Of a stretch of DNA of 10,809 nt, positions 1 through 10,809 are shown one piece after another. The notes beneath the pieces were generated by a model. The model had not been told where the DNA came from. It made no database searches and was given only the letters and a program-made list of their open reading frames with translations. The stretch covers positions 1 to 10,809 of the forward strand of contig JAEOUH010000015.1 of NCBI GenBank assembly GCA_016839365.1, written 5' to 3'. Each line of letters opens with the position of its first letter. The stretch's first letter is position 1. The translations under genes and the position numbers were made by a program. Source of the DNA: Candidatus Hermodarchaeota archaeon (GTDB taxonomy: Archaea; Asgardarchaeota; Hermodarchaeia; Hermodarchaeales; Hermodarchaeaceae).

Positions 1-819
1 ATAATAATTACTTGCAACGAGTGACGCAGGGTTAGGGAGTTTCTTCAGATTTGTTAAAATCCCACAGTGGCAGCCACAGCAATTGCAGATCACAAAGCCT
101 TTTTGATCATTGCTTGGACTGCAAACTAGACCTGCATCGTGAGCCTCGTCTAGTATTTTGATGGCTTCATCGACTGTGATTTCGCGACCATATCCGTTTT
201 CAATGTAGTAATGCGCACCAGTGGAAAAGACCATACACACTTCTTCAGGTTTTTCACACTGCTCTCCTAATACCGCCTTCTCACGCTTGCAGATACAGGG
301 TGCCACAGCGATTTTACTCTGCTTTTTGACGATTTCTCGGGCATCTTCATGTGGTAAGACGCCCATCGATGGAGTCAGGCTCGCAGCAACTGGGATGACG
401 CGAAGCTGAGGTGGATCAGCTGAAGCAACAAGTTCATCTCCCAGGGCCTCTTCCATGTATTGCTCGAAATCTTCAGCCAATTCCTTGGTCATATTATTGA
501 CTTGGTGTTCATAGATACCAACGGCAAACCATTCTGCTCGATATTGGGTGATTCCTCCTTTATGAGAACGGAAAATCAATCCTTTATTGGCTAACTGATC
601 CAACAACGGCTTGATTTCCTTAGGATCACGTTCGATGCGTTGAGCAATCTGTTCAACTGTTTCAGGAATATAGGTCAAGTACGTGGCCATTTCAGCCTCT
701 TCTTCAGTGAAAAGGCGTTTGAGAATCCGAATTTCAACTCCTGATTCAGTTTTAGGAAAACCAACAGGAAGACTATCCAGATGTTCACGAAGGCGTTCAT
801 AAACAGTGTTACTACTCAT
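1..819 (-). CDS. 4Fe-4S cluster-binding protein with N-terminal HTH-like region (3' end runs off the window)
   Basis: Not in the ORF track because the stop lies outside the window. Manual translation from ATG at 819: MSSNTVYERLREHLDSLPVGFPKTESGVEIRILKRLFTEEEAEMA...APCICKRE...CEKPEEVC...ICNCCGCHCGIL, open to base 1. GGTGA SD upstream. This motif pattern is typical of Fe-S proteins in anaerobic bacteria and archaea. Confidence 0.85.
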   Translation of the reverse strand, partial: MSSNTVYERLREHLDSLPVGFPKTESGVEIRILKRLFTEEEAEMATYLTYIPETVEQIAQRIERDPKEIKPLLDQLANKGLIFRSHKGGITQYRAEWFAVGIYEHQVNNMTKELAEDFEQYMEEALGDELVASADPPQLRVIPVAASLTPSMGVLPHEDAREIVKKQSKIAVAPCICKREKAVLGEQCEKPEEVCMVFSTGAHYYIENGYGREITVDEAIKILDEAHDAGLVCSPSNDQKGFVICNCCGCHCGILTNLKKLPNPASLVASNYY

Positions 820-866
820 GGTGGTCACCAGACTCTGGCTACATGGGTAGTTAGTCCTTGAATATC

Positions 867-1487
867 TTATGTTCTAAACACATTCGAATTGAATCTCAGT
901 TTATGACCACAGTGACTGCAATGCTTAGAATTAGGTTCAATTACTGAACCACAGTTTTCACAATAGGCCATAGATGCCTTACCAGGGATAAACCCAGAGT
1001 CACGGATTTTTAGCTTCGCTTTTCCAAGTGCGTCTTTTTTATCCAAAATGGTGGGAAAGTGCCAAAGGTAAACTCCTGCCACGACTGTCGCACCGAGAAG
1101 TCCCATAACAATATCACGGACGCCATTCCACCAGAAGTTCGAATAGATTCCAAGCCATGGAAAGAAGATCGATAGGAATTCTTCAAAAATCTCCCACGCA
1201 AAGGCTACGGCTAAAGTGTAGAAAATTGCTGGTAGAATGATCAGAAGAAATGGCGGAACAATTGGAAGAACTTTTTTCAAAGATCGTGATAGATTAAAGT
1301 TCAAAAGAAATGCACAAATAGCGGCTCCGAAGAGAAAGTGGGGAATCATGTCAAGATAAGAGCCCGCACTATATCCGCCAGTGAGTTGAATTAAAATATG
1401 TGCTGTAATAGCCAAAACGAAGAGGGGAATAGTAACAAGAATCCATAAGCGGTCTGTGCGAAACCAAGATCGCGATGCCATTATCAT
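867..1487 (-). CDS. Integral membrane protein (about 4-5 TM) with C-terminal zinc ribbon
   Basis: Hydrophobic segments carrying D..H, WE..E and D residues; C-terminal CENCG...CSHCG. Confidence 0.75.
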   Translation of the reverse strand: MIMASRSWFRTDRLWILVTIPLFVLAITAHILIQLTGGYSAGSYLDMIPHFLFGAAICAFLLNFNLSRSLKKVLPIVPPFLLIILPAIFYTLAVAFAWEIFEEFLSIFFPWLGIYSNFWWNGVRDIVMGLLGATVVAGVYLWHFPTILDKKDALGKAKLKIRDSGFIPGKASMAYCENCGSVIEPNSKHCSHCGHKLRFNSNVFRT

Positions 1488-1560
1488 ATGCCCTTATCTA
1501 GGTCCACGTCTTAACCTCAAAAAGTTGTGGGGTCAAGAAAACCTAGCCAAACTCTTTGGG

Positions 1561-3321
1561 CTATAATGGAATCGGGATTTCTCCATCATAAAAGAAGCTG
1601 TTCTTTTTGACATACTCTAAATAGCGCTTAATCTCTGTCTCCTGCATTTTTGGTGTCCATTCAAGAATTGCTCCCATTCGCTTTACTGCTGAAGAAGCGA
1701 TTTGCCCTTGATATTCAGGACGAACTAGCCAGCATACCTCCATTCGCCGGCAAAGAACATCTTCTAAATGAAAAGGAGCCTCATGGCGTACAACATAGTC
1801 CACTTCAGCTGCAATCCAAGGAGCCACTTCAACTGGATAATCAGGAACTTCAAGAAGTCGTGCTGCGAGTTCTGGGTGATTCTGAACCTCCTGAAGAATG
1901 GCTAAGCCTCCGCGTCCGTACTGTTGGTAAAGGTGGCGCAAGATAACTGGATGCAGCGTAGAATTGGCGACTCTAGGGTGGTTTTCCCATTCACTTTGTG
2001 AGAGTGTAATTGCATATGCGATTTTGGTCAGGTTTTTCGTTTCAGAGAATTTTGGTAAATCATGTGCAGCACGTGCTTTTAGGATATGGTTCAGAAGCAA
2101 GTCCTCTGCCATCTTCCGGAATGTTGTAAGTTTCCCACCAAGGAGGCTGTAAAGACCATCTTCGCGCTGTAACACGGTGTGCTTTCGGGAGACATCACTT
2201 TCTGTTTTTCCGATTTCAGCCACTAATGGGCGAAGTCCTGCATAGGAACCATGGATATGTTGATCATCGACTTTTGCATCGGGAAACAGCATGCGAAGGG
2301 TATTCCGCAGATAATCGGCATCCTCGCGGGTGCAATAGACTTCTGCTGGGTCACCTGAATAATCAGTATCTGTGGTTCCAACCAGAACCCAGTCATTTCG
2401 CCGGATCGCGAAGAAAAACCGGCGGTCATCAATCGAGTTCATAGCAAAGGTATCGTTGATGGGGATATCTTTACGATGATAGGCCAAATGAACGCCTTTC
2501 GTTGGACGGAGAACCTTCTCAGTCGATTCACGATTTAGTTCCAGGACTTCATCGGCCCACACACCTGTTGTATTAATTATCACTTTTCCTCGGATATGCA
2601 GCTTCTCCGATTCTGAGCCAGTCACATCAATGGCTTCTACGCCATTCACTTGATTCCTAGAATCGTGGTCAAATCCCACAACTCGGATGTAATTCAGAGC
2701 AAGTGCATTGTTTGTGTGTAGCGCTTCCTTGAGGGTTTCAATCACCAACCGGGCGTCATCAACATTCGAATCATACCATGTGATTGCGCCTTTCAGCCGC
2801 GACGATTCCAAAAGAGGCTCAAGCTCTCTGATTTTTTCCACATTCTTGATGCCTTTGCCTCCCCGATAACTCCTGAAACCACTCAGCAAGTCATACAAAA
2901 ATGCACCAAATCTTACCGTGTTATAACTCCAGCTTTTCTTGACTTCTTGGTTTCCCACTTTTCCCTCTGACAATATGGGGTAGAGAAAACGAGTTGGTCT
3001 TGTCAGATGAGGTAATCCCTTGTCTCGCAGCCAGTTTCGTTCCGTTGTGGCTTCACGTACAAGGCTAAATTCTCGTTGCGCAATATAACGAAAGCCGCCA
3101 TGGGCAAGTTTCGTGGACCGACTCGATGTTCCAAACGCAAAATCGTATTGATCGAGGATTGCGACAGCCAAACCACGATAGGCTGCTTCAAGGGCAACTC
3201 CTGCACCAGTGATGCCCGCACCGATTACGATGATATCCCAAGTCGTTTCTTTAAGGCGCTGAAGCTGTTGTTGGCGGTTGATTTGGGAAAAATCATTGCA
3301 TTCAATCGGTGATGTGCCCAT
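1561..3321 (-). CDS. glpD: FAD-dependent glycerol-3-phosphate dehydrogenase/oxidase (GlpD/GlpA family)
   Basis: IGAGITG Rossmann motif, DFAFGTSSRSTKLAHGGFRY, DDARL, KGVHL, VGTTD, AGLRPL, GGKLTTFRKMAE. Start moved from 3456 to ATG 3321 (MGTSP...), which has a GAGGT SD upstream. Confidence 0.93.
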   Translation of the reverse strand: MGTSPIECNDFSQINRQQQLQRLKETTWDIIVIGAGITGAGVALEAAYRGLAVAILDQYDFAFGTSSRSTKLAHGGFRYIAQREFSLVREATTERNWLRDKGLPHLTRPTRFLYPILSEGKVGNQEVKKSWSYNTVRFGAFLYDLLSGFRSYRGGKGIKNVEKIRELEPLLESSRLKGAITWYDSNVDDARLVIETLKEALHTNNALALNYIRVVGFDHDSRNQVNGVEAIDVTGSESEKLHIRGKVIINTTGVWADEVLELNRESTEKVLRPTKGVHLAYHRKDIPINDTFAMNSIDDRRFFFAIRRNDWVLVGTTDTDYSGDPAEVYCTREDADYLRNTLRMLFPDAKVDDQHIHGSYAGLRPLVAEIGKTESDVSRKHTVLQREDGLYSLLGGKLTTFRKMAEDLLLNHILKARAAHDLPKFSETKNLTKIAYAITLSQSEWENHPRVANSTLHPVILRHLYQQYGRGGLAILQEVQNHPELAARLLEVPDYPVEVAPWIAAEVDYVVRHEAPFHLEDVLCRRMEVCWLVRPEYQGQIASSAVKRMGAILEWTPKMQETEIKRYLEYVKKNSFFYDGEIPIPL

Positions 3322-3497
3322 CAATACATACCTCAAGGGGAATGAAGGTTCTTTCCTCTTCAGCTTTACCCTGAAACATAAATCCAAGAAACTTGTGATT
3401 GAAATCCATTTTAAACGCAATATTTTAGTAACGTGGTGAGAGGAGGAACTTTGCACATGCTCAGATAAGTTAGGGTATAAGAAGAGGTCCTAGGGCA

Positions 3498-4319
3498 TTG
3501 ACCGTTCACAGCTTCTATGTAGTCGGATTACGGGAAGGCTTTCCCCTCTATAGTCGAAAGTGGTCCCAATCTGATGTCGACAGTGCCCTCCTTTCGGGTT
3601 TTTTAGCCAGTATGGAACACATGGCTCAACAAGTAGCTGCACAACACGTCAACGTCGTGAACATGAAAGATCGCCGGTTTTTCTTCCAAATCGATGAACA
3701 AAACGGTTTACTCCTCGTCTTCATCACCGACGTAAGCGAAAGCCCCGCCCGCTTCCGCAAGTACCTGGGCATCCTGAACAAGAAATTTGTGAAAATGTTC
3801 AAAAAGCAACTCGATGAGCTCCACGAAAACGGCACCACTGATACAAACCTCTTCAACAGCTTCGATGAGTTCATCGACGACCTTGTTCTTACATGGTGGA
3901 TGGGGGAGACCACTATCTCTGCCGCTAAGGTGATGGATGTCTTCGAAGTGTTCACGCTCTTCTTCAACACCATTCTACAACGGTTCCTCACCGATGTCAC
4001 ACGCCGAACCTATGGCAAGGAAATTCAGCGACTCTTTGAAACCAAAATGAAGAAAATCCCTGCCCTTACTGGCATTACAATCGACAAAACCGGCGTCGTT
4101 ACTTACGAATCCATTGACCCTCAGCAAGTCAAATACACGCAATTCCGGAACGTTCTTTTCGACATCTTCCATGAGTTAATGGTACTCACCCGCAAAACCA
4201 TGCCCAAACAAACGTACCGCTCCCTAGTCTTCGAGCACATCAGCCCTCTCATCCGAACCGAACAAGACCGGATGAAAACCTATTCTCTGACAGAAAAAAT
4301 CGTGATGGAAATACTATGA
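3498..4319 (+). CDS. Longin-domain protein (N-terminal longin fold plus helical C-terminal extension)
   Basis: SFYVV..GFPLYSR / DSALLSGFLASMEHMA / RFFF..GLLLVFITD / LNKKFVKMF..FNSFDEFID fits the b-b-a-b-b-b-a-a longin pattern. TTG start; ATGA overlap with the GTPase. Confidence 0.75.
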   Translation: MTVHSFYVVGLREGFPLYSRKWSQSDVDSALLSGFLASMEHMAQQVAAQHVNVVNMKDRRFFFQIDEQNGLLLVFITDVSESPARFRKYLGILNKKFVKMFKKQLDELHENGTTDTNLFNSFDEFIDDLVLTWWMGETTISAAKVMDVFEVFTLFFNTILQRFLTDVTRRTYGKEIQRLFETKMKKIPALTGITIDKTGVVTYESIDPQQVKYTQFRNVLFDIFHELMVLTRKTMPKQTYRSLVFEHISPLIRTEQDRMKTYSLTEKIVMEIL

Positions 4320-4870
4320 GTAACCCCACCGAAAGCACCACCCAGCCAATCGCTACAAGACGCCCCTACACACACATCGCCAAAGCCGTCGTTATCGGCG
4401 ATGCTGCCGTCGGAAAAACCAGCCTCCTAGTTAGATATGTTAAAGGCTTATTTAATCCAACTTATATCTTAACAATTGGGGTTGCATTTCATGTTAAAGA
4501 TATTGTTTTAGGTGAAAATGTTCTCCGGTTGCAGGCGTGGGATACGGGGGGTCAGGAACGGTTTGGTCCAATTCGACAGCTCTATTATCGTGGTGCTAAA
4601 GGAGTTCTTATGGTATATGATCAGTCGAACCCTGAATCTTTCAATCGGGTTGATTATTGGTTGAATGAGGTAAAACGGGGTTGTGGGGATGTGCCTTTGG
4701 TCCTTATCGCTAATAAGTCAGACCTTCCTGAAAAGGTGAAAACCGAAGAAGGGCGGAAGAAGGCCGAGGAACATTCGATGGTGTTCGTCGAGACCAGTGC
4801 GAAGGACGATACGAATGTTGACTTCGCGTTCTCGGAATTGGCAAGGATAATACTGAATCAGAGTGGTTAG
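4316..4870 (+). CDS. Rab-like small GTPase (Ras superfamily)
   Basis: G1 GDAAVGKT, G2/RabF1-like TIGVAF, G3 WDTGGQERF, RabF4 YYRGA, G4 NKSD, G5 ETSAK; no C-terminal Cys prenylation motif. Confidence 0.95.
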   Translation: MSNPTESTTQPIATRRPYTHIAKAVVIGDAAVGKTSLLVRYVKGLFNPTYILTIGVAFHVKDIVLGENVLRLQAWDTGGQERFGPIRQLYYRGAKGVLMVYDQSNPESFNRVDYWLNEVKRGCGDVPLVLIANKSDLPEKVKTEEGRKKAEEHSMVFVETSAKDDTNVDFAFSELARIILNQSG

Positions 4871-5502
4871 AGTTCTTGTTTTTTAAGCAAAGATATTGTT
4901 GCAGCAAAAGCGCCGAGTTGTGCAGCTACTCGTGTTGGTCCTGATCCGATAATGAGAACGTCTCCAATTTGAATGTTAAAGGGTTCAAGGACCTCTCTGA
5001 GCTCTTTTTTCGGGATACGATGTTCCTTTACCATAACTAGAACTTCTAGATCTTCGTCTTGGATGAAGGTTGATGCTCCACTTGCACCCGCTTGAAGGGC
5101 TGCATCTCGTTGTTCAACGCCGTCGGTAACGTAATTGGCGAGTTGGTGAAGGTGACAACCATTGTTGTAAACATCTATTGTGTAGCTGCTTTCTGGTAAT
5201 TCATCGAATGCGACAAGGATTTCTCCAAGCTTCTCACAGTGTTGCTTACCTTTTGGAGAAAGCTGATGGCCCTGTCGATTGATGGGTATAATAAGTCCCT
5301 GACTCCGGAGAAACCGGATAAGTGAACGAATACTGCCCCCACCTAATCCCAGATCTGAACCAAGTTGGTATCGACCGATAGGAGCCGTTGATCGGCAAAA
5401 GGCATAGAAGGCCGCTAGGAGGTGCCAGGGATGAAACTGAGTGGGAGGCCCTTGGCGTACATCAGTGCTCAGGAGTTTGATGAGTTCCATGGAGATAATC
5501 AT
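4867..5502 (-). CDS. Winged-HTH protein with DUF4443-like C-terminal domain (putative regulator)
   Basis: PIGRYQLGSDLGLGGGSIRSLIRFLRSQGLI wHTH and the GVEQRDAALQAGASGA motif; ATGA overlap with the ECF gene. Confidence 0.7.
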   Translation of the reverse strand: MIISMELIKLLSTDVRQGPPTQFHPWHLLAAFYAFCRSTAPIGRYQLGSDLGLGGGSIRSLIRFLRSQGLIIPINRQGHQLSPKGKQHCEKLGEILVAFDELPESSYTIDVYNNGCHLHQLANYVTDGVEQRDAALQAGASGASTFIQDEDLEVLVMVKEHRIPKKELREVLEPFNIQIGDVLIIGSGPTRVAAQLGAFAATISLLKKQEL

Positions 5503-6140
5503 CCTTTCAGTGATTCATGCAGGTTGGGTTCTTTCTTCGCTTTTATTCCGTTTTTACCTTGGTGAAACTGGTTTACTTGAAGGTGATGGACTGCCAGAGT
5601 TACTGGTTGGGTGAGGAGACCGAATAAAACTGCGTTACTTGCAATATGAATAATCATGAAGGGCAGACCTGTAATAATGGTCACGATGAATGGTATACCA
5701 AAGGTGAAGCTGTAGGCAAAGGTGGTTACCAGGTCGAAGAAGAGGGTGAGGAGGATGCCAAATAGAGCCGGAACGAGAAACCAACGATTATCAGAGTAAT
5801 CTAACTGTTGGACGGCTTTTCCGAGAATACCTCCAATAATACCAATAAAGATGGTGCATCCAATTACGGCTAGTCCAATGGGTGGGAGGAAGGCCCCCCA
5901 GGGATTCCATAATTGGTAGATCAACATGGCGATGAGCCCAACGAAGGCGCCAATAATTGGTCCAAAGAGGAATCCGCTAAGAAAAACCATAACGGAGGAG
6001 AGCTCGACGTTGGGAATGGCAGAGAGGGCATAATTTCCCCCTATCGCCAGCGCCGCAAAGACAGCAATGAATGCGACTCGAATTGCGACCGTGCTCCCTG
6101 GATGTGGGGGTTCTCCTCTGTTATCCTTCAAGCAAATCAA
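5499..6140 (-). CDS. ECF transporter S component, CbrT-like (possibly cobalamin)
   Basis: About 6 TM helices; IAVFAALA (AxxxA) in helix 1 followed by IPNVE; HIASN near the C-terminus. The substrate is an inference. Confidence 0.8.
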   Translation of the reverse strand: MICLKDNRGEPPHPGSTVAIRVAFIAVFAALAIGGNYALSAIPNVELSSVMVFLSGFLFGPIIGAFVGLIAMLIYQLWNPWGAFLPPIGLAVIGCTIFIGIIGGILGKAVQQLDYSDNRWFLVPALFGILLTLFFDLVTTFAYSFTFGIPFIVTIITGLPFMIIHIASNAVLFGLLTQPVTLAVHHLQVNQFHQGKNGIKAKKEPNLHESLKG

Positions 6141-6871
6141 CCCTTTTTCGATCGAGTGTCCGATATCACGATTGCAAAGAAGACTATAACGAGAACGATT
6201 CCAAAGGTCCCCACAAAGAGCAGTGTATTCAGGAAAGTGGGATTCTGTGTAAGAGCAACGAAATCGATGCCTAGATGGTAGTCATTCTGGAAGAAGAATT
6301 CCGTATACGCTGAGAGGAGAATTCCTGAATTGATATCGTAGATTAATGTGGTGTTCTGATTTCCCCACGGGCCTTGATGGTATACGTACGTTTTCGTAGA
6401 TAACCCCTCTAAGATATCTAAAGTGCCATTCATCCAGAAGCCTGTAGCGGCTTCGGTGGCTGCTTGGTCAACGGCATTCCAATCAAGGTGCGAGACTAAT
6501 CCTGGGAACCAGGGCCAGATACTGAACACAAGCTCTGCAGCGATTCGCGAATCATTAGCCGGAAGGGTAAGGTTACCAATTGTCAACAATCCCGTTAACT
6601 CGTCATTTACAATTCCCTGGATTTCAAACGAAAGCGCTTGACCTGCTTGGGCGTGCCAGAAGGTGCCGGACCCATAGCCAAATTCGACCGCCGCATCTGT
6701 GACATTGGTGATCCGCCAATGAATTTTGGATGTGCTGAAGGCATCTGGGTACAACTGAGGCGCATAGGGGAGGGTTTGAGCTGTTGTCGGTTGAACACAA
6801 AACAGGATAATCGATATGGCGAATACAAAACTAAGCATTACTTCTGTTCTTGGTCGCATAAACAAATTCAC
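6137..6871 (-). CDS. Hypothetical secreted, C-terminally anchored beta-rich surface protein
   Basis: Signal-peptide-like N-terminus, C-terminal TM helix and basic tail RSKKG; 4-nt overlaps with both neighbours (GTG start). Confidence 0.75.
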   Translation of the reverse strand: MNLFMRPRTEVMLSFVFAISIILFCVQPTTAQTLPYAPQLYPDAFSTSKIHWRITNVTDAAVEFGYGSGTFWHAQAGQALSFEIQGIVNDELTGLLTIGNLTLPANDSRIAAELVFSIWPWFPGLVSHLDWNAVDQAATEAATGFWMNGTLDILEGLSTKTYVYHQGPWGNQNTTLIYDINSGILLSAYTEFFFQNDYHLGIDFVALTQNPTFLNTLLFVGTFGIVLVIVFFAIVISDTRSKKG

Positions 6872-7386
6872 CGTAGTTTGAGATAGATGATGGTGGCGGC
6901 AATGACTACGATTACTCCAATCGCAAGGATGATTCCAAGACCGAATATGAGTTCAGGTCCCGGCGGGGGTGATGCAGTAGGAGTATTTTCTGGGGCACAG
7001 TATTTCCAAAGAATTTGATCGTCATCAGATAATACGTAATTGTCTGCGGCTACTGGGGCAAGGTTGTCGTTAACCCAATATTGCCAATAGAAGCCATTAT
7101 CGTTGGCATTGTTTTCTACACCATTAATTGAGGTGATAAATTTTCCATAGAGGTATTGGGTAAAAACTACGATAGTTGTTTCGTTCAAGACATCAAACAC
7201 CGTCACACCTGCCAGGTCGTGAAATGCCTGTTGTGTTGAATTGCCGTAATCGATGGTCTGCTCGATATTTGAGGCAAGAATAAGATGGTTCTCGATGTTT
7301 GTCGAAGAAGTCAAATTAACATTGGTGGTAGCTGTGAAACAGCACAACGAGAAGATGAGTAATCCAAAAATGGCTAGGTTTTTCAA
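6868..7386 (-). CDS. DUF4430 / transcobalamin beta-domain-like surface protein
   Basis: TVFDVL...YGKFITSINGVEN...FYWQYWVND...VAADNYVLSDDDQILWKY; signal peptide, Pro-rich linker and C-terminal TM. TTG start. Confidence 0.85.
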   Translation of the reverse strand: MKNLAIFGLLIFSLCCFTATTNVNLTSSTNIENHLILASNIEQTIDYGNSTQQAFHDLAGVTVFDVLNETTIVVFTQYLYGKFITSINGVENNANDNGFYWQYWVNDNLAPVAADNYVLSDDDQILWKYCAPENTPTASPPPGPELIFGLGIILAIGVIVVIAATIIYLKLR

Positions 7387-7399
7387 GCAAAGAAGCCTC

Positions 7400-7437
7400 G
7401 TAGGATAAAATATCCTACCATTATTAAAAAGCTTCTC
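7400..7437 (-). promoter_or_regulatory. BRE/TATA promoter plus palindromic operator candidate for the DUF4430-ECF operon
   Basis: Minus strand GAGAAGCTTTTTAATAA (7437-7421), followed by the perfect inverted repeat GTAGGATA-N3-TATCCTAC (7400-7418). Confidence 0.6.
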
Positions 7438-7486
7438 TTGACTAACGATGCGTATAAAGGCTCTAGCTCTGGGGGCTAACCCAGGT

Positions 7487-8983
7487 TCAATGAATCGGCA
7501 GCACTTTCTTAATGAACTCTGTTAGTTTGGTGATTTTGATTGGTTTTTCTTCACCGGTTTTCATGTCACGGACATTCACAGATTTCTCCTCAAGTTCTCG
7601 CGGTCCAACGATGATAACAAGGGGAATCTGCCGTTTTCCTGCATCATCTAGATGCTTAGTCAGTGACCATGAAAAACCGTTGAAAATAGTTCGAATTCCC
7701 TCGGTTCGGAGTTGTGAGGCGATTTCGCGACAGGTACGCAATTGTTTCTTTGTAACAGCGGCGAGATAAACATCAGCTGGGGGGTCAGGTGGTGGAAGCA
7801 AGTTCATTTCCTCCGCCAGCTCCAATATCACCGTCTCACCGAAACCAAATCCAGTTCCTGGCAGGCGTTGACCTTCAAAGATACCAACGAGATCATCATA
7901 TCGTCCTCCACCTGCAATGGCTCGGGGCAGTCCACTACTCCGGTCCCAGGCTTCAAAGACGATACCCGTATAGTAGTCTAGCCCACGCGCAATTCCGGCA
8001 TCAAATTCACACACATCAGTGATTCCTAAATCCTCTAACTGAGTCGCTAGTTGACGTAGGGGATCCAGGGCTTTTTGTGTAGCTGTGTCCAAGGAAAACT
8101 GTTCCATTTTCTGAATGAACTCTTTTGGCGTTCCCCGAATCGCGGAGAATTCTGTGAGTTGCTCTGCTGCTTGTAAGTCCACTCCGGCTTTTCTAAGTGC
8201 CTTGATCAACGCCTTACTTTGAAGTTGAGGTAGATTAGCTTTGAGTGTGTCAATCAGTTTTGAACGGGGAAGTTTGGGCTCTTCTTTTTGTTTTCCAATG
8301 AAGAAATGTCGGAGTTTGAGAGCGACTTCCTCGGCTTTCTTCGCGGAGGTACCGCCCTTTATCAGTTGGTCTACAATTGCTTCTTGTAATATTTTTTCCC
8401 GTCGGTCTAAGACGCGGATAATGTCGATGTAGTTAGTAAGCCCTAGGGATTCGATGAAGCTTTGAACTAACCGGCGATCATTGATCCGGATGACAAAATC
8501 AGCTGGCGTAAAATTCAGACTTAGAATGATTGCAGCGAGTACGTTTATGACCTCTGCGTCGGCGGCGATGTCTTCTGTGCCTAAGATGTCGACATTCAAT
8601 TGCCAAAACTCTTTGACCCGACCTCGTTGTTGTGTCTCGTCTCGAAAGACACGTGAAATCGAGAACCACCGGATAGGACGCGGGTAATACTGCTGTTGGG
8701 CGGCAAGCATACGGGCTAGTGAAGGTGTGGTTTCCGGACGAAGGACTAGTTCCCGTTTCTTCCGATCAGTGACTTTGAAGGTCTCCTCAACTAGGGATGG
8801 CCCAGATTTAAGCTCGTACAATTCTAAGGGTTCAACTGTTGGGCATTCATACTCGATATAACCGAACATTTTTGGAATCTGACGAAAGGCTTGGAGTATC
8901 CGATCAATCCGCTGATAGAGTTCCGGGTAGAAATCCCGAAATCCACCCACTGCAAGGTCTTTTCCGCGTTTCATCGTCACCAA
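7487..8983 (-). CDS. hisS: Histidine--tRNA ligase
   Basis: LRPETT, motif 2 FRDETQQRGRVKEFWQ, ARGLDYYTG, AGGGRYDDL, GFGFG and a C-terminal anticodon-binding domain. The start could be ATG 8974. Confidence 0.95.
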   Translation of the reverse strand: MVTMKRGKDLAVGGFRDFYPELYQRIDRILQAFRQIPKMFGYIEYECPTVEPLELYELKSGPSLVEETFKVTDRKKRELVLRPETTPSLARMLAAQQQYYPRPIRWFSISRVFRDETQQRGRVKEFWQLNVDILGTEDIAADAEVINVLAAIILSLNFTPADFVIRINDRRLVQSFIESLGLTNYIDIIRVLDRREKILQEAIVDQLIKGGTSAKKAEEVALKLRHFFIGKQKEEPKLPRSKLIDTLKANLPQLQSKALIKALRKAGVDLQAAEQLTEFSAIRGTPKEFIQKMEQFSLDTATQKALDPLRQLATQLEDLGITDVCEFDAGIARGLDYYTGIVFEAWDRSSGLPRAIAGGGRYDDLVGIFEGQRLPGTGFGFGETVILELAEEMNLLPPPDPPADVYLAAVTKKQLRTCREIASQLRTEGIRTIFNGFSWSLTKHLDDAGKRQIPLVIIVGPRELEEKSVNVRDMKTGEEKPIKITKLTEFIKKVLPIH

Positions 8984-9028
8984 CTCATGTTCTTATTACC
9001 CACTATTATTGACATAGGTAGGGAAAAA

Positions 9029-9183
9029 TGGTGCCGGGACAGGGATTCGAACCCCGACCTAAAGCTTTCTGCATCCCATCTTTGAAAATGGGCTTCCACA
9101 GGCTTCAATGCTACCATTGCGCCTGGGCAAATACCAGTTTACACCTTCGGGATCCAGTGAAGATACACTGGAATAATCCCGGC
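9029..9183 (-). tRNA. tRNA-His(GUG) with three BHB introns (8/9, 15/16, 37/38); CCA encoded
   Basis: Exons 9183-9176, 9145-9139, 9116-9096 and 9066-9029 splice to the 74-nt cloverleaf GCCGGGA TG GTGT AATGGTA GCAT T GAAGC CTGTGGA GCTTT AGGT CGGGG TTCGAAT CCCTG TCCCGGC A CCA. U8, A14, G18G19, the A15:U48 pair and the TTCGAAT loop are all correct. An oligo-T run follows. Confidence 0.92.
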
Positions 9184-9224
9184 ACGGTGCCCCGGCACGA
9201 GGAAATGTTGAAACAAGCCCTCCC

Positions 9225-9238
9225 ACAAAAAGCTTTCC
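9225..9238 (-). promoter_or_regulatory. Putative BRE/TATA-like promoter of tRNA-His
   Basis: Minus strand GGAAAGCTTTTTGT; same AAGCTTTT core as upstream of aIF1 and DUF4430. Confidence 0.4.
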
Positions 9239-9339
9239 TATCTGGAAAGGGGAGGAGTCGCCTCTTCGTACACCTAGTATTTGTCTGTCGGAGGGCTTGT
9301 GTGAAGCCTCCTCATTGGTTACTTTATGACAAAGCCGTG

Positions 9340-9648
9340 CTATGCGATGTCGATATTATCGGAGGGGAATCCCAGATTTGCTAGGATGTCTTTGATGTTG
9401 TAACGGTGGTCACCTTGAAGGACAATGATCCCGTCTTTTGCACTCCCTCCGCACGCACATTTCATTTTTAATTTTGTGACGAGCTCGGATAGTGAAATGT
9501 CTCGGCTGTTAATGCCTTCAATAAGGGTGACTTCTCGTCCCCATTTTCGTCTTTCGACGCTAATTTTTATTCGCTGCTCGGTCTTTGCCAATTCTTGGCA
9601 GCGACAAATGTCTTTGGGCAAACTGCAAATCGGACAAATTTCTGACAT
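9340..9648 (-). CDS. sui1: Translation initiation factor aIF1 / SUI1 homolog
   Basis: N-terminal CPICSLPKDICRC, RRKWGREVTLIEG, LKMKCACGGS, LQGDHR; GAGGT SD. Confidence 0.95.
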   Translation of the reverse strand: MSEICPICSLPKDICRCQELAKTEQRIKISVERRKWGREVTLIEGINSRDISLSELVTKLKMKCACGGSAKDGIIVLQGDHRYNIKDILANLGFPSDNIDIA

Positions 9649-9695
9649 TATTTACCTCGTAAAATTATGGTACTATGGGGTATCGAAGTTTTACC

Positions 9696-9707
9696 TTATA
9701 AAAGCTT
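9696..9707 (-). promoter_or_regulatory. TATA box upstream of aIF1
   Basis: Minus strand AAGCTTTTATAA about 50 nt upstream of the ATG. Confidence 0.5.
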
Positions 9708-9771
9708 ACGCAATGGCTTGTAGGGACTAGAAGCTTTGAGTAATAGTCTCGAGAACTAGTCTAATGGGTGG

Positions 9772-9987
9772 TTACCTTGCAGTCAGCTTCTTAATGATCT
9801 GCGGACGCTCTTTGTACATAATACGGGCTCCGCAAAAAGGACACTTACTGGATGGTAGGGTCGTAGCAAATGGTTTGCCACAGTGGGGGCAGCGGTTGCT
9901 AGGTGGCATTGAGGGAACTGGGGTCTGGCAATAGGGGCACGAGAGGGTTTTTCCGCATTTAGCGCATCGAAATGTTATCTTGGGCAC
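9772..9987 (-). CDS. rpo12: RNA polymerase subunit Rpo12 (RpoP) with an inserted second zinc ribbon
   Basis: FRCAKCG ... KCPFCGARIMYKERPQIIKKLTAR is the RpoP signature. GTG 9987 is preferred over ATG 10017 because TTTATTAA (10035-10028) lies too close to that ATG; the start is uncertain. Confidence 0.85.
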   Translation of the reverse strand: MPKITFRCAKCGKTLSCPYCQTPVPSMPPSNRCPHCGKPFATTLPSSKCPFCGARIMYKERPQIIKKLTAR

Positions 9988-10057
9988 CTCGAAAAATATG
10001 TGACTGCTAGACGGCATCTCCCATCGCTTAATAAATCTTGCTTAGTTCTAGTCTGAA

Positions 10058-10168
10058 TTAGGGCAAGATAAAGGGTAGACTGAGAAGGATAATTCCAACA
10101 ATCACGCTACCTAAGATTAGTATGATTAGAATTATCGCAATGAGTAGATTTTGTTGTTTCTTCCTCAG
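10058..10168 (-). CDS. Putative 36-aa single-pass membrane microprotein (CTG start)
   Basis: (M)RKKQQNLLIAIILIILILGSVIVGIILLSLPFILP*; CTGA overlap with the Get3/ArsA stop; GGTGA SD 6 nt upstream; fills the intergenic gap. Confidence 0.65.
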   Translation of the reverse strand: MRKKQQNLLIAIILIILILGSVIVGIILLSLPFILP

Positions 10169-10809
10169 GGTTTGTCACCACTCTCTGGAAGTAATCCGGT
10201 TGTTAGGAGGTTGGCCAGGCGGGTTAATGCAGGAATCCCACGAATCTCATCTTGGAATAATGGAACCTCAGTAATGGTGAAGTCGTCATAAATATCGTTA
10301 ATTTGACTGAGATATTGGGTTTGCATTGTTTTTCGAGCTTTACAAAAACTACAATCCGGAATATCCGGAAACACCATATTCACGATAATATGGCTGCTGG
10401 GAATCTGGAATTCATACAGAGTTTGTAGGAGCCGCTCGGTCTCCGATACTGCCATGGCTTCAGGTATCATAACAATGACAAAGCTAGTCCGCGTCGGATC
10501 GGTGAGCTCAACTCTAGCCTCGTTAATGGCTACCTTGAGGTTTTCCAGATTTTCTAAGGAGTTATCTTCTTCCTTTGAGTCACCACGCCCAAATAGTGAT
10601 TTTAATCGTCCAAACATACTACTGAACCGCATCCGAAACTTGATGAGTTTTCCAAAGAAACTATCAAGCATTTCAGGCAAGCCTAATAAACGAAGGGTGT
10701 GGCCTGTCGGTGCAGTATCGAAGACAACCAAATCGTAGTCACACTCATGGATAAATTCCAGCACCTTGGAGAACGCAAGGGCTTCATCAGATCCAGGAGC
10801 AGACATGTC
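10165..10809 (-). CDS. Get3/TRC40-like ArsA-family ATPase (5' part outside the window)
   Basis: APGSDEALAF, FDTAPTGHTLRLL, Met/Phe-rich helical insert (IKFRMRFSSMFGRLKSLFG), IPEAMAVSETERL, VNMV, CSFC (CxxC), EIRG. Confidence 0.9.
   Translation of the reverse strand, partial: DMSAPGSDEALAFSKVLEFIHECDYDLVVFDTAPTGHTLRLLGLPEMLDSFFGKLIKFRMRFSSMFGRLKSLFGRGDSKEEDNSLENLENLKVAINEARVELTDPTRTSFVIVMIPEAMAVSETERLLQTLYEFQIPSSHIIVNMVFPDIPDCSFCKARKTMQTQYLSQINDIYDDFTITEVPLFQDEIRGIPALTRLANLLTTGLLPESGDKP

Follow-up and report, generated by a model that had tools for sequence, protein, structure and literature searches.

A three-intron tRNA-His gene upstream of hisS

The window, which is the whole 10,809-nt stretch of DNA analysed, carries on its minus strand (9183-9029) a tRNA-His(GUG) gene interrupted by three introns. 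Exon 1 (9183-9176, 8 nt, tRNA positions 1-8) is followed by intron 1 (9175-9146, 30 nt, position 8/9), exon 2 (9145-9139, 7 nt, positions 9-15), intron 2 (9138-9117, 22 nt, position 15/16), exon 3 (9116-9096, 21 nt, positions 16-37, with the anticodon GUG), intron 3 (9095-9067, 29 nt, at the canonical 37/38) and exon 4 (9066-9029, 38 nt, positions 38-76), which encodes the discriminator A73 and the CCA end. A run of five T (9028-9024, minus strand), a possible terminator or processing signal, lies directly 3' of the CCA; T- or pyrimidine-rich runs likewise stand 3' of the gene in its orthologues. The four exons are colinear within 155 nt, and the gene was rejected as a split or permuted tRNA.

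A sequence-only reading of the window had proposed these exons and introns, and its coordinates, bulges and inner stems hold for all three. Each intron is bounded by 3-nt bulges around a BHB central helix in which four of four pairs form: CGGG/CCCG at intron 1 (four Watson-Crick pairs, with C3-G6 supplied by exon 1), GTGT/GCGC at intron 2 (two G-U) and CTGT/GCAG at intron 3 (one G-U). Cutting after the second bulge base in each motif yields, as had been read, a 74-nt cloverleaf, which ARAGORN calls tRNA-His(gtg); partly spliced forms give nothing or the wrong isotype (Thr or Pro). The expectation that standard callers would miss the gene was borne out for ARAGORN and Rfam, as the raw window returns no ARAGORN gene and no Rfam tRNA at E<=1. 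The junction of intron 1 is fixed uniquely by sequence. Intron 2 could slide between 13/14 and 15/16 and intron 3 between 37/38 and 38/39, and BHB geometry alone fixes both. Because G9 faces G18, BHB 2 has no exon-side outer helix and is a relaxed motif.

Comparison with relatives agrees with this structure. The 27 complete orthologues, parsed from loci retrieved via HisRS homologues, all splice to 74 nt. Intron 1 is missing precisely at the predicted junction in four of them (G015, G016, G018, L242), as is intron 3 in four (G016, G017, G018, L245); intron 2 is present in 27/27, and no orthologue free of it was found among them. An intronless, non-orthologous tRNA-His (L123) matches the spliced gene letter for letter at the exon 2/3 and exon 3/4 junctions. 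The exons are nearly invariant (exon 1 wholly so, the parser being anchored on its 8-mer), whereas the introns vary with their stems kept; in introns 1 and 3 the inner stems vary greatly in sequence and yet fold. That of intron 2, CTGG/CCAG, by contrast hardly varies. The 37/38 intron of L110 (G015) and L242 differs in sequence from that of other orthologues; their clade also holds three relatives without this intron, and loss followed by regain is possible.

The gene is present in 17/19 genomes of the family, one copy each, and directly upstream of hisS in the loci examined, a synteny kept in the orthologues. A scan with exon 3 matched the gene in Hermodarchaeota-named records, including Ca. 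Hermodarchaeum yapensis, and a metagenome scan with a 16-mer gave mostly chance matches and five Hermod-type loci. Whether the genome holds another tRNA-His was a question raised with the first reading. BLAST with the spliced product matches well only here, and neither that search nor a T-arm-based survey, which recovered 33 tRNAs with encoded CCA, found a second His gene in the 83.66%-complete genome. An ARAGORN 'His' call on contig C54 reads by eye as a tRNA-Ile(GAU) with a D-loop intron. Two further calls, 'Phe(aaa)' and 'Ser(aga)' (contigs C41 and C43 of G000), read as tRNA-Gln with 15/16 and 37/38 introns. It is conceivable that the locus is unprocessed or degenerate and that another tRNA-His is in use, since the genome is incomplete and the case is known from sequence alone; the near-invariant exons beside variable introns with preserved stems, the fixed place beside hisS, the single copy across the family and the reassignment of the C54 call make this most improbable. 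The three introns are almost certainly spliced out, and the locus is best explained as a functional tRNA-His(GUG) gene of a Hermodarchaeia archaeon.

[quoted passage not shown] The genome encodes two EndA paralogues. EndA alpha (186 aa) is closest to EndA of Aeropyrum pernix (E 6e-46), possesses the Tyr/His/Lys catalytic residues and has K41 where Lys44 of the crenarchaea-specific loop (CSL) stands; the beta paralogue (196 aa) is without the catalytic His. RtcB and RNase P RNA were also found. A CSL with Lys44 gives EndA a broad substrate range (PMC3241643). The EndA-type removal assumed in the first reading is thus plausible, given an alpha subunit with a CSL-type loop, a beta subunit and RtcB. 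The best explanation is that an (alpha-beta)2 EndA would cut all three introns and RtcB would join the exons, with the enzyme genes present and the reaction taken from established archaeal splicing. Cloverleaf, BHB geometry, orthologues lacking intron 1 or 3 and host enzymes together place the gene among the BHB intron-containing archaeal tRNA genes.

Around the tRNA, the plus strand at 3498-4870 carries a gene for a Longin-like protein (weak PF19036) that overlaps one for a Ras/Rab-family small GTPase, a typical Asgard eukaryotic-signature pair. Upstream of the tRNA, 9340-10809 on the minus strand encodes a SUI1 protein (PF01253), an 81-aa zinc-ribbon protein resembling the RNA polymerase subunit Rpo12, and an ArsA/Get3-type ATPase whose gene runs off the contig. 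Directly downstream of the tRNA, on the same strand, lies hisS for histidyl-tRNA synthetase (7487-8983; PF13393, PF03129). The encoded HisRS is long (about 495 aa) and has the motif-2 loop FRDETQQRGR; its closest proteins outside the family are labelled mostly Heimdallarchaeota (43-47%). In the relative G006, hisS (G006:C2:13029-14502) lies in two frames with a frameshift near codon 157, perhaps an assembly error.

The acceptor end of the tRNA is unusual for its isotype. It has A73 (window 9032) and no encoded G-1, position -1 being T (window 9184), as in all orthologues except three with A or C. Thg1 (PF04446) was not found in the 19 family genomes, which are 72-91% complete. Canonical tRNA-His identity, either G-1:C73 or a Thg1-added G-1 opposite A73, does not describe this end. 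The G-1-less tRNA-His of Caulobacter crescentus and its divergent HisRS (PMC3064791) share with the pair described here A73, the lack of an encoded G-1 and a divergent synthetase; the present tRNA differs in being archaeal and in having C72 rather than U72.

A copy of the 5' acceptor strand in the leader

Directly upstream of exon 1 lies a 13-nt leader insert (9198-9186, minus strand). It consists of a copy of the 5' acceptor strand, GTGCCGGG (9198-9191, minus strand; positions -2 to 6), the proposed stand-in partner of the 3' acceptor strand, and a 5-nt spacer, GCACC (9190-9186, minus strand), which is complementary to exon 2 (G9-U13) and pairs there in the predicted precursor fold. The first reading was right about introns and cloverleaf and overlooked both this copy and the A73 end without G-1. 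The duplex of leader and 3' end is worth -18.5 kcal/mol, against -1.2 to -10.5 for the 27 other tRNAs of the genome. Among all 28 the copy is unique to tRNA-His, and the other 27 show no intron before position 10.

The copy follows the 8/9 intron through the family, being present in 23/23 orthologues with the intron and 0/4 without it. Every deep branch of the HisRS tree has members with intron and copy; the four orthologues lacking both share a single clade (support 100/100) with one orthologue that has them. The association thus amounts to one or two joint losses and not to 27 independent trials. The insert is 12-16 nt long and its spacer varies in sequence. The copy is invariant in the 23 orthologues except for C3/T3, a variation that retains the pair with G70, so that all changes in the copy keep pairing with the 3' strand.

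The copy should be transcribed, since a conserved promoter-like motif lies upstream of it. A putative archaeal promoter, a BRE-like GGAAAG followed by a T-rich TATA-like box (9224-9238, minus strand), is conserved in the 27 orthologues, 40 nt (25 orthologues) or 39 nt (2) upstream of the 5'-most acceptor-strand copy; the consensus was taken from PMC6640164. A start exactly at the first G of the copy was considered; the promoter spacing would put the start about 0-8 nt upstream of it. A sigma-70 promoter scan was set aside as not applicable to archaea.

In principle the insert could itself be an intron, the fourth of the gene and a very short one, at 3/4 or 4/5 of the acceptor stem, with the upstream copy then supplying the mature 5' end. 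Removal of the 13 nt restores the gene in any register, and in this genome a four-pair helix can formally be drawn from the self-complementary CGTG (3/4) or GTGC (4/5). Precedents exist, as 3/4 introns occur in Thermoproteales (PMC4090602) and a 13-nt intron is listed in Atabeyarchaeia. However, the required helix costs 11-20 kcal/mol here and 7-27 across orthologues, whereas 0.3-8.6 suffices for the three introns proper when the precursor is intact, and it is broken in several orthologues (G008, L237, L240, L244). This reading would also place U3 in the mature tRNA of 8/23 orthologues, G001 and G005 among them, in an acceptor stem that is otherwise invariant. A formable, conserved BHB around the insert was not found, and we regard a fourth intron as improbable.

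Folding of the precursor and order of intron removal

We propose that the leader copy is a stand-in strand that aids removal of the 8/9 intron, a reading that sequence comparison and folding models make reasonably likely. The central helix of the 8/9 intron has to draw on C3-G6 of the acceptor stem, and the tRNA's own 3' strand would compete for these same bases. The copy (-2 to 6) would instead pair with the 3' acceptor strand, and the spacer could pair with exon 2, so that the true 5' strand could form the cleavage motif with intron 1. Once the exons are joined, that strand would have to displace the copy, and RNase P would remove the leader; this hand-over is the weakest step of the proposal, and tertiary folding would have to pay its cost. 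A strict order of introns would not be needed, with a mild preference predicted for removal of intron 2 before intron 3.

Equilibrium folding is consistent with the first part of this scheme. With the native leader, the 8/9 central helix of this genome has a probability of 0.97, which falls to 0.63 when the copy is replaced by A, to 0.74 when the spacer is replaced and to 0.01 when both are replaced or deleted. Medians for the 23 orthologues run from 0.86 (native) through 0.67 (spacer replaced) and 0.05 (copy replaced) to 0.001 (both replaced) and 0.0005 (both deleted). These models suggest that copy and spacer each contribute to the 8/9 helix, which without the leader is improbable because it loses out to the acceptor stem. 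In six orthologues (G001, G005, G017, L238-L240), the helix has a probability of 0.03 or less even with the leader. Shuffling the G-rich copy hardly altered the cost of the helix in this genome (3.0 to 3.2 kcal/mol); it is a poor control, since shuffled G-rich 8-mers together with the spacer still stabilise the fold, and poly-A replacements of copy and spacer were used in its place. Such equilibrium models take no account of folding during transcription, when the intron hairpin is already in place before the 3' end has been made.

The hand-over is the weak point of the stand-in proposal, because the model still prefers the copy after splicing and the switch costs energy. In the fully spliced model the copy remains favoured in the acceptor stem (probability 0.97), and passing from the copy to the true strand costs 2.6 kcal/mol here and 1.3-6.0 in relatives, the highest value being that of G008.

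Exon 2 is common to two motifs. G9 belongs to a bulge of BHB 1, and G10-U13 serve both as outer-helix partner in BHB 1 and as central helix of BHB 2. Ordered splicing had been suggested from this sharing. The shared 7-nt exon is confirmed, and in the folding models the two motifs probably form one at a time, but the folding energies set no fixed order for introns 1 and 2. Helix 2 costs 4.6 kcal/mol with intron 1 in place and 5.9 without it, and helix 1 costs 3.0 with intron 2 and 3.1 without; a strict sequence of intron 1 then intron 2 is unsupported by these costs. Removal of intron 2 eases helix 3 from 2.2 to 0.5 kcal/mol, as exon 3 is a potential pairing partner for the 3' half of this intron. 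Between that half and exon 3 (9138-9096) the fold predicts two 5-bp helices, which include bases that BHB 3 needs. That closely spaced introns are removed sequentially is already a known idea (PMC8450103).

Near-5' introns in other Asgard families and known systems

A pattern blind to the leader (tRNA-Thr-like genes interrupted behind position 8) was applied to 301 genomes from the phylum, and 42 of its matches were retrieved, most of which are not tRNAs. The true matches are tRNA-Thr(CGU) genes, with an 8/9 intron in six genomes of one family and a 9/10 intron in five of another. All 11 have an acceptor-strand copy in the leader, extended in one case to pair with the CCA end. One of the 8/9 loci shares its coordinates with a published Freyarchaeia gene and presumably comes from that genome. 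In the eight that were folded, the leader/3'-end duplex is worth -14.6 to -18.4 kcal/mol and replacement of the leader drops the helix probability from 0.05-0.99 to 0.03 or less. A leader copy beside a near-5' intron is thus found in three lineages and two isotypes. Upstream of the leader copy, two of the tRNA-Thr(CGU) loci (L263, L264) repeat the 5' end of the gene and the start of the intron once more, as a longer tandem copy. In tRNA-Thr(GGU) of L277-L279 (G052, G104, G043), an acceptor-like 8-mer lies about 47 nt upstream of a second one with a hairpin between them, an arrangement that misfits an 8/9 BHB.

These genes bear on a different account of the copy, in which the introns are real and spliced and the copy is a duplication relic: when the gene acquired its 8/9 intron, one block entered the original gene start behind position 8. 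Alternatively it could have another role, for example as promoter or start site, with the BHB forming co-transcriptionally unaided. The promoter is as far from the copy as it is from the true gene start in insert-free orthologues, as a single insertion or deletion predicts; the losses number only one or two, and the shuffle control is weak. Against this, positions 4-6 of the copy are invariant while HisRS of the family has diverged to about 66% identity and while the spacer and intron loops vary across the same family. Copies also recur, with different sequences, in the unrelated tRNA-Thr genes of two other families, one of them reaching to the CCA end. We consider a relic or another role rather unlikely.

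If the stand-in reading is extended to the other families, Asgard tRNAs whose first intron lies at 8/9-9/10 would depend on a leader strand that acts as an RNA switch, evolved more than once and later discarded. We give this broader rule slightly better than an even chance.

The three-intron architecture itself is known in Asgard archaea. The first reading held multi-intron tRNAs to be best known from Thermoproteales; several introns per gene do occur there, but the statement is overstated for a host that is an Asgard archaeon, a group in which they are documented (PMC11291895; bioRxiv 10.64898/2026.10.13.758758). Introns interrupt 92-95% of the tRNA genes of three complete Asgard genomes, with more than half of all tRNA genes carrying several, and Supplementary Data 4 lists genes with three and four (PMC11291895). 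The 2026 preprint describes up to five insertions per gene and reports that tRNAscan-SE misses those in the D-arm (bioRxiv 10.64898/2026.10.13.758758). The rarity claimed for both near-5' positions stands for 8/9 and not for 15/16. By coordinate subtraction, the 121 genes of the table in PMC11291895 contain seven introns at 15/16 and one at 8/9, the sole listed 8/9 case being a three-intron Freyarchaeia tRNA-Thr(CGU), and both tRNA-Gln genes of the present genome carry 15/16 introns (by eye). Multi-intron tRNAs of Atabeyarchaeia, Freyarchaeia and Jordiarchaeia share with this gene short BHB-type introns, several per gene, D-arm positions, escape from standard callers and two EndA paralogues. 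The main text of the preprint has no match for Hermodarchaeia and the preprint none for 'leader'; no leader element was found in the passages of PMC11291895 consulted.

Thermoproteales, with their (alpha-beta)2 EndA and CSL (PMC4090602, PMC4033280, PMC3241643), likewise have up to three introns, relaxed HBh' motifs, a CSL-type enzyme with a Lys44 equivalent and sequential removal (PMC8450103). They differ in that 8/9 and 15/16 are not among the example positions of the review and that an acceptor-strand copy in the leader was not found described. Split tRNAs of Nanoarchaeum equitans and Caldivirga offer a likeness to the leader, as a flanking leader there helps to form the BHB at an exon boundary (PMC4033280). 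In those systems complementary leaders join separate transcripts and belong to the cut motif (PMC4033280), whereas the tRNA-His would be one transcript whose leader is proposed to act by occupying the competing strand. A limited literature search on duplicated acceptor strands in leaders found no description of such a copy. The candidate stand-in strand, put forward from sequence and folding models, was thus not found in the literature searched.

With its three introns the gene is a further example of a trait already described for Asgard archaea, and a tRNA that neither ARAGORN nor Rfam detects is brought to light. The leader copy is of more consequence. According to the literature, introns are retained at sites that allow a BHB; an 8/9 BHB, however, has the acceptor stem as a competitor and in folding models should not form. 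A stand-in strand would be a concrete, testable rule for introns at 8/9, and it hints at how such introns originate, by a duplication that took in both the intron and the 5' end of the gene. If true, the leader copy would assist tRNA splicing in cis and account for which near-5' positions can host introns.

Follow-up and report, generated by a model that had tools for sequence, protein, structure and literature searches.

Introduction

Non-canonical and multiple BHB introns of archaeal tRNA genes were reportedly described by Marck and Grosjean in 2003. The introns of this kind in Thermoproteales and Asgard archaea are similar to those considered here in that they are short, have a 4-bp central helix and two 3-nt bulges, are cut by EndA and joined by RtcB, occur several to a gene and are overlooked by standard finders. 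An intron located beside or inside the acceptor stem makes the same bases necessary for both the splice signal and the most stable helix of the tRNA. We know of no explanation so far of how precursors resolve this conflict. In the tRNA-His gene described here, in contrast to the archaeal BHB introns above, the BHB of an intron between nucleotides 8 and 9 (8/9) conflicts with the acceptor stem, for which a dedicated upstream element seems to provide the remedy.

Split tRNAs of Nanoarchaeum equitans and Caldivirga maquilingensis have complementary leader and trailer sequences that are later discarded (PMC4090602, PMC4033280). In split tRNA genes, as proposed for the present gene, transcribed extra sequence base-pairs, holds the tRNA pieces and presents the BHB to the endonuclease. 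However, split tRNAs are assembled in trans from separate halves and the endonuclease itself trims the extra sequence, whereas in this tRNA-His the pairing would act in cis, the helper mimics the 5′ strand of its own tRNA and its removal at G1 would presumably be carried out by RNase P. Leader-trailer or alternative-helix switches of pre-tRNAs and riboswitch-like leaders are also comparable, as two mutually exclusive helices share one strand and processing flips the winner. Unlike in riboswitch-like leaders, there would be no ligand here; excision of the intron would be the switch, and the competing strand exactly duplicates the one that it replaces.

Two reviews mention leader pairing solely for split and permuted tRNAs, and the words 'leader' and 'decoy' are absent from a preprint on Asgard tRNA introns (bioRxiv 10.64898/2026.10.13.758758). 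No published description of a leader-borne copy of an acceptor strand was found in a full-text literature search.

The tRNA-His(GTG) gene and the repeat in its leader

The window, which is the whole stretch of DNA analysed, corresponds to a complete 10.8-kb contig of a draft genome (G000) of 2.2 Mb in 93 contigs. ARAGORN and Rfam detected no tRNA in the window, in which the tRNA-His gene is unspliced. A tRNA-His(GTG) gene was read by hand on the minus strand (9183-9029), with introns at 8/9, 15/16 and 37/38. When the three introns were removed, ARAGORN called a 74-nt tRNA-His(GTG). The acceptor stem, GCCGGGA/TCCCGGC, is followed by A73, an encoded CCA and a T-run. Coordinates of all features are given in Table 1.

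Introns were delimited by the rule that the upstream exon and the intron each end in six bases made up of one 4-nt helix strand plus 2 nt, which is identical to the BHB definition in the Asgard tRNA intron preprint (bioRxiv 10.64898/2026.10.13.758758). All three tRNA-His introns showed the archaeal BHB form, with a 4-bp central helix, two 3-nt bulges and inner stems. The central helix of intron 1 is formed by C3-G6 (CGGG) with CCCG (9151-9148); the bulges are AU|U and AA|G, the inner stem is CCAGTG/CACTGG, and the outer exon-exon helix is weak, comprising one G-C pair plus G-U pairs. Acceptor bases 3-6 are taken up by this central helix, so that one 5′ strand can form either the splice signal or the acceptor stem but not both. 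A preliminary description of this DNA had stated that the 8/9 BHB needs these four nucleotides out of the acceptor stem, and our reading agrees with it. The 5′ part of the gene was read in 17 genomes from both genera, and intron 2 was present in every one of them.

The minus strand from 9199 to 9177 reads CGTGCCGGG-GCAC-CGTGCCGGG-A. This is a direct repeat of 9 nt with a period of 13 nt. In an exact search of the whole window, CGTGCCGGG occurred only at 9191-9199 and 9178-9186, both on the minus strand. A match with one mismatch, on the plus strand at 9030-9038, is the complement of the DNA encoding the tRNA 3′ end CCCGGCACC. The second copy of the repeat corresponds to positions −3 to +6 of the tRNA-His gene, with G1 at 9183, and overlaps the gene start. 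The leader copy GTGCCGGG is complementary to nt 67-74 (CCCGGCAC) and lies 26 nt after the end of the promoter-like element GGAAAGCTTTTTGT. Sequence reading and the exact search thus bore out both the repeat and its location downstream of a putative TATA box, as they had been given in the preliminary description. From the usual archaeal spacing between TATA box and start, we infer that transcription would begin at about 9201-9198.

The motif TTCAAC on the minus strand (9207-9212), about 10 nt before the expected transcription start, is conserved in the genus. It reads CTCAAC in a few members of the genus and in the sister genus, and may be a promoter-proximal element.

The gene for histidyl-tRNA synthetase (HisRS, 7487-8983, minus strand) is located directly downstream of tRNA-His on the same strand, and a SUI1 gene is located upstream; the other neighbours encode a zinc-ribbon protein and an ArsA/Get3-like ATPase. 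An integration scar or target-site duplication was considered and rejected, as only 4 nt separate the copies, the intron follows the second copy, and no integrase or mobile-element gene is found nearby. A further ARAGORN call of tRNA-His(GTG) in G000, with a 14-nt intron (C54:10304-10409, minus strand), is in fact a tRNA-Ile(GAT) whose D-loop is interrupted by an intron, which leaves the window gene as the sole tRNA-His found in the genome. Two EndA paralogs, RtcB and an RNase P RNA are encoded as splicing and processing machinery, and the two EndA-family genes suggest a two-subunit splicing endonuclease, a kind known to cut non-canonical introns.

Table 1. Coordinates of the tRNA-His(GTG) gene and its leader in the window, and of the related features on other contigs (C) of genome G000.
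Feature	Position	Strand	Remark
Promoter-like BRE/TATA element GGAAAGCTTTTTGT	9225-9238	-	conserved in both genera
Upstream (leader) copy GTGCCGGG	9191-9198	-	equals -2 to +6 of the 5′ acceptor strand
Spacer GCACC	9186-9190	-	complementary to exon-2 nt G9-U13 (GGTGT)
Leader positions -2, -1 (GT)	9185-9184	-	directly 5′ of G1
Exon 1, nt 1-8 (GCCGGGAT)	9176-9183	-	invariant in all orthologs
Intron 1 at 8/9, 30 nt	9146-9175	-	read from sequence
Exon 2, 7-nt micro-exon GGTGTAA, nt 9-15	9139-9145	-	invariant in the genus
Intron 2 at 15/16, 22 nt	9117-9138	-	helix GTGT/GCGC, inner stem CTGG/CCAG
Exon 3, nt 16-37, anticodon GTG	9096-9116	-	spliced tRNA call
Intron 3 at canonical 37/38, 29 nt	9067-9095	-	helix CTGT/GCAG; inner stem covaries
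Exon 4, nt 38-76	9029-9066	-	T-arm and 3′ acceptor strand
3′ acceptor strand TCCCGGC (within exon 4)	9039-9033	-	
A73 (within exon 4)	9032	-	
Encoded CCA (within exon 4)	9031-9029	-	
T-run	9028-9024	-	after exon 4
tRNA-Leu(TAA) leader copy GTGCGGGG	C19:56903-56910		33 nt after TTTTAA box, 40 nt before G1
tRNA-Leu(TAA) leader and gene	C19:56903-57055		locus L158:404-556
EndA paralog	C43:37410-37664	-	
EndA paralog	C19:55223-55483	+	
RtcB	C19:38833-40143		
RNase P RNA	C80:3030-3407		175 bits

Conservation of the leader copy and its association with the 8/9 intron

In the genome collection the class comprises 19 species in two genera only. The 8/9 intron together with the upstream copy was found in 13 genomes of the same genus, one genome of the sister genus (G017) and four metagenome contigs. 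The metagenome contigs were added when metagenome and genome collections were scanned for exact matches to a 16-mer of the anticodon arm, and one of them (L068) represents a form absent from the genomes. Most matches in these scans were due to chance; five genome contigs that also matched were apparent duplicates of sampled genomes.

The consensus of the leader copy was GTGCYGGG in all 14 genomes carrying it. The sole substitution was C to T, found in G001 and G005 of the same genus and in G017 of the sister genus, and it leaves a G-U pair with G70 intact. At the following position of the copy, position 7, any of G, A, T or C was found, whereas the downstream GCCGGGAT was invariant. In the intron loop and ahead of the promoter, the orthologs had diverged too far to be aligned. 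The fact that the copy was kept while intron loops and flanks diverged indicates that it is under selection.

Both the copy and the 8/9 intron were present in 14 genomes, neither was present in three (G015, G016 and G018, all of the sister genus), and no genome had only one of them. The preliminary description had asked whether the repeat accompanies the 8/9 intron in relatives, and these counts answer that it does. In G017, the sister-genus member with intron and copy, the order is GTGCTGGGAC, GCATCTAT and the real strand, and the spacer site reads GCATC, as against GCACC in the window gene. The spacing between the conserved GGAAAGCTTTTT box and the real 5′ end in G015, G016 and G018 equals that between the box and the copy in genes with the intron. 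The co-occurrence in tRNA-His could reflect shared origin. Since copy and intron were possibly gained or lost as one block, it would represent few independent events, maybe only one or two.

A second case in tRNA-Leu(TAA)

In a search for a second case, all tRNA-like 3′ ends of genome G000 were scanned for their 5′ strands. The tRNA-Leu(TAA) gene (C19:56945-57055) was found to contain a 23-nt intron at 8/9, in which G3-G6 form the central helix with CCCC and the inner stem is TCTC/GAGA. Its spliced sequence was called by ARAGORN as a tRNA-Leu(TAA) of 88 nt. The leader copy of this gene covers nt 1-6, GCGGGG(G), and was kept, together with the intron and most of the 31-nt spacer, in 13 genomes belonging to both genera. 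Both the His and the Leu copies are located between promoter and G1, about 26-33 nt after a TATA-like box. Neither an 8/9 intron nor a copy was found in 15 tRNA-Leu genes from other Asgard families, and the sampled tRNA-Cys genes of other Asgard families had no acceptor-proximal intron and no copy.

As a genome-wide control, we examined the 35 tRNA genes of G000 in which both acceptor strands were recognisable. With G-U pairs allowed, nt 1-6 recurred within the 100 nt preceding the gene in two of them. These were precisely the two genes with an 8/9 intron, tRNA-His and tRNA-Leu(TAA), in which the sequence after U8 is intron and not D-arm; none of the 33 others had either feature. A scan of all sampled loci gave no further convincing copy, the few extra matches being neighbouring tRNA genes or chance. 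It is the Leu case that makes the association with the intron convincing. Judging from these sequences, the copy appears to be confined to introns whose BHB uses acceptor-stem bases, with about two to three independent events.

A second gene resembling tRNA-Leu(TAA) was observed in G005 (C36:2717-2837, L178). Its exon 2 and 3′ part are intact, its 5′ strand reads GAAGGGGC and it is preceded by unlike sequence. This gene may represent a pseudogene or else a paralog that has diverged.

Predicted folding of the precursors

The tRNA-His precursor, from the copy to CCA, was folded by partition-function calculation for 14 orthologs with and without the leader. With the leader, the copy was paired with the 3′ strand at a probability of 0.85-1.0 in every ortholog, and the native acceptor stem did not exceed 0.06 (0.00 in 13 of the 14). 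The central helix of the BHB reached 0.62-0.99 in 11 orthologs, and in the other three the BHB was not the majority of the ensemble. Without the leader, the native acceptor stem had a probability of at least 0.97 and the BHB of at most 0.01 in all 14 orthologs. This comparison had been suggested in the preliminary description, and its outcome fits the surrogate strand proposed there: in the predicted structures the leader switches the 3′ strand to the copy and the real 5′ strand to the BHB. The same switch of the acceptor strand was predicted for tRNA-Leu, with a probability of 0.93-1.0 for the copy and 3′ strand. The canonical central helix of the Leu intron had a probability of 0.00-0.05 in all 13 orthologs; in the three orthologs whose MFE structures were inspected, the strands of the BHB are shifted by one G relative to that register.

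For both genes, the RNAalifold consensus was the fold with bound copy and BHB. In tRNA-His, 99% of alignment cells were paired in the helix of copy and 3′ strand, 98.5% in the central helix of intron 1, and 96.9% between the spacer GCACC and exon-2 nt G9-U13 (RNAalifold columns 9-13 with 56-60). The spacer helix kept its pairs through one-sided changes of C to U and of G to A, and the inner stem of intron 1 showed two-sided changes at six of seven pairs. True covariation is not seen in the helix of copy and 3′ strand because acceptor stems never vary. The Leu leader was also predicted to pair with the D-loop (GACTAAGC with GCTTGGTC) and with the 3′ strand of the D-stem, and one A-U pair between leader and D-loop is changed to G-C in all four sister-genus sequences.

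Constrained folding gave the copy-bound fold an advantage before splicing of about 6 kcal/mol in tRNA-His and 8-15 kcal/mol in tRNA-Leu. After splicing, the advantage in tRNA-His was about 1-3 kcal/mol in most orthologs, nearly unchanged in three and larger in one; in tRNA-Leu it was 0.7-8.7 kcal/mol. According to the secondary-structure energies, the copy is thus still favoured as the partner of the 3′ strand after splicing. Two other structures of the leader were ruled out: a hairpin GUGC/GCAC, whose closing bases are not conserved, and a tRNA-Sec-like 9/4 reading of the 9-bp helix, for which there is no 7-nt UCA loop.

Discussion

The repeat is most likely a functional part of the tRNA-His precursor. 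We propose that the copy acts as a surrogate strand which holds the 3′ acceptor strand and so frees the real 5′ strand for the 8/9 BHB, and we put the probability of this at about 0.55. The preliminary description had offered such a strand as one of two explanations. The conservation of positions −2 to +6, the co-occurrence with the intron, the Leu case and the predicted folding switch all speak for it, and it is kept here as a model of the precursor.

According to this model, transcription would most likely start at or just before the upstream copy, which would bring the copy into the precursor. The copy (−2 to +6) would pair with A73 and C74 as well as with the 3′ acceptor strand, and the 5-nt spacer would pair with the first bases of exon 2. 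As these pairings would occupy the partners, the genuine 5′ strand would be free to pair with CCCG inside intron 1 and to form the BHB for the splicing endonuclease at 8/9. This BHB would compete directly with the 7-bp acceptor stem and would lose without the copy. The two leader helices may also tether the 8-nt exon 1 to the tRNA between cutting and ligation by RtcB, a role suggested by the fact that they extend the very short outer exon-exon helix of the BHB. Removal of the intron would take away part of the stabilisation of the fold, so that the native acceptor stem and the cloverleaf could form, and RNase P would then remove the leader at G1. We infer the order of events and the tether role from the predicted folds. 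It is plausible that the native fold is regained ahead of cleavage by RNase P, and this is the weakest step of the explanation. As the energies favour the copy-bound fold after splicing, native refolding would have to use tertiary interactions or proteins that are absent from the model.

The other explanation in the preliminary description placed the mature 5′ end at 9196 and assumed a 13-nt fourth intron (9189-9177), cut by way of a CCGG/CCGG helix and giving G7-U66. CCGG is indeed self-complementary, and the spacing of the bulges fits the BHB rule, with a 4-nt helix and 2 nt before each cut. However, several results weigh against this explanation, which is very improbable. In the downstream copy nt 1-8 are invariant, which would be natural in an exon and is left unexplained by a fourth intron. 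With G, A, T or C at position 7 of the upstream copy, U-U or C-U would occur at 7-66 in three of the 13 aligned orthologs (G011, L068 and G012). The CCGG/CCGG helix has no flanking helix, was predicted with a probability of 0.0000 and costs 10-15 kcal/mol relative to the MFE. Since the Leu strand GCGGGGG contains no self-complementary tetramer, such a mechanism cannot account for the two genes alike. An assembly or sequencing duplication, the former of which the preliminary description had also named, could be suspected from a repeat that is short and tandem-like in a draft MAG, but it is hardly conceivable: the same arrangement with species-specific substitutions was present in 14 independent assemblies and four metagenome contigs. 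This presence indicates that the repeat is due neither to assembly duplication nor to chance.

It is also unlikely that the pairing of copy and 3′ strand serves processing order, quality control or protection of the 3′ end, with a BHB that could form without the copy. In the quality-control variant, RNase P, handling of the CCA end or aminoacylation would be blocked until splicing is finished. Such a role would be consistent with the pairing predicted at about 1.0 before and after splicing, which would bar the precursor from the native fold, and with the complementarity of −2/−1 to 74/73 in many other tRNA leaders of G000. However, it gives no reason for the copy in just the two 8/9-intron tRNAs among 35, and it leaves the complementarity of the spacer to exon 2 beside the splice site unexplained; moreover, the BHB was predicted at no more than 0.01 in the absence of the leader. 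We consider it rather improbable that the copy is a functionless evolutionary scar, left by a partial tandem duplication or by a block insertion that brought the intron and a second exon copy, and conserved only through its overlap with the transcription start or promoter-proximal signals. The copy does sit where the real 5′ end sits in the intron-less genes of the sister genus, 30 nt after the TATA-like T-run, and the upstream copy of G008 consists of an intact GTGCCGGGAT (−2 to +8) followed by ACCA. The Leu leader contains blocks collinear with tRNA nt 1-38 (p = 0.001 in G000), but p was 0.35 and 0.17 in the other two of the three species tested. Several points argue against a scar: the conserved bases are exactly those pairing with the 3′ strand, whereas positions 7-8 of the copy drift and the neighbouring neutral sequence is saturated with change. 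Two unrelated tRNAs show one design with different spacers, and a scar that out-competes the acceptor stem should be harmful and hence lost. The sequences make it a reasonable guess that the copy originated by partial duplication of the tRNA gene and was later shaped by selection; the His spacer resembles tRNA nt 71-75.

A surrogate strand would constitute a new variation within archaeal tRNA-intron biology, and one that is readily testable. If the model is true, the built-in spare strand is a simple RNA-only solution to the conflict between splice signal and acceptor stem, and it also explains how the 8-nt exon is retained during splicing. It predicts an obligatory order of processing. It is tentative, with slightly less than an even chance in our estimation, that surrogate strands represent a general, unpublished class of cis-acting RNA elements in Archaea that tolerate introns adjacent to the acceptor stem and force splicing to come first. 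If they do, holding of the 3′ strand and tethering of a tiny exon 1 would allow introns to persist beside the acceptor stem, and 5′ trimming would take place only after splicing. Partial duplications of the 5′ part of a tRNA could be one route to tolerating such introns. The surrogate strand also bears on the frequent gain of introns in some Asgard lineages, and an upstream copy of nt 1-6 is a signature that could reveal hidden, heavily interrupted tRNA genes.

Other observations on the tRNA genes of the genome

ARAGORN called only 24 tRNAs in G000, and many interrupted genes were overlooked or misread. CCA is encoded by every real tRNA gene detected; the exceptions among the 24 ARAGORN calls are two doubtful ones. 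In many tRNA leaders of G000, positions −2/−1 are complementary to positions 74/73, for example GT before G1 and an ACCA 3′ end, so that the acceptor helices of these precursors would extend to 9 bp. The minus strand at C29:777-804 contains a T-arm and the 3′ acceptor strand CTGGCCC-G-CCA, with no matching 5′ strand within 400 nt upstream; it may belong to a split, permuted or very heavily interrupted tRNA. The tRNA cluster to which tRNA-Leu(TAA) belongs and the EndA gene on C19 are about 1.5 kb apart.

The sole tRNA-His has T at −1 (9184), hence no encoded G-1, has A73, and adjoins HisRS. Thg1 (PF04446) was found in none of the 19 genomes of the class. Taken from the sequences, this suggests a G-1-independent histidine identity system.

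Follow-up and report, generated by a model that had tools for sequence, protein, structure and literature searches.

The small open reading frame that directly follows the get3 ATPase gene in this Candidatus Hermodarchaeota genome is a real and conserved gene, which is under selection and both linked and coupled to get3. Its product is a membrane microprotein in which a basic N-terminus is followed by a single transmembrane helix with an invariant Ser (residue 21) and by a short tail that contains Pro. The gene belongs to a get3-coupled microprotein family that spans at least two Asgard classes, is absent from Pfam and undescribed in the literature searched, and of which the copy analyzed here represents the Hermod branch and is the sole member seen with CTG at the start position. 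Our best explanation of the locus as a whole, to which we assign a probability of roughly 60%, combines this coupled gene with weak use of its CTG start codon, capture of the product by Get3 and packing of its helix against another helix in the membrane; translation from the CTG, topology, capture and packing are the parts of it that we infer.

The analyzed DNA ("the window", 10,809 nt) constitutes an entire contig of an assembly of 2.2 Mb that is 84% complete. On its minus strand, positions 10,165 to 10,809 hold the 3′ part of the ATPase gene, specifically the last 214 codons and the stop codon TGA (10,167-10,165), which match PF02374 with an E-value of 6e-62. The ORF is truncated by the contig end, and its 5′ part lies on another contig of the same assembly (C25). 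The two contigs overlap by 127 nt, and their junction is spanned by an independent metagenome contig (L111). The reconstructed full-length product comprises 329 aa and matches PF02374 with E 2e-95. Members of the Get3/TRC40 clade have a single ATPase domain, a P-loop, a TRC40-type insert and a C-terminal CxxC zinc motif. In the 329-aa protein the insert (helix 8 region) is present and alignable, and a CxxC motif aligns with that of the archaeal Get3 structure 3zq6. The similarity searches rank archaeal Get3 first (3zq6, E 6e-81; 3ug6, E 3e-77), followed by eukaryotic Get3/TRC40 (~1e-60) and E. coli ArsA (4e-41). Judged by these sequence features, the upstream ATPase is a true Get3-type protein and not an arsenite-pump ArsA.

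The microprotein gene occupies positions 10,058 to 10,168 of the minus strand and consists of 36 codons from a CTG start (10,168-10,166) to a TAA stop (10,060-10,058). The CTG overlaps the get3 stop codon in a CTGA junction (−4; 10,168-10,165), and a Shine-Dalgarno (SD)-like GGTGA element at 10,175-10,179, located within the tail of get3, precedes it by 6 nt. The TGA inside this element (10,177-10,175) lies two codons upstream of the CTG and in the frame of the small ORF, so that no start upstream of the CTG is possible, and the first ATG, GTG or TTG within the frame is a GTG at codon 22. Translation yields a product with RKK at residues 2-4, no charged residue beyond residue 4 and nearly exclusively aliphatic residues from position 8 to 36. 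In all these respects, namely the overlap, the spacing of GGTGA and CTG, the closed frame upstream and the long uncharged stretch behind a basic N-terminus, the first-pass annotation, which had proposed a hidden CTG-initiated membrane microprotein, described the locus correctly. The same is true of the parallel that it drew to other four-nucleotide couplings in the window, which the ORF coordinates place at 4316-4319 and 5499-5502 (ATGA), 6137-6140 (TTGA) and 6868-6871 (GTGA).

That the frame encodes a protein is indicated by its conservation. When get3 loci were taken from 60 related genomes and the sequence 3′ of the ATPase was translated, all family loci (17/17) showed the same small frame immediately 3′ of get3; these loci represent two genera with ATPase identities of 72-94%. 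The Hermod-family products, 34-38 codons in length, share the basic start, a long aliphatic stretch with an invariant Gly-Ser and a Pro-containing end, and in relatives the length is conserved and the stop stands at the same place. Across the 17 loci, mean pairwise diversity by codon position amounts to 0.44/0.17/0.61, synonymous differences reach a saturated 0.7-1.0 per site and nonsynonymous differences 0.05-0.44, with a median dN/dS of 0.2. Gly-Ser, for instance, is spelled GGT AGC, GGC AGT, GGG AGT or GGA AGC depending on the species. As the frame is kept in all relatives even though synonymous sites are saturated, its retention is far beyond chance. A profile built from the 17 Hermod products and searched in six frames against 400 Asgard genomes finds a single copy per genome in the 18 family genomes with get3 (18/18; E 1e-14 to 1e-18), always directly 3′ of get3, and everything else at E of 7e-5 or above. 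Another Hermod lineage, P0002, shows the same gene order, with ATGA as the overlap. The first-pass annotation had suggested looking 3′ of orthologous ATPases for a small ORF with ATG, GTG or TTG starts and synonymous-biased change, and had named loss or interruption of the frame in close relatives, together with a lack of detected translation, as the outcome that would speak against the gene; the former is what these loci contain, and the frame is intact in every relative examined.

The family extends beyond the Hermod group. A scan of get3 loci in other Asgard metagenome-assembled genomes for short hydrophobic ORFs just 3′ of get3 identified, at all Thor-type loci and in lineage L083, a gene of 32-33 codons, whose start lies at −4, −1 or +5 relative to the get3 stop in the Thor-type loci and at +43 in L083; a GGAG-type motif usually precedes it. 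The Hermod and Thor profiles align in register from residue 1 over 32 columns (hhalign probability 94%, E 1.3e-7), and the same Ser is invariant in the joint alignment. By comparison, the microprotein and an unrelated membrane protein encoded nearby align with a probability of 1.6%. A joint profile matches 17 of 18 Hermod-family genomes, 77 of 89 genomes in the Thor-type family f6 and two families lumped with it, and the single genome of one further family (1/1), with the window copy scoring E 7e-14. Overall, about 78 of 89 Thor-type genomes have the small ORF behind get3. Elsewhere it yields just three weak matches, all at E of 4e-6 or above (for example 1/135, 0/31 and 0/22 per family), and among the 400 Asgard genomes sampled, many classes that have get3 contain no such gene by these profiles. 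In the Thor-type genomes with get3 coordinates, the match lies immediately 3′ of get3 in five of five cases. The members have 32-38 residues, a basic N-terminus and one helix with the invariant Ser; the residue before this Ser is Gly or Ala (in one lineage Val), and the residue four positions after it is small. Their genes lie on the same strand as get3, start between −4 and about +12 nt of its stop and have an SD-like motif upstream. The window copy shares all of these traits and this position; the canonical start (ATG, GTG or TTG) is the one feature that it lacks.

Conserved as it is, this Asgard membrane protein is overlooked by standard gene calling almost everywhere. Among 1.84 billion representative proteins, a profile search returned two clusters only, one consisting of a single 34-aa protein and the other of a 34-aa "hypothetical protein" from IMG, whose locus has the gene order of the Hermod loci and an ATGA overlap. 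The expectation that gene callers would miss the microprotein was borne out, as none of eight exact products from relatives (0/8) is present among 15 billion predicted proteins. An exact aIF1 product was found on five contigs, and neither the microprotein nor the neighboring zinc-ribbon gene is called in any of their gene tables; the zinc-ribbon product likewise has no exact-protein record. Neither Pfam, queried with the 17-member Hermod alignment and eight further members and look-alikes, nor a look-alike search of the ESM Atlas gave anything above threshold. Full-text literature searches (Get3 and Asgard, archaeal Get3, Asgard tail-anchored small proteins) revealed no get3-coupled microprotein, and the reviews PMC5868721 and PMC6593721 name no such partner.

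The surrounding genes set the pair apart. About 22 nt past the microprotein stop, at 10,028-10,035 on the minus strand, the sequence reads as a TATA-like box, TTTATTAA, which is conserved in relatives and would belong to the next gene, a zinc-ribbon (RpoP/Rpo12-like) gene at 9772-9987 of the same strand with weak zinc-ribbon Pfam matches and a likely GTG start at 9987. If this putative box acts as a promoter, the microprotein gene ends the get3 transcription unit. The zinc-ribbon protein is nearly invariant across the Hermod family and its gene lies outside the get3 unit; relative to get3 it is co-directional in Hermod and convergent in Thor-type genomes. Similarly, the gene of a conserved upstream 237-aa protein (AlphaFold2 model with pLDDT 37) is co-directional in Hermod and divergent in Thor genomes, and an upstream 120-aa membrane protein is restricted to the Hermod group. 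The get3-microprotein pair is thus the only one that is co-directional and coupled in both classes. The 120-aa protein is modeled with three helices (pLDDT 61) and has no PDB match at E ≤ 0.001; an origin of the microprotein as a duplicate of its last helix, both having Pro-rich tails, was considered and rejected (hhalign probability 1.6%).

The start codon is the feature in which the window departs from its relatives. Among the 17 loci, 12 have ATG at the homologous start position, three have TTG and one GTG, with CTG occurring only in the window, and the nearest relative (94% ATPase identity) starts with TTG. An exact-pattern scan of metagenome contigs retrieved one independent contig, the L111 mentioned above (SMTZ1_10004502), which comes from an unrelated metagenome assembly and is 97.4% identical over the entire window. 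GGTGA, spacer and CTG are identical there, and the ORF is intact, with one synonymous change and TAG in place of TAA at the same codon. As this second contig also has the CTG, an assembly error is excluded and the CTG at 10,168-10,166 is genuine; ATG, TTG or GTG stands at every other locus examined.

The CTG is preceded by a well-placed SD element. Genome-wide, GGTGA begins at −11 ahead of 69 genes and at −12 ahead of 23 (2.7 expected per position), and the element before the CTG begins at −11, the modal SD position of this genome. The motif is also kept in L010 and L015, where the get3 stop precedes it, so that its conservation is not simply a matter of encoding Gly-Glu in Get3. A search with GGATCACCTCC found no 16S rRNA 3′ end in the assembly, and the anti-SD of this genome is assumed from general archaeal knowledge. 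According to Huber et al. (2023, PMC10666635), termination-reinitiation couples gene pairs with a spacing between −8 and +10 nt, and coupling at −4 and −1 overlaps has been demonstrated experimentally in an archaeon (PMC10666635). In our reading, initiation in the microprotein family is driven mainly by termination-reinitiation together with the SD element, which would account for how often TTG and GTG occur as starts and could allow CUG to work weakly. Another experimental study reportedly describes coupling at −4 and −1 overlaps in an archaeon as well. Ribosome profiling in Haloferax places near-cognate codons at ~30% of putative novel initiation sites (PMC7261190).

The strongest competing explanation accepts the family as real and holds that the gene has just been switched off here: start-codon decay from ATG via TTG to CTG would have left an inert CTG and a very young pseudogene. 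Several observations are compatible with this. Prokaryotic start codons almost never switch to CUG, a change that Belinky et al. (2017, PMC5622118) found for 2 of 61,358 AUG and 1 of 2,468 UUG starts, and CTG at coupled junctions of this genome is not above background. Specifically, four-nucleotide junctions between long ORFs comprise 59 ATGA, 24 GTGA, 10 TTGA and 11 CTGA, and the background of non-start NTA(A/G) junctions is 30 for C, 24 for A, 19 for G and 10 for T, so that CTG is depleted rather than enriched; most CTGA cases, furthermore, have a canonical start within a few codons, and general use of CTG starts was unsupported in the genome-wide test. Polarization with outgroups assigns to the branch of the window species 1-3 synonymous and zero nonsynonymous changes since the ancestor shared with the TTG sister, too few to give power to see selection since the CTG arose, and an intact frame would be expected over such a branch even without selection. 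Taken as a pair, the window species and its TTG sister differ by six synonymous and four nonsynonymous changes (binomial P of so few nonsynonymous changes under neutrality 0.02). Against a recent loss, two strains that are 2.6% apart agree in having the CTG, an intact frame that stops at the same codon and, at −11, a perfect GGTGA, and both differences between their copies are silent (rough neutral probability ~0.06). The TTG sister has a weaker SD (GATGA) where the window species has the full GGTGA. The frequent turnover of start codons in the family, with TTG and GTG in several species, moreover suggests that initiation depends on coupling and not on codon strength. On balance, we regard the young pseudogene as possible but unlikely, and consider it somewhat better than an even bet that the microprotein is translated from the CTG in this species, probably weakly and via termination-reinitiation. 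On either reading, the ancestral ATG has passed through TTG to CTG in the window species and one sister strain, and weak, coupling-dependent initiation is what we expect there. The CTG copy presents a natural test of CUG tolerance in coupled Asgard reinitiation.

We prefer a model in which ribosomes that terminate on get3 reinitiate at a start that overlaps or closely neighbors its stop, aided by the SD element in the get3 tail, so that one mRNA would yield Get3 and the microprotein together. The product would be a 36-residue single-pass protein of the tail-anchor type, with a basic N-terminus in the cytoplasm, as the positive-inside rule predicts, a very hydrophobic helix and few residues outside. 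Its sequence has the layout of a tail anchor, with about seven cytoplasmic residues, an uncharged helix from residue 8 and about five terminal residues. A protein of 32-38 residues is released before its helix leaves the ribosome, which makes its targeting post-translational. Since the ribosomal exit tunnel is longer than the peptide, the helix would emerge only after release, which would preclude co-translational targeting; Get3, made just before on the same mRNA, would then capture the microprotein and deliver it. Because the peptide is too short for co-translational targeting, we consider that Get3 probably handles it. The 19-residue Kyte-Doolittle maximum (3.3 here, 2.3-3.3 across the family) falls within the range that Get3 is known to prefer. 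In the membrane, the invariant Ser and flanking small residues would pack the helix against another one, belonging either to a second copy of the microprotein or to a different partner, possibly on the Get3 delivery route; the Ser, the Gly or Ala before it and the small residue four positions on point to such specific packing. Archaeal Get3 binds tail-anchored proteins in vitro, and the two reviews mentioned above identify only a remote archaeal relative (DUF106/Ylp1) of the Get1 insertase and name no native archaeal Get3 client or receptor (PMC5868721, PMC6593721). A peptide of 32-38 residues that is co-translated with Get3 in about 100 Asgard species would hence offer a cheap handle on archaeal Get3 partners.

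Whether the microprotein is a client of Get3 or a part of its machinery is informed by look-alikes in other Asgard lineages. The profile was extended with two weak matches from outside the Hermod and Thor groups, one from f18, a 29-codon ORF that starts with TTG behind an SD-like motif and lies close to a contig end, and one from f9, a 50-aa protein with a long and very basic N-terminus. With the extended profile, comparable genes were also detected in f26, in G053, which is a complete genome of f18, and in five further genomes of the f9 genus. These genes have the mid-helix motif of the family and a terminal Pro; we class them as probable rather than certain relatives, since the search profile included one of their number and their scores are inflated by it. 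In all four checked genomes that have both (4/4), the look-alike and get3 are unlinked, being on different contigs or, in the complete G053, ~870 kb apart. Linkage to get3 is therefore not universal, which suggests that the microprotein has a membrane role of its own and argues against an obligatory role as a dedicated receptor. For this reason, we favor a client with its own membrane role, perhaps also acting on the Get3 delivery route, over a dedicated receptor. The interpretation of the first-pass annotation, which had proposed a dedicated substrate, tether or receptor, or regulator of an archaeal GET-like pathway, consequently stands in part: a genuine coupled membrane microprotein is strongly supported, while CTG initiation and a dedicated Get3 role retain the status of hypotheses.

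The more ambitious alternative is that the microprotein is a membrane docking subunit for Get3, a minimal Get2/CAML-like tether beside an Oxa1-superfamily insertase, whose basic N-terminus would keep Get3 at the membrane. It would fill a gap, as PMC5868721 and PMC6593721 name no receptor for archaeal Get3, and coupling as tight as this is typical of complex subunits: coupled pairs encode subunits of one complex in 45% of cases in H. volcanii and 30% in E. coli, compared with ~6% for distant pairs (PMC10666635). In addition, a basic N-terminal cluster adjoins the helix in all family members, and the genome contains a DUF106/EMC3-type insertase gene (contig C6) and gives no match to the Pfam Get1 (PF04420, CHD5) and Get4 models, to which control genomes are equally silent. 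Yet one helix with about seven cytoplasmic residues contrasts with the three helices and long flexible arm of Get2/CAML, a basic cluster ahead of a helix simply follows the positive-inside rule, and the insertase gene is unlinked to get3. The look-alikes apart from get3 and the many Asgard classes that have get3 and no such gene by these profiles point in the same direction. Structure prediction of a Get3 dimer with ATP, Zn and the microprotein returned a score of 0.01, which we weigh neither for nor against binding. Overall, we judge a docking subunit improbable, and we would equally give only long odds on the microprotein being the component on the membrane side of the archaeal GET route that has long been sought; if it were, Asgard ribosomes would at the same time be shown to reinitiate at CUG.

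The notion that no protein is made at all and that the sequence is an RNA element, a get3 terminator or 3′ UTR, or a frameshifted C-terminal membrane anchor of Get3 draws on the fact that very short, AT-rich, hydrophobic ORFs easily arise by chance and that this one lacks a canonical start, but it is very hard to reconcile with a third codon position that is the most variable and a second that is the least, with a Gly-Ser kept through four codon spellings and with conserved length and stop position, and frameshift fusion as a general mechanism is rejected because in the window a stop closes the small frame two codons ahead of its start and because relatives have different relative frames or, in L015 and L010, stops in all frames.

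Compared with known systems, the coupled microprotein of the preferred reading shares individual features with several groups. Archaeal proteins of the DUF2116 type (PF09889), which have an N-terminal treble-clef zinc ribbon, similarly combine a basic stretch with a terminal helix; the highest score of any family member is 19 bits, short of the 26.8-bit cut-off, hhalign gives a probability of 72% over 25 helix columns only, and the microprotein has no zinc ribbon, no Cys/His ligands and no shared motif, and is thus not a DUF2116 protein. Genuine DUF2116 genes are present in Hermod genomes as well, at loci away from get3. With Get2/CAML and plant GET2 the microprotein has in common a basic cytoplasmic N-terminal cluster on a membrane anchor and a genetic association with Get3. 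Unlike these receptors, which are paired with Get1/WRB, it has one helix, no long arm and no detectable homology to them, and its gene is unlinked to the Get1/EMC3-type gene, which places it outside that group. Small membrane subunits of the KdpF, CydX and AcrZ type are likewise peptides of 30-40 residues that are encoded on the mRNA of a partner and usually unannotated, and the small residues in mid-helix suggest comparable helix packing; the upstream partner of the microprotein, in contrast, is a soluble chaperone ATPase and not a membrane complex. With the rare CUG starts of prokaryotes, the window copy shares a well-placed SD element and a near-cognate codon in the place of the ATG, TTG or GTG of its orthologues, although use of CUG is putative here and the genome has no general CTG starts.

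A close parallel is found in the minimal tail-anchored clients of Get3/TRC40, such as Sec61-beta/Sbh1, RAMP4/SERP1 and sarcolipin-type peptides, which likewise consist of a single, very hydrophobic C-terminal helix behind a short basic N-terminus and have too few residues for co-translational targeting. The microprotein does not belong to the RAMP4/SERP family itself (PF06624; E 0.2-0.55, best score 12 bits at E 0.21, cut-off 24 bits). It is, furthermore, much shorter than the known clients and practically without a cytoplasmic domain, its capture by Get3 is predicted only, and its gene adjoins that of the targeting ATPase, whereas no operon coupling to get3 is known for the established clients. 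Going by the architecture read from its sequence, the microprotein is a minimal tail-anchored protein.

Over its entire length (1-10809, corresponding to L111:1957-12765) the window aligns collinearly, at 97.4% identity, with the public metagenome contig SMTZ1_10004502, which bridges the window's own contig, C51, with C25, the contig of the same assembly that carries the 5' part of the Get3-type ATPase gene get3. The ATPase gene of the window's organism is therefore intact. Two conserved genes lie immediately upstream of it (L002:538-894 and L002:901-1614, both on the minus strand of this C25 locus; also L111:464-1543), and at every Hermod locus this pair, encoding a 237-aa soluble protein and a membrane protein of about 120 aa, precedes get3. 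The membrane protein comprises three helices, an acidic N-terminus and a proline-rich C-terminal end, and neither protein has a Pfam match. The gene for the 237-aa protein also adjoins get3 in Thor-type genomes, there in divergent orientation, while that for the membrane protein is restricted to the Hermod group.

Downstream, the interval 9772-10035 (minus strand) holds a zinc-ribbon (RpoP-like) gene and a TATA-like box. Translation of this gene probably begins with the GTG at 9987 rather than with the ATG at 10017, because a transcript initiated from the TATA-like box (10028-10035) would be expected to begin downstream of that ATG, and because the relatives' gene starts at the position of GTG 9987. 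In public contigs with an identical aIF1 (SUI1) protein, the zinc-ribbon gene and the get3-coupled microprotein are both uncalled, and gene callers annotated a 56-aa antisense ORF in the interval instead.

Genome-wide, the assembly is rich in Shine-Dalgarno elements of the GGAGGTGA type, with a GGTGA peak at -11, and makes heavy use of 4-nt stop/start overlaps. A few CTGA junctions run without a canonical start for 18-51 codons (C22:7721, C27:20552 and C27:32156); these could be further CTG starts or just open frames.

Other Asgard families have microprotein-like small genes of 38-50 codons without linkage to get3 (L126:1520-1633 and L127:1542-1691, minus strand; L128:1450-1587 and L129:1280-1429, plus strand). 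All four share the mid-helix motif of the microprotein family, both f9 members and the f26 member carry a long, very basic N-terminal extension, and the four may represent ancestral versions of the family or alternative ones.

A search of 60 related Asgard genomes found archaeal DUF2116 proteins (PF09889) in about half of them, Hermod genomes included (loci L130-L141). In the two genomes with both genes on one contig, the distances between DUF2116 and get3 are 24 kb and 129 kb. These proteins consist of a zinc ribbon, a basic linker and a terminal helix, an architecture that makes them, too, of the tail-anchor type.
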